In this document: positions 1-64,000 of the stretch, piece by piece
Position numbering within the stretch: position 1 is the first letter of the stretch
Layout: every line of letters starts with the position of its first letter
DNA from: Saccharofermentans sp.
GTDB taxonomy: Bacteria; Bacillota; Clostridia; Saccharofermentanales; Saccharofermentanaceae
DNA length: 64,000 nt
NCBI GenBank assembly: GCA_024403695.1
Contig: JAKSRI010000006.1
Coordinates: 5,488-69,487 of the forward strand
Direction of reading: 5' to 3'
Program-made: the position numbers and the translations under genes
Notes under the pieces: model-generated
Databases searched by the model: none
What the model was told of the DNA's origin: nothing
Seen by the model: the letters and a program-made list of their open reading frames with translations, nothing else

Positions 1-544
1 CAACCTTGGCAACAACGGCCTCAACTTTTGTAACCTTAACAAATACGGACTCTACGATGATACCTGTATATCTCTCGATGTCCTTCTTTACCTTCTCCTG
101 TACCTTGGACATAGAGGAAGGAATTTCTACGTTACTGTAAAGAACAGCATTGATTCTAACCTTAATAGCTCCATTCTTAGCCTGTGCAACATTAGCCTTA
201 GCACTCTTAATACCAGCCTGAGCTGACTTTGCAGAGTTAAGTGCAATACTCTCGAGAGCATCAGCTCCGATATCAACAGAACCAATCTCTGTCTTTCTGA
301 GCTTTGTCTTATAAACTCTTGCAGAAGTAATAATGTTAGAAATTGAATAAACACATAAAATAATGAATACCAAAAGTACTACGAGATAAATATATCTTGT
401 AGCTGGATTAGTAACTATAGAAGAAAGTGGAGAAAGAATATCTGCAAAGATACCATCATCAATCATTGCATAAAGTAACACAATAGATACCAAAGCAATA
501 ATTACTGAATAAATAAACATCAGAACACGCATGAAACGATTCAT
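1..544 (-). CDS. amaP: Alkaline shock response membrane anchor protein AmaP-like (3' end runs off the window)
   Basis: Translated by hand because the ORF track misses it. ATG at 544-542 overlaps the upstream TAA. The protein reads MNRFMRVLMFIYSVII... with two hydrophobic helices, then an Asp23-like domain (...VQEKVKKDIERYTGIIVESVFVKV), and stays open to base 1. It lies next to an Asp23 gene. Confidence 0.8.
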   Translation of the reverse strand, partial: MNRFMRVLMFIYSVIIALVSIVLLYAMIDDGIFADILSPLSSIVTNPATRYIYLVVLLVFIILCVYSISNIITSARVYKTKLRKTEIGSVDIGADALESIALNSAKSAQAGIKSAKANVAQAKNGAIKVRINAVLYSNVEIPSSMSKVQEKVKKDIERYTGIIVESVFVKVTKVEAVVAKV

Positions 545-927
545 TAGGATTCCTCCTCGTTATCAGGCTTACGAACGCCGCACACATATACGTCAACGCT
601 CTCGACATCGAGACCTGTGTACTTTTCAACATCAGCCTTTACTCTTTCCTGTATAGACCAAGCTACCTCTGGAATAATTTTACCATAAATAATGACCGGA
701 TAAATTGTAATGGAAACGATGTCATTCTGTGTCTGTCCGAACACAACTCTTACACCCTTTCCTTCGTGTACAACTCCGGCCTTCTCTTTAAGTGCAACTG
801 CGAAAGAAGGCACAAGCTCATAAACACCGTCGATCTGCATAGCAGCTTCGGCAGCGTACTGAGCCACAAATCCCTGTGTCATGGATCTGTCGCCTTTTAT
901 CGATTCAGTTACTGTATTATCATTCAT
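544..927 (-). CDS. Asp23/Gls24 family envelope stress protein
   Basis: VAQYAAEAAMQIDGV...IIYGKIIPEVAWSIQERVKADVEKYTGLDVESVDVYV signature. The start may be the Met at codon 16. Confidence 0.9.
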   Translation of the reverse strand: MNDNTVTESIKGDRSMTQGFVAQYAAEAAMQIDGVYELVPSFAVALKEKAGVVHEGKGVRVVFGQTQNDIVSITIYPVIIYGKIIPEVAWSIQERVKADVEKYTGLDVESVDVYVCGVRKPDNEEES

Positions 928-969
928 ATTCTAGGTTCGCTCAAAATTTACTTTTGAATAAATAAAGTC

Positions 970-994
970 CCGGCGTCTCTGTTAAAGACGCCGG
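970..994 (-). terminator. Intrinsic terminator after efp
   Basis: CCGGCGTCT-7nt-AGACGCCGG 9-bp stem, with a T-rich tail on the minus strand. Confidence 0.75.
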
Positions 995-1017
995 AACAAG
1001 TGAAAACTAAATTAATA

Positions 1018-1581
1018 TTAGTCCTTAGCTCTCTCTTTGTACTCACCAGTTCTTGTATCGATAACGATTCTCTCGTTCTGGTTGATGAAGAGTGGAACTT
1101 TAACCTGAGCACCTGTCTCAAGTGTAGCATACTTCATTGCGTTGTTTGTTGTATCGCCCTTAACACCTGGCTCACACTCAACGATCTCGAGTGTAACGTT
1201 GATAGGAAGCTCTACTGCGAAAACCTCACCGTTGAAGGAAGAAGTGATGCACTCCATACCATCCTTAAGGAACTTAACATTATCACCGATTACATCAGCT
1301 GTGATTGGATCCTGCTCGAATGTCTCCTGATCCATGAAGTAGTAAAGATCACCATCAGCATAAAGATACTGCATTGTTCTCTTTGTGATGTGAGCCTCTT
1401 CGTACTTATCGTTAGGGTTGAAAGAACGCTCTACTACAGAACCTGTCTTAACGTTCTTGTACTTTGTTCTTACGAAAGCTGCACCCTTACCTGGCTTAAC
1501 ATGCTGGAACTCAACTACCTGATAAACCTGGCCATCCATCTCGAAACACATATTGTTTCTGAAATCACCTGCACTGATCAT
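1018..1581 (-). CDS. efp: Elongation factor P
   Basis: MISAGDFR...HVKPGKGAAFVRTK...PGVKGDT...GEYKERA. Start moved to ATG 1581 because of the AAAGGAG SD; the ORF-track start at 1662 is an over-extension. Confidence 0.98.
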   Translation of the reverse strand: MISAGDFRNNMCFEMDGQVYQVVEFQHVKPGKGAAFVRTKYKNVKTGSVVERSFNPNDKYEEAHITKRTMQYLYADGDLYYFMDQETFEQDPITADVIGDNVKFLKDGMECITSSFNGEVFAVELPINVTLEIVECEPGVKGDTTNNAMKYATLETGAQVKVPLFINQNERIVIDTRTGEYKERAKD

Positions 1582-1628
1582 AAATATCTCCTTTACCAAT
1601 TGCATAGTTTTACAATTTATACCAAATA

Positions 1629-1657
1629 ATTTTACTGAAAGAATCAATATACTGCAA
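1629..1657 (-). promoter_or_regulatory. Probable sigmaA promoter of efp
   Basis: TTGCAG-17nt-TAAAAT on the minus strand. Confidence 0.5.
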
Positions 1658-1761
1658 GTCAAAAAAGCAAAAACTCGTAAAAATAAAACATATTTGTTTG
1701 CTTTTATATATACAGCATATTATTATTTTATAGGCTTTTAGATTTAATTAGGGGTAAGTAA

Positions 1762-3402
1762 ATGACTTTTCACTCAGACATTCTTGAGTTGATGCAGATA
1801 TTCAACAATCCAGATATGGACCTACATAGTAATCCGTCTTTTACAAAATTGACGGATGTATTATGCATTAATAGAGTTTCATATCAGGTTATTGGTGATA
1901 ACCTCCCTGAATCTAACAGAATTCTATTTACAAACAAGGCTACTGAGATAGGTCAGAATTACGATTTTTCAGTTAAAACATATTCAGGTAATACTGTTAT
2001 TATTCGTATTTACAGATATCAGTACGCAGCTCCACTAGGAGAATATGAAGACCTCTTCACTATTTTTGCTAATATTGTACTTAACAAGATTGCTGCAATG
2101 GAAAACAAGAAAGAATCTGATTCTATACTCTATTATGATCAGAGAATGAACTTACATAATACTAATTATCTCTATCGTCAGCTCAGTACTTTTATAAAGA
2201 ATGATAAGATCTCTGAATATGCTATTATGTTCCTTAATGTTAAGGAAACACGTAATCTCAATGCATTGTTTGGTATTGAGACTACTAACATGATTATCAA
2301 AGATTATGCAAATACTACTCTTAGCTTATTAGATCAGAACGAAGGCGAAGATATCTATAGTCTTGGAGGAGATAATTATATTGTTCTCCTTAAGAAGGAG
2401 AATGAAAACGACATTATTAAATACATGTCTAATGCTAATATCCGTCTAGAAACTAATAACGATATCATCGAATATACTCTTTCTGCTCATATTGGTGTAC
2501 TTAGGCTTACAGATGACTTTACATCAATTAATGAGATTATGGATTCTGTATATAGTGCGTATACATTATCCAAGAGCGATGAAAATCCTGACATTTTCTT
2601 CTTCGATAATTCTATTAAGAGAGGCACTCTTGAGGAAGAAGACTTTGCTGATGATATCAAAGATGCTCTCGAGAAAGAGAAATTCCTTGTATATTTCCAA
2701 CCTATCGTTTCCAAGAATAACGATGATATCAACCTCTTCTCTGCTGAAGCGCTCCTTAGATGGCGTCGTCAGGGCGAGATGATTAACCCTCGTGACTTCC
2801 TTAAGATTGCAGATAAGTATAAGTTAATGCGTAAGATCGATCTTTACGTATTAAAAACCGTATGTACTAAGCTTTCCCTCTGGATTAAGGAAGGATTAAA
2901 TCCAGTATGTATTCATTGTAATTTTGCCGATAGCGATCTTCTCACACTTAATCTTGCTGATGAGATTTTGCAGATTATTGATGAGTACGAAATTCACCAT
3001 AGTCTTATTAATATCGAGTTTGCGGAATCAGCATACCATAAGAATAAGAATGCATTCATTTATACAATAAACAAGCTCCATAATGCTGGTGTTAAGGTAA
3101 GTATCGATAACTTCGGACGTAACTTCACTTCGCTGGAACTTTTTGAAGAGTTTGATTTTACAACACTTAAGATTGATTCCAGCATTGTTAACTCAGACAA
3201 TTCCAAAACAAAAATACTTCTTACAAATCTTATCTCCCTTGCTGATAATCTCGGTATCGAAGTAATCTGTCAGGGCGCTGATACTAAGTCTGAGATTAAG
3301 CGTGCTTTTGAAGCCGGATGCGATATTTTCCAGTCAGAAGTATACGATAAAGCTTTATCTGAAAGATATTTCACCAATAGACTTAAGAATCCAAAATATT
3401 AA
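1762..3402 (+). CDS. GGDEF-EAL domain protein with degenerate active-site motifs
   Basis: GGDNY, AEALLRW, IEFAES, IDNFG, LKID and CQGAD motifs in GGDEF-then-EAL order. Confidence 0.9.
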   Translation: MTFHSDILELMQIFNNPDMDLHSNPSFTKLTDVLCINRVSYQVIGDNLPESNRILFTNKATEIGQNYDFSVKTYSGNTVIIRIYRYQYAAPLGEYEDLFTIFANIVLNKIAAMENKKESDSILYYDQRMNLHNTNYLYRQLSTFIKNDKISEYAIMFLNVKETRNLNALFGIETTNMIIKDYANTTLSLLDQNEGEDIYSLGGDNYIVLLKKENENDIIKYMSNANIRLETNNDIIEYTLSAHIGVLRLTDDFTSINEIMDSVYSAYTLSKSDENPDIFFFDNSIKRGTLEEEDFADDIKDALEKEKFLVYFQPIVSKNNDDINLFSAEALLRWRRQGEMINPRDFLKIADKYKLMRKIDLYVLKTVCTKLSLWIKEGLNPVCIHCNFADSDLLTLNLADEILQIIDEYEIHHSLINIEFAESAYHKNKNAFIYTINKLHNAGVKVSIDNFGRNFTSLELFEEFDFTTLKIDSSIVNSDNSKTKILLTNLISLADNLGIEVICQGADTKSEIKRAFEAGCDIFQSEVYDKALSERYFTNRLKNPKY

Positions 3403-3406
3403 TAGT

Positions 3407-3433
3407 AAAGCTCCGATTAATATCGGAGCTTTT
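3407..3433. terminator. Bidirectional terminator between convergent genes
   Basis: AAAGCTCCGAT-TAAT-ATCGGAGCTTT perfect 11-bp stem. Confidence 0.85.
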
Positions 3434-3436
3434 CAA

Positions 3437-4081
3437 TTAGTGAATTACTTTTAAAAATGTTCTTCTATGGATAGGACACATACCCTTTTCTCTTATCGCG
3501 GCATAATGATCCTTTGTACCATATCCTTTATGCTTAGCAAAACCATAGCCAGGAAATTCTTCATCATATTTCTCCATCAAATGATCTCGTGTAACCTTAG
3601 CAAGAACTGATGCTGCAGCAATGGAATTAGACTTGGCATCACCTTTAATAATTGGTTCTACATAAATTCCTGTTCCATCAAGCTTCACTGCATCAACCAG
3701 CAGTGCCTGTGGTTTATAACCCTTTTCTTCAAGCTCCTTAACGCACTGGCGCATGGCCTTCTTAGTTGCTTCCAGGATATTAATCTCATCGATAACACCA
3801 GCATCCATAGTAACTACGCTATATGCAAGTGCGTGTTCCTTTATCTCGACGAAAAGTGCTTCACGCTTCTTCTCAGAGAGCTTTTTACTATCATCAAGAC
3901 CAAGAATCGGATAATTGGGGTCAAGGATGCAAGCAGCTGCTGCAACAGGACCAGCAAGAGGACCTCTACCCGCTTCATCTATACCTGCCACAAGTGTGTA
4001 CCCAGCATCAAAATACTTCTGCTCATACACATTAAGGTTAGCGTACTTTTCCTTAAGTTGTTCTTCAGTCAGCTTTGCCAT
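3437..4081 (-). CDS. rnhB: Ribonuclease HII
   Basis: GIDEAGRGPLAGPV, LDDSKKL, KGDAKS.SIAAASVLAKV, HKGYGT, HRRTF. Probable start MAKLT at 4081 overlaps the rbgA end. Confidence 0.97.
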   Translation of the reverse strand: MAKLTEEQLKEKYANLNVYEQKYFDAGYTLVAGIDEAGRGPLAGPVAAAACILDPNYPILGLDDSKKLSEKKREALFVEIKEHALAYSVVTMDAGVIDEINILEATKKAMRQCVKELEEKGYKPQALLVDAVKLDGTGIYVEPIIKGDAKSNSIAAASVLAKVTRDHLMEKYDEEFPGYGFAKHKGYGTKDHYAAIREKGMCPIHRRTFLKVIH

Positions 4082-4934
4082 AAGGAATCTCCAAACTAAT
4101 TCTGCCGATACGGCCACTTCTCAAATCATCAAGGAAACTTCTGGCAAAACGTTCCTCATCAACACGTCCACCAGACATGAGACATCCACGAAGCTTACCC
4201 ATCTGAAGGAAACGCTCGTAAAGGTCGCCGTTACCAAATGATTCCTTTACTTTATAACGCTCTTCCATAAGTTCAGGATAAAGCTCATAAAGAAGATTAA
4301 TCGCATTATAAGAAACTTCAATATTATCAGTTACTTCCATCTTGATAGCACCAGTAGCAGTAAGCACTAACTGAGAACGCTGAGAAGCAATCTTTGGCCA
4401 CAAAACTCCTGGCATGTCCATTAACTCCAGTCTTCCTGAAGTTCTTATCCATTTCGCCTGGCGTGTGACACCTGGCTTGTCGCCTGTAACTGCCGCTTTC
4501 TTACCAGCGAGAGCATTGATAAGAGTTGACTTACCTGTATTTGGAACACCAACCACCATAGCTCTAACCGGACGTCCCTCACGACCCTTGGCAGCAGCTC
4601 TGTCGAGGATATCCTTCATGAGTTCCATAGTAACTTCTTCGAGCTTATCCAGGCCCTTTTTCTTAGTCGCTTCCATGCATACTGCACGTGAACCTGTAGA
4701 ATTAATACGCTGAATCCACTCGTTTGTCTTATTAGGATCAGCAAGGTCTGCCTTGTTAAGAATAACAACTCTTGGCTTAGTACCAATTAACTTATCTAAC
4801 TCTGGATTACGGCTGGAGAATGGAATTCTCGCGTCACAAGTCTCGTACACAAGGTCAACAAGCTTAAGTGCATCCTTAGTCTCGTTAAGTGTACGACGCA
4901 TATGTCCCGGGAACCAGTTAATATCCTGTGCCAT
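4065..4934 (-). CDS. rbgA: Ribosome biogenesis GTPase RbgA/YlqF
   Basis: INWFPGHM, DARIPFSSRNP, NKAD, GVPNTGKS, DMPG (circularly permuted GTPase). Confidence 0.97.
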   Translation of the reverse strand: MAQDINWFPGHMRRTLNETKDALKLVDLVYETCDARIPFSSRNPELDKLIGTKPRVVILNKADLADPNKTNEWIQRINSTGSRAVCMEATKKKGLDKLEEVTMELMKDILDRAAAKGREGRPVRAMVVGVPNTGKSTLINALAGKKAAVTGDKPGVTRQAKWIRTSGRLELMDMPGVLWPKIASQRSQLVLTATGAIKMEVTDNIEVSYNAINLLYELYPELMEERYKVKESFGNGDLYERFLQMGKLRGCLMSGGRVDEERFARSFLDDLRSGRIGRISLEIPYGKAD

Positions 4935-4965
4935 TGTTTGTCTCCTGTTTTCTTAAAAATATACA

Positions 4966-4989
4966 AAAGTGCCCTAAGCAGAGCACTTT
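4966..4989 (-). terminator. Terminator after the pur cluster
   Basis: Minus strand AAAGTGCTCT-GCTT-AGGGCACTTT-TG. Confidence 0.65.
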
Positions 4990-5010
4990 CGTAATAAATA
5001 CTAGTTTTAA

Positions 5011-6192
5011 TTAATGGTGGAAGAGTCTGATACCTGTGAATGCCATAGCGAGGCCAAGGTCATCACAAGCCTTAATAACGAGGTCATCTCTTACAGATCC
5101 ACCTGGCTGAGCGATGTATCTAGCACCACTTCTGTAACCTCTCTCGATGTTATCAGAGAATGGGAAGAAAGCATCAGAACCAAGAGCTACGTCAGTGAGC
5201 TGATCAAGCCAAGCTCTCTTCTTCTCAGCTGTAAAGACTTCTGGCTTTGTTGTAAAGATGTTCTGCCACTTACCCTCAGCGAGTACGTCCATGTAATCCT
5301 CACCGATGTAGAGGTCGATAGAATTATCTCTGTCAGCTCTCTTAATATCCTCACGGAATGGGAGATTAAGAACTTCTGGAGACTGACGGAGCCACCAGTT
5401 ATCTGCCTTAGAACCAGCAAGACGTGTGCAGTGGATTCTGGACTGCTGACCAGCACCAATACCGATTGCCTGACCATCCTTTACGTAGCATACAGAGTTG
5501 GACTGTGTGTACTTAAGAGTGATAAGAGAAATGATAAGGTCTCTCTTAGCCTGCTCTGGGAAATTCTTGTTAGCTGTTGGAATGTTCTCGAAGAGCTTAT
5601 CGTCGATAACGAGCTCGTTTCTACCCTGCTCGAAAGTAACACCAAATACTTCCTTGTGCTCGAGTGGAGCTGGAACGTAATTAGGGTCAATCTTGATGAT
5701 AGCGTAGTTACCCTTCTTCTTTGTCTTAAGGATCTCAAGTGCCTCTGGCTCATAATCAGGAGCAATAACACCATCAGAAACCTCACGCTGAATCATCTTA
5801 GCTGTGCATACATCAACCTTATCAGAAAGGGATATAAAATCACCAAAGGAAGACATTCTATCTGCACCACGAGCACGAGCGTATGCGCAAGCAAGTGGAG
5901 AAAGCTCACCGAGGTCATCTACCCAGTAAATCTTCTTAAGAACATCTGAAAGAGGCTGTCCTACAGCTGCACCAGCTGGAGAAACGTGCTTAAAAGATGT
6001 TGCTGCTGGGAGACCAGTAGCTGCCTTAAGCTCTTTTACAAGCTGCCAACCATTGAAAGCATCAAGAAGGTTGATGTAACCTGGCTTACCATTAAGAACC
6101 TCGATAGGAAGCTCAGAACCGTCATTCATGTAAACTCTGGATGGCTTCTGGTTAGGATTGCATCCATACTTTAACTGCATTTCGTTAGACAT
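5011..6192 (-). CDS. purH: Monofunctional AICAR formyltransferase (PurH transformylase domain only)
   Basis: LKYGCNPNQ, SFKHVSPAG, KYTQSNSV, GAGQQSRIHC, SDAFFPF, QPGGS, RLFHH. No N-terminal MGS/cyclohydrolase domain. Confidence 0.92.
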   Translation of the reverse strand: MSNEMQLKYGCNPNQKPSRVYMNDGSELPIEVLNGKPGYINLLDAFNGWQLVKELKAATGLPAATSFKHVSPAGAAVGQPLSDVLKKIYWVDDLGELSPLACAYARARGADRMSSFGDFISLSDKVDVCTAKMIQREVSDGVIAPDYEPEALEILKTKKKGNYAIIKIDPNYVPAPLEHKEVFGVTFEQGRNELVIDDKLFENIPTANKNFPEQAKRDLIISLITLKYTQSNSVCYVKDGQAIGIGAGQQSRIHCTRLAGSKADNWWLRQSPEVLNLPFREDIKRADRDNSIDLYIGEDYMDVLAEGKWQNIFTTKPEVFTAEKKRAWLDQLTDVALGSDAFFPFSDNIERGYRSGARYIAQPGGSVRDDLVIKACDDLGLAMAFTGIRLFHH

Positions 6193-6210
6193 GTGAAATA
6201 TCTCCTTTAA

Positions 6211-6927
6211 TTAAACATTCTTGTTAATGATTCTTGTATCAGCCTCACCTGTAGCGATATCAATATAACGTACAAAGAGAGAAACCTTGTTGTCCTCATT
6301 GAGGTTAGACCATACCATATTTGTGAACTCATCAATATTACCAGAAAGAGCTACCTTCTCTGGCTCACCCTCAAATGAAGGAAGTGGATTACCATCACCC
6401 ATATATGTGTGGATAAATCTACCGATACCAGCCTTAGGCACATCGTATGTATATGTATTTCTGATGCAGCACTCTGGATCTCCATCATCAGACTTAAGGA
6501 TAGAAAGTGCGAAATCATACTTACCATCAACAATATTCATAACACCAGAAATTCTAGGAGTATAGTTAGGAGCATCGTGCTCATACTTTCTCTCTCTTAA
6601 AGACTCCTCGAAAGTCTTACCAGCTGCGAGACCATCGCGAACTGTATCTGTCTGATCACCATTAGTTACGATAGTTGTATTACCAAGAACACGAACTGGG
6701 TGATAAATAATAAGCTCAGGAGCAACAAGCAATGTAGAAGGATCAAAAGCCTCTGTCTGAATTCCATCCTCAGTTGTTGTAAATACTCTGTTACGGCTAG
6801 AAGCACTTCTACCCATAATAAAATAAGCTGTTACAGCATACTTTCCGTCATCAGATGTACCGATTACGATACCTCTTCCTGGATAAGCGTTTGTGCTCAA
6901 AAGCTCGCTCAAATCTAAAGTCTTCAT
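6211..6927 (-). CDS. purO: IMP cyclohydrolase, PurO-like Ntn fold
   Basis: YPGRGIVIG, YFIMGRSASSRNR, IVTNGDQTD, EHDAPNYTPRISG; adjacent to a cyclohydrolase-less PurH. Confidence 0.85.
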   Translation of the reverse strand: MKTLDLSELLSTNAYPGRGIVIGTSDDGKYAVTAYFIMGRSASSRNRVFTTTEDGIQTEAFDPSTLLVAPELIIYHPVRVLGNTTIVTNGDQTDTVRDGLAAGKTFEESLRERKYEHDAPNYTPRISGVMNIVDGKYDFALSILKSDDGDPECCIRNTYTYDVPKAGIGRFIHTYMGDGNPLPSFEGEPEKVALSGNIDEFTNMVWSNLNEDNKVSLFVRYIDIATGEADTRIINKNV

Positions 6928-6942
6928 TTTACATATCTCCTT

Positions 6943-7563
6943 TTAATTAAATTCAACTCTGTTATTTACCACTGATATTTTACCATCAGCAATATATCTA
7001 ATAGCTTTAGGCATAATAACCTGCTCACATTCCTTCATGATTCTCTTCTGAAGCACTTCAGGAGTATCATCAGGCAATACTTCAACTGCCTTCTGGAAAA
7101 TAATAGGTCCCTCATCATAATTCTCATTAACAAAATGAACTGTAGCACCAGAAACCTTAACACCCTTAGCAATTACAGCCTCATGTGGGTGGATTCCATA
7201 CATACCGGCACCGCAAAAAGCAGGAATAAGTGCTGGATGAATATTAATGATTCTGTTGGAATAAGCACTTACAACCTTCTTTCCTAACAAAGAAAGGTAT
7301 CCAGCGAGAACGATAAGCTCTGCACCACTATTCTGAACTTCTTCAAGAACCTTAGCATCCCACTCATCTCTAGAAGCAAAATCCTTAACAGAAAGCACCT
7401 TACCAGGAATGTTGTTATCTGCAGCTCTCTGGAGAGCGTATGCATCCTTATTAGATGCAATTACAAGGGAAATCTCTACACCACTAAGATAACCACTCTT
7501 AATGTTATCAATAATAGCCTGTAAATTAGTTCCTCCACCAGATACAAAAACAGCAATCTTCAT
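6943..7563 (-). CDS. purN: Phosphoribosylglycinamide formyltransferase
   Basis: VSGGGTNLQA, LAGY, INIHPALIP, GATVHFV.E.YDEGPII. Confidence 0.97.
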   Translation of the reverse strand: MKIAVFVSGGGTNLQAIIDNIKSGYLSGVEISLVIASNKDAYALQRAADNNIPGKVLSVKDFASRDEWDAKVLEEVQNSGAELIVLAGYLSLLGKKVVSAYSNRIINIHPALIPAFCGAGMYGIHPHEAVIAKGVKVSGATVHFVNENYDEGPIIFQKAVEVLPDDTPEVLQKRIMKECEQVIMPKAIRYIADGKISVVNNRVEFN

Positions 7564-7572
7564 TTATTCACC

Positions 7573-8988
7573 TCATTTATAAGATACAGAGTGTACGTTC
7601 TTAATAGAATCATCTACCTTACCAGCAACATAATTACCATCAAAACATGCACTACAGCAATCACATTTAATTCCATTAAGTGATGCTTTGAGAGATTCCA
7701 AACTGATATACCCAAGAGAATCAGCCTCGATCAACTCCTTAATCTCTTCCAAAGATTTAGACTGACCAGGAAGGTCCTTAGCCTCATCAGCATTTACTCC
7801 ATAGCAGCATGGATACTTAACCATAGGAGAAGCAAGTCTAACATGAACTTCCTTAGCTCCATTTTCCTTAAGGAATTTAATGATATGCTTAGTTGTTGTT
7901 CCTCTTACGAGTGAATCATCAACAATAGCAATTCTCTTACCTTCAATAGCAGGCTTCAGAACAGCAAACTTCATCTTAACTGCAAGTTCACGCTGATCCT
8001 GAGTGGACTTAATAAATGTACGTCCAACATATCTATTCTTAAGAAGGCCTGTGCTAAATGGAACACCAAGAGCATCAGCATAACCAAGAGCTGCTGTATT
8101 ACCAGAATCAGGAGCACCAATTACAATATCACACTCACATGGCTGTTCCTTGGCCAAAGCCTTACCTACGTTATATCTTGACTCAAATACGCTAGTTCCA
8201 TCGATATAGGAATCAGGTCTAGCTACATATACATATTCAAATACGCAGATTTTACCGTTCTTAACCCTATCCTCTGAAGCAACATCAACATTAACATAAA
8301 GAGACTTAACCTCATATTTATCAATAACAACAACCTCACCTGGCTCCAACTCACGAACAAATACTGCATCAAGAGCATCAAAAGCACATGTCTCGGAGGA
8401 TACCATATATGTATTATCCTTCTTACCAAGAGCAAGTGGTCTGATACCATATGGGTCTCTAACGGCAATAAGCTTGTCATCAGTCATAAAAACGAGAGAA
8501 TAAACACCCTGCACTTCCTTAAGTGCGCATGCGATAGCTTCTTCTGTGGAGGAAGCACCAACACGTTTGCGCGAAATAAGTGAGAGCACTGTCTCGGAGT
8601 CTGTGCCAGTCTGGAAGATAGCACCCATCTCCTTAAGGTTTTCTCTGATTTTCTCACCATTTAGAAGTACTGCGTCACAGGACAAAGCAAGGTTACCCAC
8701 GGAAGATCTGATAGCAATTGGCTGAAGTCCTTCCATACCAACTGTTCCGTCACCGCCTCTCGCGTGACCGATAGCACAACTACCCTCGAGAGCATTTAGT
8801 GTAACATCATCAAAAACTTCAGTTACGAGACCATTTTGTTTATGTACCAGAAATGCTCCGCCCTTATTAACTGCAATTCCTGCAGATTCCTGACCTCTAT
8901 GCTGAAGAGAAAAAATACCATAGAATGCTGACTTAACAACATCCTTAGTACTACCATCTCTATTAATTACACCAAATACACCACTCAT
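7573..8988 (-). CDS. purF: Amidophosphoribosyltransferase PurF homolog with degenerate glutaminase site
   Basis: LQHRGQESAG, SETCA, CVFEYVY, PDSG, KNRYVGRTFI, VDDSLVRGTT and Fe-S cysteines are present. The N-terminus is MSG, not MCG. Confidence 0.92.
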   Translation of the reverse strand: MSGVFGVINRDGSTKDVVKSAFYGIFSLQHRGQESAGIAVNKGGAFLVHKQNGLVTEVFDDVTLNALEGSCAIGHARGGDGTVGMEGLQPIAIRSSVGNLALSCDAVLLNGEKIRENLKEMGAIFQTGTDSETVLSLISRKRVGASSTEEAIACALKEVQGVYSLVFMTDDKLIAVRDPYGIRPLALGKKDNTYMVSSETCAFDALDAVFVRELEPGEVVVIDKYEVKSLYVNVDVASEDRVKNGKICVFEYVYVARPDSYIDGTSVFESRYNVGKALAKEQPCECDIVIGAPDSGNTAALGYADALGVPFSTGLLKNRYVGRTFIKSTQDQRELAVKMKFAVLKPAIEGKRIAIVDDSLVRGTTTKHIIKFLKENGAKEVHVRLASPMVKYPCCYGVNADEAKDLPGQSKSLEEIKELIEADSLGYISLESLKASLNGIKCDCCSACFDGNYVAGKVDDSIKNVHSVSYK

Positions 8989-8990
8989 TA

Positions 8991-9494
8991 TTAGGCCTCC
9001 ATAGCCTTAATCTTATCCTGAAGCTTTGCATCTTTTGCAAGAACTTCACTCTTCATTTCCTCTTTATAAGCAGCAAGCTTATCTGCGAGCTCGCTATCAG
9101 CGATAGCAATCATCTGACAAGCAAGAATAGCGGCATTCTTACCACCATCAATGGCAACAGTTGCTACTGGAATACCTGTAGGCATCTGGACTGTAGCATA
9201 AAGAGCATCAACACCATTAAGTGAACCACCCTTACATGGAATTCCGATAACTGGAAGTGTTGTATTAGCAGCGAGAACGCCACCAAGATGAGCTGCAAGA
9301 CCAGCTGCGGCGATAACAACAGAGAATCCCTTCTCACGTGCAGTTCTAGCGAGCTCCTCAGCTCTCTCTGGTGTTCTATGAGCAGATGCTACATGAGCCT
9401 CGAACTCTACACCAAACTTATTAAGTAACTTAAAACATCCCTCAAGAATAGGAAAATCTGAATCAGATCCCATTACTACTAATACTTTACTCAT
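8991..9494 (-). CDS. purE: AIR carboxylase / N5-CAIR mutase PurE
   Basis: MGSDSD, SAHRTP, AGLAAHLGG, QMPTGIPVATV. Start ATG 9494 has an AAAGGAG SD. Confidence 0.97.
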   Translation of the reverse strand: MSKVLVVMGSDSDFPILEGCFKLLNKFGVEFEAHVASAHRTPERAEELARTAREKGFSVVIAAAGLAAHLGGVLAANTTLPVIGIPCKGGSLNGVDALYATVQMPTGIPVATVAIDGGKNAAILACQMIAIADSELADKLAAYKEEMKSEVLAKDAKLQDKIKAMEA

Positions 9495-9508
9495 AATAAA
9501 AGCTCCTT

Positions 9509-10627
9509 TTATTCGTCTTCTTGCGCCCAATTAAGGCGATTCATTACTCTGTAATAATCCTCAGAACCCCACTCATAAGGCTTTGGACAATAGTCATTTC
9601 CAGGTCTCTTAGAAGTCTGAGAATAAGGTATAACATTCAATCTGTAGTCTACACAATAAGTGTTTGTCTCGTCCATTATAAATTCACACTGAATTATTGC
9701 TGAATCAGGGTCGGATAATCCAGTATTACCACCAAAACAGAAGTTTGAAAGACTATAGAAAATGTATTTTCCATTATATTTCTCGATTGGCTGGAGTCTA
9801 TGTGGATGATGACCAACTACAATATCAGCACCATAATCAATAAGATCATGTGCAGTAATAACCTGATCGTCTCTTGGACTGTAATCTTTCTCGATTCCCC
9901 AGTGACATGAAACGATGATAATATTACATCCCTGTTCTTTAAGCTGATCAATTAAAGGATGAGCTGTAGCAGCAGTATCTCCATCGACCATATCGATACC
10001 ACACATACCAATCTTAACGCCTCTAACCTCATATGTAGCAACGCTATACTGGTTGCTCCACTTAATACCAACGGAATCCATGGCATTCTCAGTGTCAGTA
10101 AGTCCCTGCTCATAGTAATCAGCACTATGGTTGTTAGCGAGGTTAACCGCATCAATACCAGCAAATGTGAGCATCTGTGTATATTCCTGAGGTGCGCCAA
10201 AAACATACTCCTTTACTTTGTAAGAAGTCGCATTTGTTATTGTGCCCTCAAAATTAACAAGTGTCATATCATCATTATTAAATAATTCCGCACAATTTTT
10301 AAAACAGTAAGTGTAATCACCATTAACAACAGCATCGAAACCATCAGGTGATCCGTTCCAAGCTACTGCCTCTGCCAGAGTGCAGTCACCTGTAAAAGAA
10401 ACAAGAATATGCTGTGGTTCAGGTGTAGGCGTAGGAGTTGGTGAAGGAACAGTTTCCACGATAGTAATCTCAGGAAGTTCAATTTCCTGTTTGGATTCAG
10501 TAATAAGTAAAGATTCTGAGAACTTAGTCTCAGAACCATTTACAGGTGACTTGCTACAAGCTGCACATAAAAGTACAGCAAGCATACAAATCATAATTAA
10601 TATTCTTGTGAATCTATTAGAATTCAA
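9509..10627 (-). CDS. CapA/PGA_cap family metallophosphoesterase-like lipoprotein
   Basis: Lipobox AAC, PT linker, FTGD, VNFEG, ANNHSADY, SCHWG, GHHPH, YSLSNF. Confidence 0.88.
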   Translation of the reverse strand: MNSNRFTRILIMICMLAVLLCAACSKSPVNGSETKFSESLLITESKQEIELPEITIVETVPSPTPTPTPEPQHILVSFTGDCTLAEAVAWNGSPDGFDAVVNGDYTYCFKNCAELFNNDDMTLVNFEGTITNATSYKVKEYVFGAPQEYTQMLTFAGIDAVNLANNHSADYYEQGLTDTENAMDSVGIKWSNQYSVATYEVRGVKIGMCGIDMVDGDTAATAHPLIDQLKEQGCNIIIVSCHWGIEKDYSPRDDQVITAHDLIDYGADIVVGHHPHRLQPIEKYNGKYIFYSLSNFCFGGNTGLSDPDSAIIQCEFIMDETNTYCVDYRLNVIPYSQTSKRPGNDYCPKPYEWGSEDYYRVMNRLNWAQEDE

Positions 10628-10643
10628 TATTTAAATTCTCCAA

Positions 10644-11861
10644 TTAGTTATAGTATCCTTCAAAATCAGGTGAAAGCTCACGCAAAATCTGAGCTCTTGC
10701 ATAAAGTCCTGATGGGCTTATAAATACATCTGGCCAGTGACCTGCGAGCTTCTCTTCAATAGTAAGGAAGTTAGACATATAGAGCAAAGCATTAGATGAC
10801 TCAGCAGCTGCACCACCAATAGACCAGTTACACCAGCTAATCTGATTATCATAGAAGAAATCCATCCATGCATTTGACTCCTCGATACAAGGACCGCCAT
10901 TACCAGAATCGTATGTTGTACCCCACTCAGTACAGAAAATAGGAAGACCATTATCCATAGCAGCCTGAACTCTGTCTCTTGACTCCTGTCCAGATGATCC
11001 AGCGTAGAAATGGAATGTATACATGATATTCTCTTCGCCCTCGATAGGATTCATAGAAGCGATATCAACATCGTGGCTCCATGTGGATGTACCACAAATG
11101 ATTACGTTATCAGGATCCTTTGCTCTGATTACATCAATAAGCTCTTCGTTATAAGGCTTAATGCAGTTATCCCAGTTAACCTTGTCCCCAGGATTACAGA
11201 TACAATCACCATTAGGCTCATTGCATACTTCGTAAATGATGTTGTCATACTCACCATAAATCGCAGTATATCTCTGGAAGAAATCAATAGCCTCTGCCTT
11301 ATACATATTAGGATCACCATCAGCAAGGATGTGCCAGTCCATAATTACATAAACACCAGCATCGATACACATATCAGTAATTTGACAAGCCTGATTGTAG
11401 TACTTCTCAGGATTCTTGATATATCCGTCAGATGTACCTTGAGTGTACATAGCAATACGAATTACCTGACAGCCCCAGTCCTCTGTAAGAGTCTGAATAG
11501 TATCTACATTAAAGAAGTTAGTACACATATAAAGGCCATAAGTACTCATTCCTCTAAGCTGAACAGGCTCACCGGTAACAGAACTCATAAGATGAGTGCC
11601 TTCAACATAAAGCTTTCCATACTTATCAACGGCTCTGTCTGTAACTACGGCTGTACTATTAGGACCTACTACAATTTCAGTTGGTGTAGGAGCAGCTTCT
11701 GTAGTTTCTGTAACTGGCTCTGTTTCAACTACAGTTTCAACTGGAACTGAAGCAGTAGTTGCTGGAACAGTCTCATCAGAAAGCTTCTTAGAACAAGATG
11801 CAACTGATAATAAAATAGACATAGAAAGTATTAAGGAAAAAAGCTTCTTCTGAATGGCCAT
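10644..11861 (-). CDS. GH5 (subfamily 2-like) endoglucanase lipoprotein
   Basis: Lipobox VASC, Thr/Glu linker, QLRGMST, DWHIL, catalytic NEP (YEVCNEP) and nucleophile (IFCTEWG), HFYAG. No CBM or dockerin seen. Confidence 0.9.
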   Translation of the reverse strand: MAIQKKLFSLILSMSILLSVASCSKKLSDETVPATTASVPVETVVETEPVTETTEAAPTPTEIVVGPNSTAVVTDRAVDKYGKLYVEGTHLMSSVTGEPVQLRGMSTYGLYMCTNFFNVDTIQTLTEDWGCQVIRIAMYTQGTSDGYIKNPEKYYNQACQITDMCIDAGVYVIMDWHILADGDPNMYKAEAIDFFQRYTAIYGEYDNIIYEVCNEPNGDCICNPGDKVNWDNCIKPYNEELIDVIRAKDPDNVIICGTSTWSHDVDIASMNPIEGEENIMYTFHFYAGSSGQESRDRVQAAMDNGLPIFCTEWGTTYDSGNGGPCIEESNAWMDFFYDNQISWCNWSIGGAAAESSNALLYMSNFLTIEEKLAGHWPDVFISPSGLYARAQILRELSPDFEGYYN

Positions 11862-12043
11862 AAATTTACCTTCCTATTAAATAAAAATATAAATAAGTGT
11901 ATAATAAATAAAAAAATCAATCAACAAAAATAACCTTAAAATTCAATCTAATGGTTAATAATTACGTCATAATTTATTCACAAAAAAAGTTGACAGATAA
12001 ATTATAATATTATTAGAAATGGAATAGTTAAAGGAGTGATCGT

Positions 12044-12385
12044 ATGGCAAAGAGTGACGCTATTATCGCTAAGATTAATAAGCTTGCTAGTAAGGGAAAG
12101 TTAGATGGAATTAATAAGTATTCCGGTGAACCTGACGATGAAGTAAGAAAAGCAGTTGCAGTAGCATTTGGTCAGATTCCTGGATATGAGACAGGAATGG
12201 CACTTATTCCTCTTCTCAGAGATTCATCAGCATCCGTTAGAGCAGCAGCTGCTGAGTCTGCTGGTAAGATTAGAGCTAAGAATTGCGAGGAATATATTAA
12301 GAAACTTGCATTTGCTGATTCAGATCCTAATGTTCGAATAGTTGCTAAAGAAGCTTTCGATGTGCTTAAGGATCGAGTAGTTTAA
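12044..12385 (+). CDS. Small HEAT-repeat protein
   Basis: Repeats DDEVRKAVAVAFG / SASVRAAAAESAG / DPNVRIVAKEA; AAGGAG SD. Confidence 0.8.
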   Translation: MAKSDAIIAKINKLASKGKLDGINKYSGEPDDEVRKAVAVAFGQIPGYETGMALIPLLRDSSASVRAAAAESAGKIRAKNCEEYIKKLAFADSDPNVRIVAKEAFDVLKDRVV

Positions 12386-12407
12386 ACTTCATTAAATTGA
12401 GCAATCA

Positions 12408-12437
12408 AAAAGCTGTTTCAGAAATGAAACAGCTTTT
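12408..12437. terminator. Bidirectional terminator
   Basis: AAAAGCTGTTTCA-GAAA-TGAAACAGCTTTT 13-bp stem between convergent genes. Confidence 0.9.
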
Positions 12438-12460
12438 ATAATACTTAAATTCGTTAGCTA

Positions 12461-13120
12461 TCAAATCTTTGTAGCTACTTCTCCCTGCTTCTTATAGATA
12501 GAATTAGCAGGAACATAACCTCTAATCATTGAAAGTGGATAGATCTGACTATTACGTCCGATTACAGAAGCTGGATTAAGAACTGAACCACATCCTACCT
12601 CTACATAATCTCCGATAATTGCACCAAACTTCTTAAGTCCAGTCTCGAGCTTACCGCCATCATATCTAACTGCAGTAAGAGTCTTATCAGACTTAACATT
12701 AGAAGTAATGGAACCAGCACCCATATGGGACTTAAATCCAAGAACAGAATCGCCAACATAGTTATAATGTGGAACCTGAACATTATCAAAAATAATTACA
12801 TTCTTAAGCTCTGTAGAGTTACCAACTACCGCATTATCTCCAACAATGATCTTTCCTCTTAAGAAAGCACAGTGTCTAACCTCTGTCTTATGTCCGATAA
12901 TACATGGACCAGTAATATATGCAGAGTCAAATACCTTTGCATCCTTAGCAATCCAGATATCTTCGCCTCTTTTCTCATATTCATCTTCAGGCAAAGTAGG
13001 ACCAACCTTAAGAATAAAGTCTCCAATATCTGGAAGAACTTCCCATGGATACTGCTTTCCTTCGAACAAAGGAGCAGCAATTGTATGGCTCAAATCAAGA
13101 ATCTCATTAATATCGAACAT
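12461..13120 (-). CDS. Stand-alone left-handed beta-helix acetyltransferase, resembling the GlmU C-terminal (GlcN-1-P acetyltransferase) domain
   Basis: YPWEVL linker helix, hexapeptide repeats, HYNYVGDSVLG, KFGAIIGD. No nucleotidyltransferase domain. Downstream of glmS. Confidence 0.75.
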   Translation of the reverse strand: MFDINEILDLSHTIAAPLFEGKQYPWEVLPDIGDFILKVGPTLPEDEYEKRGEDIWIAKDAKVFDSAYITGPCIIGHKTEVRHCAFLRGKIIVGDNAVVGNSTELKNVIIFDNVQVPHYNYVGDSVLGFKSHMGAGSITSNVKSDKTLTAVRYDGGKLETGLKKFGAIIGDYVEVGCGSVLNPASVIGRNSQIYPLSMIRGYVPANSIYKKQGEVATKI

Positions 13121-13143
13121 AATATAACCAACCTTATAAATAA

Positions 13144-15003
13144 TTACTCTACTGTAACACTCTTAGCAAGATTACGTGGTTTATCAACATCACAGCCCTT
13201 ATTGACTGCCATATAGTAAGCAAATAACTGACATGGTAATGCAGCCAGTATTGGTGAAAGCATTTCGTCACAATCTGGGATAACAAACTTGACGTCACAG
13301 GAGAGATCTACACCAGAAACCCTCTCAGGAACGATAGCAAGCACTGTTGCTCCACGTGTAGCAACTTCCTTAATGTTACTCTCCATCTTACCCACAAGTG
13401 CATCCTGAGTGATAGGACTAACTACTAGAGTACCCTCCTCGATAAGTGCGATAGTTCCGTGCTTTAACTCACCACCAGCATAAGCCTCAGAGTGAATGTA
13501 CGAAATCTCTTTAAGCTTGAGTGAAGCCTCCATGGAGAGATAATAATCAAGACCTCTACCAATAAAGAAAATACTTTCACAATTAAACTCCTTAGAAGCA
13601 AATTTCTGAATCTCATTCTGCTTCTCAAGAATTGTAGTTAATTTCTCAGGAATAGCGAGAAGCTCCTGCTGATAGAATGCATACTTCTCATCATCAAGCT
13701 TGCCCATAGTATGAGCGAATTTCAACGCGATAAGATACAAACAGCCAAGCTGTGTGGTATATGCTTTTGTAGAAGCAACAGAAATCTCAGGACCTGCTGC
13801 TGTATACAGAACATAATCTGCTTCTCTGGCGATAGTACTTCCAATAACATTTACAATAGCAAGTGTCTTTGATCCTCGAGCCTGTGCCTCGCGCATTGCC
13901 TGACGAGTATCAAGAGTCTCACCTGACTGTGAAATAACAATAGTTAATGTCTTATCATCAATTATAGGATCGCTATAACAGAACTCAGAAGCAACACCAC
14001 ATACAACTGGGATACGGCAAAGTTTCTCAATAAGATACTTACCAACACAACCAGCATGATATGCAGTACCACATGCGATGATATTAATCTTGTTAATAGA
14101 ATCCATATATGCCTTATCTACAGGGAAATGCTCGAGATAAATCTCATTATCCTTGATTCTTGGACGAATTGTAGCATCAAAAACCTTAGGCTCTTCGTAC
14201 ATTTCCTTCATCATGAAGTGAGCGTAACCGCCCTTCTGAGCTGAGTCTGTATCCCACTCAACCTTAGAAACCTCATAATCAATAGGATCTCCAAGTGGAT
14301 CAAAAATCTCGATAGAATCCTTAGTCATAACAAGGAGACAATCATCATCCATAAATACAACATCACGTGTGTACTCGATAAGTGCAGGAATATCAGAAGC
14401 AATAAAGTTCTCTCCTTCACCTACTCCGATAACAATAGGATTATCCTTCTTTGCACAAATAAGCTTATCTGGCTCATCAACACAAAGAATACCGAGAGCA
14501 TAAGAGCCAACGATATCGCCAAGAGCTTCTCTTACTGAACCAATAAGATTAGTAAAACCATTCTTCTTGTAATAGTAATCAATAAGCTGAGCAGCAACCT
14601 CTGTGTCAGTATCAGAATTAAACTTATAACCACGCTTAATAAGGAACTTTCTAAGTTCTACATAGTTCTCGATAATTCCATTGTGAACAACACAAATCTT
14701 CTCGTTCATAGAAAGATGTGGATGAGAATTCTCATCACTTGGAGCACCATGAGTTGCCCATCTAGTATGACCGATACCAGCGCTAATTGCATTTGAAGAA
14801 TCTTCGTCAAGAGAATATCCCTCCTGGGAAACTGCCTTACGAAGTTCCTCTACCTTACCCTTACGCTTAATAAGGTGATACTCATTATCCTTAATAAATG
14901 AAACACCTGCTGAGTCATATCCTCTATACTCGAGACACTCAAGACCCTTAATCAACACAGACAAAGTGTTACGAGCACCGATATATCCTACAATACCGCA
15001 CAT
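13144..15003 (-). CDS. glmS: Glutamine-fructose-6-phosphate aminotransferase
   Basis: MCGIVG, GHTRWATHG, HNGIIEN, SQSGET, VASTKAYT, ELKHG, PRNLAKSVTVE. Confidence 0.99.
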   Translation of the reverse strand: MCGIVGYIGARNTLSVLIKGLECLEYRGYDSAGVSFIKDNEYHLIKRKGKVEELRKAVSQEGYSLDEDSSNAISAGIGHTRWATHGAPSDENSHPHLSMNEKICVVHNGIIENYVELRKFLIKRGYKFNSDTDTEVAAQLIDYYYKKNGFTNLIGSVREALGDIVGSYALGILCVDEPDKLICAKKDNPIVIGVGEGENFIASDIPALIEYTRDVVFMDDDCLLVMTKDSIEIFDPLGDPIDYEVSKVEWDTDSAQKGGYAHFMMKEMYEEPKVFDATIRPRIKDNEIYLEHFPVDKAYMDSINKINIIACGTAYHAGCVGKYLIEKLCRIPVVCGVASEFCYSDPIIDDKTLTIVISQSGETLDTRQAMREAQARGSKTLAIVNVIGSTIAREADYVLYTAAGPEISVASTKAYTTQLGCLYLIALKFAHTMGKLDDEKYAFYQQELLAIPEKLTTILEKQNEIQKFASKEFNCESIFFIGRGLDYYLSMEASLKLKEISYIHSEAYAGGELKHGTIALIEEGTLVVSPITQDALVGKMESNIKEVATRGATVLAIVPERVSGVDLSCDVKFVIPDCDEMLSPILAALPCQLFAYYMAVNKGCDVDKPRNLAKSVTVE

Positions 15004-15012
15004 AAATACTCC

Positions 15013-16449
15013 TTAATAAACAGTTACTGAAATATTCTCAGGTACCTGTTGTTCAACTCTAAAATATGTATTTTTATCAGATGGAGACACTGTAATATCA
15101 ACTACAACTACACCAGACTTCCAAGAAGCAGAATCAGAGTAATCAAGCTCTGCCTTAATATCGCTGGATGTAAGCGAGTTAATAGTTGACTGACGTCCCT
15201 TTACTTCAACCTGAACCTGCTTAATTGGATAAGAAATCTCTACGTCAGATGGAGCATTATCCAAAGAAATAGGAACTACAAAACTCTTAGTTACTACTGG
15301 ATTATTATTAACCTGAATATACATCCACAGACCAAGAGAAAGTGTAAAAGACAAAATAATAAGACCAATCTTGGCACCGATAGTTGCTCTACCGAATCTG
15401 CCCTCTTCATTAGCAGCCTTTGTCTTAATATGCATATCAGTAGAAAGCTCTCCAAAAGACTCTGTTATTGTAACGTTCTTCTTTTCTTCCTTAGCCTCAG
15501 TCTTTTTACTATTAGGCTTCTTGCTACTCTTCTTAGAAGAAAGCTTAGAAATAAACTTTGCAAAACCGTTAGTCTTTACTTCCTTGCCAGAAAGACCAAG
15601 CAAATAAGAAAGGTTAGCCTCTAACTCATTGCTATCCTTCATCTCATATAGGCGTCCATTAACAGCAATTGAAACCTTACCTCTCTCCTCTGATACAGCA
15701 ACAGCAATAGTGTCACCCATCTCAGATGCACCAACAGCGGCTCTATGTCTAGTTCCAGAACGCTCTAGGTTATGCATTGTAACAGAGAGTGGTACATGGC
15801 ATCTAGCAGCTATAATTCTTCCATCTCTTATAAGAAGTCCACCATCATGCATTGGTGATCCCTTATAAAAAATAGACTGAATAACAGAATTAGTTACAGT
15901 TGAATCAAACTTTACAACATTTTCCTGAGTCAAAAGCTCATCAAGTTTTGTAGCTCTCTCTATAAGGATAAGTGCTCCAGTATAAGTGGAAGCCATCTCC
16001 TTACATGCCAGCGTAATCTGATGAACAAAAGATACTGCCTGCACATTCTCATCTACATCACTAGACTTCAATATATTCTTAAGAGATCCAAATGACTTAA
16101 GACCAACAGTTTCAAGTGCTCTTCTGAGCTCAGGCTGGAAAATAACTACAAAAGCAAATGCTAATACATAAAGCAATTTACTGAAAATAAAGCCGACCAT
16201 GTCCAGCTGGAAAAGTCCACAAACAATAACAAATAACAGGATAAGAACAATTCCCTTAATAAGCTGCCAAGCTCTACTCTGTCTGATAAACAAGAGAATC
16301 CAGTAAAAAAGGAAAGTTACAAGAATAATATCAATGGCATACTTAAACAGGTCTGCCTTACTTCCGAAGAAAAGGTAACCTGATTTAAAGCTGTTAAACA
16401 ACTCTACAATAAAATCTATAATTCTTGTGATATAACTCTCATCTGCCAT
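15013..16449 (-). CDS. cdaA: Diadenylate cyclase CdaA fused to a C-terminal TM + YbbR (CdaR-like) domain
   Basis: Three N-terminal TMs, VIFQPELRRALE, MHDGG, GTRHRAA and AVSEERG; then a Lys-rich linker, a TM helix and an approx. 90-aa YbbR-like beta domain, all in one frame. Confidence 0.88.
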   Translation of the reverse strand: MADESYITRIIDFIVELFNSFKSGYLFFGSKADLFKYAIDIILVTFLFYWILLFIRQSRAWQLIKGIVLILLFVIVCGLFQLDMVGFIFSKLLYVLAFAFVVIFQPELRRALETVGLKSFGSLKNILKSSDVDENVQAVSFVHQITLACKEMASTYTGALILIERATKLDELLTQENVVKFDSTVTNSVIQSIFYKGSPMHDGGLLIRDGRIIAARCHVPLSVTMHNLERSGTRHRAAVGASEMGDTIAVAVSEERGKVSIAVNGRLYEMKDSNELEANLSYLLGLSGKEVKTNGFAKFISKLSSKKSSKKPNSKKTEAKEEKKNVTITESFGELSTDMHIKTKAANEEGRFGRATIGAKIGLIILSFTLSLGLWMYIQVNNNPVVTKSFVVPISLDNAPSDVEISYPIKQVQVEVKGRQSTINSLTSSDIKAELDYSDSASWKSGVVVVDITVSPSDKNTYFRVEQQVPENISVTVY

Positions 16450-16456
16450 AAATTTA

Positions 16457-16465
16457 ATTATACCA
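16457..16465 (-). promoter_or_regulatory. Extended -10 box 7 nt upstream of the cdaA ATG (leaderless-type)
   Basis: TGGTATAAT-TAAATTT-ATG; no SD. Confidence 0.6.
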
Positions 16466-16470
16466 TAACA

Positions 16471-17379
16471 TTATTTAATACATAGTCTTGCAAGAGGATT
16501 ATCAACTGCAGCCTTTTGTATTATTTCTTCATTAATTCCATATTCTCTAAGTCTTTGAACTTCCTGAGCCATATAAGTTACAGATCCAGCAAGACCACCA
16601 TGAGGACCATAATATGTTCTGCCATTTCTAACTTCAACGTCAGCATCAGCAAGTTTATAGATACCATCAGGCATACCTGCACCTCTCATTGAATCAGAAA
16701 CAATAATAAGTCGGTCTTCTCTGATAATTTTAAAAAGCATTCTGAGGAATGGTGGTGCAAGATGAATACCATCACAAATCACCTCGCAGTAAACGTCAGG
16801 ATTATCAACAAGCGCACCTAAAACACCAGGATTACGTTTCTCACAAGAAGACATGGCGTTCATAACATGTGTTACGCTTTTGGCCCCCTTCTCGAAAGCA
16901 AGACAAGCAGTGTTATAATCACAAGCCGTGTGCGCAAGGGATATCATGTAACGAGATGAGTATTCCTTAATAAATTCCATGCTACCAGGAAGTTCCGGTG
17001 CGATATCAATAATCTTCAAAAGTCCTGGAAAGTCTTTTTCCAAGGAATTTATCATGTCATAACCATCACGTGGATTAAGACAGTAATCCTTATTTTGAAC
17101 CCCAGCATAAACTGGGCTAAGAAATGGACCCTCTAGATGAATTCCTAGAATATCCGCGTGAGGATCCCCCATTTTCTCTAACTGAGATTTGGCTTCATAA
17201 ACTGCACTAAATGCTTTATATACAACATCATAAGAAGTAGTCATGGTAGTTGGACAAAAACCAGCAACACCAAGAGATGGCAAATTAGTTGCCATCTTTA
17301 AAATGCCATCTGCGCTACCATCACAGGTATCTTCACCAAAAGCGCCATGTATATGTGTATCTATATATCCATTTAACAT
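16471..17379 (-). CDS. nagA: N-acetylglucosamine-6-phosphate deacetylase (short, barrel only)
   Basis: IDTHIHG, PTTMT, GIHLEGPF, LAHT, THVMNAM, DGIHL, VSDSM, LAGS. Confidence 0.9.
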   Translation of the reverse strand: MLNGYIDTHIHGAFGEDTCDGSADGILKMATNLPSLGVAGFCPTTMTTSYDVVYKAFSAVYEAKSQLEKMGDPHADILGIHLEGPFLSPVYAGVQNKDYCLNPRDGYDMINSLEKDFPGLLKIIDIAPELPGSMEFIKEYSSRYMISLAHTACDYNTACLAFEKGAKSVTHVMNAMSSCEKRNPGVLGALVDNPDVYCEVICDGIHLAPPFLRMLFKIIREDRLIIVSDSMRGAGMPDGIYKLADADVEVRNGRTYYGPHGGLAGSVTYMAQEVQRLREYGINEEIIQKAAVDNPLARLCIK

Positions 17380-17385
17380 ACTTTA

Positions 17386-17394
17386 ATTATAACA
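17386..17394 (-). promoter_or_regulatory. Extended -10 box 6 nt upstream of the nagA ATG (leaderless-type)
   Basis: TGTTATAAT-TAAAGT-ATG; no SD. Confidence 0.6.
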
Positions 17395-17427
17395 AAAACC
17401 GCCTCATCCCAAAGGGATGAAGCGGTT
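17394..17427 (-). terminator. Terminator after pckA
   Basis: Minus strand AACCGCTTCATCCC-TTT-GGGATGAGGCGGTT-TTT. Confidence 0.85.
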
Positions 17428-17464
17428 AATTTTAAGTGAATTTATCTAATTCTAAGAATTAGGA

Positions 17465-19078
17465 TTAGAGCTGAGGACCAGCAGCTACGAGAGCCTTACC
17501 AGCATCGTTTGTAGCGTACTTAGCGAAGTTCTTCTGGAATCTCTCAGCAAGATCCTTAGCCTTAACTTCCCACTCAGAAGCATCAGCATATGTATCACGT
17601 GGATCAAGGATAGCTGGGTTTACGTTTGGAAGAGATGTAGGAACCTCGAAGTCGAACATAGGAATCTTCTTTGTCTCAGCCTTGAGGATAGAACCATCAA
17701 GGATAGCATCGATAATTCCACGTGTATCAGGGATAGAAATTCTCTTACCTGTTCCGTTCCAACCTGTGTTTACGAGGAATGCCTTAGCGCCATTAGCCTC
17801 CATCTTCTTAACGAGCTCCTCACCGTACTTTGTTGGGTGAAGCTCAAGGAATGCCTGACCGAAGCAAGCAGAGAATGTTGGAGTAGGCTCTGTGATTCCA
17901 CGCTCTGTACCAGCAAGCTTAGCTGTGAATCCAGAGAGGAAGTAGTACTGTGTCTGCTCTGGTGTAAGGATAGATACTGGAGGAAGCACTCCGAAAGCAT
18001 CAGCAGAAAGGAAGATTACGTTATCAGCTGCAGGACCTGCAGAAACACCGTTAACCTCAGCTGCGATGTTGTTGATGTGAGAGATTGGGTAAGAAACACG
18101 TGTGTTCTCTGTTACAGACTTATCGTCGAAGTCAATCTTTCCATCATCAGCTACTGTTACGTTCTCGAGGAGAGCGTTTCTCTTAATAGCGTTGTAAATG
18201 TCTGGCTCGTTCTCCTTAGAAAGACCGATAACCTTAGCATAGCAACCACCCTCGAAGTTGAATACACCGTTGTCATCCCAACCGTGCTCGTCATCACCGA
18301 TGAGTCTTCTCTTTGGATCTGTAGAGAGAGTTGTCTTACCTGTACCAGAAAGACCAAAGAAGATTGCTGTGTGCTTACCATCCATATCGCAGTTAGCGGA
18401 ACAGTGCATGGAAGCCATACCCTTAAGTGGGAGGTAGTAGTTCATCATAGAGAACATACCCTTCTTCATCTCTCCGCCGTACCATGTGTTAATGATAACC
18501 TGCTCACGGGATGTAACGTTGAATGCTACGCATGTCTCAGAATTGAGGCCGAGCTCAGCATAGTTTGTAACCTTTGCCTTAGAAGCATTGTATACGATGA
18601 AGTCTGGCTCAAAGTTCTCGAGCTCCTCAGCTGTAGGAACGATGAACATGTTCTTTACGAAGTGAGCCTGCCAAGCAACCTCAACGATGAAACGAACTGC
18701 CATTCTTGTATCAGCATTAGCACCGCAGAAAGCATCAACTACGAAAAGTCTCTTGTTGGAGAGCTCGCTCTTAGCGATATCCTTAACTGTAGCCCATGTC
18801 TCTTCTGTCATTGGGTGGTTATCGTTCTTATAAGCATCAGATGTCCACCATACTGTATCTCTGGATGTATCATCCATAACGATGTACTTATCTTTAGGAG
18901 AACGTCCTGTGTAAATACCTGTCATAACGTTAACTGTATCGAGCTCTGTGTTCTTACCAACCTCATAGCCCTCGAGACCAGCCTTTGTCTCCTCTTCGAA
19001 AAGCAACTCGTAAGAAGGATTGTAAACGATCTCAGTTGTTCCTGTAATTCCGTACTTTGTCAAATCAATGTTTGCCAT
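17465..19078 (-). CDS. pckA: Phosphoenolpyruvate carboxykinase (ATP)
   Basis: [56 protein letters not shown]. Confidence 0.99.
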
Positions 19079-19132
19079 TTGTAGAACCTCGTTTCTTCTT
19101 ATTTAAGGGTAAACCTTATTTTTACGAGATAT

Positions 19133-19161
19133 ACTATACCGAAATACAATTAAAAAATCAA
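19133..19161 (-). promoter_or_regulatory. Probable sigmaA promoter of pckA
   Basis: TTGATT-17nt-TATAGT on the minus strand. Confidence 0.6.
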
Positions 19162-19241
19162 TCTTATCGACCGGTTAATGCTGTATATATATAGTATTAT
19201 TTACCTTTAATTTACTTGGCAAAATTTTTTCAAAAAAACTG

Positions 19242-19270
19242 TTGACACAATACACAATGATTATTATACT
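19242..19270 (+). promoter_or_regulatory. Strong sigmaA promoter of the tRNA pair
   Basis: TTGACA-17nt-TATACT with an A/T-tract UP element upstream. Confidence 0.85.
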
Positions 19271-19308
19271 AATTGAGCGTTTGAGGCGCACACAGTGTTA
19301 AATAACGT

Positions 19309-19385
19309 GGGCCTTTAGCTCAGTTGGTTAGAGCAACCGGCTCATAACCGGTCGGTCCCGGGTTCAAGTCCCTGAAGGCCCACCA
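19309..19385 (+). tRNA. tRNA with CAT anticodon, most likely tRNA-Ile2 (lysidine)
   Basis: Acceptor stem GGGCCTT/AAGGCCC, anticodon arm ACCGG-CTCATAA-CCGGT, TTCAAGT loop, encoded CCA. It lacks initiator hallmarks. Ile2 versus elongator Met is inferred from resemblance to Firmicute Ile2 genes. Confidence 0.9.
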
Positions 19386-19412
19386 ACCACACTGAGAATT
19401 ACAATTACATAT

Positions 19413-19497
19413 GGGAAGATTCCCGAGCGGCCAAAGGGAACAGACTGTAAATCTGTCGTCAGTGACTTCGATGGTTCGAATCCATCTCTTCCCACCA
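19413..19497 (+). tRNA. tRNA-Tyr(GTA)
   Basis: Acceptor stem GGGAAGA/TCTTCCC, ACAGA-CTGTAAA-TCTGT, long variable arm, encoded CCA. Confidence 0.97.
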
Positions 19498-19526
19498 AAG
19501 CTTCTTCTTCGGAAGAAGCTTTTTTT
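19498..19526 (+). terminator. Terminator of the tRNA operon
   Basis: AAGCTTCTTC-TTCG-GAAGAAGCTT followed by a T-tract. Confidence 0.92.
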
Positions 19527-19561
19527 ATGCTTAAATCTGTAACACCTCTCTCCCACACAAT

Positions 19562-19593
19562 AAAAAGCAGGTCTCCAAAAACGAAGACCTGCT
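19562..19593 (-). terminator. Terminator after asd
   Basis: AGCAGGTCT-10nt-AGACCTGCT plus TTTT on the minus strand. Confidence 0.8.
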
Positions 19594-19617
19594 CTATAAT
19601 TACTTATTTGATAACTA

Positions 19618-20703
19618 TTACTTAGCCTGAATATAACCAAGCTTTGTAAGAAGTTCTGCAGAAAGCATTCCACCACCTGCAGCACCACGAAGTGTATTGT
19701 GCGAGAGACATGTAAACTTATAATCGAAGATTACGTCTTCTCTAAGACGACCAACAGACACACCCATACCATTTTCAAAGTAAGCATCAAGTGCTGGCTG
19801 TGGACGATTATCCTCATCAATATACTGGAGGAACTTCTTAGGTGCAGATGGAAGACCAAGCTTAACTGCCTCGGACTCAAAGTTATTCCATGTATTAATC
19901 ATCTCTTCCATAGATGGCTTATTCTCGAAAGAAACAGAAACTGCTGCTGTATGACCTTCCTGAACAGCTACACGATAGCACTGAGCAGAGATTACAGGGT
20001 TCTTAGCGAGCTCAATGTGATCACCAGCAAGCTTACCCCATACCTTAAGTGGCTCCTTCTCAGACTTCTCTTCCTCACCACCGATATAAGGAATCATGTT
20101 ACCAACCATCTCTGGCCAATCCTTAAATGTCTTACCTGCACCAGAAATAGCCTGATATGTGCATACAGAAATCTGCTTAATACCATTACCGAGGAATGGT
20201 GTAAGAGCTGGAACATAAGACTGAATAGAACAGTTTGGTTTAACTGCAACGAATCCACGTGTTGTACCAAGTCTCTTCTTCTGAGCCTCGATAAGTCCAG
20301 CATGCTCAAAGTTAATCTCAGGGATAATCATTGGAACATCTTCTGTCCATCTATGAGCAGAGTTATTAGAAACAACTGGTGTCTCGAGCTTAGCAATCTT
20401 CTCCTCGAGAGCTCTGATCTCATCCTTCTTCATATCAACAGCACAGAATGTGAAGTCAACCTGCTCACAGAAAGCCTCTATATCATCTGTACCATATACA
20501 ACCATTTTCTTAACATATTCAGGCATTGGTACGTTAATCTTCCAACGATCACCACAAGCCTCTTCGTATGTCTTTCCAGCAGAACGAGGAGATGCACAAA
20601 CTGCAACGCACTCGAACCAAGGATGATTTTCCATGAGTGCAATAAATCTCTGACCAACATAACCTGTAGCGCCGATAACGCCTGCTCTAAGTTTCTTTTC
20701 CAT
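19618..20703 (-). CDS. asd: Aspartate-semialdehyde dehydrogenase
   Basis: GATGYVGQ, SNNSAHR, VKPNCS, QAISGAG, HNTLRGAAGG. Confidence 0.97.
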   Translation of the reverse strand: MEKKLRAGVIGATGYVGQRFIALMENHPWFECVAVCASPRSAGKTYEEACGDRWKINVPMPEYVKKMVVYGTDDIEAFCEQVDFTFCAVDMKKDEIRALEEKIAKLETPVVSNNSAHRWTEDVPMIIPEINFEHAGLIEAQKKRLGTTRGFVAVKPNCSIQSYVPALTPFLGNGIKQISVCTYQAISGAGKTFKDWPEMVGNMIPYIGGEEEKSEKEPLKVWGKLAGDHIELAKNPVISAQCYRVAVQEGHTAAVSVSFENKPSMEEMINTWNNFESEAVKLGLPSAPKKFLQYIDEDNRPQPALDAYFENGMGVSVGRLREDVIFDYKFTCLSHNTLRGAAGGGMLSAELLTKLGYIQAK

Positions 20704-20880
20704 ACGTTAAAACTCCTAATATTTAATCTGTAGCTGTCCGTCACGGAAGGACAACTGTATTTTCAACGACAAACATATTATCACAATGATATTCTTGTAA
20801 CAATAGTACTTTCTCAAAAAAATCACATATCAATATGTTAAAATATGTTTAATTTAACCATATAAGGAGCAAATCAGCTA

Positions 20881-21864
20881 ATGAAAGAAGTATTCCCCAT
20901 TCTTGACCAGTACTGTAACTACATGTTAGCAGTTCTTGGACGTTCAGAATTAACAGTTACGGAATACACTTATGACCTTATTTCTTTCTTTAGTTTCTGG
21001 AAGCGCGACAAGCGAATGGTTCCTAAGGACACTCCACTTGAAGAGATAGATATTACTGACATTACAGAGAAGGAAATCAACAAGATTACAACAGATGACC
21101 TTCTTGTTTTCCTTATCTTCTTGAGCAGAGAACGTAAGCTTTCGACTTCTTCCCGCGCCAGAAGAATTGCTACCCTTAAAAGTTTTTTTAAATACTGTCA
21201 TTCAAAGAAACACATTATAGATCAGAATCCAGCTTATGACTTAGAGACTCCTAAGAAAGGTAAAAGACAGCCAAAGTACCTTACCCTGGAGCAGAGCACT
21301 GAATTGCTTGCCACCGCTTTCGAGGCCCCAACAGAGTCTAACGAGCGCGACTTCTGTATCCTTACCCTATTCCTTAACTGCGGCATGCGTTTGTCCGAGT
21401 TAAGAGGAATTGATATTGATGATATCCACGACACTACCCTCACAGTAATTGGTAAGGGTAATAAAGAGAGAACCATTTATCTTAACGACGCATGCTTAAG
21501 TGCTATCGATGACTGGATGGTAGCTCGTAACAAGTACAACATTAAGGCGAAAGCCAGCAAGGCGCTTTTTGTCAGCAAGCAAGGCAACCGCATTAGCGAC
21601 GACATGATTCAGATTGTTATCAAGAGATTAATGGCACAGGCCGGAATCGATACAAAAGTGTACTCTGTCCACAAACTAAGACACACTGCTGCTACTCTTA
21701 TGTATAAGTACGGTCACGTTGATATCCGTAATTTGCAGCAGATTCTAGGACACAGTAGTGTTTCTACTACTCAGATTTATACTCATGTTGATGATGAGCA
21801 GTTACAGGAAGCTATTAACAGAAACCCATTGGCGAAATTCGACCCAGATAAGAAAAAGCGTTAA
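20881..21864 (+). CDS. xerC: XerC/XerD-type tyrosine recombinase
   Basis: SAM-like N domain, GMRLSEL, GKGNKER, HKLRH, LGH and TTQIY give a complete catalytic set; housekeeping context. Confidence 0.88.
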   Translation: MKEVFPILDQYCNYMLAVLGRSELTVTEYTYDLISFFSFWKRDKRMVPKDTPLEEIDITDITEKEINKITTDDLLVFLIFLSRERKLSTSSRARRIATLKSFFKYCHSKKHIIDQNPAYDLETPKKGKRQPKYLTLEQSTELLATAFEAPTESNERDFCILTLFLNCGMRLSELRGIDIDDIHDTTLTVIGKGNKERTIYLNDACLSAIDDWMVARNKYNIKAKASKALFVSKQGNRISDDMIQIVIKRLMAQAGIDTKVYSVHKLRHTAATLMYKYGHVDIRNLQQILGHSSVSTTQIYTHVDDEQLQEAINRNPLAKFDPDKKKR

Positions 21865-24204
21865 TTAGCCTGCGGCACCCTGGCCTTCTTCTGGTGTAAC
21901 TGTCTGAGGGATATATGGTGCACCAAGATCATCACCAACAACTGGAGTAACATCCACAACAGATTCATGGTAACTTGTTGGCACATGGAAATAAGCAGCC
22001 AAAAGCTTCTCAGCGATAATAGCTGTTGACTTACCCCACTCACCTCTCTCTACTACAAGAGCGATAGCAACCTGTGGATTATCTGCAGGTGCATAACATA
22101 CGAAAAGTCCGTTTGAATACTCCTTATTACGGTCCTCGTTACCTGTCTCAGCAGTACCAGTCTTACATACTACTGGAATTGGGAAGTCAAGGAATACATC
22201 TGAAGCTGTTCCGTCCCAAGTGCTTGTACCAGTAACTACGCATCTCATAGCAAAACGAACTGCCTCGAGATTAGCATCGCTAAGTCCAAGTGGAGTTGAA
22301 GCAGTCTGACCTCTGTAAAGAATTGATCCATCACTACCAACAACGCTATCGATTACATATGGAGTAACGAGCTTATTAGTTGAAATAGCAGCTGTATAAC
22401 GACAAAGCTGAAGAATAGTAAAACAGTTATCGAACTGACCAATAGCGGACTGAGCTGTATCAGCTGGGAACCATGTTCTATCATATTCCTGCTCACGAAG
22501 AAGTCTCTTAGTCTCACGGGAAGCTCTTACACCACAAATCTCACCTGGAAGGTCGATACCTGTGTACTCACCAAGACCAAGTCTCTTACCCATCGCATCA
22601 ATATTATCGATACCTGTATCTACACCAAGTCGCATAAAGTAAATGTTACAGGATGTTGCCATAGCAGAATTAAGATCAAGTGGACCGTGACCTGTAAGTG
22701 GGAACTCGAGACACTTAAATATCCAACCAGAAATATCATAAGGGCTCTCACATGCATACCATGTTCTATCAGGAGAAATAGTACCTGTCTCTAGACCAGC
22801 AAGAGCCGTACACATCTTAAATGTAGAACCTGGCGCATACTGAGACATGAATGCTCTATTCCAAAGTGGCATATCTTCAGAGGTAATATCTTCATACTCA
22901 TCAATTCCAAGGTAATACTTAAGCTGCTCTTCAGCCTGCTTATCACCATACATGGAGAGAATAAAGTCATTAGGGTCAAAGTTAGGATACGAACCCATGG
23001 CAATAATGGCACCTGTATTAACATCCATCATTACAAAAGCACCAGCATTCGCAGTCTTATAACCAGTCTGTCTAACTTGCTCATCAGCCTTAGCATCAGC
23101 GATATACTGCTTAAGAGCCTCGATACCAACACGCTGTACATCAGAATCAATAGTAAGATGAACTGTAGCACCGGCAACTGGATCTGTACCGTAACTACTT
23201 GGATAGAAAACACCTTCTGAACCCATCTCAGTCCATGCAGTATATGTTGTTGTACCGTAAGTTCCATGAAGATATCTTTCCATCTGAGACTCTACACCAG
23301 ACTGACCTACAAGGTCAGAGTTGGCATAACCATAAGTCTCCAGATCAGCAAGAGATTCCTGTGAAATATGACCTACGTAACCTACTACATGGCAAGAAAT
23401 CTGAGCCATTGGAGTATAAACTCTTCTATAATCTACAGAACTAATAAGGCCCATATAATGGTAGTTCTGCTCCTGCAACAGAGTTATAAGCTCATCCGGA
23501 ACATCAGTAGCAATCTGAACTGGAGTACCAGTCTGGAATGACCAGTTATCCTCGAAAATCTGATATCTGAGACGACAAATTCTGTAGGCTTCATCTACAC
23601 TATACTTCTCATCAATATTAAATTTCTGTCGAAGATATAAGAAGAAAACCTGAGGATCAGTCTTAACATAATCATCAGAGAAAGTAACGATAATACCCTG
23701 TGAATAATCCTGAAGATTAAAAAGGTTATGGTTTGTCTGCCATAATCTAATTTCCTCCTCATCCTTAAAGAAAGTATATGGATCAATACCAAAATACTCA
23801 TCAAGGTTAGATACAGTAATACAGTTATAGTCGTCAAACAAATAACTTAACTCCAAGAGCATGGCGTTAAGGTCATCATCTTCCATAAATGCATTTGAGA
23901 TAAGAAGTGTATTAACTGACTCAGAAGTAGCCAGAACAACACCATTACTATCAACAATGTCGCCACGAGGCGCAGGAACAGTATACTGTCTAGAAATAAG
24001 ACCTTCAGAAGTCGCAGACATAGTTCTCTGATAACCTGAGAACTGCAATGTTGTAGTCATTACAAAGATAATAATTCCGAATGTACAGAAAATCGCAGAC
24101 AATACAAAATATCTATTTGTAAGGACTTCAACTATTCTACGAAGAACACTCTTCTTCTCATCATTATTACGAGGTTCAATGGATGCATTTATAGAGTTAG
24201 CCAT
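21865..24204 (-). CDS. mrdA: Class B penicillin-binding protein (PBP2/MrdA)
   Basis: N-terminal TM, APRGDIVD, GQSGVE, PGSTFK (SxxK), SCN (SxN), KTGT; follows mreCD. Confidence 0.92.
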   Translation of the reverse strand: MANSINASIEPRNNDEKKSVLRRIVEVLTNRYFVLSAIFCTFGIIIFVMTTTLQFSGYQRTMSATSEGLISRQYTVPAPRGDIVDSNGVVLATSESVNTLLISNAFMEDDDLNAMLLELSYLFDDYNCITVSNLDEYFGIDPYTFFKDEEEIRLWQTNHNLFNLQDYSQGIIVTFSDDYVKTDPQVFFLYLRQKFNIDEKYSVDEAYRICRLRYQIFEDNWSFQTGTPVQIATDVPDELITLLQEQNYHYMGLISSVDYRRVYTPMAQISCHVVGYVGHISQESLADLETYGYANSDLVGQSGVESQMERYLHGTYGTTTYTAWTEMGSEGVFYPSSYGTDPVAGATVHLTIDSDVQRVGIEALKQYIADAKADEQVRQTGYKTANAGAFVMMDVNTGAIIAMGSYPNFDPNDFILSMYGDKQAEEQLKYYLGIDEYEDITSEDMPLWNRAFMSQYAPGSTFKMCTALAGLETGTISPDRTWYACESPYDISGWIFKCLEFPLTGHGPLDLNSAMATSCNIYFMRLGVDTGIDNIDAMGKRLGLGEYTGIDLPGEICGVRASRETKRLLREQEYDRTWFPADTAQSAIGQFDNCFTILQLCRYTAAISTNKLVTPYVIDSVVGSDGSILYRGQTASTPLGLSDANLEAVRFAMRCVVTGTSTWDGTASDVFLDFPIPVVCKTGTAETGNEDRNKEYSNGLFVCYAPADNPQVAIALVVERGEWGKSTAIIAEKLLAAYFHVPTSYHESVVDVTPVVGDDLGAPYIPQTVTPEEGQGAAG

Positions 24205-24806
24205 GTATTACCTCCATCAGAATGTTCATCAATAAGCTTAGGGTTAATTCCTTTCTTATAAGGACCAACAAATCTAAGCAACAAATAAATAGGCACAGTC
24301 ACAATAAGATTCAAAAGCAACTGTGGTGCCAAGGATCTAACAATCATTCTACCAACAGTTACGCTATATGTGGCAGATGGCACGAAAAGAGCCCAGGTCT
24401 TAATAACAATGTAACCCACAACCTTATAAATAGCAGTTGTGGCCATAATGGCAAGGAATGCGAAAGCAGTATTACGATGCATTCTGCGTGTAAAGAAACT
24501 ACTACCAACAGCGGCAGCAAGTACCATAACAAGTAACCCAATGCCCAAAGCAGGAGATGCTTTACCATCAAGTCCAGTAATGGAAGGACCCGCAAAATAA
24601 TCTCTGATAATACCTACAAAAAATGCTACCACCATGCCGTCATAAAAACCAAACATATAAGCAACAAGTACTGTAAAAACAAACATCAAATCAGCAATTT
24701 GGCCGTTTAAACTGAGGATCTCAGGAAAAGACACCTGAAAACAACAGAAAAACAATACATATAATATGTAAACAACAATTTTTCTGATTATAGGAAGTTT
24801 TTTCAT
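24189..24806 (-). CDS. mreD: Rod shape-determining protein MreD-like membrane protein
   Basis: Five to six hydrophobic helices, G..RD motif, position between mreC and pbp2. Confidence 0.7.
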   Translation of the reverse strand: MKKLPIIRKIVVYILYVLFFCCFQVSFPEILSLNGQIADLMFVFTVLVAYMFGFYDGMVVAFFVGIIRDYFAGPSITGLDGKASPALGIGLLVMVLAAAVGSSFFTRRMHRNTAFAFLAIMATTAIYKVVGYIVIKTWALFVPSATYSVTVGRMIVRSLAPQLLLNLIVTVPIYLLLRFVGPYKKGINPKLIDEHSDGGNTWLTL

Positions 24807-25678
24807 TAATCAGCTTCCTCAGTTGCTTCTACAGTTTTTTCAAAAGGAACCATAACGAACACATCGTTAAGTGTACCAATATCAGAATAAGGTCTTAATG
24901 TAGCAGTAATATAGGTTGGATTTGATTTATCTACACTAACAATTACGCCGATAGGAATACCCTGTGGGAACAATCCACCATTACCAGAAGTAACAATTTC
25001 AGTTCCTGGCTCAAGTTCTACATTAGCATCAATATCTGTAACCAAACACAAACCATCGTGCTTCAATGAAGCGTCACCCATAACAGTTAAGTTTGCACCA
25101 TTAACTTCATTTACCTTAGCATTAACAATAAAGCCTTCGTGAAGCAATGGAAGAATCTTAGAATCGTCACCATTTACTTCGATAATACGACCAATAAGAT
25201 TCATTCGAACATCTACAACCGCTAAGGAATCACCCTTCTCGAGCTCAACTCCATCACGGTTACCAAGACCAATACGAATAACAGAGAACCACTCGTCAGC
25301 TTCTCTAGATAAAATTGATGCACCATAAATATCATAGTTACTAAATGTATCTCTGATATGGAAAGCATCACGGAGCTCTTCGTATCTGATCATAGCCTCT
25401 TCATTCTGGGTAATCTGATACTGAAGCTCAGCGATTTCAGCCTTGAGTTCTCTGTTCTCGTTACGTATAGCAATACCGTCATTAATAGCTGCCCAGAAAT
25501 CTGAGAATCCATTTCCAGTATCTTTAACAAGACGCTGAACTGGAGCAATTATTCCACCAACAGGCTTCATAAGCGTATTAAGCGGACTTCCAGGAACGAC
25601 ACTAAGAATTATGGCTGCCAATATTAATAGGACAGCCATAATAACGATAAATAACTTACTTGTTAAAAGTCTCTTCAT
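24806..25678 (-). CDS. mreC: Rod shape-determining protein MreC
   Basis: TM, coiled coil IRNENRELKAEIAEL, IVTSGNGGLFPQGIPIGVI, LNDVFV. Confidence 0.93.
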   Translation of the reverse strand: MKRLLTSKLFIVIMAVLLILAAIILSVVPGSPLNTLMKPVGGIIAPVQRLVKDTGNGFSDFWAAINDGIAIRNENRELKAEIAELQYQITQNEEAMIRYEELRDAFHIRDTFSNYDIYGASILSREADEWFSVIRIGLGNRDGVELEKGDSLAVVDVRMNLIGRIIEVNGDDSKILPLLHEGFIVNAKVNEVNGANLTVMGDASLKHDGLCLVTDIDANVELEPGTEIVTSGNGGLFPQGIPIGVIVSVDKSNPTYITATLRPYSDIGTLNDVFVMVPFEKTVEATEEAD

Positions 25679-25697
25679 CTACTCTACAATTAGCGAA

Positions 25698-26216
25698 TTA
25701 AATATTCTTTCCGCAGCACTTCTTATACTTCTTACCAGAACCACATGGACATGGATCATTACGTCCAACCTTTGTGGAGTGAGCAATATTTGCCTCACGG
25801 TACTCACGAGCAATCTCTGCAGCCTTCTCGTCTGTGATTACCTTCTTCCATGCTGGGAGCTTGTAAAGCCAGTTAGCCTTAGCATCACGCATGTTGTAGT
25901 AAAGCTTCTCATAATCGAAGTCGAGCTCAATCTCTGTATCATCATCAACAGACTCTACATCGAGATCATTCTTAAGGCTTGTCTTAGCTCCATCAAGGAA
26001 ACCTACGAAGATATCCATAGTGTCAGCATTGAAACCAAGCTTCTTAGCTACATCAGATGCCTTACCCTTTGTATACTCGCTATTTTCTGGGTAGCTAGAA
26101 AGGATCTTCTCATAAGCATCCTTCTCAAGTGAATAGTAAAGATTGATGTACTGTGTATATGATGTCTGATCGTGAATAGTCTCTGATCTGTCAATCCATG
26201 TCTCGTAATAACTCAT
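25698..26216 (-). CDS. SEC-C metal-binding motif protein (clostridial family)
   Basis: C-terminal [21 protein letters not shown]. Confidence 0.9.
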
Positions 26217-26253
26217 TGTAATAATCTCCTATTAATATATATTCAACTTTTAA

Positions 26254-27450
26254 TTAAAGCTTAGCAGCGATTGCCTTCAAGAAATCCTCTGTGTTAACAA
26301 CATTCTTCTCTGGAACGTCGATAAGATTCTTAAGGTCACCTGTAATTGTACCAGATTCAATAGTCTCAATTGAGGCATTCTCGAGTCTATTTGCAAAATC
26401 CTCGAGCTCAGGAAGCTCATCCATCTGAGCTCTCTTACGAAGAGCACCTGTCCAAGCAAAAAGTGTAGCCATTGGGTTAGTAGATGTAGCCTCACCCTTA
26501 AGATACTTATAATAATGTCTTGTAACTGTACCATGAGCAGCCTCATACTCGTAAACACCATCTGGTGAAACAAGTACGGAAGTCATCATAGCAAGGGAAC
26601 CATTCGCAGAAGCAAGCATATCGGACATTACGTCACCATCGTAGTTCTTACAAGCCCAAAGGATACCACCTTCAGATCTCATAATACGAGCAACAACATC
26701 ATCGATAAGTGTATAGAAATACTCGATACCAGCTTCCTCGAACTTAGACTTAAACTCAGCCTCATAAATCTCAGCAAAAATATCCTTAAATCTATGGTCG
26801 TAAGTCTTAGAAATTGTATCCTTTGTAGCGAACCAGAGGTCCTGCTTAATATCAAGAGCATATGTGAAGCAAGCTCTTGCGAAAGAAGCGATAGACTTAT
26901 CTGTGTTATGCATACCCATGATTACACCAGAATCCTTAAAGTCGAAGATCTCCTTCTTCTCTGTTCTTCCATCTGGATATGTAACGAGAAGCTCAGCCTT
27001 AGCTGCGCCATCTACCTTCATCTCGCTGTTCTTATAGATATCACCATAAGCGTGACGTGCAATTGTGATTGGCTTCTTCCAAGAAGAAACGAATGGCTTA
27101 ATGCCCTTAACAATAATTGGAGCTCTGAATACTGTACCATCGAGCATTGCACGAATTGTACCGTTAGGGCTCTTCCACATCTCATGGAGGTTGTACTCAG
27201 TCATTCTCTGAGCATTTGGAGTAATAGTAGCGCACTTAACAGCAACGCCTAACTCCTTAGTTCTATTAGCTGAATCAATAGTAACCTGGTCATTTGTCTT
27301 GTCACGGTTTACGAGACCAAGGTCATAATATTCTGTCTTAAGGTCGATAAATGGAGTAAGTACAATATCCTTAATCTGCTGCCAGACAATTCTTGTCATC
27401 TCATCTCCGTCCATCTCAACGAGTGGGGTCTTCATCTGAATCTTTGCCAC
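26254..27450 (-). CDS. icd: NADP-dependent isocitrate dehydrogenase (eukaryote-like subfamily)
   Basis: [38 protein letters not shown]; GTG start with a GGAGG SD. Confidence 0.97.
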
Positions 27451-27535
27451 GCTCAGTTCCTCCTAATAATAATATCTTTTCTTTAACTTACCTATTTTAG
27501 TTCAACGTTTAAATGTAGTCAATAAAAACACCTTT

Positions 27536-27544
27536 TGGTAGAAT
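27536..27544 (+). promoter_or_regulatory. Extended -10 box 6 nt upstream of the holA ATG (leaderless-type)
   Basis: TGGTAGAAT-AAATAC-ATG, TAGTCA 17 nt upstream; no SD. Confidence 0.55.
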
Positions 27545-27550
27545 AAATAC

Positions 27551-28579
27551 ATGGCTTATTCAAAAAAGAAAACTGACAGTGATTTTATAGATACCAAGGC
27601 TCTTGGAGCAGCTATCAAAGCAGATGATGGCTCCACTAGAGTTTACCTTATTACAGGCGAAGAAGATTTCTTCGTTAATATGTCCGTACAATCAATAAAA
27701 AAGAAATATCTTAATGAAGATTCCATTAGCATGGATTACGTTAAGCTGGACTTTAATGGTAAGGCTGTTGACGTTGAAAAGGTCGAGAACAACATCGCTA
27801 TTCCACCATGGCTTTCTACTAAGAGAATCGTTCACGTTAATAACTGTACTTTCGACAAGAATGCTGAAGAAATTGAAGAACTTCTTAGTAAGGTACCTTC
27901 TTGTGGTATTCTTATCTTCACTGTAAAAGACATTGATAAACGCAAGAAGAAGCTTGTGTCAGCATTTAAAGCAAACGGCATAACTGCTACTGTCGACTAT
28001 CTCGATAGCGACGCTCTCACTAATTGGATTACACGTAAATTAAATGCCGCTGGTATAAGTATTGATCCTATTTCATGCGAGAGTATCACTAGCAGATGTG
28101 AAAGAAGTATGCGTCTTATTACATCAGAGGTTAATAAACTTCAGCTTTATTGCGAAGGTGAAGGATTAACTACGATTACCGAAGATATTGTAGAGCTTGT
28201 CTGTCCTCCTGATATGCAGGGCAACATCTTTAAGATTATGGATGCAGTTGGTCAGGGCAACCCTGCCGCTGCCCTTTTACAGCTTAATAATCTTATTAAT
28301 CTTAAGGAGCCACCTATCAGAATTAGAGTGATGCTTACCAGACACTTCCGCCAGCTTATCTGTGCGAAAGAACTTGGTGATGCGCGTGAATTAGCGAGCC
28401 GCATTAAGGTGCAGGACTTCCAGGCACGTAAATTAATTACTCAGGCAAACCGATTCAATATGGATAGATTAATCAGACTATATAATGTCTGCGCCACACA
28501 GGATGTGGAGATTAAGTCCGGCAAGGCAAATGATCAGCAGACACTTGAGTCTTTTGTTATCATGGCCTGCGAACGATAA
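27551..28579 (+). CDS. holA: DNA polymerase III delta subunit
   Basis: VYLITGEEDF, NIFKIMDAV, RHFRQL, DVEIKSG. Confidence 0.9.
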   Translation: MAYSKKKTDSDFIDTKALGAAIKADDGSTRVYLITGEEDFFVNMSVQSIKKKYLNEDSISMDYVKLDFNGKAVDVEKVENNIAIPPWLSTKRIVHVNNCTFDKNAEEIEELLSKVPSCGILIFTVKDIDKRKKKLVSAFKANGITATVDYLDSDALTNWITRKLNAAGISIDPISCESITSRCERSMRLITSEVNKLQLYCEGEGLTTITEDIVELVCPPDMQGNIFKIMDAVGQGNPAAALLQLNNLINLKEPPIRIRVMLTRHFRQLICAKELGDARELASRIKVQDFQARKLITQANRFNMDRLIRLYNVCATQDVEIKSGKANDQQTLESFVIMACER

Positions 28580-30762
28580 GAGCTAATATCATATCTATCA
28601 TTATAAATATCCACGAGAATAGCACCTGATTTATCGGTCTCGAATATTTGCACTCCCTCCAGTCTCTTAAGAACTTCTTCGGAGGGGTGACCATAATCGT
28701 TATATTTACCAACTGATATAACTGCATATTCTGGACTAACAACATCAAGAAATGCATCCGAAGTTGAATATCTACTACCATGGTGAGCGACCTTAAGAAT
28801 ATCAATATCATGAAGCATGTTATTATGCACTAATTCTGACTCTATCTCCATAGGGATATCACCTGTAAAAAGGACGATATAATCGTTATAAGTTAATTCC
28901 AAAACAACAGAACGATCATTAGATTCCTCATGCTCAAATAACGGATTAATACACTCTAAGGTAGCATTTCCAACTGTTATACAGTCACCAGATTTGATGA
29001 GACTAATGTTACTAATATCATCATCAGGATACGACGCCAGAATCGTGCCACATCTCCCCTGTTCTGCCAGATAACGAATTCCACCACAATGATCCTCATC
29101 CCAATGAGTTACCACAGTAAAGTCAGGAACAGTAATTCCGTAATAGTCCATAACTCCAGCTACAGTCTCCCCTTTGTCGTAAGCACCACCATCTATAAGG
29201 AGACTAGAGTCCTTACTTAGAACAAGAATACTGTCACCTTGCCCCACGTCAATAAAAATCACTTTTACGGCAGGGCACGAAATAAAACCATAACCACCAT
29301 AAACCAACGCAGTTACTGTAAGTAACGCCACCACTTTCGTTAACACACGTCTTATTACGCTCCCTGGTAAAACTAGCACTACACTTCCACCAAGCACGAC
29401 AAACGACACTAGAACTGAAATTCGAGTGGTATTTATAACAAAAGGAGCTTGAGAGGTTATCTTGGCAAGTTTATTAATTAAACCAATTAACAAATCACAA
29501 GGCAAAATAAACACTCTAGCTACATGTGCCAGTATGACGCCAGGAACAAATAATGTACAACATATTTGTGCAAGAAACGATGCGATAAACTGAAGTAAAA
29601 CCCTAATTAACCCAAGCTTAGGAGCTATTGTAGTCCAGAAAGGAATCATACCTATTTGAGCAGCAATTACTACACTTACAGATTCTGATAATGACCTAAG
29701 ATGATTATTAAGTCTGGCATCTATAAACCCAGACAATCCAATTATAGATATACAAAGCACAAAACTCATGAGAAAGCCAATGGATACTAGTGTAAATGGC
29801 GATAATAAGCCAAGAATGATTGTCGCCAGTCCTATTCCTGAAATTTTATCTCTGCTAATAAAAGAACAGCAGCTCATAAACGCTGCACGAACCACAGAAG
29901 CGGTAGCACCTGTCATAACAACAATAATACCTACAAACAAGAAGAAAGATGTTCCCTTAATTCGTTTATTCTTAATCTTACTGAAAATAAAAGGTACTAA
30001 AGCCATGAATCCACTGAAATGTGTGCCAGACACCGCTAGCAAGTGCGAGAGATTGCCTTCTTTAAACTGCGTCTTTGTGTCATCATCAATCAGAGACGTG
30101 TCTCCAAGAAACATTGCACCTGCAAGTTCGTAATTAATAAAGTTTCTTATTAGTCCTAATTTTAATCGATATATTCTCTTAAGAAATACGTCATATAATT
30201 CGACAAAATTTGTTTTATTTGAAAATACACTTGCCGAGCCACGGTATAGGTAACTAATTCCTTGATTTCTTAGAAAACTTGCATAATCAAATTCTCCAGG
30301 ATTAGATGGAGTCTCTGGAATTAGAAGTTTGCCATTCAATACAACATTTGACCACTTATAAGGACGATCTGATTCAAATGTATTAAACATAACTCGTCCG
30401 TACTGTGAATTATACAAAACAACTCGTGAAGAACCATCTAGACGGTCTTCTACACTTACCACTTTAAACACTTCATTAGATAGAGAAACATTATCTTCAT
30501 TCTGAGTTAATATTCCTGACTGATAAAGGCCTATAAATAGATATGAGATAAACGCTATACTTGCAATTATTATTAATCTTAGTCTCTTATCCACTAGACC
30601 CAACAATAGTAGCATCAACAGGAGCAATATAACAGCCACCAATATATGATTTTTTACTACACAAAGCATGAACATCACACCTGATACAGCAGGTATTACT
30701 AATGGACGTTTTTCTAGCTTAATTAATACTCTATCTACAACACTACTATCTAAAATCTTCAT
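28534..30762 (-). CDS. comEC: Competence channel ComEC/Rec2 with metallo-beta-lactamase domain
   Basis: P...NPGEFDY, HLLAVSGTH, SVVRAAFM, IDVGQGDS, THWDEDH, FTGDI, KVAHHGS. Confidence 0.93.
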   Translation of the reverse strand: MKILDSSVVDRVLIKLEKRPLVIPAVSGVMFMLCVVKNHILVAVILLLLMLLLLGLVDKRLRLIIIASIAFISYLFIGLYQSGILTQNEDNVSLSNEVFKVVSVEDRLDGSSRVVLYNSQYGRVMFNTFESDRPYKWSNVVLNGKLLIPETPSNPGEFDYASFLRNQGISYLYRGSASVFSNKTNFVELYDVFLKRIYRLKLGLIRNFINYELAGAMFLGDTSLIDDDTKTQFKEGNLSHLLAVSGTHFSGFMALVPFIFSKIKNKRIKGTSFFLFVGIIVVMTGATASVVRAAFMSCCSFISRDKISGIGLATIILGLLSPFTLVSIGFLMSFVLCISIIGLSGFIDARLNNHLRSLSESVSVVIAAQIGMIPFWTTIAPKLGLIRVLLQFIASFLAQICCTLFVPGVILAHVARVFILPCDLLIGLINKLAKITSQAPFVINTTRISVLVSFVVLGGSVVLVLPGSVIRRVLTKVVALLTVTALVYGGYGFISCPAVKVIFIDVGQGDSILVLSKDSSLLIDGGAYDKGETVAGVMDYYGITVPDFTVVTHWDEDHCGGIRYLAEQGRCGTILASYPDDDISNISLIKSGDCITVGNATLECINPLFEHEESNDRSVVLELTYNDYIVLFTGDIPMEIESELVHNNMLHDIDILKVAHHGSRYSTSDAFLDVVSPEYAVISVGKYNDYGHPSEEVLKRLEGVQIFETDKSGAILVDIYNDRYDISSYRSQAMITKDSSVC

Positions 30763-30768
30763 AGATTA

Positions 30769-30774
30769 ATTATA
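30769..30774 (-). promoter_or_regulatory. -10 box 6 nt upstream of the comEC ATG (leaderless-type)
   Basis: TATAAT-TAATCT-ATG; no SD; no consensus -35. Confidence 0.5.
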
Positions 30775-30806
30775 AGAAGAGCAGACTTGAGAAGCATTAG
30801 TTAAAA

Positions 30807-30833
30807 ACCGACATTTTCCGACAACATACGACA
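30807..30833. promoter_or_regulatory. Three CGACA direct repeats at an exact 10-bp period
   Basis: CGACA at 30809, 30819 and 30829 (TGTCG on the minus strand). Confidence 0.6.
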
Positions 30834-30856
30834 AACACAGATAATTCGATACAAAG

Positions 30857-30865
30857 TGATATAAT
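30857..30865 (+). promoter_or_regulatory. Extended -10 promoter of 30909-rqcH
   Basis: TGATATAAT; no consensus -35. Confidence 0.6.
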
Positions 30866-30908
30866 AGTAAAGTTATAAAGAAATGAATAAAGAAATCAGG
30901 GAGTAAAT

Positions 30909-31247
30909 ATGGCTACAAGGTCCAATTCCAGTTCAAGACAGGCACCACAGAGAAAGAAGCCTGCAAATAGTAATTCAAACAGAACTACAACTAGGAAAAC
31001 AACAACCAGAAAACAGCCTGAACCTGTTAATGTATCCTATTTTGATGCATTCAGAAAAAGCAAATTCTTTTGGCCTCTGGCTACAATTCTTATTATTGTA
31101 GTAGGTGTACTTCTTGATATTCTTTTCGCTTGGAATAATTACGATAGATTCTTCCTTATTCTCGGAATCGAACTTATTCTGGTGGCTATAGCATGGATTG
31201 TTATGCTCCTCTTAAGTCTCGGTTCAGAAGTAATGTCTGAAGATTAA
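30909..31247 (+). CDS. Small membrane protein with a basic disordered N-terminus and two TM helices
   Basis: GGGAG SD; R/K/S/T-rich N-terminus followed by two hydrophobic segments. Confidence 0.8.
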   Translation: MATRSNSSSRQAPQRKKPANSNSNRTTTRKTTTRKQPEPVNVSYFDAFRKSKFFWPLATILIIVVGVLLDILFAWNNYDRFFLILGIELILVAIAWIVMLLLSLGSEVMSED

Positions 31248-31261
31248 TAAGGTGGTATATA

Positions 31262-33175
31262 GTGGCACTTGATGGAATAACAACAGAACTTTTATCTCAT
31301 GAATTAAATTCAACTCTCGCTAACGGACGAGTTGATAAAATATTCATGCCTGATAAACATACTGTTATCCTTCACGTAAGGGTAAATGGTTCTGTTAAGA
31401 AACTTCTTATCAGCATTAGTCCATCCGCACCTAGAATTAATATCACTAATACTACTAGAGAGAATCCAATGATGCCTCCTTCTTTTTGTATGCTTCTTCG
31501 TAAGTATCTGGCAGGATCTCGCATCATCTCCGTAACAAACCCTGGATATGAGAGAATCGTTGAAATTCACTTGTCTACAACTGACGAACTTCACGATGTT
31601 AAAGAGATGCGTCTCACAGCGGAATTAATGGGCCGTTACAGTAACCTGATTCTCATCAATCAAAGTGGAAAAATCATCGACAGCGCTATACACGTTGACT
31701 GCTCTATAAATAGAGTACGTGAAGTTATGCCTGCCAGAATTTACGATTACCCTCCAAAGCAAGACAAATTCATCCCTGAGGTTGCAATAAGACTAGTAGA
31801 AGACAATAAACTACCAATAACTGAAGCAGAGATGGGCCGCCCTATTGGGAAAGCACTTCTCGGTTCTATTATGGGTCTCTCCCCTAATGTCGCACGTCAG
31901 TTATGCATCATCGCCAACGTGGACGAACGTCAGCCAGTTAAGGCTCTGAGCGAAAACGACAAGCAGAACATTATAGATGCTGCCTCTAACCTGCTTAAGC
32001 AGATAATTTCTAGAGACATTACTCCAGGAGTATATTTCACAGAAGATGATTTACCTGGTGATTATTCTCCATTTAATCTGGTAGGATTTGCACGCAAAGA
32101 ATCTACTGATACCCTCTCGGAGGCAATCGACTTATATTACGATACTAAGGAACACAATATTGATCTCGAGAACAAGAAACAGAGACTAAGTGCAATTATC
32201 AACACTGCGCTTAACCACGCTGTGCGTAAAGCTGATATTCACCGTAATGACTACGAAGAAGGTCTTATGGCTGAAGAATATAAGAAATGCGGTGACCTTA
32301 TCTTCTCTAACTCATGGATGATTACCGACAGAGCTGAAGTTATCACTTGCGTTGATTATTATGAAGATCCCCCAAAAGACGTGAAGATTAAGTTGGATCC
32401 TGCTCTTAGTGCTACTGATAATGCACAGGAATACTATAAGAAATTTCGTAAAGCAAAGCGTAAATTCGAGTTATCAGAGAAATATCTTAAGGATGACAAA
32501 CTTGCCATTGATTATTTCCGCTCACTTAAGGCAGCTGCCTGCGCATGTAACTGTGATGATGACGTAGCTGCACTTATGCAGGAAATCAAGGACATCTCTA
32601 CAGATAAAAACGAGAACAAGAAAAAGGGACCAAAGGTTGGTAAAGCTGACCCTAACACTACTGTTGGCATCGCGAAATCCGGTAACAAGTCTTCCCGTGC
32701 TTTACGTGAAGCTGCCAAGAAAGCAAACATGAAGCAGAAAGAGATTTCGCGCAAAAGCAGCGAGAAACCACTCCCTTGTCGTCGTTACACAACAGCTGAC
32801 GGACACACTATTCTTTGTGGTCGTAATAATATTCAGAACGAAGAATTAACTTTCCGTACTGCTGACCGTAAAGACTGGTGGTTCCATGTTAAAGGACTCC
32901 CTGGAACACACGTAATACTTAAAACAAACTCTAACGAAGAAATGCCATCTGATGAGGCTATCCTCGAAGCAGCTCAGTGTGCTGCATTCTTCTCACGTGA
33001 CATCATGATTGAGGAGCATAATGCTATTGAGGGTTCGCGTGCTGGTGAGATTAAAGCTGAAATTGATTATTGCCCTGTTTCTCACGTAAAGAAAATCCCC
33101 GGCGCGAAGCCAGGGATGGTAATCTACGAAGGTTATTATTCTATAATCGTTAACGCTATAGAACCAAAATCCTAA
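31262..33175 (+). CDS. rqcH: Ribosome quality control NFACT protein RqcH/FbpA
   Basis: MALDG, ELMGRYSNLIL, NAQEYYKKFRKAK, GRNNIQNEELT, WFHVKGLPGTHV, KPGMVIY. Confidence 0.93.
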   Translation: MALDGITTELLSHELNSTLANGRVDKIFMPDKHTVILHVRVNGSVKKLLISISPSAPRINITNTTRENPMMPPSFCMLLRKYLAGSRIISVTNPGYERIVEIHLSTTDELHDVKEMRLTAELMGRYSNLILINQSGKIIDSAIHVDCSINRVREVMPARIYDYPPKQDKFIPEVAIRLVEDNKLPITEAEMGRPIGKALLGSIMGLSPNVARQLCIIANVDERQPVKALSENDKQNIIDAASNLLKQIISRDITPGVYFTEDDLPGDYSPFNLVGFARKESTDTLSEAIDLYYDTKEHNIDLENKKQRLSAIINTALNHAVRKADIHRNDYEEGLMAEEYKKCGDLIFSNSWMITDRAEVITCVDYYEDPPKDVKIKLDPALSATDNAQEYYKKFRKAKRKFELSEKYLKDDKLAIDYFRSLKAAACACNCDDDVAALMQEIKDISTDKNENKKKGPKVGKADPNTTVGIAKSGNKSSRALREAAKKANMKQKEISRKSSEKPLPCRRYTTADGHTILCGRNNIQNEELTFRTADRKDWWFHVKGLPGTHVILKTNSNEEMPSDEAILEAAQCAAFFSRDIMIEEHNAIEGSRAGEIKAEIDYCPVSHVKKIPGAKPGMVIYEGYYSIIVNAIEPKS

Positions 33176-33181
33176 TAACTA

Positions 33182-34813
33182 TTATCCTTCTTCACCGCCA
33201 CCTGGAGCAGGCTCGACTGGAGCTGGCTCTGTTGGTGCTGGCTCAGTAGGTGCAGGCTCTGTTGGTGCTGCTGTAGGAGCTGTAGTTGTAGGAGTTGTCT
33301 CTGCAGGAGCTGTTGTACGAGCTGCTGTTGGTGGAGTATTAGGTACTGTTGGCTCACCGCCTCTTGGGATAGAAGTCTGAGCTGTCTCCTGTGTTGTAGG
33401 AGTTGTTATCTCTGTCTCATACTCAGAAAGCAATGGCTTAAGGATATAACCGTTAACACCATCAATAGTTACATAGTAGAACAAGCCAGTCTCGTCTTCA
33501 CCAAGAACAGTTACAGGCTCATTTACCTTAAGCTCAGCAATAACTGCACTAGTCTGATCATTCTTCTCATATGCCTTAACGGAATTTTCAACATCAATTG
33601 CATAAAGTATATGCTGCTCTTCATAATAAGCATTAGTGTCAATATCTACAGATTCTTCTGCAACTGTCTGAACCATAGTTGGAAGTGTTGTTTCTACAGT
33701 TGAAATCCAACCCTTCTTAACCATGAACAAGTAGGAACCACCAAAACCGATTCCAATAAACAAAAGAAGAATTCCAAGAACAATTGCAACGTCGATAAGA
33801 ATTGCCTTTTTCTTGTTTGGCGCTGGTTCATCTGGAACAATGGAATCTACAGAAGAATTGCCCTTGTATGCAAATGTTGTTGTATTACCTTCGTCATCGT
33901 CCTTAGGCTCATTAAACGCTGCAAATACGTCGTCCTTAACATCATCCTTCTTAACCGGTGCAGGCTTATCTGCTGTAGCACTAGCAAGAACTGCATCACC
34001 TGGAAGAAGTAATGTAGACTCTACCTTCATGGCAACAAGTGAAAGACCATACTTAACACCGTAGTTAACAGCGGCAATGATAATCTCACGTGCCTTCTCT
34101 TCTGTAGAAATATCCTTACAGATAACCATGTTACGCATCTGCTGTGGAATAGCCTTAGAAATACCATTGCCCATGAGATAAAGCTCATCGTTATCCTTAA
34201 GCTTAATATTTACCTTCTTCTCTGGAATAAGTTCTCCATCCTGTGGCATCTTACCAAGATACTGAGTAAGAGTGTCCTTCTCTGGATGATTCTTCTCTTC
34301 TTCTGGCTTAATAGCTCCCATCTGTACATATCTGTGAGCTACAGTCTGCTCCTCTGTAAGAGCCATAATTTTCTTATCTCTATAAAGAACAGCCTTTGTA
34401 TTACCAATATGAATAACTCTTAAGATATCACCCTCAACGACCATCATTGTCATAGATGTCTTAAGTGGTGTTCCACCCTTTGCAACAATGTAGCTACAAA
34501 CCTTGGAATTAAGTGTATTAACAACCTTCTTAGAAAAATTATCAAAATCAAGAACAGGCTGCTTATTTGTCTCTTCAACGATTGCAGCTAATTCCTTATT
34601 AAGTTCAATATTGAGAATAGCAGCAAGACTATCAGGACCAACAGTAGAGAAAATCGCACAAATCTGAATTGGAGATGTAGATCTAGCTACTCTGAAAAAC
34701 TCAGAAACAAATTCTGGCTCTGTTCTGTATAAACTATGAAAAAACACATTTTCCTGTGGCTTTCCCTGTACCTGGTTAGTCTCAAGAAGACATGTTGAAA
34801 CTGTTTTACTCAT
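33182..34813 (-). CDS. PP2C-fold pseudophosphatase + TM + SH3b-like domain + Pro/Thr/Ala tail
   Basis: IHIGNTKAV, LTEEQT, LTQYLG and LMGNGI align to PP2C motifs; KKK-TM; SH3-like EPVTVLGE...VNGYI; TEPAP repeats. Confidence 0.75.
   Translation of the reverse strand: MSKTVSTCLLETNQVQGKPQENVFFHSLYRTEPEFVSEFFRVARSTSPIQICAIFSTVGPDSLAAILNIELNKELAAIVEETNKQPVLDFDNFSKKVVNTLNSKVCSYIVAKGGTPLKTSMTMMVVEGDILRVIHIGNTKAVLYRDKKIMALTEEQTVAHRYVQMGAIKPEEEKNHPEKDTLTQYLGKMPQDGELIPEKKVNIKLKDNDELYLMGNGISKAIPQQMRNMVICKDISTEEKAREIIIAAVNYGVKYGLSLVAMKVESTLLLPGDAVLASATADKPAPVKKDDVKDDVFAAFNEPKDDDEGNTTTFAYKGNSSVDSIVPDEPAPNKKKAILIDVAIVLGILLLFIGIGFGGSYLFMVKKGWISTVETTLPTMVQTVAEESVDIDTNAYYEEQHILYAIDVENSVKAYEKNDQTSAVIAELKVNEPVTVLGEDETGLFYYVTIDGVNGYILKPLLSEYETEITTPTTQETAQTSIPRGGEPTVPNTPPTAARTTAPAETTPTTTAPTAAPTEPAPTEPAPTEPAPVEPAPGGGEEG
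33200..33275 (-). repeat. 15-bp-period tandem repeat encoding (T/V)EPAP units
   Basis: APTEPAPTEPAPTEPAPVEPAP at the C-terminus of 33182-34813. Confidence 0.85.
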
Positions 34814-34920
34814 AATAAATCACTCCGTCAGTTAGGTAATCTACCCAAATTAAACTAAATTATTATAACATATTTTAAGTTAACTGAAACAATATGGAAA
34901 CTATTTATCTTCACAATGAA

Positions 34921-34929
34921 TGCTATAAT
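34921..34929 (+). promoter_or_regulatory. Extended -10 promoter of the DUF3048 gene
   Basis: TGCTATAAT about 44 nt upstream of the ATG. Confidence 0.55.
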
Positions 34930-34972
34930 TATTACGTAGTAAATATACAAATTAATATAAGGAGATAGAATA

Positions 34973-36175
34973 ATGTTGAAAAAGAAAACACTTGCATTAT
35001 TTTTGTCATTTACACTTTTATTAGGTGTTACTTCTTGTAAGAAAGAAGAGGATTCTACTCCAAAAATGGTAGAAACAGTAGCAACTGTAGCTACAACAGA
35101 AACTACAGAGGCAGTTCCTGAGACTTCAGAGACTGAGCCTGCACCAGTAGAGCTTGAAGATCCACTTTACGATCCTTCCATTCCTTTTCTTGTAAACCCT
35201 ATGACAGGTGTACAGGATATGGACCCAGCTAACGAAGGTAATCGTTCTGTTGGTGTTGTAATTAATAACTGTGCAGCTGCACTTCCACAGAGAGGTGTAT
35301 CACAGGCTGATGCAATTTACGAGTATGAGACAGAGGGTGGTCAGACAAGACTTCTCGCTATGTTTGCAGATGTAAATTCCATCCCAGAGATGGGTTCCCT
35401 CAGATCAGCACGTATTGTTGCTTCTGATTTGTGCGCTAGTACAAACTCCATCTTCATCCATTACGGACGTAATGCACGAGTTCCTGATCATATCGCTAAG
35501 TATGGCATCGATCACATCGATGGTAACAACTGCTCTGCTGGCTCTTATAGTTCTAAGAACTATGAAGATGGTTACGTACCTCTTAGTGGTGGTCTTTTCT
35601 TCTGGAGAGATTCAACATGGCTTTCACAGAGAGCTCTCGAGCATACAGCTGTATCAGACGGACGTCATATCGCTGAGGGTATCGAGCATTATGGAATCGA
35701 TCTTAAGGGTGAGTCACCATTCCTCTTCAACTTTGTAGCAGATAATTCTATTGATATCGCCGAGCGTGGTGAGCCATGCAGCAAGATTAATGTATACTTC
35801 TCTGCAACTAATGATGATGCGCTCTTCACTTATGACCCTGAAACAAACCTTTACTACAAGTCACAGTATGAGGGTAAGGCTCAGATTGATGAGACAACTG
35901 GTGAGCAGATTGCTGTAACTAACGTTGTAGTTCTTTTCTGTCACGTTCTTAGAAACGCTGATGGTTATACACTTGATTACTACTTGCAGGATGGCACAGG
36001 AGCACTCTATATCAGTAATGGTAAGCTCGTTCAGTGCACTTACGAGAAGAAGAATCCTAATGATCCTATAAAGCTTTATAACCTTGATGGTGAGGAAATT
36101 GAAGTAAACCGTGGTAAGAGTTATATCTGTGCTGTTAACAGTGATAGAGTTCACCTTACTACTTGGGAAGGTTAA
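34973..36175 (+). CDS. DUF3048 family lipoprotein
   Basis: Lipobox VTSC, PQRGVSQADAIYEYETEGGQTR, GSLRSAR, TNVVVL, NRGKSYI. Confidence 0.85.
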   Translation: MLKKKTLALFLSFTLLLGVTSCKKEEDSTPKMVETVATVATTETTEAVPETSETEPAPVELEDPLYDPSIPFLVNPMTGVQDMDPANEGNRSVGVVINNCAAALPQRGVSQADAIYEYETEGGQTRLLAMFADVNSIPEMGSLRSARIVASDLCASTNSIFIHYGRNARVPDHIAKYGIDHIDGNNCSAGSYSSKNYEDGYVPLSGGLFFWRDSTWLSQRALEHTAVSDGRHIAEGIEHYGIDLKGESPFLFNFVADNSIDIAERGEPCSKINVYFSATNDDALFTYDPETNLYYKSQYEGKAQIDETTGEQIAVTNVVVLFCHVLRNADGYTLDYYLQDGTGALYISNGKLVQCTYEKKNPNDPIKLYNLDGEEIEVNRGKSYICAVNSDRVHLTTWEG

Positions 36176-36177
36176 TC

Positions 36178-36251
36178 GCTTACTAACCAATTTGCTTCTG
36201 TCCTCCGCGCTTCGCTTGTGCGTAAGTCCGCAAATTAGTTAGGTGCGCTAT
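36178..36251 (+). repeat. 74-bp palindromic element, copy 1
   Basis: 72/74 identical to the reverse complement of 38655-38728; internal 13-bp stem 36183-36195 / 36230-36242 with one mismatch. Confidence 0.95.
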
Positions 36252-36313
36252 ATAGTAGTGCGGAGGTCGCAAAATTAAAACATAATGTTCTTAGGAATAT
36301 ATAATGTTCACAT

Positions 36314-36349
36314 AAAAAGCTCCTGAATATAACGTTCAGGAGCTCTTTT
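36314..36349. terminator. Bidirectional terminator between convergent genes
   Basis: AAAAAGCTCCTGAA-7nt-TTCAGGAGCT-CTTTT. Confidence 0.85.
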
Positions 36350-36372
36350 ATTAGTTAATTTTTAATAACTAC

Positions 36373-38523
36373 TTAAAATGCGATAATTCCAAATCGTTCA
36401 CATATACCTACAAATTCTGGTGACTTAACGAATCCGTTGAATACCTGTAATCTGGAAGCTCCATCATCAAGAGCCTTAACCCAATCATTAAAGCCTGCTG
36501 GATCTGGTTCACGATCCATGAAAGTTCTGTACAAACGAGTTACATATTCTTTGTTATCTAATTCCTTGCCTGTAAACTCTGGTGAGAAAAAGAAACCATA
36601 TGCTACCTTCTCACCTGTCGCAGAACCTTCCCTGAGAGCACTTGCCCATTCTGACTTTCCTTTAGGATCAGAACTTCTTCCAAGAGCAATTGTGTAAAGT
36701 CTCTCGCAGAAGCCCTCAACACCAGTCTCAGGAGTTGGTGTTGGTTTAGCTACAGGTGGAATAAATACCTGAGCCTTAATAATTAACTTACAAACAGAGC
36801 AATGAATTCCCTCTGTATAACCGCCCTTTGTATCAGTAGCAGGAATCGCAATATCGATTACTTCAGTGTGTCCCTTAGCAGGAATTACTTCCTTATCCTG
36901 TAAAATCAATTCACACCTATCACACTTAACGCCTGCTTTGAGTCCGTCTTCTGTACAGGTTGCGTCTTTTGATTCCCCATATGGAACTTCATTATGACCT
37001 AATGCAGGAAGAGGCATATTAGGATAACCAACATATCCACATATAGAGCAAATCTTTGAACCTGTATTTCCTAGATTTGTACATGTAGGCTTTGTGCCCT
37101 CAGATTCAATATAAACGTGTCCAGTAGCAGGAATTATTTCTCCCCAAAAGCTAACCTCATTACATCTAGTACAAATAATTCTATAGTTATAACCGTCATC
37201 CATACATGTTGGTTCTTTATTTACAACAGAACCACTATGACCGATAGGAGGAATTATATCCCCTTCGTAAAGAACTTCATTACATCTTTCACAGATGGTA
37301 CGATTACGAAGGCCTGTTTCAACACATCCAGGATATGTCATTGGTTCAACGAATTCCAAATGTCCGATAGCGGGGATGCTTGTTCCAGGACGAAGCATTT
37401 TATTACAATCCAAACAATACGTTGAATTTAACCTACCTCTCTCTGTACATGTTGGAGGTATAGTAGGAGGTGTATATGGATTATGTGTATAGTTATATGT
37501 GATATTTAAATTTGCTTCTAGACATACAGTGATAGCTTCACTCTGCTCAAAAATACAACGACCATTAATAACAAGATCTTTATTTAATGGGATACTATCA
37601 TCACCAAGAATTTTTAATGAAGATGGTAAATTTAATACTGTAAATGAATCACATCCAGCAAAAGCCAAATCGCCAATTGTCGTAACAGAATCTGGCACAT
37701 TTATAGAAGGTAATTTTCCACAATTCTCAAACGCACCAGTCTCGATACTCTCTAGAGTAATTGGCAAAGTAATTTTACGCAAACTCGTAAAATCACTGAA
37801 TGCATAATTACCAATAGACTTAACTCCATAAGGAATGAAAACGTTACTAACTGTAGTCTTAATAAAATCAGGAAAATTACATCCATCAATCTTGTTAAAA
37901 TTCTCATCATATCTGTCAGCAATATCACCACTACCAACTAATACAACAGAATCGTACTTACCATCTCTATTAGCATCTCTTGCTGTGTATTTGATGTTAG
38001 AACCATATTTTCCACTATAATCAGAAGTAAAAAAAACACCAGTATATTGACTATACATATCTACTGAAACAGGTGAATCACCACTAATAAATAATTTTCT
38101 ATTAGCAGCATTATTTACAAATGCACCTTCACCTACAATCTCTACTGAATCAGGGATAGAAACTTTTTTAACATTAACAGCATCATAAAGGAAATAGCAG
38201 CCAACAGAAGTTACACCGTCATCAATAACTACTTCTTCAATACTAGCTATTACATCATCGGAAATATAATCACAACGATCAACATAATCAGAACACTCTG
38301 GAGAGTTAAAGTCATACATGTTACCCAGGCCCTGAACATGAAGAACATCATAAACAGCATCTCCATCAATATCTGTGGCAATATAAATTAAATCTTCTCC
38401 AATTTCACCTTTAATAATAGCTTCCGTGTCAGCATTAATCTGATTACCACCAGCAATTAATGCAACACCAGTAACTGTAGAAATTAATACACCAGCTAAT
38501 ATACGAATTGTACGATTAATCAT
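36373..38523 (-). CDS. Secreted BspA-type LRR protein with six Cys/His repeats and a DUF4214 anchor
   Basis: Signal peptide, LRR_5 repeats (IPDSVTTIG..AF), GH..PTCT..G..CxxC repeats, ERLY..LGR..D..G...W modules. Confidence 0.85.
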   Translation of the reverse strand: MINRTIRILAGVLISTVTGVALIAGGNQINADTEAIIKGEIGEDLIYIATDIDGDAVYDVLHVQGLGNMYDFNSPECSDYVDRCDYISDDVIASIEEVVIDDGVTSVGCYFLYDAVNVKKVSIPDSVEIVGEGAFVNNAANRKLFISGDSPVSVDMYSQYTGVFFTSDYSGKYGSNIKYTARDANRDGKYDSVVLVGSGDIADRYDENFNKIDGCNFPDFIKTTVSNVFIPYGVKSIGNYAFSDFTSLRKITLPITLESIETGAFENCGKLPSINVPDSVTTIGDLAFAGCDSFTVLNLPSSLKILGDDSIPLNKDLVINGRCIFEQSEAITVCLEANLNITYNYTHNPYTPPTIPPTCTERGRLNSTYCLDCNKMLRPGTSIPAIGHLEFVEPMTYPGCVETGLRNRTICERCNEVLYEGDIIPPIGHSGSVVNKEPTCMDDGYNYRIICTRCNEVSFWGEIIPATGHVYIESEGTKPTCTNLGNTGSKICSICGYVGYPNMPLPALGHNEVPYGESKDATCTEDGLKAGVKCDRCELILQDKEVIPAKGHTEVIDIAIPATDTKGGYTEGIHCSVCKLIIKAQVFIPPVAKPTPTPETGVEGFCERLYTIALGRSSDPKGKSEWASALREGSATGEKVAYGFFFSPEFTGKELDNKEYVTRLYRTFMDREPDPAGFNDWVKALDDGASRLQVFNGFVKSPEFVGICERFGIIAF

Positions 38524-38613
38524 AAATACTCCCCAATACAGAAAAATCTATTTTAATTATAAATCATATAGAAGCCACTATTTATTAATAAAAAGTAAAA
38601 GAAATCTGACCAC

Positions 38614-38649
38614 AAAAAATCTCGAGCCGTCGAATGACGACCCGAGATT
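38614..38649 (-). terminator. Terminator after the 1280-aa surface protein gene
   Basis: Minus strand ATCTCGGGTCGTC-ATTC-GACGGCTCGAGAT-TTTTT. Confidence 0.85.
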
Positions 38650-38654
38650 ATTAA

Positions 38655-38728
38655 ATAGCGCACCTAACTAATTTGCGGACTTACGCACAAGCGAAGCGCG
38701 GAGGACTGAAGCAAATTAGTTAGTAAGC
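38655..38728 (-). repeat. 74-bp palindromic element, copy 2 (inverted relative to copy 1)
   Basis: Perfect 13-bp stem CTAACTAATTTGC (38664-38676) / GCAAATTAGTTAG (38711-38723); overlaps the stop codon of the 38720-42562 gene. Confidence 0.95.
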
Positions 38729-41700
38729 AATAATTCCTGCCTTCTCACAAATTGCAACAAACTCAGGAGACTTAACAAATCCGTTGAATACCTGCTCACG
38801 TGAAGCACCATCTTCCTTCATTGCGTTTACCCATGCCTGGAATCCTGCTGCATCTGGTTCACGATCCATAAATGTGAGGTACAAACGTCTTACAAACTCT
38901 TCGTCTGTATGATTAGCAAGCTCGAACTCCTTGGAGAAGAAGAATCCATGTGCAACACTGGAACCTGTTCCCTCCTTGTTAGCGAGTGCTTTCGCCCACG
39001 CTGCCTTACCATCAGGATCTGCATTTCTACCGAGACATGTTGTATAGAGTCTCTCTGTGAAATCGAGGATAGGCTGTGTTGGATTTACTACTGGCTTTGG
39101 CTCTGTAGGAGTAGCGGATCCACCAGACTTAATACCATATTTCTGACAGATATTAGCCCACTCAATGGAGTTAATAAATCCTGCAAATACCTGCTCACGA
39201 GTAGCGCCACCCTTAAGTGCCTTTACCCAAGCTGCAACACCATCCGGGTCACCAGGTCTATCCATGAATGTTCTATAGAGACGATCTACATACTCGTCAT
39301 CAGAAAGATTCTTGTTAGTGAACTCTGGTGAGAAGAAGAAGCCATTAGCAACCTTTGCTCCATCAGCAGCTCCATCCTTAAGTGCCTTTACCCAGTCAGC
39401 CTTACCTGTTGGATCAGAAGTACGTCCGAGACATACAGTATAAAGTCTCTCTACGAAGCCCTCTACTCCACCTTCTTCACCTGGTGTAGGTACTGGAGCT
39501 GTAGGTGGGATATACTGCTGTGCCTTAATAATTGTATTACATACAGAACAATGGATACCCTCTGTGTAACCTGGAGTTGTTGATGTAGCTGGTACAGCTG
39601 GATCGATAACTTCTGTATGACCCTTAGCTGGAATAGACTTCTCAGCAACAATTACATATCCACAAACAGAACACTTTGTTCCTGTTGCAGAACCAGGAGT
39701 TGTACATGTTGCTTCCTTATTTACACCTGTTGTAACAGGAGTATGGTTAGTAGCAGGAATAGTTGTTGAGTATGTCTTTACATCGTGACAATTTGAACAC
39801 CATACACTCTCAGTATGTCCTACAGTAGTACATGTTGGAGCCTGATATGGAATATTCACAACATAATTATGACCTGTAGGAGCAATATACATATTTGGAC
39901 TAGTTACAAGGTTACACTTTGTACATCTTGTTACTCCAGTGAAACCATTATCAGTACATGTAGGAGCAATGTAACCAGTTGTAACTTCGTTATGGCCAGT
40001 TGCCTTAACTACTGTTCCAGCATCAAACAAATAATCACCACGTGAACATACATATCTACCTGTATATCCATCTTCTGTACATGTTGCCTCTTTATCTCCA
40101 GAAACAATATCATGGCCAAGCTTAGGAATTACAGTTGCATCTGCAAGTTTCTCATTACATCTGCTACATACAACGTCACCTGATGAACCGTCCTTAGTAC
40201 ATGTAGGAGCAATTACATTAGGTGTTGATGCACTATGACCAAGAGCTGGACCAATAACACCTGGATCAATAAGAATTCCACAATCAGAGCACTGAATTCT
40301 ATTCTTAATTGTACCCTTTGTACATGTAGGTTCCTGATTAATTACTTCCTTAGTATGACCCTTCGCAGGAATTGCAAAACCAGTATGGAAAACTGTATCA
40401 CACTTATCACAAATTACTTTACCTGTGAAGCCATCTTCAGTACATGTAGGTTCCTTCTCACCAACAGTAATAATATTATGGCTAAGAGCTGGAATTACAG
40501 TACCTGGATTTATAACTTCACCGCACTTAGAACATACTGTCTTGCCCTTAAGGCCAGCAACTGTACATGTAGCAGCTCTATCTGGTACAGCAACAGGATT
40601 GTGAGAACATACAATTTCTCTTACGTGTCCACAATAATTACATGTAGTATCTTCTGGATTATCGTAAACATGATTATCTCCAGTAGATCTACTATAGCCA
40701 CAGATCTCACAATTATTAGTACATACATATTTATAAACATGAGTTGAATGACTTGGAGCAGGGTTAGATACACCTTCGGTGTAGATATAAAGATTAGTAT
40801 TTTCAGTGATTATATCATTATCAAAATCAAACTTAATTTTATACTGTGAGTCTCTGTATACTTCCAACCTCTTAAGGTTCTCGTCAACAAGGTAGGATAA
40901 ATATCCTCCAACAGATACATATACTGTTTTTCTTAATTTGCTAGCTGTCTCATAATAATTTACTCTACAAAACTTTGTTCCTTCTGGAGCAAAAATATAG
41001 GCACTGGATTCATCATCAAACTTGGCACCAGTAAGATCATAATCAAATATATTACCCTTTGAATCATAATATTTTACAGATACGTTATCTGAAGCATCTT
41101 TTACATTAAATTTTACTAAACCAAATCCACGTACATCCTTAGCGTTCAGATTAGGAATATCAAACGTTCCACCATAAATGCTAAATTTTTCAAAAGACTG
41201 ATTGCTATTCTCAACAGTTATATGTCCGCTATCTATAACACTAATTTCATTTGAGAGTTCACCCTGATATCCTGCACCAATTGCGTCACATGTATAAATA
41301 CTATTATAAGAAGAACCTGCGAATGCTGTAACTGTATTGTTTGAAAATACCATTTGGGACATCAGTTTTCCGTGAGAAGCTGTACCAATACCAGCTCCAG
41401 GATAATACTGACCAAGACTATTACCACCACCAACAGCATAAATTGTGTTGTTATAGAAAATCATACTTCCAATGACATTACCACCAATACCAGCACCACT
41501 TTCCTGAGTCACAAAACCTTGACCTGCTAATGACTGGATATCAGAAGATTGAATATTAATAGAATTGCAAGTTGGTAAATTTTTAGGTGATGAATTATAT
41601 TTATATCCTCCAGTTCCAATACCTGATGCAGAACTTGAATATGCAACCAAAGAAGATGCATCACCACCCTTGGCATAAATCAATGACATATAAATATTAA

Positions 41701-42562
41701 TACCACTAATACTACTATCATCATTTATATCTGTTTTACAGCCACCACCAATACCGGCTCCGTAATAACCTCCATAAACTCTTCCACTACACTTATCTAG
41801 TCTAATTGATTTAACACTAGAATTTAGGCCTCCACCAATTCCAGCTCCATTATTTCCACCGTGTACATTAACAAACTGACAATCATCAAAAGTAATTGTA
41901 TTAACAGAAGATCCTGAGCTACAACCAATTGCTGCAGCATTATCTCCACCATCTGCATTAATAAAAAGATTACGGATATCAATGAAAAAAGCTTTTCCAT
42001 TTACAGCAGGGCCAATGCCAGCTCCATCTTTACCACCAGTTACAGATAATTCTGCTGCATTAACACCTATAACTTTCACATAAGTATTTGGATTTTCAAT
42101 CTGAATTGCAGCACTACCAATACCAGCAGTAAATGAAACATCACCAATGATATTAATAGTTACATATCTTGATTTATTCTTTTCACTGATAACAACACAA
42201 GGTGGTCCATCATATCTATCATTCTCATTAGAAACACTAATATTCTGGAATTCAACAATAAGATTAGAACCATCTCCATAACTTGAACATTCAAAGTTAA
42301 ATGTAACATCCTTAAATACTTTATTAACATCACCATAAAAACGAATGTTATCTTTTACAGTGATTACTCGAGTCGTAGGATCATAAGAATAATAATCATT
42401 ATCAATCTTTTTACCAAGCGACAAAATATTGTCTACATTAGCTGTAGCTGCTACATCAGCAACAACATCTTTCTGCGACAAACCAGAAAGACCCAATATT
42501 GCTATTGAGGCAACAATAATGAATGCCATAAAAAATGACACAAAGCGCGAAGCCTTACGCAT
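38720..42562 (-). CDS. Large secreted surface protein: Gly-rich beta-helix-like passenger, nine Cys/His repeats, two DUF4214 modules
   Basis: Signal peptide, repeated GAGIG(G) motifs, approx. 40-aa H..TCT..G..CxxC repeats, tandem ERLY..LGR modules. Confidence 0.85.
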   Translation of the reverse strand: MRKASRFVSFFMAFIIVASIAILGLSGLSQKDVVADVAATANVDNILSLGKKIDNDYYSYDPTTRVITVKDNIRFYGDVNKVFKDVTFNFECSSYGDGSNLIVEFQNISVSNENDRYDGPPCVVISEKNKSRYVTINIIGDVSFTAGIGSAAIQIENPNTYVKVIGVNAAELSVTGGKDGAGIGPAVNGKAFFIDIRNLFINADGGDNAAAIGCSSGSSVNTITFDDCQFVNVHGGNNGAGIGGGLNSSVKSIRLDKCSGRVYGGYYGAGIGGGCKTDINDDSSISGINIYMSLIYAKGGDASSLVAYSSSASGIGTGGYKYNSSPKNLPTCNSINIQSSDIQSLAGQGFVTQESGAGIGGNVIGSMIFYNNTIYAVGGGNSLGQYYPGAGIGTASHGKLMSQMVFSNNTVTAFAGSSYNSIYTCDAIGAGYQGELSNEISVIDSGHITVENSNQSFEKFSIYGGTFDIPNLNAKDVRGFGLVKFNVKDASDNVSVKYYDSKGNIFDYDLTGAKFDDESSAYIFAPEGTKFCRVNYYETASKLRKTVYVSVGGYLSYLVDENLKRLEVYRDSQYKIKFDFDNDIITENTNLYIYTEGVSNPAPSHSTHVYKYVCTNNCEICGYSRSTGDNHVYDNPEDTTCNYCGHVREIVCSHNPVAVPDRAATCTVAGLKGKTVCSKCGEVINPGTVIPALSHNIITVGEKEPTCTEDGFTGKVICDKCDTVFHTGFAIPAKGHTKEVINQEPTCTKGTIKNRIQCSDCGILIDPGVIGPALGHSASTPNVIAPTCTKDGSSGDVVCSRCNEKLADATVIPKLGHDIVSGDKEATCTEDGYTGRYVCSRGDYLFDAGTVVKATGHNEVTTGYIAPTCTDNGFTGVTRCTKCNLVTSPNMYIAPTGHNYVVNIPYQAPTCTTVGHTESVWCSNCHDVKTYSTTIPATNHTPVTTGVNKEATCTTPGSATGTKCSVCGYVIVAEKSIPAKGHTEVIDPAVPATSTTPGYTEGIHCSVCNTIIKAQQYIPPTAPVPTPGEEGGVEGFVERLYTVCLGRTSDPTGKADWVKALKDGAADGAKVANGFFFSPEFTNKNLSDDEYVDRLYRTFMDRPGDPDGVAAWVKALKGGATREQVFAGFINSIEWANICQKYGIKSGGSATPTEPKPVVNPTQPILDFTERLYTTCLGRNADPDGKAAWAKALANKEGTGSSVAHGFFFSKEFELANHTDEEFVRRLYLTFMDREPDAAGFQAWVNAMKEDGASREQVFNGFVKSPEFVAICEKAGIIAY

Positions 42563-42675
42563 AATATTTTCCCTCCCCGAAAAATATAAAAATATAAATA
42601 CTTATTTATTATAAATCATCGGGGTACGTCAATTATGTCAGAAATATGGCTTTCTGTAATAAAATAGTGAACTAA

Positions 42676-43278
42676 TCAAAGAAATCTGCGATTTCTCCAG
42701 CTATCAACAATCTTCTGAAGCCCGCTTACACACATAAGAACACCTGAAATGGTAAGTATCGCTTCAATGCCTCTAAAAGGAAAAATAATAACAAACAAAC
42801 CAAGTGCTGCTACAAGTGCAGACAAGATAAATGTAATCCACCACGAAATGGTCCTCCTCTTAGGTACCGCGTACATACCGCGAACTTTAATAAAACCATC
42901 AATAAGAAAGAACATTCCAATAAAAAATGTAATTATGGACATGAGTGTCATCGGATAGACAATAAATATCACACCCACAATAACAAGGAAAACAGACTTT
43001 ATAACCCTGAATTCTCTGCCAAATCCGATACTAGGACTAACAAAACAGCCAATAAAAGACATGACACCATAAGCTATCATAAGAAGTCCTGCAATAATAC
43101 CTAAGGAACCAGATACAATCATTGGCAGAAAAATAAAAAGCAAACCAACAAGAATAAGAACTATTCCAGTTATGTATGAACCAGTCCACAATTCTTTAAG
43201 CCCCTTAAGACTGAAACGACGCTTAAAATTAGGCTTAACATTATTATTAAAATAATCAACAAAATCATTTTTATTCAT
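42676..43278 (-). CDS. HdeD/DUF308 family membrane protein
   Basis: Six TM helices in repeated G..LI..G hairpins. Confidence 0.75.
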   Translation of the reverse strand: MNKNDFVDYFNNNVKPNFKRRFSLKGLKELWTGSYITGIVLILVGLLFIFLPMIVSGSLGIIAGLLMIAYGVMSFIGCFVSPSIGFGREFRVIKSVFLVIVGVIFIVYPMTLMSIITFFIGMFFLIDGFIKVRGMYAVPKRRTISWWITFILSALVAALGLFVIIFPFRGIEAILTISGVLMCVSGLQKIVDSWRNRRFL

Positions 43279-43966
43279 CGAGAGTTACCTCCCCGTTACC
43301 TGTTATATCTATAACTTCACCATTAATAGAAGCTTCTGGCTTAAATATACACTTAGCAAAATCCTTACTTCTAGCAAGAACTTCTCTGAATGAATAATAT
43401 GGCTGTGCCTCGAAGATATGACCCGTAGCAATTACACCAACTGAATCTATACCAAGAGAGTTAGCAAGGTACAAAGCACGTGATAAGTGATACTCCTGAG
43501 TAACAACTATACACTTTTTAATTTCGAAAATATTAGCTGCTCGATACATAGAATCATAAGTAGAAAGACCTGCATGATCCATGAATATATCCTCAGAAGG
43601 AACTCCACGTTCCAGAGCATATTCTCTCATGGCAGCAACCTCATTATAGTTATCCTTATAGTGATCACCGCTCATAAGAAGTTTTGGCGCTACCCCAGCA
43701 TCATAAAGAGATATAGCTGCATCAAGACGATCTGATAAAAGAGGTGTTGGAGTACCATCTGCATATACTCCACAACCAAGGACAATAATAGCGTCATAGT
43801 TCTCATCATTCTTATCTTCTATGAATGATTCAACGGAATACATCTTATTTTTAGTATTATTAAGAATAATGATATTTGTAATAACACCATACATAAGACA
43901 TAGTACAAATACTGAAAGTAAGACTATAAGTCCTACCTTTACATAATGTAATTTATTCTTTCTCAA
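43271..43966 (-). CDS. sanA: SanA/YdcF (DUF218) family protein
   Basis: IIVLGCGV, LSDRLD, LLMSGD, YNEV.AM, DHAGLSTYDSM, VTQEYHLSRA, REVLAR; TTG start. Confidence 0.88.
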   Translation of the reverse strand: MRKNKLHYVKVGLIVLLSVFVLCLMYGVITNIIILNNTKNKMYSVESFIEDKNDENYDAIIVLGCGVYADGTPTPLLSDRLDAAISLYDAGVAPKLLMSGDHYKDNYNEVAAMREYALERGVPSEDIFMDHAGLSTYDSMYRAANIFEIKKCIVVTQEYHLSRALYLANSLGIDSVGVIATGHIFEAQPYYSFREVLARSKDFAKCIFKPEASINGEVIDITGNGEVTLDE

Positions 43967-44285
43967 CGTCGTCCTTCTTATCCCTGTTCTCTATTACTGC
44001 CTTCTCATAATCAGCAATGTTCTTAGCTATACGTTTAAGCATGTATGTATCAAATACATACACAAACAAGATTACTGTTTCCAGCGCTATAACATTACCA
44101 ACAGTTAGCTTACTAACCGTAGCAGAAAGTACTGTTATCAGGATAGTACCAGAAACATAAACAGAAGTTGCGGCAATATAGAATTTTTTAAGTTTCTTAT
44201 CTTCAACATTCAAAAAGCAAAAATAAACAAGAAGCCCAAGTGATATTACCGCGAATATAATAGCCAAAATAGCAGCAGACTTCAT
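43953..44285 (-). CDS. Hypothetical three-TM membrane protein
   Basis: ATGA coupling to coaE; hydrophobic segments. Confidence 0.7.
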   Translation of the reverse strand: MKSAAILAIIFAVISLGLLVYFCFLNVEDKKLKKFYIAATSVYVSGTILITVLSATVSKLTVGNVIALETVILFVYVFDTYMLKRIAKNIADYEKAVIENRDKKDDVEKE

Positions 44286-44890
44286 ATTCTAATACCTCTC
44301 TCGTGAAGTTCCTTTTTAATAAGCTCATCAACTTTTGCTTTAAGTTCTTCACGGGTTCCTGAATTATCAATAACATGGTCCCCAAGAGCTGCATACTCAT
44401 CATCTGTCATCTGCATAGCAATACGGCGCTGAGCATCATCCTTATCCATACCACGCTTAATAAGACGATCAATTCTGACTGTATCATCACAAATAACAGT
44501 CCAAATCTGATTACAGTGGTCAACAAATCCCTTTCGTACAGGGATTGGCACATCAAGAACTACGCACTTTGTCTTACGATTACGCTCCTTCTCAAGTTCT
44601 GCATCCATGTACTGGAATACATACTTATGAACGATAGAAGACAAGATATCAAGCTTCGTATTGTCATTAAATACAACAGATGAAATATACTTACGGTTCA
44701 TGGAACCATCAGTAGAGATAGCACGCTTGCCGAACACTTCAGCAATCTCAGGCAAAGCAATGCCATTAACAGAAGTAACCTCACGGGAAATCTCATCAGC
44801 ATCGAGCACACGAAGTCCTCTGTCAGCAAGAATCGCACTAACAGAGCTCTTACCTGATCCAATACCACCTGTAACACCAACAACAAACAT
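44282..44890 (-). CDS. coaE: Dephospho-CoA kinase
   Basis: GVTGGIGSGKS, LDAD, VLDVPI, RLIKR, VIDNSG. Confidence 0.95.
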   Translation of the reverse strand: MFVVGVTGGIGSGKSSVSAILADRGLRVLDADEISREVTSVNGIALPEIAEVFGKRAISTDGSMNRKYISSVVFNDNTKLDILSSIVHKYVFQYMDAELEKERNRKTKCVVLDVPIPVRKGFVDHCNQIWTVICDDTVRIDRLIKRGMDKDDAQRRIAMQMTDDEYAALGDHVIDNSGTREELKAKVDELIKKELHERGIRI

Positions 44891-44905
44891 TTAAATTTAC
44901 CTTCT

Positions 44906-47593
44906 TTATTTTGCTTCTAACCAATCGTGACCGATGTGAACGTCGCTTTCTAACTTAACGTAAAGCTCAACTGCATTCTCCATCTCACGCTTCAAAAGGT
45001 CTGCTGCTTTCTGAGCATCCTTCTCATCACACTCAACGATAAGTTCATCGTGTACCTGCATAACGAGTTTACTATCAGGAAGCTCTTCTTTAAGAGCGTT
45101 ATAGACCTTATTCATAGCAATCTTAATAATATCAGCTGCAGTTCCCTGAATAGGAGTATTCATAGCTGCGCGAAGTCCAAAGCTTCTGACATTCTTATTT
45201 GTAGACTTAAGTTCACTTAAAATTCTCTTACGGCCGAAGAGAGTCTCCACATAGCCAAGCTTCTCACCTGCAATCTTAAGTGAATCAAGATAACCCGTAA
45301 TACCTGGGAACTCGATAGCATACTGCTTAATAAGATGTGCAGCCTCAGCGTAACTAATATCAAGATCGGTAGACAAACCATACTCAGAGATACCATATAC
45401 AATAGCAAAGTTAACCGTCTTGGCTGTTGCTCTCTGTCTGGAAGTAACTTCATCACGACTTACTCCGAACACCTTCATAGCAGTAGATTTATGTACATCC
45501 TCACCATTACGGAAAGCTTCGCACATTACTTCATCCTTACTCATAGATGCCAGCAATCTAAGCTCGATCTGACTATAGTCAGCATCAACGAGAATTCTAC
45601 CCTCAGGTGAAGTAAAGCACTGACGAATACGTCCACCATTCTCACTTCTAACAGGAATATTCTGAAGATTAGGATCAGTAGATGACAAACGACCTGTATT
45701 AGTCATAGCCTGAGTGAATGTAGTATGAATTCTATTATCCTCACGAATCTTATCCTGAAGTCCGAGAGCATATGTAGAATCCAGCTTAGAAAGGCCACGC
45801 CACTCGATAATCATATCGATTACTGGGTGATATGTTCTAAGCCTGTTAAGCTCTTCAATAGAAGTAGAATAAGTACCTGTCTTACCCTTCTTGCCATGTG
45901 GCAGATTAAGTTTATTCTCATCAAAAAGAATCTCTGAAAGCTGCTTAGGAGATCCTATATTAAACTCATAACCGGATGTTTCATAAATATCCTGCTCAAG
46001 TGTCATAAGCTTATTAGAAAATTCCTCATGCAAACTCTGAAGCATATCCTTAGAAACATGCATACCATTACGCTCGATAGCATCAAGAGTCACGACCAAC
46101 GGGAACTCGATCTCATACAGAAGCTGTTCCTTCTTCTCACGGCTAATTAGAACCTTCTGTGCCTCATAAATAGCCGCAACAAGTATAAGTTTCTTAGCTT
46201 CAGTATTAATTTTAGTCTCTGTCTCATCAGCGGACTCACCAAAAAGTGCTGCAGTCAAATCCAACTGCTTAGGACCTTCATCCTCAATAGGATATGGAAC
46301 CTTAAACACACACTCATAAAGTCGTGCAAAATCAGGCTTAGCACCATCAATCATATTAAATACATAACCGCAGATACCAACGTCAAAGACAGACTTAACA
46401 TGAAGAGCCTTTGTCATCACTTTCGACGCGTCCTTATAGCAGAAAGCTACAGGTGTAATGTCATTACAGTTACCAACAACATCGCACAAACTATTAGCAT
46501 CACCATAATAAACAGTGCTATCTCCAGGCATATAAACAAGCGCTTTATCATCGCAGAAACTAACTGCAACATCATCACCATCTTTACAAGTAACACCGTC
46601 AAATCCGGAAACAAGTTTCATGTTACTCATAATCTCAGAAAACTTGTTATAAATACCAGATATCTCTGTGTCCTCAGGATCAGAAGAAACTGGGATAGAA
46701 GTTTTAATATCATCAAGGCCAAGCTTCTTAGTCAGCATCTTAAGACCAAGGGCAGCAAGCTTATCATGTGTGCCCTGCTTGTCCTTAATGTCGTCGAAAG
46801 CAGTGGCCTCCACTCCAAATGGAACAGGCACATGACGGTCAATAGCACAAAGCTTAAGGTTAAGCTCCAAAAGTTCATGGGATGCATCTAATTTCGCCGC
46901 CAGGCCCTTGGACAACTCTGATGTGTGTGCGAGAACGCCATCGATAGAACCATAATCAGCAATAAGTTTAAACGCAGTCTTAGGACCAACCTTCTCAACA
47001 CCAATAATGTTATCGGAATTATCACCCATAAGCGCCTTAACCTGCACGAAAACTTCAGGTCCGACACCATTTTCCTCCACAAAAAGGTCACGGTCATAAA
47101 GCACACGAGGAGGCTTTCCCTTACCACTTTGAGGCATGATAACCTTTACCTTATCAGAGATAAGCTGGAAATCATCGTGGTCACCAGAGAGAATAAATAC
47201 TTCATCTCCCTCTTCTTCACCAAGACGGCTTAAAGTACCAATAAGGTCATCAGCCTCATAACCCTCAAGTTCCATACGAGAAATACCCATAAGATCGAGG
47301 ATTTGCTTACAAATAGGCATCTGAACTGCCAGATCAGGCATCATAGGCTTACGAGTAGCCTTATAATCAGAACTCATCTTATGACGGAAAGTTGGTGCTT
47401 TAAGGTCAAAAAGCACACAGATATCAGTTGGCTTATACTCATCTTTAACAGAAAGAAGTGTGTTAAAGAAGCCACTAACAGCACCAGTTGGAGTTCCATC
47501 AGGCGCAGACATAGGCGCGCGTCCATATGTTGCAAAGAACGCACGGTTCATAATAGAGTTACCGTCTACAAGAAGAATTCTCTTATCTGCCAT
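44906..47593 (-). CDS. polA: DNA polymerase I
   Basis: LLVDGNS, YEADD, GDNSDNI, TGRLSSTDPNLQNIP, DYSQIELR, KTVNFAIVYG, QVHDEL. Confidence 0.99.
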   Translation of the reverse strand: MADKRILLVDGNSIMNRAFFATYGRAPMSAPDGTPTGAVSGFFNTLLSVKDEYKPTDICVLFDLKAPTFRHKMSSDYKATRKPMMPDLAVQMPICKQILDLMGISRMELEGYEADDLIGTLSRLGEEEGDEVFILSGDHDDFQLISDKVKVIMPQSGKGKPPRVLYDRDLFVEENGVGPEVFVQVKALMGDNSDNIIGVEKVGPKTAFKLIADYGSIDGVLAHTSELSKGLAAKLDASHELLELNLKLCAIDRHVPVPFGVEATAFDDIKDKQGTHDKLAALGLKMLTKKLGLDDIKTSIPVSSDPEDTEISGIYNKFSEIMSNMKLVSGFDGVTCKDGDDVAVSFCDDKALVYMPGDSTVYYGDANSLCDVVGNCNDITPVAFCYKDASKVMTKALHVKSVFDVGICGYVFNMIDGAKPDFARLYECVFKVPYPIEDEGPKQLDLTAALFGESADETETKINTEAKKLILVAAIYEAQKVLISREKKEQLLYEIEFPLVVTLDAIERNGMHVSKDMLQSLHEEFSNKLMTLEQDIYETSGYEFNIGSPKQLSEILFDENKLNLPHGKKGKTGTYSTSIEELNRLRTYHPVIDMIIEWRGLSKLDSTYALGLQDKIREDNRIHTTFTQAMTNTGRLSSTDPNLQNIPVRSENGGRIRQCFTSPEGRILVDADYSQIELRLLASMSKDEVMCEAFRNGEDVHKSTAMKVFGVSRDEVTSRQRATAKTVNFAIVYGISEYGLSTDLDISYAEAAHLIKQYAIEFPGITGYLDSLKIAGEKLGYVETLFGRKRILSELKSTNKNVRSFGLRAAMNTPIQGTAADIIKIAMNKVYNALKEELPDSKLVMQVHDELIVECDEKDAQKAADLLKREMENAVELYVKLESDVHIGHDWLEAK

Positions 47594-47594
47594 A

Positions 47595-50500
47595 TTACTT
47601 CATATCCTCGCCCTGCTGAATCATCTTATGAACAGAGTGAGCTGTGGCAATCATAAGCTTAATACGGTTAAGCTGGTTAGCCTCAGAAGCACCTGGGTCA
47701 TAGTCGATAGGGATAATATTACTCATTGGATACTGTCTTCTGAGCTCCTTAATCATGCCCTTACCAGTAACATGGTTAGGCAGACATGCGAAAGGCTGTG
47801 CGCAGATAATATTAGGCACACCGTCCTGAATGAGCTCGATCATCTCAGCTGTAAGGAACCAACCCTCACCACAGAAGTTACCACAACTAAGAACTGAAGC
47901 AGACTTCTTGGCAAGTTCTTCGATTCTCTCGGAGAGCATGAACTTTCCGCCAGTCTTCTTGAAGGCCCTATTGATAGGTCTTCTGTAGGATTCAAGAAGA
48001 TTAATAACTCGCTGATTAATAAATGCGGTTTTCTTAGATCTACCAAGGTTCTCAGATGCCCAGATAGGGTTATAACAGCAGTAAAGGAAGAAATCGAGAA
48101 CACCAGGGAGAACAGCCTCACAGCCCTCAGATTCGATAACATCAATAGCATTATTGTTAGCATCTGGATGGAACTTTACAAGAATCTCACCTACGATACC
48201 AACACGTGGCTTACGAGGGATATCCTGAAGTGGAAGCTTATCAAACTTCTCAACCGCGAACTCTACAAACTTCTTATAACTTCTGATATATGGAATATTC
48301 TCAAGGTCAACTCCAATATCAGCGAGACAATCTCTAATCTTCTTCTTCTCTTCAGGTGATTTATCCCAGTAATTATTAGGCATTACCTGGTCATATCTAG
48401 GAGTAAGATCATCAGCAAACTGATTCTTATTAAACATCTTACGTCCAACCTGATTGATATAAGAATAAAGCGCATTAGCAGATCCTGGCAACTTCTCATA
48501 AGGACGTACTCTGATAAGCATAGAGTTAACCATATCACCAGCAGTGAGCGCCTTAATAGCATTGAATACAAAGTTAGGAGTATACTTCCATCCTTCATTC
48601 TTCTCGAACTGCTGAGCAGAAATAGCAATTACTGGAATCTTATCATATCCAGCTTCACGAAGTGCTTTACGCAAGAAACCAACGTAGTTAGTAGCACGAC
48701 AACCACCACCTGTCTGAGTAATAGCAAGTGTGCAGTTATCAGGATCAACTTCACCTCTCAAAATAGCGTTAATCATCTGACCAACTACTACAATAGATGG
48801 GAAACATGCATCGTTATTAACATACTTAAGTCCGCACTCAATATCCTCACGAGTAGCCTGCTTCAAGATCTTCATGCGATATCCAGCACGTCTGAAAACA
48901 CTCTCAAGGAAATCAAATGGAATTGGTGCCATCTGAGGAGCGATGATAGTGTGAGTCTTCTTATTTTCCTTTGTGAATTCTACTCGCTTGAGTGTATATG
49001 CATCCTCTGCAGGCTTAACATCGCGAGCCTTTGTATCACCAGCAAGCTGCTCACGCTCATCCATTGCAACAACAAGGGATCTCATTCGGATACGAGCTGC
49101 ACCAAGGTTAGAAACCTCATCAATCTTAAGAAGTGTATAAAGTTTACCAGAAGACTCGAGAATCTCCTGAACCTGATCGGAAGTTACTGCATCGAGACCA
49201 CAACCAAAGCTTGTAAGCTGTACGAGCTCGAGGTTAGGCTTTGTAATAGTAAATGCAGCTGCCTCATAAAGTCTTGTATGATACATCCACTGATCAACGA
49301 CACGAATAGGTCTCTTAAGAAGGCCTGGTGTAGCAACAGAATCCTCTGTAAGAACTGCAAGACCAAGCTGATTAATCATCTCTGGTATACCGTGGTTAAT
49401 CTCTGGATCCACGTGGTAAGGACGACCGGCGAGAACGATACCCTTAAGTCCGCGCTCATCCATTTCGGCGAGAATCTCCTTGCCCTTGTTACGGATGTCT
49501 TCCTTGAAGTTACCGTACTCTTCGGCACCTGCAGCAACAGCCGCTTTGGCCTCCTCGAGAGTTACACCAGCGTACTCGAAAGTCTTGGCAAGAGTGCCTG
49601 CAACAGTGTCGAGATCATCAAGAGGCATAAATGGGTTAAGGAACTTAATGTCCTTCTCACGGATATTTTCCACGTTATTCTTGATAACTTCAGGATAAGA
49701 GCAAACGATTGGGCAGTTATAATGGTTACCACTACCCTTGTTCTCGTGTGCCTCATAAGGAACATCAGGATAGAAAATAGTCTTAATACCTCTTGTTATG
49801 AGGTTCTCAATATGTCCGTGAACAAGCTTTGCTGGATAACATACAGACTCAGATGGGATCGTCTCCATACCCTTCTCAAAAAGTGTATGTGAAGAACGCG
49901 CGCTAATCATTACGCGGAAACCAAGTTTTGTAAGTGTTGTAAACCAGAAAGGATAGTTCTCATACTGATTAAGTGCACGTGGAATACCAATCACACCACG
50001 TGGAGCATCTTTCTCATCGATTGGCTTATAGTGAGAGAATGTACGCTCATATTTGTACTTGAAGAGGTTAGGAATATTATTCTTCTCGCTCTCCTGATCA
50101 AGGCCTACGCTCTCACCCTTCTCACATCTGTTACCAGAAACAAAGCGCTTACCGTTAGAGAATGTTGCTACTGTAAGACGGCAGTGGTTACCGCAGTAAG
50201 GGCACTGTGTATTTTCTGTGCTCATCTCAAAGGAATTAAGCTCATCACCACCAAGAAGTGTTGTCTTATTACCATTCTCAGCAAACTTTGTCTTGGCAAT
50301 AAGTGCAGCACCGAAGGCGCCCATGAGACCAGCAACGTTAGGTCTGATAACCTCTCTGTCAGAAACGAGCTCGAAACATCTAAGGATAGCATCATTAAGG
50401 AAAGTACCACCCTGAACTACAATGTTCTTACCAAGCTGCTCTGTGTCTCTAATCTTGATTACCTTGTAAAGCGCGTTACGAACTACAGAGTAAGAAAGGC

Positions 50501-52013
50501 CAGCGGAGATATCACCAACAGATGCTCCCTCCTTCTGTGCCTGCTTAACCTTAGAGTTCATGAATACAGTACAACGTGTTCCGAGATCAACCGGGTTAGT
50601 GGCCTTAAGTGCCTCTACTGAGAATCCGTGAGGATCCATACCCAGTGTCTGTGCGAAAGTCTGAATAAAGCTTCCGCATCCAGAAGAACAAGCCTCATTA
50701 AGCATAATGGAATCGATAACACCATTACGAATACGCATACACTTCATATCCTGACCACCGATATCGATAATAAAATCAACATCTGGACAGAAGAATTTAG
50801 CTGACTGGAAGTGAGCCATTGTCTCGATCTCACCAATATCAACACCCAGCGCAGCCTTAATGATGTTCTCGCCATAACCAGTAACGCAGGAATATGCGAT
50901 ATGAGCAGAAGCAGGAAGTTTATTATAAACGTCCTTAAGGATATTAACCGCACTCATTACAGGATTACCCTTGTTAGATGCGTAGTATGTGTAAACAAGC
51001 TCGCCCTTCGAATTAATAACTACAGCCTTTGTTGTAGTAGAACCTGCATCGATACCGAGATAAAGATCACCCTTAGCTGTTGCCAAATCAAGAGTAGGAA
51101 TCATATTCTTAGCGTGTCTATCATAGAAACGCTTCTTCTCATCCTCATCCTTAAAAAGTGGTGCGATATGAATAATATCAGGAGTAAATCCTTCCTTGTT
51201 CTTAAATCTCTCGAGCAAATCTGCAAGGCTTACAGGCTCATCGTCACTAGAAAGTGCCGCACCAAGTGCAACATAAATCTGAGCCTCATCAGGCATCCAG
51301 AAAGAGTCTGCCTTATCTTCGAGAGTACGCTCGAAAGCATGTCTTAACTCAGAGTTAAAGTAAAGTGGGCCACCAAGGAAAGCAATGTTACCCTTGATAG
51401 GACGACCACAAGCAAGACCAGCAATTGTCTGGTTTACTACTGACTGATAAATAGAAGCTGCGAGGTCCTCCTTAGCAGCGCCCTCATTAATGAGCGGCTG
51501 AAGGTCAGACTTAGCAAATACACCGCATCTGGAAGCGATTGTGTAAAGGCTTCTGTAGTCCTTGGCAAAGTTATTAAGACCGTCTGCATCTGTCTGAAGA
51601 AGTGATGCCATCTGGTCGATGAATGCACCTGTACCGCCTGCACATGTACCATTCATACGCTGCTCGAGCACTGGGTGCATGTAAGTAATCTTGGCGTCCT
51701 CACCACCAAGCTCGATAATAACATCAGTCTCTGGGTGATACTTCTTAATAGCTTCTGTCTCAGCCATAACCTCCTGAATAAACTTAAGATTAAGCCAGTT
51801 GGCTACAGAAAGTCCACCAGAACCTGTAATAGTAACGGACACATCAATTCCAGGGAACTTCTCATTTACCTCTTCAAAAAGCTTATTAAGAAGTCCAGAA
51901 ATATCAGAATGGTGACGTCTGTACTCATTAAATACAATATCTTCTCCATCAAGAAGAACAACTTTAATTGTAGTTGATCCAATATCAAGACCAAGTCTGT
52001 ATCTTATTTCCAT
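47595..52013 (-). CDS. Fused acyl-CoA dehydratase activase/reductase (2x BcrAD/BadFG ATPase + DUF2229 + HGD-D-like); PlsA/PlsR plasmalogen synthase-like
   Basis: GLDIGSTT / GIDAGSTT, ELGGED / DIGGQD, MNGTCAGG / LNEACSSGCG, RCGVF / RCTVF, SESVCYPAK, GRPYH, FGCGLDA, CFPS, PFACLPNH. Confidence 0.88.
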   Translation of the reverse strand: MEIRYRLGLDIGSTTIKVVLLDGEDIVFNEYRRHHSDISGLLNKLFEEVNEKFPGIDVSVTITGSGGLSVANWLNLKFIQEVMAETEAIKKYHPETDVIIELGGEDAKITYMHPVLEQRMNGTCAGGTGAFIDQMASLLQTDADGLNNFAKDYRSLYTIASRCGVFAKSDLQPLINEGAAKEDLAASIYQSVVNQTIAGLACGRPIKGNIAFLGGPLYFNSELRHAFERTLEDKADSFWMPDEAQIYVALGAALSSDDEPVSLADLLERFKNKEGFTPDIIHIAPLFKDEDEKKRFYDRHAKNMIPTLDLATAKGDLYLGIDAGSTTTKAVVINSKGELVYTYYASNKGNPVMSAVNILKDVYNKLPASAHIAYSCVTGYGENIIKAALGVDIGEIETMAHFQSAKFFCPDVDFIIDIGGQDMKCMRIRNGVIDSIMLNEACSSGCGSFIQTFAQTLGMDPHGFSVEALKATNPVDLGTRCTVFMNSKVKQAQKEGASVGDISAGLSYSVVRNALYKVIKIRDTEQLGKNIVVQGGTFLNDAILRCFELVSDREVIRPNVAGLMGAFGAALIAKTKFAENGNKTTLLGGDELNSFEMSTENTQCPYCGNHCRLTVATFSNGKRFVSGNRCEKGESVGLDQESEKNNIPNLFKYKYERTFSHYKPIDEKDAPRGVIGIPRALNQYENYPFWFTTLTKLGFRVMISARSSHTLFEKGMETIPSESVCYPAKLVHGHIENLITRGIKTIFYPDVPYEAHENKGSGNHYNCPIVCSYPEVIKNNVENIREKDIKFLNPFMPLDDLDTVAGTLAKTFEYAGVTLEEAKAAVAAGAEEYGNFKEDIRNKGKEILAEMDERGLKGIVLAGRPYHVDPEINHGIPEMINQLGLAVLTEDSVATPGLLKRPIRVVDQWMYHTRLYEAAAFTITKPNLELVQLTSFGCGLDAVTSDQVQEILESSGKLYTLLKIDEVSNLGAARIRMRSLVVAMDEREQLAGDTKARDVKPAEDAYTLKRVEFTKENKKTHTIIAPQMAPIPFDFLESVFRRAGYRMKILKQATREDIECGLKYVNNDACFPSIVVVGQMINAILRGEVDPDNCTLAITQTGGGCRATNYVGFLRKALREAGYDKIPVIAISAQQFEKNEGWKYTPNFVFNAIKALTAGDMVNSMLIRVRPYEKLPGSANALYSYINQVGRKMFNKNQFADDLTPRYDQVMPNNYWDKSPEEKKKIRDCLADIGVDLENIPYIRSYKKFVEFAVEKFDKLPLQDIPRKPRVGIVGEILVKFHPDANNNAIDVIESEGCEAVLPGVLDFFLYCCYNPIWASENLGRSKKTAFINQRVINLLESYRRPINRAFKKTGGKFMLSERIEELAKKSASVLSCGNFCGEGWFLTAEMIELIQDGVPNIICAQPFACLPNHVTGKGMIKELRRQYPMSNIIPIDYDPGASEANQLNRIKLMIATAHSVHKMIQQGEDMK

Positions 52014-52016
52014 ATA

Positions 52017-52802
52017 TCATTTCCCGTCCTTATGTCTAATATCGTCCAAAGGCATTCCCTTTGGCTGATTATTAGTACTTGTTATTGTTTTTCTAACACG
52101 TGTATTCTCTTTTGTTTTACGTGGTGTAGTTGTCTTACGCTTTCTAGGCTTATGCTCAGTAGCAGGAATGCTTCCGAATTCTTTCAAAGACTCTTCCTTA
52201 AGCTTTGCCATCTTCTCTTTGTCAGAATCACGAAGCTCTTGTCTAAAGTCCTTCACCTTCAATACTTCAGTTCTGAAGTTCTCATTAAGTGACAACTGCA
52301 AAAGCTCATCAGGTACACCAAGTCTCAAATCAAATGGCTTACCAAACTTATCCTTAGAAACAAGGCTAAGCCCAGATACAACTCTGGCAACATTCTCTTC
52401 ATATACTGAATACTCACATCTAATGCCGAGAGATAATGGCAATCCTGCGAAATTAATATTCACGTAAGGCAAATTGTGAGTGAAAATCAGATGAAGTGTA
52501 ACCAACTTCATGTATGATTCCAGATTAATACAATCCTGATCACAAATAAGAGCCAAAGCACCTGGTTCTGCCATGTTGGCAATGTCTGATTTCTCATTCT
52601 CAAATCCATTAGCCCAAAGATAGTAAAGTTCTCTATATATCTCGTTCTTAAACTTCTCAAAATCCCTTGTAAGTGGAGTCGCTAATATAGGTGAACCGAG
52701 ACTGAAAATATGCTGCATATAAGATACCTCTAAGTGTGAAGGCACCGTAAAATACTTAAAATATGCGGCCACATCTCTGGCATTAAAAATGTACTTAGAC
52801 AT
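52017..52802 (-). CDS. Hypothetical protein with a basic low-complexity C-tail
   Basis: AGGAG SD, 261 aa, 3-bp gap to the activase gene; no motif recognised. Confidence 0.8.
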   Translation of the reverse strand: MSKYIFNARDVAAYFKYFTVPSHLEVSYMQHIFSLGSPILATPLTRDFEKFKNEIYRELYYLWANGFENEKSDIANMAEPGALALICDQDCINLESYMKLVTLHLIFTHNLPYVNINFAGLPLSLGIRCEYSVYEENVARVVSGLSLVSKDKFGKPFDLRLGVPDELLQLSLNENFRTEVLKVKDFRQELRDSDKEKMAKLKEESLKEFGSIPATEHKPRKRKTTTPRKTKENTRVRKTITSTNNQPKGMPLDDIRHKDGK

Positions 52803-52845
52803 TAATTATTAACTCCTATTTCCAATATTATAATTAAACGCGCGC

Positions 52846-52884
52846 ATAAAAATACAAGTCTAATTATAACACAATTAGACTTGT
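52846..52884 (-). terminator. Terminator after thyA-folA
   Basis: ACAAGTCTAATT-7nt-AATTAGACTTGT 12-bp stem, T-rich tail on the minus strand. Confidence 0.8.
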
Positions 52885-52927
52885 CTGATTACGTACGGAT
52901 GTAATTGTAATAGTTATAAAGAATTCT

Positions 52928-53428
52928 TTAAGATTTGCGGGAATAGTGTCTTACTGTAAACTCGACACCCTTCTCAGACATTATAGGCTCTTCTTCCTCG
53001 ACCATCTCCCAGTCATCCATCTCATCAAGATTTGGGAAGAAGGCATCAGCGCCATCAAAAGACTTATGAATATAAGTGACAATTGCCTTATCACAGATAT
53101 CGATCATGGAATTATATACTTCTGCACCACCGATGAGATAGATTTCTTCATCTGGATGCTCTTCCTGATACTTAGCAAGTTCGTCCTGTGAATGAAGAAT
53201 TACAGCGCCTTCCTTCTCATAATCCATGTTACGAGTAAGAATTACGTTAATTCTCTTAGGAAGAAGCTTCTCATCCTTAAATGTCATAAGTGTCTTACGA
53301 CCAAAAACCACAGTATTACCTGCAGTATACTTACGGAAAACACCCTTCTGATCCTCTGGAAGAGAGATAAGAAGCTGTCCTTCCTTACCAATGGCCCAAT
53401 TATAATCAACAGCTGCAATAGCGATCAC
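52928..53428 (-). CDS. folA: Dihydrofolate reductase
   Basis: IAAVD.NWAIG, VFGRKT, LPKRINVILT, LIGGAEVY, DAFFP. Probable GTG start at 53428 after GAGGTG; a TTG at 53452 is also possible. Confidence 0.95.
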   Translation of the reverse strand: MIAIAAVDYNWAIGKEGQLLISLPEDQKGVFRKYTAGNTVVFGRKTLMTFKDEKLLPKRINVILTRNMDYEKEGAVILHSQDELAKYQEEHPDEEIYLIGGAEVYNSMIDICDKAIVTYIHKSFDGADAFFPNLDEMDDWEMVEEEEPIMSEKGVEFTVRHYSRKS

Positions 53429-53448
53429 TTTCGAACACCTCACAAAAA

Positions 53449-54279
53449 TCAAATAGCAACAGGAAGCTTACCTACCTTAGGGCCATACTCATAACCCTCA
53501 AGGTGGATATTATCTACTGTGAACTGATAGAAATCAGTAATACCCTCATCAAGAACAAGCTTAGGTGCAGGGAACTTAGGACGCTCAATAACTTCCTTAA
53601 CAATATCAACATGACGATCATAAACATGAGCATCAGCGATAACATGAACGAGCTCACCCACCTCAAGTCCACTACAACGTGCGAAGAGATGAACAAGAAC
53701 CGCATACTGGCAGACATTCCAACCGTTAGCAACCAGCATATCATTTGAACGCTGATTCAAAATAGCATTAAGCTTGTTACCTGTTACATTAAATGTCATG
53801 GAGTAAGCACATGGATAAAGACCCATCTCAGACAAATCCTGGTGCACATAAATATTTGTCATGATACGTCTGGAACTTGGATTGTTCTTAAGGTCAAAAA
53901 GAACACGGTCAACCTGGTCCATCATGCCCTCTTTGTACTTATGCTTAACACCAAGCTGATAACCATAAGCCTTACCGATTGAACCATTCTCATCTGCCCA
54001 AGCATCCCAGATATGGGAATTAAGATCATTAACGTTATTAGATTTCTTCTGCCAGATCCAGAGGAGCTCATCAACAGCGCCCTTAAAGTTCTGGTAACGC
54101 TGAGTAAGCATTGGGAACTCTTCAGCAAGGTTATAACGGTTAACAATACCGAAAGCCTTATGAGTATATGCAGGTGTTCCATCCTCCCAGTGAGGTCTTA
54201 CCTTCTCATTCTCAGTAGTGATTCCACTGTTAAGAATGTCTCTAATATTCTGATCAAAAATATCATCTGCTTTACTCAT
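53449..54279 (-). CDS. thyA: Thymidylate synthase
   Basis: ELLWIW, GKAYGYQ, LYPCAY, QRSND, NVCQY, DAHVYDRH. Confidence 0.97.
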   Translation of the reverse strand: MSKADDIFDQNIRDILNSGITTENEKVRPHWEDGTPAYTHKAFGIVNRYNLAEEFPMLTQRYQNFKGAVDELLWIWQKKSNNVNDLNSHIWDAWADENGSIGKAYGYQLGVKHKYKEGMMDQVDRVLFDLKNNPSSRRIMTNIYVHQDLSEMGLYPCAYSMTFNVTGNKLNAILNQRSNDMLVANGWNVCQYAVLVHLFARCSGLEVGELVHVIADAHVYDRHVDIVKEVIERPKFPAPKLVLDEGITDFYQFTVDNIHLEGYEYGPKVGKLPVAI

Positions 54280-54314
54280 GGATAACCTCCCAATTGTTGG
54301 TAAGAAATATTATA

Positions 54315-55037
54315 TCAAATATCGACTTTCTTACCTAATGTCTTTACAAGGCCTGAAAGAGACATGTAAAGAATAATAACAAACACTGCAATACCGATTT
54401 TAAGTACATTTGAAGCATCAAACTCTGAATATACTGCACCATATTTGTAGTTAAGTGCGGACTCCAGAGCAAGCACAGAAACAAGCGCCTCTACTATGCC
54501 GAGCTTACGAATGGCAATAGCGATAAAGGAACCCTTACGACCAGCCTTAAAAAGGTTATAAATGGCAGTGCCGACCTTTATTACTACATACACTGCCATA
54601 ACATAAATAAGGAATCCTGGATAATGATGGGAAACACCCTTACGTGTCATGAGGTAGACGTCGAAAGCCAAGAGCAAGTCCATAAAGAACAGCCATTTAC
54701 AAAAGGAACGCGCGTTAGCAACTTCAGTAAATTTCTTATTCTTCTTTCTGGACAAACTTCTTCCTGCACGGTAAAGCATACGGCATTTCATACATGTTAA
54801 GAAAACATAGTAGATGCTCATCATGATAAGCCATGGAAATCTATAAATAATTCCCACCGCAGCGGCAAAACCAGCATAAAGGAAATCGAAAATGATAGCA
54901 GGAAAAGTAGCGGCTACAGTTTTCCTAGTGTAGTCGCCTGTTATATAGGCAAAAAGCAATCTTAACAGATTTAAGAAAAAACGACCTTTTCCAGCCACAG
55001 TAACTCCGATTATTCGTTTTAGAAGATATTTTATCAT
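54315..55037 (-). CDS. Hypothetical multi-pass membrane protein
   Basis: About six hydrophobic helices with basic loops. Confidence 0.7.
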   Translation of the reverse strand: MIKYLLKRIIGVTVAGKGRFFLNLLRLLFAYITGDYTRKTVAATFPAIIFDFLYAGFAAAVGIIYRFPWLIMMSIYYVFLTCMKCRMLYRAGRSLSRKKNKKFTEVANARSFCKWLFFMDLLLAFDVYLMTRKGVSHHYPGFLIYVMAVYVVIKVGTAIYNLFKAGRKGSFIAIAIRKLGIVEALVSVLALESALNYKYGAVYSEFDASNVLKIGIAVFVIILYMSLSGLVKTLGKKVDI

Positions 55038-55104
55038 ACTCGAGTCTATTTTTAGAATATTCAGTGGATAGATTCCAGTATGTTGATTGGAATGTTAAAT
55101 TGGT

Positions 55105-55137
55105 AAAAAAGAAGCGAGAATCATCTCCTCGCTTCTT
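55105..55137 (-). terminator. Terminator after 55144-56019
   Basis: AAGAAGCGAG-9nt-CTCGCTTCTT plus a T-tract on the minus strand. Confidence 0.8.
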
Positions 55138-55143
55138 GAAAGA

Positions 55144-56019
55144 TTAATCTAAATTCACCCACATAACGGCTCTGATACCATACATGCAATTAGCAGAATC
55201 TCCATCACTATTAAGTTCGCCGGCAGAATCAACATATTGTACTGTATTACCTAAAACACCTTCATTATTTACCCACCATCTACAGCCACCATCGCCAGAA
55301 TGATGACGAGCAAATCTTTCTTCTGCAGAAGCAAAAAAGCTGTAAACATCATCAGAACTTGGAATATATAGGTTATCATTACAACCACTGTCCTTTGAAG
55401 ATACTATTCTTGCCTTCTCCTCGCCACTAAAGGCAATATTATAAAAATCATTATTAAGCCATACTCTTAAATCACAGTATTCCCATGATGAATAGTTTCC
55501 ATTAGTATTATAAGGATGGCCGTCAACAAGTTTCATTGTTACAACCTTCCTGGAAGCACCTGAAGACTCTACAACACGCCATTCTACTGGTTTGTCATTA
55601 TATGAACCAAAATAAAAAGTATCGCCAACATTCACAGTCTTAATATAGTCAGAATTACTCATAATTTTTTCAATGTATTCTGCACTGTCATGTAATCTTG
55701 GGTAAGCTCGGAAAGCCTCAAGTGCTTCATGATAATTACCGTTTTCATAGTCTTTCTCTGCTTGGCTATACATAGCTTCAATCTTCTCGTTATTACACTT
55801 TACAACCATCTGCTGACTGTCTTTGTAATCATACAACTCGTCGAAAAGAACAATAGCCTCGTCATACCTGCCCTCTTCTCTAAGCTTCATTGCCTTATTG
55901 TACTTGGTTATAAGCAAAATGGTATTGGCAAGAATAATGCCAGCCACAATCACTATAACCACACCTGCGATAATTAATCTCTTTTTTAACTTTCCTGCTG
56001 AGTTTTTACTTTCGTTCAT
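55144..56019 (-). CDS. Membrane-anchored TPR-like + DUF6273 domain protein
   Basis: N-terminal TM, two G.Y.EA...F..(Y/L).DS helical repeats, VGDTFYFGSY..VEWRV..W..CDLRVWLNNDFY..AFS.EE, WW, GIRAVMWV. Confidence 0.7.
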   Translation of the reverse strand: MNESKNSAGKLKKRLIIAGVVIVIVAGIILANTILLITKYNKAMKLREEGRYDEAIVLFDELYDYKDSQQMVVKCNNEKIEAMYSQAEKDYENGNYHEALEAFRAYPRLHDSAEYIEKIMSNSDYIKTVNVGDTFYFGSYNDKPVEWRVVESSGASRKVVTMKLVDGHPYNTNGNYSSWEYCDLRVWLNNDFYNIAFSGEEKARIVSSKDSGCNDNLYIPSSDDVYSFFASAEERFARHHSGDGGCRWWVNNEGVLGNTVQYVDSAGELNSDGDSANCMYGIRAVMWVNLD

Positions 56020-56169
56020 TGTCTTTCCTCCCCGAAATAAGCATTTGTTTTTTGCTTTTATACCTTATAGACACTGGAACTTTTGCTTAGGTTCATTCTT
56101 AACGAAATTTTTTTTAAAATCAAGTGACCTGTGGAGGCATCCAAGGCGATAAATGAGCTGCAACCAAGC

Positions 56170-56195
56170 AAAAAGCGAGGAAATTATCCCCGCTT
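56170..56195 (-). terminator. Terminator after the DUF711 gene
   Basis: Minus strand AAGCGGGG-7nt-CCTCGCTT-TTT. Confidence 0.75.
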
Positions 56196-56229
56196 CTAAA
56201 AAACAAAAAACATATAACTTAATCTTAGA

Positions 56230-57588
56230 TTAGTTTCTCATACTGTGAATTGGAGCTGGAATTCTACCACCACGATGGATGAAATCCGCACAGGACTTAG
56301 TATTAACAGGCATAATTGGTGCCATACCGAGGAGTCCACCGAACTCTACACTATCGCCTACACCCTTACCAGGAACAGGAATAAGACGAACTGCAGTTGT
56401 CTTGTTATTAAATGTTCCGAGAGCCATCTCATCAGCGATAATACCGGAAATTGTCTCAGCTGTAGTATCACCAGGAACTGCGATCATATCAAGACCTACA
56501 GAACATACGCATGTCATAGCCTCGAGCTTCTCGAGCTTAAGTCCACCAGACTGAGCAGCGGCGATCATACCCTCGTCCTCAGATACAGGGATAAATGCAC
56601 CAGAGAGACCACCAACGAAGGAAGAAGCCATTGTTCCACCCTTCTTAACTGCATCATTAAGCATTGCAAGAGCAGCAGTTGTACCCCATGTACCACACTC
56701 TTCAAGACCGAACTCCTCAAGGAGACGAGCAACAGAGTCACCTACTGCAGGAGTTGGAGCGAGAGACAAGTCGATGATTCCGAATGGAACACCAAGTCTC
56801 TGAGATGCTTCACGAGCAACAAGCTCACCAACACGAGTAATCTTAAATGCAGCGTTCTTAATAGTCTCAGCAACTACACCAAGGTCCTGACCCTTAACCT
56901 TCTCAAGGGCGTGCTTAACTACACCTGGACCAGAAATACCTACGTTAATAACACACTCTGGCTCGCCAACACCAAGGAAAGCACCCGCCATAAATGGGTT
57001 ATCCTCAGGAGCATTAGCAAATACTACAAGCTTTGCGCATCCAAGAGCATCTCTATCAGCTGTTCTCTCAGCTGTCTTCTTAATAATCACACCCATATCA
57101 CGAACAGCATCCATATTGATACCTGTTCTAGTAGAAGCGAGGTTAACAGAAGAACAAACAAAATCAGTTGTAGCGAGTGCCTCTGGAATAGAGTTAATAA
57201 GTACCAAATCGGAGTTTGTATAACCCTTATGTACCATGGCGGAGAAACCACCAACAAAGTTAACACCACAAGTCTTTGCAGCCTTATCAAGAGCAACTGC
57301 GAAAGGTGTGTAATCCTTAGCTCCACAAGCTGCTGCTACAATAGAAATAGGTGTAACAGAAATTCTCTTGTGAATAATAGGCACGTTATACTTCTTACTA
57401 ATCTGCTCACCAACCTCTACAAGGTTACCAGCATAACGGCAAATCTTATCGTAAATCTTCTGACAGGACTCCTCTACTGTAGCTGCTGCACAGTCCATAA
57501 GAGAAATACCCATTGTAATTGTTCTGATATCAAGATGCTGCTCATCGAACATCTTCATTGTCTCAAGAATCTCAAAATTATTAATCAT
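56230..57588 (-). CDS. UPF0210/DUF711 (PFL-like) family protein
   Basis: [57 protein letters not shown]. Confidence 0.93.
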
Positions 57589-57606
57589 GATACTAACCCC
57601 TAATTA

Positions 57607-57891
57607 TTAGATTCTATGCATTCTGTTGAAAAGCTCTGTATGCTGAATTGTAATCTTTACACCGAGCTCCTCTCCGAGAGCATCAAGCTTTTCCTTAATA
57701 TCAGAATTCTCGATCTGAACTTCCTGAAGATCAACAATCATGATCATTGTAAAGATGTCCTGAAGGATTGTCTGTGAAATATCATTAATATTGATGTTGT
57801 TCTCCATAAGGAGCTTGGAAACGCCAGCGATAATACCTACGCGGTCCTTTCCGATAACTGTTAAAACTGCAGTATTCTTACTCTCAGCCAT
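57607..57891 (-). CDS. ACT domain protein UPF0237
   Basis: TVIGKDRVGIIAGVS, NINDISQT, IFTMIM, FNRMHRI; typically paired with DUF711. Confidence 0.93.
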   Translation of the reverse strand: MAESKNTAVLTVIGKDRVGIIAGVSKLLMENNININDISQTILQDIFTMIMIVDLQEVQIENSDIKEKLDALGEELGVKITIQHTELFNRMHRI

Positions 57892-57932
57892 TTTTATATC
57901 TCCTATTCATATGAATTAAATTTTTTACTTGG

Positions 57933-59492
57933 TTATTTTAACATACTTTCAGCAATTCGATTTGCACATTTTATTCCGTCAATTGCGCTACTCATTATGC
58001 CTCCTGCATAACCCGCACCCTCACCAGAGAGGTATAGTCCAGTTGTGTTCACGCTTTCGTAAGTTTCGTTCACACGAAGAATACGCACAGGAGATGAACT
58101 TCTTGCCTCTACCGCAGTTAGAACACTATCCGGATTATCAAAGCCCTTAATCTTGCGTCCCATGTTACAAATACCATCCTTAAGTGTCTCCATGACAAAG
58201 GAAGGTAGCACATCCCCAAGGTCAGTTTCTTTGTAACCAGGTGTATATGTAGGAATAACGGCACCAACACTTGTAGTATTGCCCATAAGACTACCATAAG
58301 TACTAACAGGCGCACTATAATTTCTGCCACCGGCTACGAAAGCCTTGTGTTCCAGCTCTTCCTGGAACAAGATTCCGTCAAGAACACCCTCACCATAATC
58401 ACTAGAACTAACAGGAACAAGAAGCGCCGCGTTTGAATTACGTCCATCACGAGCGCGATAACTCATACCATTAGTGCAAATACTCTCAGGAGATGACGCA
58501 GCTGCGATAACTTCGCCACCAGGACACATGCAGAAAGTATAAAGTTTCTTACCAGTTATAGTGTCCACTGCCAGCTTATAGTTAGCGGCAAAAATATTCT
58601 TATAAAGACTTGTGTCAAAACCATACTGAGCCTTGTCGATCATTTCGCGTCTGTGCTCGATTCTGACGCCAACAGAAAATGGCTTAGACTCCATCGTAAT
58701 ACCTTTGGAGTAAAGCATTCTGACCGTATCACGGCTGCTGTGACCTATAGCGAGCAATAAGTGACTGCAAGGAAAATCGCCTCTGTTAGTCTTAATACCA
58801 GTAACTTTACCACCACTTATGACAACGTCTGTGAGGCTAGTGTCGAAATGCACTTCACCACCAAGACTTATAATCTCTTCTCGAATGCCTTTAACCACGT
58901 TAACAAGGTTATCTGTGCCCACATGTGGGTGGGAATCGTAAGCAATATCAGATGGTGCGCCATACTTGATCATGACATCACCAATAAAGCCTTTAAGTCC
59001 AGAAGAAACACCAGTATAGAGCTTTCCATCAGAGAAAGTACCGGCTCCGCCCTCACCAAACTGAATGTTAGAATCAGAATTAATCTCACCCTTGGTGCGA
59101 TATGTATTAACGTCCTGAGCGCGCTTATCAACGCTGCTTCCCTTCTCGATGATTATAGGTCTCAGGCCATATCTGCAAAGTACAAGTCCAGCATACATTC
59201 CAGCAGGACCAAAACCAACGATAATCGGTCTGTCTTCTGGATCAATTATACTTTTGCCCATAAGAGGTAAAGCATCTTCTATGTTTTTACGCTGAAGCTG
59301 TTCATATTCCTTATGACTATAAGTATCAACTCGGTAAATAATCTTGACGTTATCCTTACGTCTGGCATCGATAAAGCTCTTAGAAATAACCTGTATACCC
59401 TTATTCTTCTCTTTACACTTATGAAGTACCTGAGCTCTTATATCAGGGGCATTTCCGATTTGTTCTGGTCTGAAGGACACCTCAAAAGACAT
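57933..59492 (-). CDS. Uncharacterised FAD/NAD(P)-dependent oxidoreductase
   Basis: VGFGPAG, QFGEGGAGTFSDGKL, FCMCPGG, GEGAGYAGGIMSSAIDG. Confidence 0.9.
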   Translation of the reverse strand: MSFEVSFRPEQIGNAPDIRAQVLHKCKEKNKGIQVISKSFIDARRKDNVKIIYRVDTYSHKEYEQLQRKNIEDALPLMGKSIIDPEDRPIIVGFGPAGMYAGLVLCRYGLRPIIIEKGSSVDKRAQDVNTYRTKGEINSDSNIQFGEGGAGTFSDGKLYTGVSSGLKGFIGDVMIKYGAPSDIAYDSHPHVGTDNLVNVVKGIREEIISLGGEVHFDTSLTDVVISGGKVTGIKTNRGDFPCSHLLLAIGHSSRDTVRMLYSKGITMESKPFSVGVRIEHRREMIDKAQYGFDTSLYKNIFAANYKLAVDTITGKKLYTFCMCPGGEVIAAASSPESICTNGMSYRARDGRNSNAALLVPVSSSDYGEGVLDGILFQEELEHKAFVAGGRNYSAPVSTYGSLMGNTTSVGAVIPTYTPGYKETDLGDVLPSFVMETLKDGICNMGRKIKGFDNPDSVLTAVEARSSSPVRILRVNETYESVNTTGLYLSGEGAGYAGGIMSSAIDGIKCANRIAESMLK

Positions 59493-60706
59493 TAGCAGAT
59501 ACCTCCAGAGATAGCCTCAGCGGTTGCCATAGCAGATGACCACGCCCACTGAAGGTTATAACCGCCACATGGACCATCAACGTTTACTGCTTCACCGATG
59601 ACATATATTCCATCCACGAGCTTACATTCATCACTTAGGCTACTAAGATTCAGGCCACCAGAAGTAACCTGTGCATTATCAAAGCCCATAGAACCAGTAA
59701 TTGTGAATGTGAAGTTGTAAATATTTTCAGCAATTTTATCGATATCGTTACCTGATCTTCCAACGATTACTTCGCTTAATTCACGAGTGAAAAAGCCCAT
59801 GAGTATCTGAACCATACTACGATTTGGGAATGTAGTAACACGCTTAGCAATCAGATTCTTAATATCATCTTTGTTATTACCAGGAAGGAGATTGGCCTTC
59901 AGGGTAAGATTCTTCTTGCCTTCCAACACAGAGTTATTGTAATAACCACTTACGCAGAAAACACAAATGCCAGACACACCATAATCAGTAAACATCATCT
60001 CACCTGCAGATGATGCGATATTCTCATCTCTAGAACAAAGCGTTATTTCCGCCTGCACTCTGGTGCCAGCAAGTTTATGAGAATCTGTCTCCATTGTCTT
60101 AAGCTGAACAAGTGATGGCACGATCTGTGTAAAATCAGATTTCTTGGCATAGTTAAGAATTAGCTTATAGATATTACCGTCAGAACCTGTCTTAGGGGCA
60201 GCAGATCCACCTCCCGAGAAGACAATATTTCGTGCGCTGTAAGAAGCGTTTGCTGTAGTTACCTCGTACACATCACCCATCTTAGCAGTAGCTTTCACGC
60301 ACTCGTTAAGAGCAATATCTGCTTTATCAAGCGCTAACTTAAAGCTATCTACCACTGATGAACTCTTAAAAGAATTCGGATAAACAAGGTCATCCTTTAA
60401 CGCCAAGTGAAGTCCGAGACTGTTCTCGAAATAATCCATAGTATGTTTAACTGAGTACTTCTCCAGAATATTCTGAAGTCTCTCATAACTGTCTGTTGTA
60501 TAGTCCGTATAAACAATTGAAGTATTTGTAAGATTACATCTGCCATTACCTGTAATAAGAACTTTGGTGCCAATCTTAGTATTACGTTCCAGAATAAGAA
60601 CTTTGGCATCAGGTTTTAACGAAAGCAAATAGGAAGCGCACATCATACCAGATGCACCGCCTCCTATAATTATTACATCATAAAGCTTATTAGTATCTAG
60701 ACTCAT
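59492..60706 (-). CDS. HI0933/BaiN (YhiN) family flavoprotein
   Basis: IGGGASG, TGNGRCNLTN, GSDG, AQVTSGG, GPCGGYNLQWAWSS. Confidence 0.93.
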   Translation of the reverse strand: MSLDTNKLYDVIIIGGGASGMMCASYLLSLKPDAKVLILERNTKIGTKVLITGNGRCNLTNTSIVYTDYTTDSYERLQNILEKYSVKHTMDYFENSLGLHLALKDDLVYPNSFKSSSVVDSFKLALDKADIALNECVKATAKMGDVYEVTTANASYSARNIVFSGGGSAAPKTGSDGNIYKLILNYAKKSDFTQIVPSLVQLKTMETDSHKLAGTRVQAEITLCSRDENIASSAGEMMFTDYGVSGICVFCVSGYYNNSVLEGKKNLTLKANLLPGNNKDDIKNLIAKRVTTFPNRSMVQILMGFFTRELSEVIVGRSGNDIDKIAENIYNFTFTITGSMGFDNAQVTSGGLNLSSLSDECKLVDGIYVIGEAVNVDGPCGGYNLQWAWSSAMATAEAISGGIC

Positions 60707-61365
60707 GCTTCCTTCTTCGCATTAAGTAAGTCAAGACAACGTCTGAACTTACTCTTATCAAAAGGCTCACCATCAGTATTCTCTACAACAAACTGAGCCA
60801 TCTCCTTAAGGTCTACAACGTCACCTGCCTCAAGCTCGATCTCCAACTCACAGATAACTTCTTCTTTATCACCTGCATAAATTTTACCGTAATCGAAGCA
60901 AGCCTCCATCATGGAGTCACCAAAACCAAATGTATAAGTTGTTCTCTCAAAAACTGTAGAACACAAAGGCTTAATATCATCCTCTGTAATTCCTTCGAGA
61001 GCACCAGTTAAAAGCTCGATAGGGTCATCTGACTGACATGCCTTACGAATAAAGAGCTGTAAATCGAATTCCTTTTTATCAGAATCTACATTCCACTCAT
61101 ATCTTTGATGAAGGCCATTTACAACACCGCCGCCAAACTTAACAGTGTGCTCATATCTGTCTCCATCCTCTGTCTCATACTTTCTTACACGGATAGAAGC
61201 ACCTCTAGAAGATAACTTAAGATCCTCTGTGTCATAATATGTATTATCAAGATTAACAGACATCTTAGGAGATGTGTCTAAGCAATAATCCTTAAACCAT
61301 TCTTCCTCCACAATAGAGAAAAGTTGTTCTTTACTGGAGAATGCTATTTTGACTTCTGATTCCAT
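60703..61365 (-). CDS. CYTH domain protein (YgiF-like triphosphatase, no CHAD)
   Basis: ESEVK, NTYYDT, IRVRK, TVK, RYEWN, ELEIEL, SKFRR. Confidence 0.88.
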   Translation of the reverse strand: MESEVKIAFSSKEQLFSIVEEEWFKDYCLDTSPKMSVNLDNTYYDTEDLKLSSRGASIRVRKYETEDGDRYEHTVKFGGGVVNGLHQRYEWNVDSDKKEFDLQLFIRKACQSDDPIELLTGALEGITEDDIKPLCSTVFERTTYTFGFGDSMMEACFDYGKIYAGDKEEVICELEIELEAGDVVDLKEMAQFVVENTDGEPFDKSKFRRCLDLLNAKKEA

Positions 61366-61380
61366 TTTGTCCTTCCTTAA

Positions 61381-62535
61381 TTAATAATCAATTGTATGTA
61401 CGCCGCCGGTCGATACAACAGCTAATTTACCATTACCAATAAATCCAATTCTTAATATATCCTCATCGACAGATATATCAGAAATAACTGAACCTGAATC
61501 ATTAAATACGTAGATTCGCTTATCAATACTTAATGCATATAATCCATCAGCTTCTGCTACTGCATTAACTTCTGAACCTACTTCCGAATCATAAATAAGT
61601 GTTGCTGAACTGTCGATAACAGCAAGTTTATTAAGCTGATCCACACCATCAGCATATACGATAAAGAGCTTATCGCCAACAAGAGTAACGTGAACAATAG
61701 CACCAAACTCCTTATCAAGAGCTACAAGTTTCTCATTATTAAGCATATACACTTTGTTTGCAGAGAAAGTGAACAATGATTCACCTAGATACATTACGTT
61801 ACCAAAGACATCTGGTTCATCTATTGTATAAATAGCATAGTCAGATGTTGTAGTGAATCCATTTACCTCACCAATATTAAACACACGTACATATGGCTGA
61901 TATACAGCTCCTGATGTGTTTACTGTAGTTACAGCAAAACTAGAGTCATCCTTATTAAAGCCAACAGAGATAGGATAACCAGAGTTATATGATGTCCACT
62001 GTGAAATCTGATTTCCATCAGCATCAAAAATTATTATCTGACCATAAGCATCCTGAGCATCAGTAACAAGCGCACACATACCATTATCAGAAAGATATGC
62101 TGCTTTTACTTTGCCTGAAGTTGGCTTGGAATAAATTACCTTCTCATTATCTAGAACTGTAACACCATAACCATCTACATCAATAACAACAGCTCTCTCG
62201 TTCTTAATCATACATCTAGGATTGTTATAAGATACTGATGTACTGAATACCTCATTACCAGATGAAGTTAAGTAAGCAATACGGTCTGTAGTAACCTTAA
62301 GAACGCCATCGGAATAAATATAGAGTTTCTGTGCTTCAGCATACTCACATGTGAAACCACCCTGTGCAGACAATCTAATAACCTGATCTGCTCCCTGCAA
62401 AGCAGCCTGCTTACGTGAAACCAAAATTAACAGAACAACGCTAATAACAATCACTATCGCAAATGCAATAATGATTGTTACTAATTTCTTGTCTATATTT
62501 TTCTTGTTCTTTATCTTTTTACTATCACTTTCCAT
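61381..62535 (-). CDS. Membrane-anchored beta-propeller-like protein (DUF5711-like)
   Basis: Basic N-terminus, TM, repeated beta strands (..LTSSGNEVF.., ..FDADGNQI..). Confidence 0.65.
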   Translation of the reverse strand: MESDSKKIKNKKNIDKKLVTIIIAFAIVIVISVVLLILVSRKQAALQGADQVIRLSAQGGFTCEYAEAQKLYIYSDGVLKVTTDRIAYLTSSGNEVFSTSVSYNNPRCMIKNERAVVIDVDGYGVTVLDNEKVIYSKPTSGKVKAAYLSDNGMCALVTDAQDAYGQIIIFDADGNQISQWTSYNSGYPISVGFNKDDSSFAVTTVNTSGAVYQPYVRVFNIGEVNGFTTTSDYAIYTIDEPDVFGNVMYLGESLFTFSANKVYMLNNEKLVALDKEFGAIVHVTLVGDKLFIVYADGVDQLNKLAVIDSSATLIYDSEVGSEVNAVAEADGLYALSIDKRIYVFNDSGSVISDISVDEDILRIGFIGNGKLAVVSTGGVHTIDY

Positions 62536-64000
62536 TAGGCTGCAGCCTCATATGCTTCACAAAAATCCATAATATCAAAAGTGCCATTACTCTGCTTATC
62601 AATTGCATATCTAAGCAACTCATATGCAGGCCATACACCATAAGAATACGTATTATCTCTTCCATATGCAAATAATTCATCAGCATAAATATAGAAACAT
62701 GAATACTGATCGTTAACAACAACATAGTAACTGTTATTATCTCTTGGCACAAACTTATAAACAGTCTGATTATTATTGTTATTAATCATAGTAATTGTCA
62801 TAAAGACATTGTTAATATCTGGTGTTGCATCAAAATCTACACCACCAATAGCAATTGTAGCAACTGCCTCATAAAGAATAGCAGCATAAGTTCTGCTTCC
62901 ATCAGGAGTCTTAACAAGAGCATTTCTCATATTAAGCTCTGCCTTTGCATCTGGATCAGAAATAGCATTAGGCACGCTAAGAGTCAATGTCCACTCCTTA
63001 TCCTCAGCAGTACAATTAATCTCCTTAACCTCAGAAATAGGCTTATAGCAAATCCACTCACCGATAAGAGTCATAATTGGAGAATCAAAACCAGTTACCT
63101 GCTGATCACTTACCATAAAGTACTGATCAGTTGTACTACTCTTACCATAATACATACCCTTACTTACTACATCAGAGAACTGAATAGTTACCTGCTCACC
63201 TGAGTGCATTGTGAAAATGAATGTATATGCAGGGTCTTCGAGACCATACTGCTTAACTTCTTCATCAGTAAGGATTACGTACTTTGCTTCATTCAAAGAA
63301 ATAATACTATCGATCATATTAGAGTAAACATTACTAGAGTCTGTAACGAATGGGCTAACGATATTGTACTGAGCTGTATCATAACCTACAGCAGGTACAC
63401 AATTAGAAATCATATCCAGACCATCTGTCTTACGAATAAACTCAATATTATTGATTTCGCCATAATTAAGATTGAGAATCTTAGAATTTACAAAATCAAT
63501 CTCAGTATATCCACAGAAAGAATGCTTGATTGCAGCTACTGTATATACCTTATTGTCTCCTGACTTCATAAAATAAGCATAAGAACCGCTAGCTAATACA
63601 TTACCCATGAGAATCTGAGTAACATTACCTGAATAATCTGTGATCGTAATAGTATATTCGGCAGGATTAAGTCCATACTGAGCAAGATCAGTTGGATCCT
63701 CAGCAACTCTATCCTGGGAAGTAAATGTACAGAGGAAAGAAACATAGGAAGCAACTTTTTCCTGATCAAGCTCGAAGTCTTCCTCATTCTCCTTACCCAT
63801 CATTGACCAAATCTGAATATCATCAACATGCTCAGAGGAAAAAGCAATCTCATAATCTGTCTTATTATTATGAACCGTCAGAGTTTTTACATCATAACTA
63901 GCCATACTCAGTACAGCTTCATTTGAAGGAACTGATGTATTCTTATCTTTATTGTTAACTATGGCCCAAACCAATACTACGATAAGTAATACAACCATAA
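62535..64000 (-). CDS. DUF4340 domain protein (5' end probably outside the window)
   Basis: TM at the window edge; two DL..YGL.P..TI...G....I..G modules; open to the edge. Confidence 0.7.
   Translation of the reverse strand, partial: MVVLLIVVLVWAIVNNKDKNTSVPSNEAVLSMASYDVKTLTVHNNKTDYEIAFSSEHVDDIQIWSMMGKENEEDFELDQEKVASYVSFLCTFTSQDRVAEDPTDLAQYGLNPAEYTITITDYSGNVTQILMGNVLASGSYAYFMKSGDNKVYTVAAIKHSFCGYTEIDFVNSKILNLNYGEINNIEFIRKTDGLDMISNCVPAVGYDTAQYNIVSPFVTDSSNVYSNMIDSIISLNEAKYVILTDEEVKQYGLEDPAYTFIFTMHSGEQVTIQFSDVVSKGMYYGKSSTTDQYFMVSDQQVTGFDSPIMTLIGEWICYKPISEVKEINCTAEDKEWTLTLSVPNAISDPDAKAELNMRNALVKTPDGSRTYAAILYEAVATIAIGGVDFDATPDINNVFMTITMINNNNNQTVYKFVPRDNNSYYVVVNDQYSCFYIYADELFAYGRDNTYSYGVWPAYELLRYAIDKQSNGTFDIMDFCEAYEAAA

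Follow-up and report, generated by a model that had tools for sequence, protein, structure and literature searches.

In textbooks the first committed step of purine biosynthesis is glutamine-dependent, and the ammonia activity of PurF counts as a side reaction in vitro or as a property of mutants; to our knowledge, an ammonia-driven start of purine synthesis by PurF has so far been shown for laboratory mutants only. Loss of Cys1 from a class II (Ntn) domain is known from the N-terminal domains of beta-lactam synthetase and carbapenam synthetase, which do not hydrolyze glutamine. These proteins descend from asparagine synthetase B, not from PurF, and their synthetase domain performs a new reaction, whereas in the protein described here the synthase reaction is presumed to be unchanged.

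Among PurF proteins, the C1S and C1A mutants of the Escherichia coli enzyme lose the use of glutamine and keep ammonia-dependent synthesis of phosphoribosylamine (PRA) (Mei & Zalkin 1989, as cited in PMC3261824). A Ser-bearing archaeal paralogue, Mlab_0150 of Methanocorpusculum labreanum, is a recent duplicate; its authors suspected that the gene does not code for a glutamine PRPP amidotransferase, and left it unstudied there (Brown et al. 2011, Biol Direct 6:63, PMC3261824). Beyond this remark, no study on natural Cys-less PurFs was found in the literature. The closest characterized enzyme is the [4Fe-4S] PurF of Bacillus subtilis (1AO0, 1GPH), which shares with PurF-A, the protein of the rumen-type Saccharofermentans bacterium analyzed here, the two-domain fold, the PRPP motifs, the flexible loop, the four cluster cysteines and the place in purine synthesis; PurF-A differs from it in having no propeptide and in the replacement of Cys1 by Ser, of Asn101-Gly102 by Asp-Ala and of Tyr74 by Gly.

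The purF-A gene and its product

The purF-A gene lies in a window of 64,000 nucleotides, the whole stretch of DNA that was analyzed (Table 1). Its product, a full-length PurF, matches TIGR01134 (EC 2.4.2.14) over residues 3-453 with a score of 440 bits (cutoff 350) and aligns with B. subtilis PurF (1AO0; E 7e-117, about 41% identity); in Pfam, GATase_6/7 covers the Ntn half and is followed by Pribosyltran. The AF2 model (pLDDT 85) has a TM score of 0.86-0.89 against 1AO0, and its best Foldseek matches are 1AO0, 1GPH, 6LBP and 1ECF.

The coding sequence starts with ATG AGT GGT (8988..8980), that is Met-Ser-Gly, and the ATG is placed 2 nt past the purE stop codon; the GGAGG inside the end of purE indicates translational coupling of purF to purE. 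An in-frame stop occurs six codons 5' of the ATG with no Cys codon between, so that a Cys1 provided by an alternative start is ruled out; with the good Shine-Dalgarno sequence, the same observations dispose of a mis-called start masking an upstream Cys. The propeptide is absent from PurF-A, while the Cys-bearing orthologues of the sister genera carry 8-12 residues ahead of their Cys.

Table 1. Features of the purF-A locus, with positions in the window
Feature	Position	Strand	Basis or remark
purF-A (P0001), Ser1 type	7573..8988	minus	471 aa Fe-S-type amidophosphoribosyltransferase without glutaminase nucleophile
Codon 2, AGT = Ser, at catalytic Cys1 position	8983..8985	minus	alignment to B. subtilis PurF
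Gln loop GHARGGD, residues 74-80, replacing GHVRYST	8749..8769	minus	aligned on 1AO0 GHVRYAT
Asp105-Ala106 (GAC GCA), replacing oxyanion-hole pair Asn101-Gly102	8671..8676	minus	alignment to B. subtilis PurF
PRPP-binding motif VDDSLVRGTT, residues 356-365, intact	7894..7923	minus	alignment A1
Four [4Fe-4S] ligand Cys, span	7645..8247	minus	invariant in A1, aligned on B. subtilis cysteines
Cys248	8245-8247	minus	[4Fe-4S] ligand
Cys394	7807-7809	minus	[4Fe-4S] ligand
Cys445	7654-7656	minus	[4Fe-4S] ligand
Cys448	7645-7647	minus	[4Fe-4S] ligand
GGAGG Shine-Dalgarno, within last purE codons	8996..9000	minus	sequence reading; 7 nt upstream of purF ATG
purE (N5-CAIR mutase), upstream partner	8991..9494	minus	TIGR01162, 199 bits; synteny family-wide
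purN (GAR formyltransferase), directly downstream of purF	6943..7563	minus	TIGR00639, 211 bits; synteny
PurO-like IMP cyclohydrolase	6211..6927	minus	PF07826, 1e-63
PurH, AICAR formyltransferase only	5011..6192	minus	NF005492, 719 bits
Terminator-like hairpin at operon end, 14 pairs then T run	4962..4993	minus	pattern match only
glmS	13144..15003	minus	keeps MCG, GHTRWAT, HNG

The glutaminase site

Aligned on B. subtilis PurF (1AO0), Ser2 of PurF-A falls on Cys1, the Gln loop retains the equivalent of Arg73 (Arg77) with Gly in place of Tyr74, and SCDAVLLN (residues 103-110) falls on AHNGNLVN. Among the residues by which a class II (Ntn) glutaminase is recognized, the N-terminal Cys nucleophile is missing (Met-Ser-Gly), as is the Asn-Gly pair of the oxyanion hole (Asp105-Ala106), and the glutamine-binding pair Arg73/Asp127 is present as Arg77 and Asp130. 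Given the three replacements, at Cys1, Asn101-Gly102 and Tyr74, glutamine hydrolysis by the known mechanism would be impossible in PurF-A. An earlier note, made from the letters of the DNA, had already read a Ser for the Cys1 nucleophile in the ATG AGT GGT start, GHARGGD for GHVRY(A/S)T, and CDA for the HNG of the oxyanion hole, and the alignment agrees with it on each of these points. The same note took YGVN, found instead of YGID, as a hint of an inactive paralogue; this hint finds no support, because the Cys-bearing PurF-A orthologues of the sister genera also deviate (YGVS) and the change is therefore unrelated to the loss of Cys1.

In 115 of the 116 cluster representatives of the Ser clade, R/K and D stand at the equivalents of Arg73 and Asp127; within this clade position 101 is varied (D, S, C, N, E), position 102 is S/T/A/C, and Ser at 102 is retained in both Ser codon classes, TCN and AGY. 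The kept Arg73/Asp127 equivalents, an invariant Ser1 and the persistent Ser102 hint that the pocket may still bind something.

The PRPP half and the Fe-S cluster

The second half of the protein contains both the PDSG and the GRTFI motifs, and alignment A1 shows no variation at D357, D358, S359, R362, G363, T364 and T365. VDDSLVRGTT and the flexible loop KNRYVGRTFI are invariant throughout the Ser clade, where the PRTase-site residues conserved in Cys-PurFs are likewise unchanged, with the exceptions of S307L and P454V/I. All the elements that had been reported as kept in this half (PDSG, GRTFI, VDDSLVRGTT and the Fe-S cysteines) are present; the four cysteines align with the cluster cysteines of B. 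subtilis PurF and do not vary in the clade.

Genomic context and other amidotransferases

The gene order purE-purF-purN-purO-purH places PurF-A in a purine-synthesis context. No Rfam match to a riboswitch or other known RNA was obtained upstream of either purF, and the hits of a promoter scan were no more numerous than in shuffled sequence. Glutaminase nucleophiles are retained in the GlmS, GuaA, FGAM synthase and PurF-B of this genome, which rules out a lineage-wide drift of amidotransferases, as had been argued from the MCG and HNG of the GlmS in the window; since FGAM synthase, GuaA and GlmS keep their nucleophiles, the organism has not abandoned glutamine generally.

PurF-B is a canonical Cys-PurF, 44% identical and encoded at another locus. 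A third homologue, P0003, is Cys-less and 35% identical, scores 191 bits with TIGR01134 (below the cutoff), and is of a divergent PurF-like type with DYHSH for LQHRGQ and Gly/Ser at position 1; PurF-A, which reads SLQHRGQE and scores above the cutoff, falls outside this family. PurF-B is present in 18 of the 20 congeners carrying the Ser type. In the remaining two, G055 and G057, it was not found anywhere in the assemblies (94-95% complete, draft MAG-grade), and its syntenic locus, which lies on contigs of 131-139 kb, does not contain it either, while their Ser-type purF genes are intact; the Ser enzyme is the sole PurF of these two draft assemblies. Thus, the second, Cys-bearing purF that the earlier note had named as one half of what would speak against its ammonia reading exists in this species, and is missing from G055 and G057. 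As a canonical PurF-B is also encoded in this genome, a requirement for the Ser enzyme is not demonstrable in this species.

Distribution, origin and selective constraint of the Ser variant

The order PGA_cap-purE-purF-purN is found at 54 of 54 PurF-A loci compared, save for PGA_cap, which is missing at one (L024), and by its position PurF-A is the orthologue of the PurF that the operon encodes throughout the family (closest within Saccharofermentans/Saccharofermentanaceae). Met-Ser-Gly occurs in all 20 same-genus genomes that carry PurF-A; the codon at position 1 is AGY in each of the 20 and TGY in all Cys-type relatives, and Ser occupies the Cys1 position in 116/116 full-length 90%-cluster representatives starting MSG (57-77% identity). 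The PurF-A proteins of the sister genera have a propeptide and a Cys (..EECGVFG), together with NG. The Ser clade is placed with an SH-aLRT support of 100 within the Cys-bearing operonic lineage, which indicates a single origin of the variant in the genus. Mapped over relatives, as had been proposed, Ser1 is fixed in the genus and the 101/102 pair varies within the clade. No frameshifts or stops are present in the Ser-type genes of the 20 genomes; these intact frames, the AGY Ser in every genome and the 116 representatives rule out a pseudogene as well as an error of sequencing or assembly. One further sequence (P0009; 74% identical, with propeptide, Cys and CDT) was discarded as a probable assembly chimera, as it comes from a single 1.8-kb contig and has a PurF-B-like N-terminus.

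In the same 18 genomes, the N domains of the Ser type are 68.5% identical and those of canonical PurF-B 68.1%; for the C domains the values are 78.1% and 75.4%, respectively. Purifying selection on the N-terminal Ntn domain thus equals that on the canonical paralogue, and its evolutionary rate, the same as that of the PurF-B N domain, rules out a general decay. Of the columns conserved in Cys-PurFs, only seven are changed in the Ser clade; C1, N101, G102 and the Val of GHVRY make up four of these. Relative to PurF-B, constraint has dropped most in two windows, the Gln loop and the oxyanion strand, and the loss is confined to these; the Gln loop has lost most (0.59 in the Ser type versus 0.94 in PurF-B), is the least constrained segment of PurF-A and contains indels.

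Ser1 enzymes in other lineages

A Tissierellia-type clade, whose PurF is uncharacterized, shows Ser1 and HDG in 18/18 loci, and this Ser1/Asp101 enzyme is the sole PurF in all ten genomes searched. Its operon, a complete pur operon, reads FGAMS-purE-purF-purM-purN-purH-purD, and the class I Cys and His are gone from the FGAM synthase as well; two glutaminases of unrelated fold have thus been disabled together. This PurF resembles PurF-A in the Met/Leu(TTG)-Ser-Gly start, the acidic residue at 101, the intact PRTase half and the pur operon; however, it has a separate origin in the tree, keeps GHVRY and Gly102, and is always the sole PurF beside an FGAM synthase with a lost triad, whereas in the window genome PurF-B coexists and FGAM synthase is intact. 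In the tree, P0001 groups with the Cys-bearing P0122 and P0123, apart from P0126, P0167, P0169 and P0251. Examples of the Tissierellia type are found in Tissierellaceae bacterium HCP3S3_D8, Tissierella sp. MSJ-40 and Wansuia hejianensis, where they are annotated only as "amidophosphoribosyltransferase".

Ser1 is associated with an acidic residue at 101 in the raw counts (7/9 versus 1/130, Fisher p 2e-9), which correspond to only 4-5 phylogenetically independent contrasts; a sign test on these is not significant, and Ser and Asp are single-nucleotide neighbors of Cys and Asn. For these reasons the Ser1/Asp101 convergence is not established and is at most suggestive.

Proposed role and alternative explanations

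Since the residues for glutamine use are lost and the rest of the protein is strongly conserved across the genus, an ammonia start of purine synthesis is the most likely explanation: PurF-A is probably an active PRPP amidotransferase with a dead glutaminase, making phosphoribosylamine from PRPP and free ammonia. The natural NH3-dependent PurF proposed in the earlier note is supported, at the level of sequence, by the genus-wide purifying selection, by the slot in the pur operon, by a constraint lost only at glutaminase elements, and by the position of sole PurF in the two congeners and in the independent clade (10/10 genomes); the use of ammonia is the inferred part, and the canonical PurF-B is a caveat. 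Removal of the Met would expose Ser1; NH3/NH4+ of an ammonia-rich cytoplasm would then enter the vestigial glutamine pocket and pass through the interdomain channel to attack C1 of PRPP, and the ATP otherwise spent making glutamine would be saved. In most species of the genus, this one included, PurF-B would cover synthesis from glutamine, presumably under ammonia shortage. The behavior proposed is that of the glutamine-dead, ammonia-active E. coli Cys1 mutants, as they are cited in PMC3261824; those, however, are point mutants made in the laboratory from a cluster-free enzyme, whereas PurF-A is natural, fixed in a genus and further remodeled at the site, and some Ser-type species have no back-up enzyme.

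A natural Cys-less PurF that sits in the operon slot and is constrained like the canonical enzyme makes physiological ammonia use directly testable, and bears on the glutamine and ATP economy of energy-limited anaerobes in ammonia-rich habitats such as the rumen and digesters. Pathway reconstruction is affected too, as databases label Ser-type PurFs as ordinary glutamine amidotransferases. The genus also shows how a two-site channeling enzyme evolves once one site is dead, and offers an unusually clean comparison set: the Cys orthologues of the sister genera, intermediate forms, a crown group and, as an internal control, the paralogue encoded by the same genomes.

More tentatively, Ser1-type PurFs may be dedicated ammonium-capturing enzymes, with at least three origins. 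An anionic antechamber, rebuilt from the old glutamine pocket and formed by the free Ser1 amine and hydroxyl, Asp101, Ser102 and Asp127, would bind and deprotonate NH4+ and feed NH3 to the channel, so that at rumen pH the apparent Km for ammonium would fall; the genus would preserve the stepwise series C/N/G, S/N/S, S/C/S or S/S/S, and S/D/S at positions 1/101/102.

The conserved pocket could also be read as that of an enzyme still using an amide donor, in which Ser1 acts as Ntn nucleophile, as in penicillin and cephalosporin acylases, and glutamine or another amide is hydrolyzed in a site remodeled around Ser1, Asp/Ser101, Ser102, Arg/Lys73 and Asp127. The invariance of Ser1, a Met-Ser start that permits a free alpha-amine, and a deleted propeptide, which leaves the N-terminus exposed, are in keeping with this, as are the conserved Arg73 and Asp127 equivalents, the retention of Ser102 over both codon classes and the recurrence of Ser1 with an acidic 101 elsewhere. 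Nevertheless, it is rather unlikely: a variable position 101 and a poorly constrained Gln loop with indels are unlike a catalytic site, and the carboxylate of Asp serves poorly as a donor in an oxyanion hole. From Cys TGY a single nucleotide change leads to no small residue other than Ser and Gly, so their recurrence needs no catalytic role; the unrelated PurL glutaminase disabled in the Tissierellia clade points to glutamine independence, and C1S PurF of E. coli is without glutamine-dependent activity (cited in PMC3261824).

Less probable still is that PurF-A has become non-catalytic, whether as a regulatory paralogue (a pseudoenzyme subunit co-assembling with PurF-B, or a sensor of glutamine or purine nucleotides) or as a slowly decaying copy redundant with PurF-B. 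A canonical PurF-B in this genome and in 18/20 Ser-type congeners, and glutamine-binding residues retained without the catalytic ones, would fit such a role; but the PRPP motifs, flexible loop and Fe-S ligands are invariant, the C domain is more conserved than that of PurF-B, the gene occupies the purF slot with translational coupling to purE, two congeners offer no PurF-B partner, and the 20 genomes are free of frameshifts and stops. Hardly more can be said for a PRPP-dependent transferase with a nucleophile other than ammonia, or serving a non-purine pathway, whose product would not be phosphoribosylamine, to which we give the lowest probability. The pocket is indeed remodeled yet conserved, and P0236, a distant Ser1/Asp PurF-like gene, lies outside a pur operon in a ThiC-ThiC-CobS-CobT-methyltransferase-radical-SAM cluster, so that recruitment of PurF-like enzymes elsewhere is possible. 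PurF-A itself, however, occupies family-wide, between purE and purN, the exact place of the Cys-bearing orthologue, is the sole PurF where the remaining operon is kept, and has the conserved residues of its PRTase site unchanged apart from the two substitutions given above.

Purine Operon and Active Site of PurF-A

The gene under study, PurF-A, lies in a purine operon (see the table) and codes for protein P0001, which scores 440 bits on the PurF equivalog model TIGR01134 (cutoff 350), contains the Pfam domains GATase_6/7 and Pribosyltran, and aligns end to end with Bacillus subtilis PurF (1AO0; E 7e-117). Its AlphaFold model (pLDDT 85.4, pTM 0.84) superposes on 1AO0, 1GPH and 6LBP with TM values of 0.86-0.89. 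The ATG, followed by AGT GGT, is found 2 nt after the purE stop and is preceded, 7 nt upstream and within the last purE codons, by GGAGG; upstream of the ATG the frame closes at 6 codons with no Cys in between, so that no alternative start gives back Cys1.

Features of the PurF-A operon in the window
Feature	Position	Strand	Remarks
PGA_cap-family gene	9509-10627	minus	directly upstream of purE
purE	8991-9494	minus	between PGA_cap gene and PurF-A
PurF-A (P0001)	7573..8988	minus	ORF, 471 aa
purN	6943-7563	minus	after PurF-A
PurO-like IMP cyclohydrolase	6211-6927	minus	after purN
AICAR-formyltransferase-only PurH	5011-6192	minus	after PurO-like gene
Terminator-like hairpin, strong	4993-4962	minus	14 pairs then T run, directly after AICARFT stop

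The dismantled glutaminase site that an earlier note had read from the sequence was borne out in all its elements by the alignment to B. subtilis PurF: Ser2 of P0001 falls on the catalytic Cys1, GHVRYAT reads GHARGGD (Arg is retained, Tyr74 is Gly), and AHNGNLVN reads SCDAVLLN, the HNG thus becoming CDA and the oxyanion pair Asn101-Gly102 corresponding to Asp105-Ala106. The phosphoribosyltransferase half, as also noted there, is kept: PDSG, KNRYVGRTFI and VDDSLVRGTT are intact together with the cluster-ligand equivalents Cys248, Cys394, Cys445 and Cys448. The GlmS encoded in the window retains MCG and HNG, again as noted, and GHTRWAT.

PurF-A stands between purE and purN in every family locus compared. 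The hairpin is probably the operon terminator; no match to Rfam families was found upstream of the operon. The PGA_cap gene, whose family is capsule-synthesis-like and of metallophosphatase type, is upstream in all compared PurF-A loci but one and is thus a conserved neighbor of the pur operon. The two final steps of purine synthesis are divided in this genus between the PurO-like and the AICARFT-only proteins; the sister genera (compared loci L054-L067) have a seemingly conventional, longer purH after purN, with 25-29% identity to the AICARFT of the window.

PurF Paralogs and Origin of the Ser Type

The assembly (2.43 Mb, 47 contigs, 96% complete) contains three PurF-like genes, coding P0001, P0002 and P0003. 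The search for a second, Cys-containing purF, proposed in the earlier note, found P0002, a canonical PurF (MHEECGV.., GHVRYST, AHNGN; 529 bits on TIGR01134) with 44% identity to P0001. Its gene is solitary, flanked by a transglutaminase-like gene and by a divergently transcribed gene without a Pfam match, read as radical-SAM-like because its N-terminus is rich in Cys. P0003 (470 aa; contig C1:5315-6457 region; L003:1492-2904) is PurF-like, divergent and Cys-less: it starts MGGFFGV, with Gly at position 1, and has DYHSH replacing LQHRGQ; its PRTase motif is intact and its TIGR01134 score, 191 bits, is below the cutoff. Genes of this type are present in about 10 of 61 family genomes; two congeners without PurF-A (G047 and G051; loci L053 and L037) carry a divergent copy of the canonical paralog, PurF-B, and a P0003-type paralog.

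A search of 5.8 billion proteins matched P0001 to more than 100 cluster representatives (57-77% identity), the named sources being Saccharofermentans sp., Saccharofermentanaceae and 'Ruminococcaceae bacterium YAD3003'; Ser is at position 1 in all 116 full-length representatives starting MSG. Nearly every one of the 61 family genomes has two PurF paralogs, the identity to P0001 being 49-69% for PurF-A and 42-47% for PurF-B. PurF-A of the other genera has a short propeptide followed by Cys (..W/I-x-EECGVFG) and keeps Asn-Gly. Within the genus, the start is Met-Ser-Gly in 20/20 genomes carrying PurF-A, one with a GTG start codon, and the Ser1 codon is always AGY, a single step from TGY. On the tree the Ser sequences form a single clade (SH-aLRT 100, stem length 0.43) that branches from within the Cys-bearing PurF-A, which indicates a single change in the operon's own purF, with loss also of the propeptide. 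One ENA contig of 1808 bp codes a protein (P0009) that is 74% identical to P0001 and reads CDT at its oxyanion site, yet resembles PurF-B in having a propeptide and Cys (MKVMSDKLHEECGV); an assembly chimera is the probable explanation, although the protein could be a recombinant.

In two genomes of the same genus, G055 (95% complete) and G057 (94% complete), the Ser-type gene is the only PurF found. The radical-SAM-like gene adjoins PurF-B in most congeners; in these two a HAD-like hydrolase flanks it in PurF-B's place, the contigs being 139 and 131 kb long. Their Ser-type genes are full length and branch off first within the Ser clade, with S/N/S and S/C/S at positions 1/101/102; G026 has S/S/S and the crown group, including the window, S/D/S or S/D/A, which gives a stepwise series within the clade. 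FGAM synthase of both genomes keeps GICNGFQ.

Constraint on the Ser-Type Protein

The Ser type and PurF-B were compared across the same 18 genomes, which makes their divergence times equal. Between pairs of genomes the Ser type averaged 68.5% identity in its N domain and 78.1% in its C domain, versus 68.1% and 75.4% for PurF-B, which speaks strongly against decay of the Ser-type protein. Among columns at least 93% conserved across all Cys-bearing PurFs of the family, only seven are altered in the Ser clade: C1S, the Val of GHVRY, N101, G102, A139S, S307L and P454V/I. In a sliding window against PurF-B the largest losses of constraint were at the Gln loop (0.59 vs 0.94) and the oxyanion strand (0.66 vs 0.93), with no other region near them. 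Within the Ser clade, position 101 holds D in 97 sequences, S in 13, C in 3, N in 2 and E in 1, and position 102 holds S in 101, T in 9, A in 4 and C in 2. Little or no variation is seen at Ser1, Gly2, Arg26, Gly27 and Asp127, and residue 73 is R or K. This pattern indicates that constraint has relaxed on the catalytic elements of the glutaminase and has been kept on the fold, on the PRTase site and on the loop that forms the channel.

Proposed Function and Other Ser1 Clades

The best-supported reading of these sequences is that PurF-A is a working PRPP amidotransferase that has lost glutamine hydrolysis and takes ammonia directly. E. coli PurF C1S and C1A lose the use of glutamine and retain that of ammonia, according to the summary of Mei & Zalkin 1989 in PMC3261824. 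That the N domain is equally constrained and the flexible loop invariant suggests that ammonia would still move through the pocket and channel. In ammonia-rich rumen or digester habitats, bypassing glutamine would spare the ATP of glutamine synthetase, and PurF-B would be in service at low ammonia. The invariance of Ser1, the presence of Ser102 across both Ser codon classes and the conservation of Arg73 and Asp127 leave room for a ligand in the pocket, which may be NH4+, glutamine in the role of an effector, or a different donor.

The alternative of a novel Ser-based glutaminase may be weighed on a large group of independent origin, that of P0126, with named members in Tissierellaceae, Tissierella and Wansuia hejianensis. 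It has an MSG start in 111/120 sequences, HDG in every one sampled and GHVRY in most; the start is ATG or TTG, then AGY and GGN, in 18/18 genome loci, and the gene is the sole PurF homolog in 10/10 genomes searched. In Tissierellaceae bacterium HCP3S3_D8 it belongs to an FGAM synthase-purE-purF-purM-purN-purH-purD operon, whose FGAM synthase (L070:2167-5493) reads GVGNGLE, versus GICNGFQ in the enzyme of the window's genome, and has also lost the His; with the class I Cys and His gone, both amidotransfer steps of the operon are without nucleophile. The disabling of two unrelated glutaminase folds in one operon favors glutamine independence over a novel Ser-based glutaminase.

In a wider survey of the 150 nearest representatives, one per 50%-identity cluster, 131 have C/N/G at 1/101/102. 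Among the full-length sequences, Cys1 is missing from about 14, and several of these, the P0126 group included, pair Ser1 with Asp101; the tree requires 5-8 changes in Cys state. Another Ser1/Asp protein, P0169, is found in a purL-purF-purM-purN cluster. The recurrence of Ser1 with Asp101 (7/9 vs 1/130, phylogenetically independent contrasts being too few for significance) looks like convergence; Ser/Gly at 1 and Asp/Ser at 101 are sterically tolerable single-nucleotide neighbors of Cys/Asn, thus mutational accessibility may explain the pattern.

All these proteins are annotated, NCBI-style, as 'amidophosphoribosyltransferase'. Literature mention was found of just one natural PurF with Ser for Cys, Methanocorpusculum labreanum Mlab_0150, where the authors suspected that no glutamine PRPP amidotransferase is encoded (PMC3261824). 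The Ser type of the window is a third, recent and cleanly polarized origin, inside the operonic PurF lineage, and this lineage offers Cys-bearing orthologs, intermediates and an internal control paralog together.

In Alistipes MAGs (L088, L089 and L091), PurF homologs apparently start MSVLGVYG, as the starts are called, without an N-terminal Cys-Gly and with Asn-Gly (AHNG) kept. A Ser1/Asp101 PurF-like protein with a propeptide-like extension, P0236 (metagenome contigs L107/L108:8001-9329), is encoded in a ThiC-ThiC-CobS-[PurF-like]-CobT-fragment-methyltransferase-2x B12-radical-SAM cluster, which resembles the anaerobic benzimidazole (bza) cluster; the latter consumes AIR, a purine intermediate.

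What the first reader, a model, noticed from the sequence alone, without database searches (positions are those of the whole stretch)
33182..34813. Transmembrane pseudophosphatase: dead PP2C inside, SH3b-like domain and Pro-rich stalk outside
Seen: the N-terminal approx. 265 aa follow PP2C motif order, but every metal-binding Asp is replaced. NED reads QEN, ADGMGG reads FSTVG, VGDSR reads IGNTK, EDHS reads EEQT, SDG reads GNG, and DNIT reads YGLS. An acidic linker, a KKK-preceded TM, a Thr-rich spacer, an SH3-like domain (approx. 33430-33590) and TEPAP repeats follow. Known: PP2C catalysis needs those Asp residues, and SH3b domains bind peptidoglycan. Inference: an apparently undescribed one-component envelope sensor. 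It could bind or shield phospho-Ser/Thr proteins, for example PrkC/Stp substrates, rather than dephosphorylate them. Loss of all the acidic ligands in an intact ORF suggests selection for a non-catalytic role.
Basis: partly seen in the sequence, partly recalled or inferred. Interest (0 to 1): 0.7.

Follow-up and report, generated by a model that had tools for sequence, protein, structure and literature searches.

The report
Wall-tethered dead PP2C membrane protein
This gene encodes a membrane protein whose inner half has the shape of a PP2C protein phosphatase but has lost its catalytic metal-binding residues, and whose outer half carries a cell-wall-binding SH3 domain. It is a single-copy core gene of one family of rumen and gut Clostridia, and it descends from an active phosphatase that is normally encoded right behind a cell-wall polymer ligase (LCP).

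Summary
ORF 33182-34813 (-) encodes 543 aa in this order:
- a cytoplasmic PP2C-fold domain (Foldseek TM 0.86 to Stp1, 0.85 to PstP)
- an acidic disordered linker
- one TM helix
- an SH3b domain
- a Pro/Thr tail with TEPAP repeats

All four direct metal-ligand Asp are replaced (S56, N138, N216, Y255). The phosphate-binding Arg is Q16, and the second-shell Glu-Asp reads Q20-E21. Among 157 non-redundant relatives, one carries a single Asp at one of these sites.

The dead domain is the most constrained part of the protein (dN/dS 0.03). The gene is single-copy in 84 of 85 high-quality genomes of the host family and absent from sister families.

New here:
- Synteny, reciprocal best hits and a tree show it is the ortholog of an active, tail-anchored PP2C that sister families encode directly behind an LCP (LytR-CpsA-Psr) gene.
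- 73% of pseudo-family loci keep that LCP. The window's lineage lost it.
- A "half-dead" LCP-coupled form exists in another sister family.

Best reading: a non-catalytic, wall-tethered docking or regulatory protein of envelope biogenesis. No paper found in five full-text searches describes the family.

The parts
33182..34813 (-). Complete CDS, 543 aa plus stop: pseudo-PP2C, linker, TM, SH3b, Pro/Thr tail
   Evidence: The N-terminus MSKTVSTC..ETN is invariant across the family, so the start codon is right.
34010..34813 (-). Cytoplasmic PP2C-fold domain (residues 1-268). Catalytic residues are replaced: Q16, Q20, E21, S56, N138, N216, Y255, G256.
   Evidence: Foldseek TM 0.86 to 2pk0 and 0.85 to 1txo. 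Motif mapping. 157 relatives compared. dN/dS 0.031.
34238..34366 (-). Flap subdomain (residues 150-192, TEEQTVAHRYVQMGAI..HPE..LTQYLGKMPQDG). It is the region most similar to the active orthologs.
   Evidence: 40% identity to active LCP-type PP2Cs, against 15-23% in the other regions.
33989..34021 (-). Conserved post-domain motif ESTLLLPGDAV (residues 265-275)
   Evidence: E265, S266, T267, L270, P271, G272, D273 and A274 are at least 90% conserved in 157 sequences. Function unknown.
33815..33988 (-). Acidic, disordered cytoplasmic linker (residues 276-333), ending in KKK
   Evidence: pLDDT below 40. Length and sequence vary among relatives. dN/dS 0.55.
33716..33814 (-). Single transmembrane helix (residues 334-366)
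   Evidence: AF2 predicts a helix at 334-366. The hydrophobic stretch is AILIDVAIVLGILLLFIGIGFGGSYLFMV.
33428..33613 (-). Extracellular SH3b domain (residues 401-462)
   Evidence: Pfam SH3_3 E 3.3e-6, above the cut-off. Found in 26 of 26 relatives. PDB 2kt8 and 2kyb hit by sequence. Foldseek hits to phage SH3b domains, e.g. TM 0.81, rmsd 1.9.
33185..33427 (-). Extracellular Thr/Pro/Glu/Ala-rich low-complexity tail (residues 463-543), with TEPAP repeats at 33218-33270
   Evidence: TRF period 15, 3.5 copies. pLDDT below 45. No LPXTG motif. The DPT..DPTPxP motif that follows SH3b in most relatives is absent here.
34816..34900 (-). Likely promoter and RBS: TTTCCA-17-TAAAAT, TGTTATAAT, GGAG 8 nt before the ATG
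   Evidence: These are consensus matches only.
34973..36175 (+). Divergent neighbour: DUF3048 lipoprotein, a recurrent neighbour of the family
   Evidence: Pfam DUF3048 plus DUF3048_C. Present near the gene in 40 of 80 related loci and near the active ortholog in a sister family.
33095..33117 (-). Terminator-like hairpin 65 nt past the stop codon, inside the 3' end of the convergent rqcH gene
   Evidence: Pattern match only.

Best explanation
Shown:
- The protein is a type II (N-in, C-out) single-pass membrane protein.
- Its cytoplasmic domain keeps the PP2C fold but cannot bind the catalytic Mn/Mg ions.
- Its outer part is a cell-wall-binding SH3b domain on a Pro/Thr-rich tail.
- It is the ortholog, fixed in one Clostridia family, of an active tail-anchored PP2C that sister families encode immediately downstream of an LCP (LytR-CpsA-Psr) glycopolymer ligase gene, often overlapping it.
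- In the family's ancestor the phosphatase lost catalysis after a burst of change, then froze under strong purifying selection and gained the SH3b ectodomain.

Inferred mechanism:
- It works as a non-catalytic docking or regulatory subunit of envelope biogenesis.
- The SH3b domain ties it to peptidoglycan.
- The dead PP2C domain still binds the ancestral cytoplasmic partner through its conserved flap and remodelled but invariant pocket. That partner would be a phosphoprotein or Ser/Thr kinase of the cell-wall signalling network. The domain holds or sequesters it at the membrane instead of dephosphorylating it.
- In most relatives an extracellular DPT..DPTPxP motif and the co-translated LCP add a link to attachment of wall glycopolymers.
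- The window's lineage has lost both the LCP and that motif but keeps the core protein.
For: Fold and dead site:
- Foldseek matches to Stp1 and PstP; motif mapping.
- Among 157 non-redundant relatives, one carries a single Asp at one ligand position (P0141, D138). Positions 138 and 216 are mostly hydrophobic.

Selection:
- dN/dS is 0.031 on the dead domain against 0.55 on the linker.
- 113 of about 275 positions are at least 90% conserved.
- The gene is single-copy in 84 of 85 high-quality genomes and in 8 of 8 genera of the family. It is absent from other families of the order.

Orthology to an active LCP-coupled PP2C:
- A sister-family genome has DUF3048...MurC/LCP, then an active tail-anchored PP2C with a 4-nt overlap.
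- 26 of 30 sister-family orthologous loci have an LCP directly upstream, and the best hits in the own family are the pseudo loci.
- The own genome has no other ortholog.
- In the careful tree, pseudo plus half-dead (90/82) joins the LCP-type clade (91/84). The AU test does not reject this grouping.

LCP link inside the family:
- 54 of 74 loci have an LCP directly upstream. This includes a member only 33% identical.
- The ecto motif tracks LCP presence: 40/10 with LCP against 1/18 without.

Partner surface and ectodomain:
- The flap is 40% identical to the active orthologs, against 21% overall.
Against:
- The partner is unknown. The gene is not linked to prkC/stp or to any kinase in this genome.
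- Loss of the Arg and the metals removes the usual way a PP2C holds a phosphate, so phospho-dependent binding is not assured.
- The LCP was lost at least 3-5 times, including in the window's lineage, with no ortholog elsewhere. The LCP therefore cannot be the sole or essential partner.
- The motif-LCP association rests on only 3 phylogenetically independent contrasts and is not significant.
- Tree support for the sister relations is moderate (90/82 and 91/84, not starred), and the pseudo clade sits on a very long stem.
Confidence: 0.55

Rival explanations
1. Phospho-substrate shield of the PrkC/Stp pathway. The dead PP2C binds phospho-Ser/Thr on substrates of the PASTA kinase and protects them from Stp.
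For: - The genome has a canonical rlmN-stp-kinase locus and four Hanks kinases.
- The flap is preferentially conserved.
- Substrate trapping is a known pseudophosphatase mode (general knowledge of pseudophosphatases).
Against: - The Arg and all metal ligands that hold the phosphate in PP2Cs are gone.
- No genomic linkage to prkC/stp.
- The ancestral active enzyme belongs to a different PP2C lineage (LCP-coupled, NNEDN type) from Stp.
Confidence: 0.2
2. Ligand receptor. The remodelled but invariant pocket (Q20, E21, N22, S56, G59, D61, T139, K140, G256) binds a small molecule, such as a nucleotide or a cell-wall precursor head group. The protein would report precursor supply to the outside machinery, or the reverse.
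For: Former active-site positions that are not hydrophobic are invariant across 157 sequences, down to 32% identity. That is unusual for a pure scaffold. The gene context is envelope biosynthesis: LCP, MurC and DUF3048.
Against: No ligand-binding signature is known for this pocket. Two of the pocket positions drift among hydrophobic residues. Nothing was tested.
Confidence: 0.13
3. Residual or new catalysis. The domain is still an enzyme that uses other residues, for example invariant S56/K140/E21, perhaps metal-independent.
For: Invariant Ser, Lys and Glu sit in the old active site. Very strong constraint.
Against: No precedent for metal-free catalysis in the PP2C fold. Positions 138 and 216 are Ile/Val/Leu in most members. 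Pfam PP2C and the NCBIfam cut-offs are not reached.
Confidence: 0.07
4. Mainly an extracellular wall protein (spacer or adhesin, through SH3b and the Pro/Thr tail), with the cytoplasmic domain an inert remnant.
For: An SH3b domain plus a long PT-rich tail is typical of wall-associated proteins.
Against: The cytoplasmic domain is by far the most conserved part (dN/dS 0.03; 62-86% identity among cluster representatives of the closest clade, falling to about 32% in the most distant members). The ectodomain and tail vary freely.
Confidence: 0.05

Closest known systems
PstP of Mycobacterium tuberculosis (membrane-anchored PP2C; PDB 1txo, 2cm1)
   Same: Cytoplasmic PP2C fold (TM 0.85), a juxtamembrane linker, one TM helix, an extracellular C-terminal part, and a cell-wall regulatory context.
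   Different: PstP is catalytically active with all Asp ligands. It sits in an fhaA-fhaB-pstP-rodA-pbpA-pknA-pknB operon and has no SH3b. Here the ligands are lost, SH3b is present, and the partners are LCP and DUF3048.
Stp1/IreP/PrpC-type bacterial PP2C phosphatases (e.g. S. agalactiae Stp1, PDB 2pk0)
   Same: Best sequence and structure match. The flap sequence is similar.
   Different: They are soluble, active and paired with a PASTA kinase. The window protein scores 64 bits against the 230-bit cut-off and lacks the catalytic residues. The genome has its own canonical Stp elsewhere.
PP2C-fold pseudophosphatases: the RssB C-terminal domain (E. coli; PMC6546054), TAB1, PHLPP2 (PMC12002173)
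   Same: PP2C fold with a degenerate metal site, acting by protein binding rather than catalysis.
   Different: Those are soluble, with other domain partners (receiver domain; TAK1/p38 binding; PH-LRR), and belong to unrelated lineages. None is membrane-anchored with a peptidoglycan-binding ectodomain or linked to LCP.
LCP-coupled tail-anchored PP2C of sister Clostridia families (e.g. P0154, P0156, G066 locus; apparently uncharacterised)
   Same: Orthologous position (DUF3048, LCP, MurC neighbourhood), a sister relation in the tree, shared flap, and membrane anchoring.
   Different: Those keep NNEDN, DGMGGE, GDSR, SDG and KDN, and have at most about 30 residues outside the membrane. The window family lost the ligands and gained SH3b plus a tail.
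SH3b cell-wall-binding domains of endolysins and NlpC/P60 hydrolases (Pfam SH3_3)
   Same: Same fold and Pfam family.
   Different: Here it is attached to a transmembrane pseudoenzyme, not to a secreted hydrolase. Its ligand is untested.

Membership tests
PP2C/PPM protein phosphatases (active enzymes) | PP2C alpha-beta sandwich fold | tested here: met
   Foldseek E 1.8e-14, TM 0.86 to 2pk0 and TM 0.85 to 1txo. AF2 N-domain pLDDT about 80-90.
PP2C/PPM protein phosphatases (active enzymes) | Four Asp that bind the M1/M2/M3 metals (DGMGG, GDSR, SDG, DN motifs) | tested here: not met
   S56, N138, N216 and Y255 in the window. 0 of 157 relatives have Asp at positions 56, 216 or 255, and 1 of 157 has it at 138.
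PP2C/PPM protein phosphatases (active enzymes) | Phosphate-binding Arg and the Glu-Asp pair of motif I (RxxNED) | tested here: not met
   R becomes Q16 (Q/P/A in the family), E becomes Q20 and D becomes E21.
PP2C/PPM protein phosphatases (active enzymes) | Curated model scores (Pfam PP2C gathering score; NCBIfam Stp1_PP2C_phos cut-off) | tested here: not met
   No Pfam PP2C hit for the window protein, and 3 of 26 relatives hit weakly at E about 1e-3. NCBIfam gives 64 bits against a 230-bit cut-off.
PP2C/PPM protein phosphatases (active enzymes) | Mn2+/Mg2+-dependent phosphatase activity | not testable with these tools
   Needs an enzyme assay.
Pseudophosphatase (PP2C-fold pseudoenzyme) | Homologous to an active enzyme family, catalytic residues lost, yet maintained by purifying selection | tested here: met
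   dN/dS 0.031. Core single-copy gene in 84 of 85 genomes. Monophyletic clade nested beside active orthologs.
SH3b (Pfam SH3_3, PF08239) | Profile match above the gathering score, and an SH3-like beta-barrel | tested here: met
   27.6 bits against a 27-bit cut-off. 26 of 26 relatives match, best E 3e-9. Foldseek matches to phage SH3b domains.
SH3b (Pfam SH3_3, PF08239) | Binds peptidoglycan | not testable with these tools
   Needs a sacculus pull-down.
PstP-like membrane PP2C module | Operon with FHA proteins, RodA/FtsW, a PBP and PknA/B | tested here: not met
   The window neighbours are rqcH (convergent) and DUF3048 (divergent). Relatives have LCP upstream and aspartokinase downstream.
LCP-coupled membrane PP2C operon (defined here) | LytR_cpsA_psr gene directly upstream on the same strand | tested here: not met
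   Not met for the window: no LCP at the locus and no ortholog in the genome (best 26-28% identity). Met for 54 of 74 family loci and 26 of 30 sister-family loci.

The most novel reading that the evidence does not exclude
The LCP-coupled membrane PP2C is an unrecognised regulatory module of Clostridia that links Ser/Thr phospho-signalling to the ligation of wall glycopolymers. In one family (Saccharofermentans and relatives) it was converted stepwise, from active to half-dead to dead. The result is a peptidoglycan-binding transmembrane pseudoenzyme receptor that transmits wall status to a cytoplasmic partner and docks the LCP through an extracellular DPT..DPTPxP motif.
Probability: 0.3. Interest if true: 0.75.

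Novelty: new variant of a known kind. Interest (0 to 1): 0.6.

Why it matters
Bacterial pseudoenzymes in signalling are little studied. The RssB C-terminal domain is the only bacterial PP2C-fold pseudophosphatase that came up here.

This one has several features that make it a clean case:
- It is a core, single-copy, strongly constrained gene of a whole family of abundant rumen and gut fibre-degrading Clostridia.
- It has a traceable evolutionary path from an active enzyme. An active ortholog exists in sister families and a half-dead form in another.
- It therefore offers a natural series for asking what a phosphatase fold does after it stops being a phosphatase.

It also exposes an apparently undescribed operon, LCP followed by a membrane PP2C. 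That operon ties Ser/Thr phosphatase signalling to attachment of wall teichoic-acid-like or capsular polymers.

Cultured Hungate-collection isolates carry the gene, so it can be tested.

Tried and rejected
- Pfam and NCBIfam alone under-call the N domain: Pfam finds only SH3_3, and public records name the family 'SH3 domain-containing protein'.
- A first quick tree placed the pseudo clade beside two soluble PP2Cs. One of them (P0155) sits in a type VII secretion cluster; the other's neighbours have no Pfam hits. I treat this as long-branch noise for two reasons. The constrained alternative had a higher likelihood, and the site-heterogeneous careful tree groups the clade with the LCP-coupled PP2Cs.
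- The Big_2-type membrane PP2Cs (P0149 and similar) gave the best single-sequence hits among the active enzymes. They sit in FHA operons and are not the orthologs.
- I looked for a relocated LCP ortholog in genomes that lack it at the locus and found none.
- I considered the LCP as an obligatory partner and rejected that, because it was lost repeatedly while the gene stayed.
- The motif-LCP co-loss could not be made statistically firm: only 3 independent contrasts exist.
- Five full-text literature searches found nothing on this family or on LCP-PP2C operons. A 2026 preprint mentions a different, 136-aa pseudophosphatase domain joined to an FHA domain in Actinobacteria.
- Model coordinates cannot be read in the Python box, so the conserved residues were not mapped onto the model's surface.
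Full report
**1. What is there**

The window holds an intact 543-codon ORF at 33182..34813 on the minus strand. A GGAG sits 8 nt before the ATG, and a TG-extended -10 (TGTTATAAT) lies about 50 nt upstream.

The gene is convergent with rqcH (NFACT_N/NFACT-R, 31262..33175). It is divergent from a DUF3048 lipoprotein gene (34973..36175).

Pfam sees only SH3_3 (residues 415-462, 27.6 bits against a 27-bit cut-off). NCBIfam's Stp1/IreP PP2C model hits residues 78-259 at E 1.4e-17, but with 64 bits against a 230-bit cut-off. phmmer against PDB finds Stp1 (2pk0), PstP (1txo, 2cm1), tPphA and S. aureus Stp1, plus two SH3b NMR structures (2kt8, 2kyb) for the C-terminal part.

**2. Fold**

An AlphaFold2 model built on 26 relatives gives these regions:

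| Region | Residues | Model result |
|---|---|---|
| N domain | about 1-268 | confident, pLDDT about 80-90 |
| Linker | 269-333 | disordered |
| TM helix | 334-366 | one long helix |
| Small beta domain | 401-458 | pLDDT about 80 |
| Tail | after 458 | disordered |

Foldseek against PDB returns bacterial PP2C phosphatases over their whole length: Stp1 E 1.8e-14 with TM 0.86, and PstP with TM 0.85. Against viral predicted structures, the small beta domain matches phage SH3/SH3b wall-binding domains, for example TM 0.81 and rmsd 1.9 Å over 70 columns. SH3_3 is found in 26 of 26 aligned relatives. The TEPAP repeats are a 15-nt x 3.5 tandem array at 33218-33270.

The N-terminal 333 residues have no signal peptide, and a KKK run precedes the TM helix. 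The PP2C-like domain is therefore cytoplasmic and the SH3b domain is outside. This topology is an inference.

**3. The dead site**

I aligned the domain with active relatives and with the genome's own Stp.

| Active motif | Role | Window residues |
|---|---|---|
| Arg of RxxNED | binds phosphate | Q16 |
| NNEDN | second-shell Glu-Asp | K18-P19-Q20-E21-N22 (Glu to Gln, Asp to Glu) |
| DGMGGE | bridging Asp | S56-T-V-G-P-D61 |
| GDSR | M3 ligand | G-N138-T-K140 |
| SDG | metal ligand | G-N216-G |
| GKDNVT | metal ligand | V-K-Y255-G256-L-S |

In 157 non-redundant family members, none has Asp at positions 56, 216 or 255, and one has Asp at 138. Residues Q20, E21, N22, S56, G59, D61 and G256 are essentially invariant. 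Position 138 is N, I or V; 216 is mostly L, V or I; 255 is S, Y, A, F or G. Hydrophobic residues at two ligand positions make metal binding implausible.

**4. Selection and distribution**

Against the closest relative (80% identical protein, locus L097), dN/dS differs sharply by region:

| Region | dN/dS |
|---|---|
| PP2C-like domain | 0.031 |
| Acidic linker | 0.55 |
| TM helix | 0.09 |
| Ectodomain | 0.08 |
| Tail | 0.20 |

Of about 275 N-domain positions, 113 are at least 90% conserved across the 157 sequences.

A whole-genome search finds exactly one copy in 129 of 143 genomes of the host's GTDB family. That is 84 of 85 high-quality genomes and all 8 genera. No copy is found in the other families of the order.

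Public names are 'SH3 domain-containing protein' or 'hypothetical protein', and one JGI record calls it 'PrpC'. Record titles place the family in Saccharofermentans and 'Mageeibacillus'/'Ruminococcaceae bacterium' genomes from rumen and gut. These include the cultured Hungate strains KHP2, AB4001, YRB3002 and YAD3003.

**5. Where it came from**

In 54 of 74 related species loci with enough upstream sequence, a LytR_cpsA_psr (LCP) gene lies directly upstream on the same strand, at most 34 nt away. A DUF3048 lipoprotein gene is often divergent from it, and an aspartokinase gene is convergent downstream. A member only 33% identical keeps DUF3048(-)/LCP(+), with a 4-nt overlap into the gene.

In a sister family, the same neighbourhood (DUF3048 ... 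MurC / LCP) is followed by a fully active, tail-anchored PP2C. It carries NNEDN, DGMGGE, IGDSR, CTDG and GGKDN, again with a 4-nt overlap. Other active relatives show LCP followed by PP2C, with MurC, two Prs genes, EngB and ComEC nearby. ComEC is also near the gene in the window.

I then searched the order with that active protein:
- 26 of 30 retrieved loci have an LCP directly upstream.
- Within the host family, the best hits are the pseudo-genes themselves.

The window's genome has four other PP2Cs, and none is of this type:
- Stp, next to rlmN and a kinase
- an active TM-PP2C on contig 18
- an N-anchored PP2C on contig 10
- a PP2C in a vWA-containing cluster on contig 6

A site-heterogeneous ML tree makes the pseudo family monophyletic (100/100) on a very long stem (1.98 substitutions per site). 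Its sister (90/82) is a 'half-dead' LCP-coupled form from another sister family (P0151/L134). That form keeps the bridging Asp and the DN motif but has IGNSR and CNG, a mid-protein TM and a Thr/Pro-rich outer tail. Both together join the active tail-anchored LCP-type clade (91/84).

An earlier quick tree misplaced the clade. The constrained grouping had a higher likelihood, with p-AU 0.91.

I conclude that the gene is the ortholog of an LCP-coupled membrane phosphatase. It lost catalysis and gained an SH3b ectodomain in the ancestor of this family. The stepwise order of events is an inference with moderate support.

**6. The LCP link is frequent but not obligatory**

The window and its 80%-identical relative have DUF3048 but no LCP. 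Genomes without an adjacent LCP have no ortholog elsewhere: the best match is 28-31% identical, against 78% where the LCP is adjacent. On the family tree, LCP adjacency changes at least 5 times.

A conserved extracellular motif follows SH3b, with consensus S-E-x-D-P-T-I-G-E-..-E-M-..-D-P-T-P-I-P. It is kept in nine of the ten most divergent members examined, which are about 32-50% identical to the window in the N domain.

| | Motif present | Motif absent |
|---|---|---|
| LCP-linked loci | 40 | 10 |
| LCP-less loci | 1 (a chance match in the tail) | 18 |

The window lacks the motif. Only three phylogenetically independent contrasts exist. None goes the opposite way, but the sign test cannot reach significance, so this is a lead and not a result. 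It suggests the motif may dock the extracellular LCP domain.

**7. How it probably works**

Shown:
- The protein has a PP2C fold without its metal ligands.
- The protein is a single-pass membrane protein with an SH3b domain, placed outside by inference from the topology argument above.
- The dead domain is under extreme constraint.
- The gene is orthologous to an LCP-coupled active PP2C.
- The flap (residues 150-192) is 40% identical to the active orthologs, against 15-23% elsewhere.

Inferred: the domain still binds whatever the ancestral phosphatase bound. That would be a phosphoprotein or kinase of envelope signalling. It now holds, sequesters or positions that partner at the membrane. SH3b meanwhile ties the protein to peptidoglycan, and in most relatives the ecto motif and the LCP connect it to glycopolymer attachment.

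Loss of the phosphate-binding Arg and the metals counts against it, as does the lack of linkage to prkC/stp. Other readings not excluded are a small-molecule receptor that uses the invariant remodelled pocket, or a new catalytic activity. An inert remnant is excluded by the selection data.

**8. Comparison and novelty**

- PstP shares the architecture (PP2C, TM, ectodomain) but is active and sits in a different operon.
- Stp1/IreP are the best matches but are soluble and active.
- The RssB C-terminal domain (PMC6546054), TAB1 and PHLPP2 (PMC12002173) are PP2C-fold pseudophosphatases, but they are soluble and unrelated in context.

None of the five full-text searches that ran turned up a paper on this family or on LCP-PP2C operons. 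Two earlier notes of this scan flagged the same family in other genomes, and one follow-up reached a similar 'wall-anchored pseudo-PP2C dock' reading. Those are not independent evidence.

I class it as a new variant of a known kind: a PP2C-fold pseudophosphatase with a new architecture, a new context and a traceable origin.

**9. Limits**

There is no biochemistry. The partner is unknown. Tree support for the sister relations is moderate, and the motif-LCP association is underpowered.

Noticed in passing
L134:1382-2815 (+) and protein P0151: A 'half-dead' LCP-coupled PP2C in a sister family. It keeps the bridging Asp (DGMGEGE) and LDN/RDN, but reads HFDN, IGNSR and CNG/SNS. It has a mid-protein TM helix and a Thr/Pro/Ser-rich extracellular tail, with no SH3b. 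It is sister to the fully dead family in the tree (90/82).
   Followed up: partly
proteins P0187 and P0223: Another partly degenerate membrane PP2C lineage: YDGSNGD/SDGSGAE, TKG/SNG in place of SDG, NDAT/DDAT. It has a TM helix and a Pro/Thr-rich outer tail with EPTEAP-like repeats. Degenerate membrane PP2Cs with PT-rich tails seem to arise repeatedly in Clostridia.
   Followed up: no
L001:1477-3279 (own genome, contig 18): An active 600-aa PP2C-TM-ectodomain protein with all motifs intact. A Hanks kinase gene (C18:14861-15496) lies roughly 1.6 kb downstream of its stop on the same contig. This may be a second membrane phosphatase/kinase pair.
   Followed up: no
L006:704-2550 (own genome, contig 6): A vWA-domain protein is followed, with overlapping stop and start, by a tail-anchored PP2C_2-like protein (374 aa). 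This is a different PP2C module.
   Followed up: no
L107:1-4828: A soluble PP2C (P0155) sits inside a type VII secretion cluster (FHA-FtsK/EssC, YukD, WXG100) in a metagenome contig.
   Followed up: no
window 33095-33117 (-): The only terminator-like hairpin downstream of the gene lies inside the last codons of the convergent rqcH gene. It may serve both transcripts.
   Followed up: no
window 30909-31247 (+): A 112-aa ORF just upstream of rqcH has a Lys/Arg/Thr/Ser-rich N-terminus and two hydrophobic helices. It has no Pfam match.
   Followed up: no
G105:C10:19519-20232 and L138 (G118): One genome of the host family has a PP2C-like stretch (34% identical to the active LCP-type PP2C) interrupted by 3 TGA codons. 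It may be a decayed copy. One sister-family ortholog carries an in-frame TAG.
   Followed up: no
window 34973-36175 (+) and related loci: The DUF3048 lipoprotein is a recurrent neighbour of both the dead and the active LCP-type PP2C genes across families. Its function is unknown, and only two papers in the library mention it, both in passing.
   Followed up: partly

Follow-up and report, generated by a model that had tools for sequence, protein, structure and literature searches.

A 74-nucleotide palindrome that occurs twice, in inverted orientation, in the 64,000-nucleotide stretch of Saccharofermentans DNA analysed here (hereafter, the window) has relatives elsewhere in the same genome and in other genomes of its lineage. 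We regard it, with moderate confidence, as a subfamily that is young and specific to this genome, within a family of extragenic palindromic hairpins restricted to one lineage. The same reading takes the family for a lineage-specific element like the REP (repetitive extragenic palindromic) sequences, one that would propagate only rarely and that probably acts as a hairpin at 3′ ends. Such a repeat family of Saccharofermentans-like rumen and gut Clostridia is apparently undescribed so far.

The identity of the two window copies at 72 of 74 positions, as given in the sequence-only reading, was verified; the mismatches lie at 36188 and 36199, and the homology reaches 83 nt at 94% identity, including a 52-nt run without mismatch (Table 1). 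A BLAST search of the 2.43-Mb genome with the 74-mer returns E about 1e-31, and the similarity of the copies is therefore not due to chance. The outer stem of 13 bp proposed for both copies holds for copy 2, where CTAACTAATTTGC and GCAAATTAGTTAG pair around the central hairpin, but in copy 1 it contains a C-A mismatch. At minimum energy copy 1 folds otherwise: the 5′ half of its core is paired to a second right half that lies further 3′. Location directly after a stop codon likewise describes copy 1 only, since in copy 2 the stop lies inside the element (GCT TAC TAA, 38722–38720). As had been described, a terminator-like hairpin lies 3′ of both copies and the inverted pair flanks one whole LRR-DUF4214 surface-protein gene; the layout is inverted because two oppositely oriented genes each bear a sense copy. 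The closest relative (G042) has no locus syntenic with the window, an exact-protein look-up of the LRR-DUF4214 product returned no second assembly, and metagenome scans with the DUF3048 3′ end and with the left arm of the 74-mer gave 0 hits each. Among the species genomes, the left-arm pattern matched solely the trpA copy of the closest relative.

Table 1. Features of the window at and around the two copies of the element.
Feature	Coordinates	Strand	Basis or remark
DUF3048-family gene	34973–36175	+	ORF list; Pfam DUF3048 N- and C-terminal domains; stop TAA 36173–36175 directly before copy 1
Copy 1, 83-nt homology (74-mer = 36178–36251)	36175–36257	+	Begins ATC GCT TAC TAA
Copy 1 outer stem, 5′ arm CTAACCAATTTGC	36183–36195	+	One C-A mismatch against 3′ arm
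Copy 1 family core GTCCTCCGCGC-TTC-GCTTGTGCGTAAGTCC	36200–36229	+	Genome-specific G-to-T variant of GCGGAAG
Copy 1 outer stem, 3′ arm GCAAATTAGTTAG	36230–36242	+	
Orphan second right half of core (GTGCGGAGGTCGCAAAATTAAAACATAATG...)	36258–36290	+	Common to C2, C37 and C25 loci; able to pair with 5′ half of copy 1
Intrinsic-terminator-like hairpin and T tail, 3′ of copy 1	36318–36344	+	
LRR_5 and DUF4214 surface-protein gene between copies	36373–38523	-	ORF list, Pfam; own 3′ end without element
Intrinsic-terminator-like hairpin and T tail, 3′ of copy 2	38618–38649	-	
Copy 2 (74-mer = 38728–38655)	38649–38731	-	Core 38706–38677; arms 38723–38711 and 38676–38664
Large DUF4214 (x4) gene	38720–42562	-	ORF list, Pfam; stop TAA 38722–38720 within 5′ arm region of copy 2

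The possibility that only these two copies exist can be dismissed: the window genome holds five full, near-identical copies and about 10–16 relatives. Copies number 14–16 in the window genome and 13 in genome G006. The core they have in common, GTCCTCCGCGC-(loop or paired extension)-GCTTGTGCGGA, is made up, when folded, of CCGC/GCGG and GC/GC pairs with an invariant UUGU bulge; over ~35 nt it is almost invariant and reads (A/G)GUCCU-CCGC-GC-(3-nt loop or any paired extension)-GC-UUGU-GCGG-AA. This core tops a stem of 13–25 bp whose sequence is locus-specific. At least 17 different apical extensions occur (e.g., GGAC/GTCC, GAAC/GTTC, GTGC/GCAC, ATTGC/GCAAT), all of them perfectly paired and always placed between GCGC and GCUUGU. 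A direct CTCGC on both core arms produces a strand-specific TC/TC internal loop, and the 5′ half of the core bears an anti-SD-like CCUCC. The G-to-T core variant was seen in seven copies, only in the window genome among the copies examined; tandem, nested and half copies are also present in the family.

The arms of an element match each other rather than those of other loci: mean duplex energy is -22.4 kcal/mol within a locus vs -10.2 between loci, and the arms co-vary between the window genome and its closest relative at the orthologous trpA and tRNA loci. A wobble-pair test counted 133 sense and 149 antisense G-U pairs across the arms, without a strand signal. The absent sense excess would fit DNA-level templating at least as well as selection on RNA. 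The core is nearly identical across species whose proteins are 60–75% identical, and this suggests a partner that recognises its sequence; a simple hairpin barrier would need none.

The exact 23-mer core occurs at more than 117 loci, in Saccharofermentans and ‘Ruminococcaceae bacterium’ genomes. The core is present in about 60% of the genomes of the window genus, with 1–12 pattern hits each, and is sparse in one sister genus. Across the order it was found in 77 of 301 genomes, from 2 of 51 genera only (a reversed-pattern control gave 0), and class-wide sampling placed it in 1 of 216 genera, the about 215 other Clostridia genera sampled being without it. Rfam cmscan assigned no family to the elements in the window at gathering thresholds, in 36100–38800 at E ≤ 10, or at 13 loci of genome G006 at E ≤ 5, and a literature search for the core string, or for a palindromic element in Saccharofermentans, found nothing relevant.

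Elements lie at the ends of genes, mostly in sense orientation, with the stop codon of the upstream gene in the 5′ arm or a few nucleotides from it; tRNA genes precede a few copies. In 55 cases the 45 nt 5′ of the core include a sense stop, against 9 in which the 45 nt 3′ of it include an antisense stop, and between convergent genes 22 elements are nearer the sense stop vs 5 nearer the antisense stop (p = 0.0015). At loci where most genes run against the element this bias is only slight (9 vs 5), and the replication strand may contribute to it. Distances from stop to core peak at 17–20 and 27–29 nt, and the stop codon falls within the predicted stem in 48 of 83 cases. Stops are of all three types (TAA 42, TGA 19, TAG 2), and the frame is not fixed. 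The upstream genes are unrelated in function (groEL, purH, purF, guaA, pfl, relA, rubrerythrin and trpA, among others), and no coherence among them was seen when the translated C-terminal regions were inspected. The earlier proposal of a structured 3′-UTR motif is supported as regards placement, sense bias and the paired, co-varying extensions and arms, but not by the wobble-pair test.

A separate terminator usually lies 3′ of the element. Identity with an intrinsic terminator was rejected for most copies, since a T tail follows the outer stem in only 5 of 121 elements and the terminators of the window copies are separate; at loci L043, L029, L024 and L011, copies form the ‘loop’ of bona fide terminators with A tract, GC stem and T tract. 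A SECIS or readthrough signal was dropped because defining nucleotides or context are missing and the stops are mixed, without a fixed frame. Missing nucleotides or context also eliminated a T-arm mimic, a K-turn, group II intron domain V, hairpin ribozyme loop A, a CRISPR array and a ToxI-like array.

Comparison of orthologous loci bears on how elements come and go. DUF3048 orthologues of 23 species are without the element, which follows trpA only in the window genome and its closest relative, and murD only in the window genome. Of 30 species compared at the rubrerythrin stop codon, 24 have no element, and the remaining 6 bear three different arm types; such repeated insertion 0–3 nt from one stop codon suggests targeting, not random recombination. 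A filled/empty site pair of 66 nt was found. At one locus the arms have been replaced between species with coding sequences of 93% identity, and a tRNA-trailer terminator of the closest relative has kept the arms and lacks the core. One 53-nt element is 100% identical in the window genome and the closest relative, vs 75–84% identity in the flanking coding sequence. After the purH, purF, guaA, relA and RNase J genes the element is retained in several species. The ATC GCT TAC TAA that follows the DUF3048 stop is what remains of the final codons of a DUF4214 gene, and loci C44b and C6 have DUF4214 coding sequence and terminators in common. Long arms can be common to copies of one genome (the 74-mer group; C1:-183577 and C44:81470; the G006 group), so that the mobile unit must be more than the core. 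These cases show gain, replacement and deletion of elements over the time in which species diverge, with relics of donor loci carried along.

In the reading we favour, the element would be transcribed within the 3′ UTR and fold as a long hairpin, which may act, REP-like, as a 3′-end barrier or stabiliser that the terminating ribosome partly melts. Spread would be rare, via recombination or template switching at hairpins and without a dedicated transposase, and the complementarity of the arms could be maintained by selection for pairing, by intrastrand template-switch correction, or by both. Several observations weigh against this reading: the missing strand excess of G-U pairs, the slight sense bias at loci whose genes mostly oppose the element, copy numbers far below those of classical REPs, and the signs of a sequence-specific partner and of targeted insertion. 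A more specific proposal, to which we give rather little credence, is that the invariant ~35-nt core serves as recognition module in a new kind of miniature mobile element, either homing to gene 3′ ends by a putative host- or element-encoded enzyme or spreading by fold-back or template-switch synthesis in which the local flank re-templates the arms. Both routes would account for the identical core, the locus-specific self-complementary arms and the repeated hits on the same stop. The targets of homing would be stop-codon-proximal or terminator hairpins and tRNA trailers.

Mobility without any RNA function is a possible, though not a probable, account of the same data. A selfish miniature DNA module, consisting of a ~35–45-nt core and a variable stem, would be mobilised in trans by a putative enzyme acting on single-stranded DNA or hairpins; it would prefer gene-end hairpins (stop-proximal palindromes, terminator loops) and be tolerated because it folds on itself. 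The three arm types at one stop codon in close species argue for it, as do the copies that form terminator loops, the tRNA-trailer terminator with arms and no core, the nested, half and tandem copies, the lack of a sense-strand signal in the wobble test, and the 53-nt element that is better conserved than its flanks. However, the search for an enzyme gave no candidate, Y1/RAYT presence does not track the element, and IS200-like loci have no similar hairpin; nor is there a target duplication or a conserved target word. Genomes have very few copies (at most ~14), the element is kept at several loci across species, and the long arms shared within a genome make the mobile unit larger than the core. 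We find it improbable that the family is instead a vertically inherited cis-acting RNA motif, a protein-binding or SD-pairing 3′-UTR hairpin whose ‘copies’ arise only via gene duplication, with no mobility. Its invariant core with the fixed UUGU bulge and CTCGC on both arms, the co-variation of stem and extensions and the persistence after purH, purF, guaA, relA and RNase J genes are what such a motif would show, and the DUF4214 coding sequence and terminators shared by C44b and C6 are as gene duplication predicts. Yet copy 1, with its DUF4214 codon relic, follows a non-paralogous gene; presence after murD, trpA, DUF3048 and rubrerythrin genes is scattered and lineage-specific; arms were replaced at one locus amid 93% coding identity; and the host genes have no common function and the elements no Rfam match.

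Two further ideas came from the sequence-only reading. Of its REP/MITE-like non-autonomous element, one part survives, as the family is multi-copy and extragenic, has empty sites and shows intragenomic copy transfer; it is also a short imperfect extragenic palindrome like a REP, though its copy number is low for one. The proposed IS608-type link, through TTAC as the HUH target, does not survive, and insertion 3′ of TTAC, be it of an IS200/IS605-type PATE or of a REP mobilised by RAYT, is largely refuted and very unlikely. The imperfect, bulged hairpin, the TTAC before the stem of the 74-mer and a RAYT-like Y1 ORF in the window genome (C17:3757–4919) would agree with it, as would the lack of target duplication, which was confirmed in that direct repeats were not found flanking the five young copies. 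But this TTAC belongs to the DUF4214 codons GCT TAC TAA, and TTAC stands in 14 of 123 left flanks, at chance level and at scattered positions with no preferred one; GTAG at the hairpin foot (9 of 123) gives no positional signal, and neither a conserved target word nor a target duplication was found at insertion sites. A link to TnpA/RAYT genes is not supported: within the genus, Y1_Tnp (PF01797) occurs in 4 of 14 genomes with the core vs 3 of 11 without it, and not in G006, with its 13 copies. No core lies near the RAYT-like ORFs at C17, a covariance model search at Y1 loci gave no match, and no core match or core-like hairpin stands alongside the IS200-like genes of relatives. The element is a single hairpin, with no distinct left- and right-end pair as in IS200/IS605-derived PATE; GAGTRA/TYACTC termini are common to only about 20% of elements, and the arms vary by locus. 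The other idea, that the inverted copies are recombination sites inverting or exchanging the 2.4-kb LRR-DUF4214 segment, is the hardest to credit. The 52-nt perfect inverted identity around a complete gene would be enough for rare RecA-dependent inversion, but the surrounding ±8 kb contain no gene for an invertase or recombinase, the element follows many unrelated single genes without a partner copy, and a flip would leave the expression logic unaltered, since its own promoter and terminator stay with the gene.

If the REP-like reading is true, the family offers a clean, low-copy model of small palindromic elements colonising gene ends in Gram-positive anaerobes, where elements are clearly gained, replaced and lost at individual sites defined to the nucleotide. 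Its architecture is unusual, with a conserved apex, a variable base and stops embedded in the stem. It is a test case for whether gene-end hairpins serve the host (mRNA 3′-end protection, translation-termination coupling) or persist as tolerated parasites of hairpins resembling terminators, and for what holds a 35-nt sequence invariant across a genus. In practical terms, an unannotated motif that alters the C-termini and stop codons of real genes could mislead 3′-end annotation in rumen MAGs.

Among known systems, the REP/BIME sequences of Enterobacteria and Pseudomonas, and REPINs, are likewise short imperfect palindromes, extragenic, multi-copy and lineage-specific, typically located right after stop codons in transcripts and before or between terminators, in clusters and arrays, and REP/BIME sequences are thought to stabilise the upstream mRNA. 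Unlike them, the element is present at 1–14 copies per genome, where REPs number hundreds, has no GTAG head or associated RAYT, and is conserved at the apical core, with a locus-specific basal stem that often contains the stop. The MITEs Correia (Neisseria), RUP/BOX (pneumococcus) and ERIC are also non-coding, hairpin-forming and sporadic among relatives, and may overlap gene ends, supply stops and act on transcript ends. Their ends are conserved and their middle varies, the reverse of what we describe, and our family lacks conserved terminal inverted repeats, target-site duplication and a parent IS. Like attC, the element is a folded hairpin that starts at or overlaps the preceding ORF stop, with extrahelical bases, a variable terminal structure and an orientation fixed relative to the gene, and the 74-mer contains GTTAGGT, which fits GTTRRRY. 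In attC, however, the basal R and L boxes are conserved and the centre is variable, whereas GTTRRRY is lacking here outside the 74-mer subfamily, and the hosts are unrelated housekeeping genes with their own promoters, in mixed orientation, not co-oriented cassette arrays. In Neisseria DUS and Haemophilus USS, too, a conserved short sequence and its partial inverse make a gene-end hairpin, but the element is far too rare for an uptake signal, it is the apex of a longer hairpin that is conserved, and a T tail is mostly absent. The MIRUs of Mycobacterium resemble it in being small, located at gene junctions, co-oriented with genes and overlapping stops; they are tandem direct repeats encoding small ORFs, whereas the element is a hairpin with a conserved apex.

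The 74-mer occurs in the window where the sequence-only reading placed it, once in each orientation and with 72 of 74 identities (Table), and the homology of the pair reaches 83 nt, including a perfect run of 52 nt. The claimed 13-bp outer stem around a central hairpin is present in the predicted fold of copy 2, whereas in copy 1 the stem holds a C-A mismatch. Copy 1 has two mutually exclusive folds, the 74-mer hairpin or a pairing of the 5' half of its core with a second 'right half' just downstream (the orphan right half GTGCGGAGGTCGCAAAATT), and the latter is the minimum-energy structure. Terminator-like hairpins with T tails follow both copies, as proposed. Copy 1 lies directly 3' of the DUF3048 stop codon, also as proposed, whereas at copy 2 the stop is inside the element (GCT TAC TAA); the same twelve bases, ATC GCT TAC TAA, stand at copy 1 as a relic behind the true DUF3048 stop. 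The inverted arrangement needs no special explanation, since each of two genes in opposite orientation has its own sense copy; inversion by RecA over the 52 identical bases would be possible. The pair is neighbored by ComEC, RqcH, an SH3 protein, DUF308, DUF218, CoaE and PolA, and no recombinase gene was found within ±8 kb; the closest relative, G042, has no locus syntenic to the window.

Coordinates of the elements and associated features. Positions without a prefix are in the window; G000, the window's genome; G042, its closest relative; G006, a relative with 13 copies; C, contig; L, compared locus.
Feature	Position	Strand	Basis
DUF3048 gene	34973-36175	+	ORF and domain search
Copy 1	36178-36251	+	
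Copy 2	38728-38655	-	
Homology of the copy pair (94%)	36175-36257; 38649-38731		repeat finder
Alternative folds of copy 1	36196-36283		
Second right half after copy 1	36258-36290		
Terminator-like hairpin, copy 1	36318-36344	+	
Terminator-like hairpin, copy 2	38649-38618	-	
LRR_5 + DUF4214 gene	36373-38523	-	ORF and domain search
Large DUF4214 gene	38720-42562	-	ORF and domain search
DUF4214 C-terminal ends	36373-36384; 38720-38731		
Tandem arrays of 3-4 hairpin units (periods 50, 57, ~80 nt)	L086 6011-6147; L090 3014-3136; G042:C69:14465-14754 (L282); G042:C2:7627-7722 (L279)		
Post-tRNA family members	G000 C1:~138600-138790; L231 310-470 (G006:C1); L277 (G042:C3)		
RAYT-like Y1 ORFs	G000 C17:3757-4919		

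The assembly of G000 totals 2.43 Mb in 47 contigs, and the window corresponds to C44:5488-69487. A BLAST check of copy number in the genome returned five near-identical 74-mers (two on C44, the contig of the window, and others on C2, C6 and C37) together with half copies. With a relaxed pattern and a covariance model, 14–16 relatives were recovered in G000, all sharing GTCCTCCGCGC-[x]-GCTTGTGCG(G/T)A inside enclosing stems that vary by locus. The exact 23-mer GTCCTCCGCGCTTCGCTTGTGCG was matched at over 117 loci in public species genomes, almost all of them assigned to Saccharofermentans sp., 'Ruminococcaceae bacterium' (including isolates YRB3002 and YAD3003) or unclassified Clostridia MAGs from rumen, horse or deer. 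Within the order, 77 of 301 genomes contain a degenerate pattern, whose reversed control gave zero hits; these genomes belong to only 2 of 51 genera. In the window's genus, about 60% of genomes carry it, with 1–12 copies each. Across the class, the covariance model is positive in 1 of 216 genera. No Rfam family overlaps the element, the core string had no match in the literature searched, and metagenome scans found no further strain.

Anchored on the core, conservation spans about -9 to +26 (CTCGCTWAG-GTCCTCCGCGCTTCGCTTGTGCGGAA, then, more weakly, -TCGCTCGC-), and the flanks beyond TCGCTCGC hold no sequence information in this comparison. That 35 nt are near-invariant across species with 60–75% protein identity suggests that a sequence-specific partner may exist. 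The segment between GCGC and GCTTGT varies. It is a 3-nt loop in some copies (TTC, TGC, TAC, TCC, TTT and others) and forms a paired extension in the rest, with no fewer than 17 distinct, perfectly complementary apical stems (including GGAC/GTCC, GAAC/GTTC, AAAC/GTTT, GTGC/GCAC, GAGC/GCTC, GGG/CCC, ATTGC/GCAAT and ATG/CAT). These stems fix the pairing: CCGC/GCGG comes first, followed by an invariant UUGU bulge on the 3' side, GC/GC and the extension. Outer-arm complementarity is strong within a locus but not between loci (mean duplex energy -22.4 versus -10.2 kcal/mol). The element is asymmetric, not a symmetric DNA palindrome: both arms carry CTCGC as a direct, not an inverted, repeat (75 left, 57 right; GCGAG, 9 and 13), which gives a TC/TC internal loop in the sense strand and a tandem GA/GA in the other. 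Roughly one-fifth of copies share the termini GAGTRA (at -24) and TYACTC (at +26). A second repeated sequence, AAGCCTGTTTGGGGGCTCCAG, which may be another repeat family, lies ~40–60 nt upstream of the core before terminator-type copies in several genomes (L011, L029, L126 and L127).

We analyzed 109–125 instances, many of them orthologous across species and not independent, using cleaned ORF calls from a simple script for placement. In 77 of 109, the first feature met 5' of the core is a same-strand gene end; within 45 nt of the core a sense stop was found in 55 cases versus an antisense stop on the 3' side in 9, and in convergent gene pairs the sense stop is the nearer in 22 of 27 (p = 0.0015). 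Stop-to-core distances peak at 17–20 nt and 27–29 nt; in 48 of 83 cases the predicted enclosing stem contains the stop, and in 7 more the stop is at most 10 nt away. The host genes have no relation to one another, and many are housekeeping genes (groEL, purH, purF, guaA, pfl, pfk, relA, RNase J, rubrerythrin, trpA, murD, glnS), and two copies lie directly 3' of tRNA genes. Only 5 of 121 elements have their own T tail; for about one in four, a separate terminator lies no more than 150 nt away. The mixed upstream stops (TAA 42, TGA 19, TAG 2) and the lack of a constant frame into the core make a SECIS-type or readthrough signal unlikely.

Gains show in comparisons of orthologues. Those of the DUF3048 gene in 23 species have no element after the stop, only plain spacers and terminators. 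Among trpA orthologues of 30 species, the element occurs only in G000 and G042 (93% TrpA identity), whose arms have diverged at five positions, every one with a compensating change on the opposite arm, including within the last codons. After murD it is found only in G000, where the product ends in NELE versus NEL in the closest relatives, GAG TAA being the arm's first six bases. The rubrerythrin stop, a hot spot where elements have also been replaced, is empty in 24 of 30 close species (coding sequence 82–93% identical); filled sites carry one arm type in three species, a second with an orphan right half in one, and a third with a variant core in one, always with the junction 0–3 nt from the stop codon. 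This 3' UTR (L243–L272, 30 species) is a mosaic in which terminator types and hairpin elements are swapped at 90–95% coding identity. Loss is seen between G000 C1:-183577 and G042:C48, where the difference is exactly 66 nt and the left arm's first bases persist in G042; in an orthologous tRNA trailer of G042 the core is lost, and co-varied arms plus a T tract form a T-tailed terminator. At L278 (G042:C15), the orthologue of the G000 C25 locus and presumably, from its sequence, a PaaK-like CoA ligase gene, the family element is missing and a different hairpin, AGGTCTGCGGAGGTTTCTGCGGACCT, which may be a diverged or opposite-strand relative of the family, directly follows the stop.

Transfer within G000 shows in features that its copies share. 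All five 74-mers, C1:18316 and the trpA copy have the G-to-T core variant GTGCGTAAGTCC, restricted to this genome among the copies examined, and the 74-mer inner arms TAATTTGC/GCAAATTA recur in the trpA copy. Copy 1 bears DUF4214 codons although its upstream gene is non-paralogous; an additional right half, resembling the one in the C25 element, accompanies copy 1 and the copies on C2 and C37, and one terminator is common to C37 and C25. Unlike these transferred copies, copy 2 and the C6 copy resemble ordinary paralogous 3' ends. DUF4214 paralogue C-termini are near-identical (GIIAY in three genes, GIQPY in C37, IIAF in the LRR gene), and between these paralogues the element is 94–97% identical while the adjoining coding DNA, judged by eye, is clearly more diverged. 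Several genomes hold tandem arrays of 50–80-nt units, near-identical including their 'spacers' and thus local duplications, not CRISPR-like arrays.

Y1/RAYT genes do not co-occur with the core: within the genus, they are present in 4 of 14 genomes that carry it and in 3 of 11 that lack it, none occurs in the genome with 13 copies, and no core lies near the RAYT-like ORFs of G000. The latter are a tandemly duplicated, IS200-like Y1 ORF (131 aa, truncated, and 209 aa) by a ComM/YifB-like gene; no core-like hairpin was found in IS200-like loci of relatives. TTAC, suggested by the sequence-only reading as an IS608-type target, is at chance level in element flanks, as is GTAG, and the remark of that reading that no target duplication is evident applies to all five young copies, around which none is visible.

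The likeliest mechanism is a 3'-UTR hairpin that would protect or shape the upstream mRNA end, partly melted by the terminating ribosome, and that would spread rarely, by recombination or template switching at hairpins. A selfish element acting at the DNA level is kept alive as an alternative by two results, namely that G-U pairs in the arms show no sense-strand excess (133 versus 149) and that one stop codon, that of rubrerythrin, was hit repeatedly. Non-coding, hairpin-forming and lineage-specific, the element resembles REP-type extragenic palindromes in its behavior: it lies at gene ends, inside the likely transcript, occurs in clusters and shows turnover between relatives. Unlike REPs, it has a very low copy number, no RAYT, an invariant apex on a variable base, and stop codons embedded in its stem.
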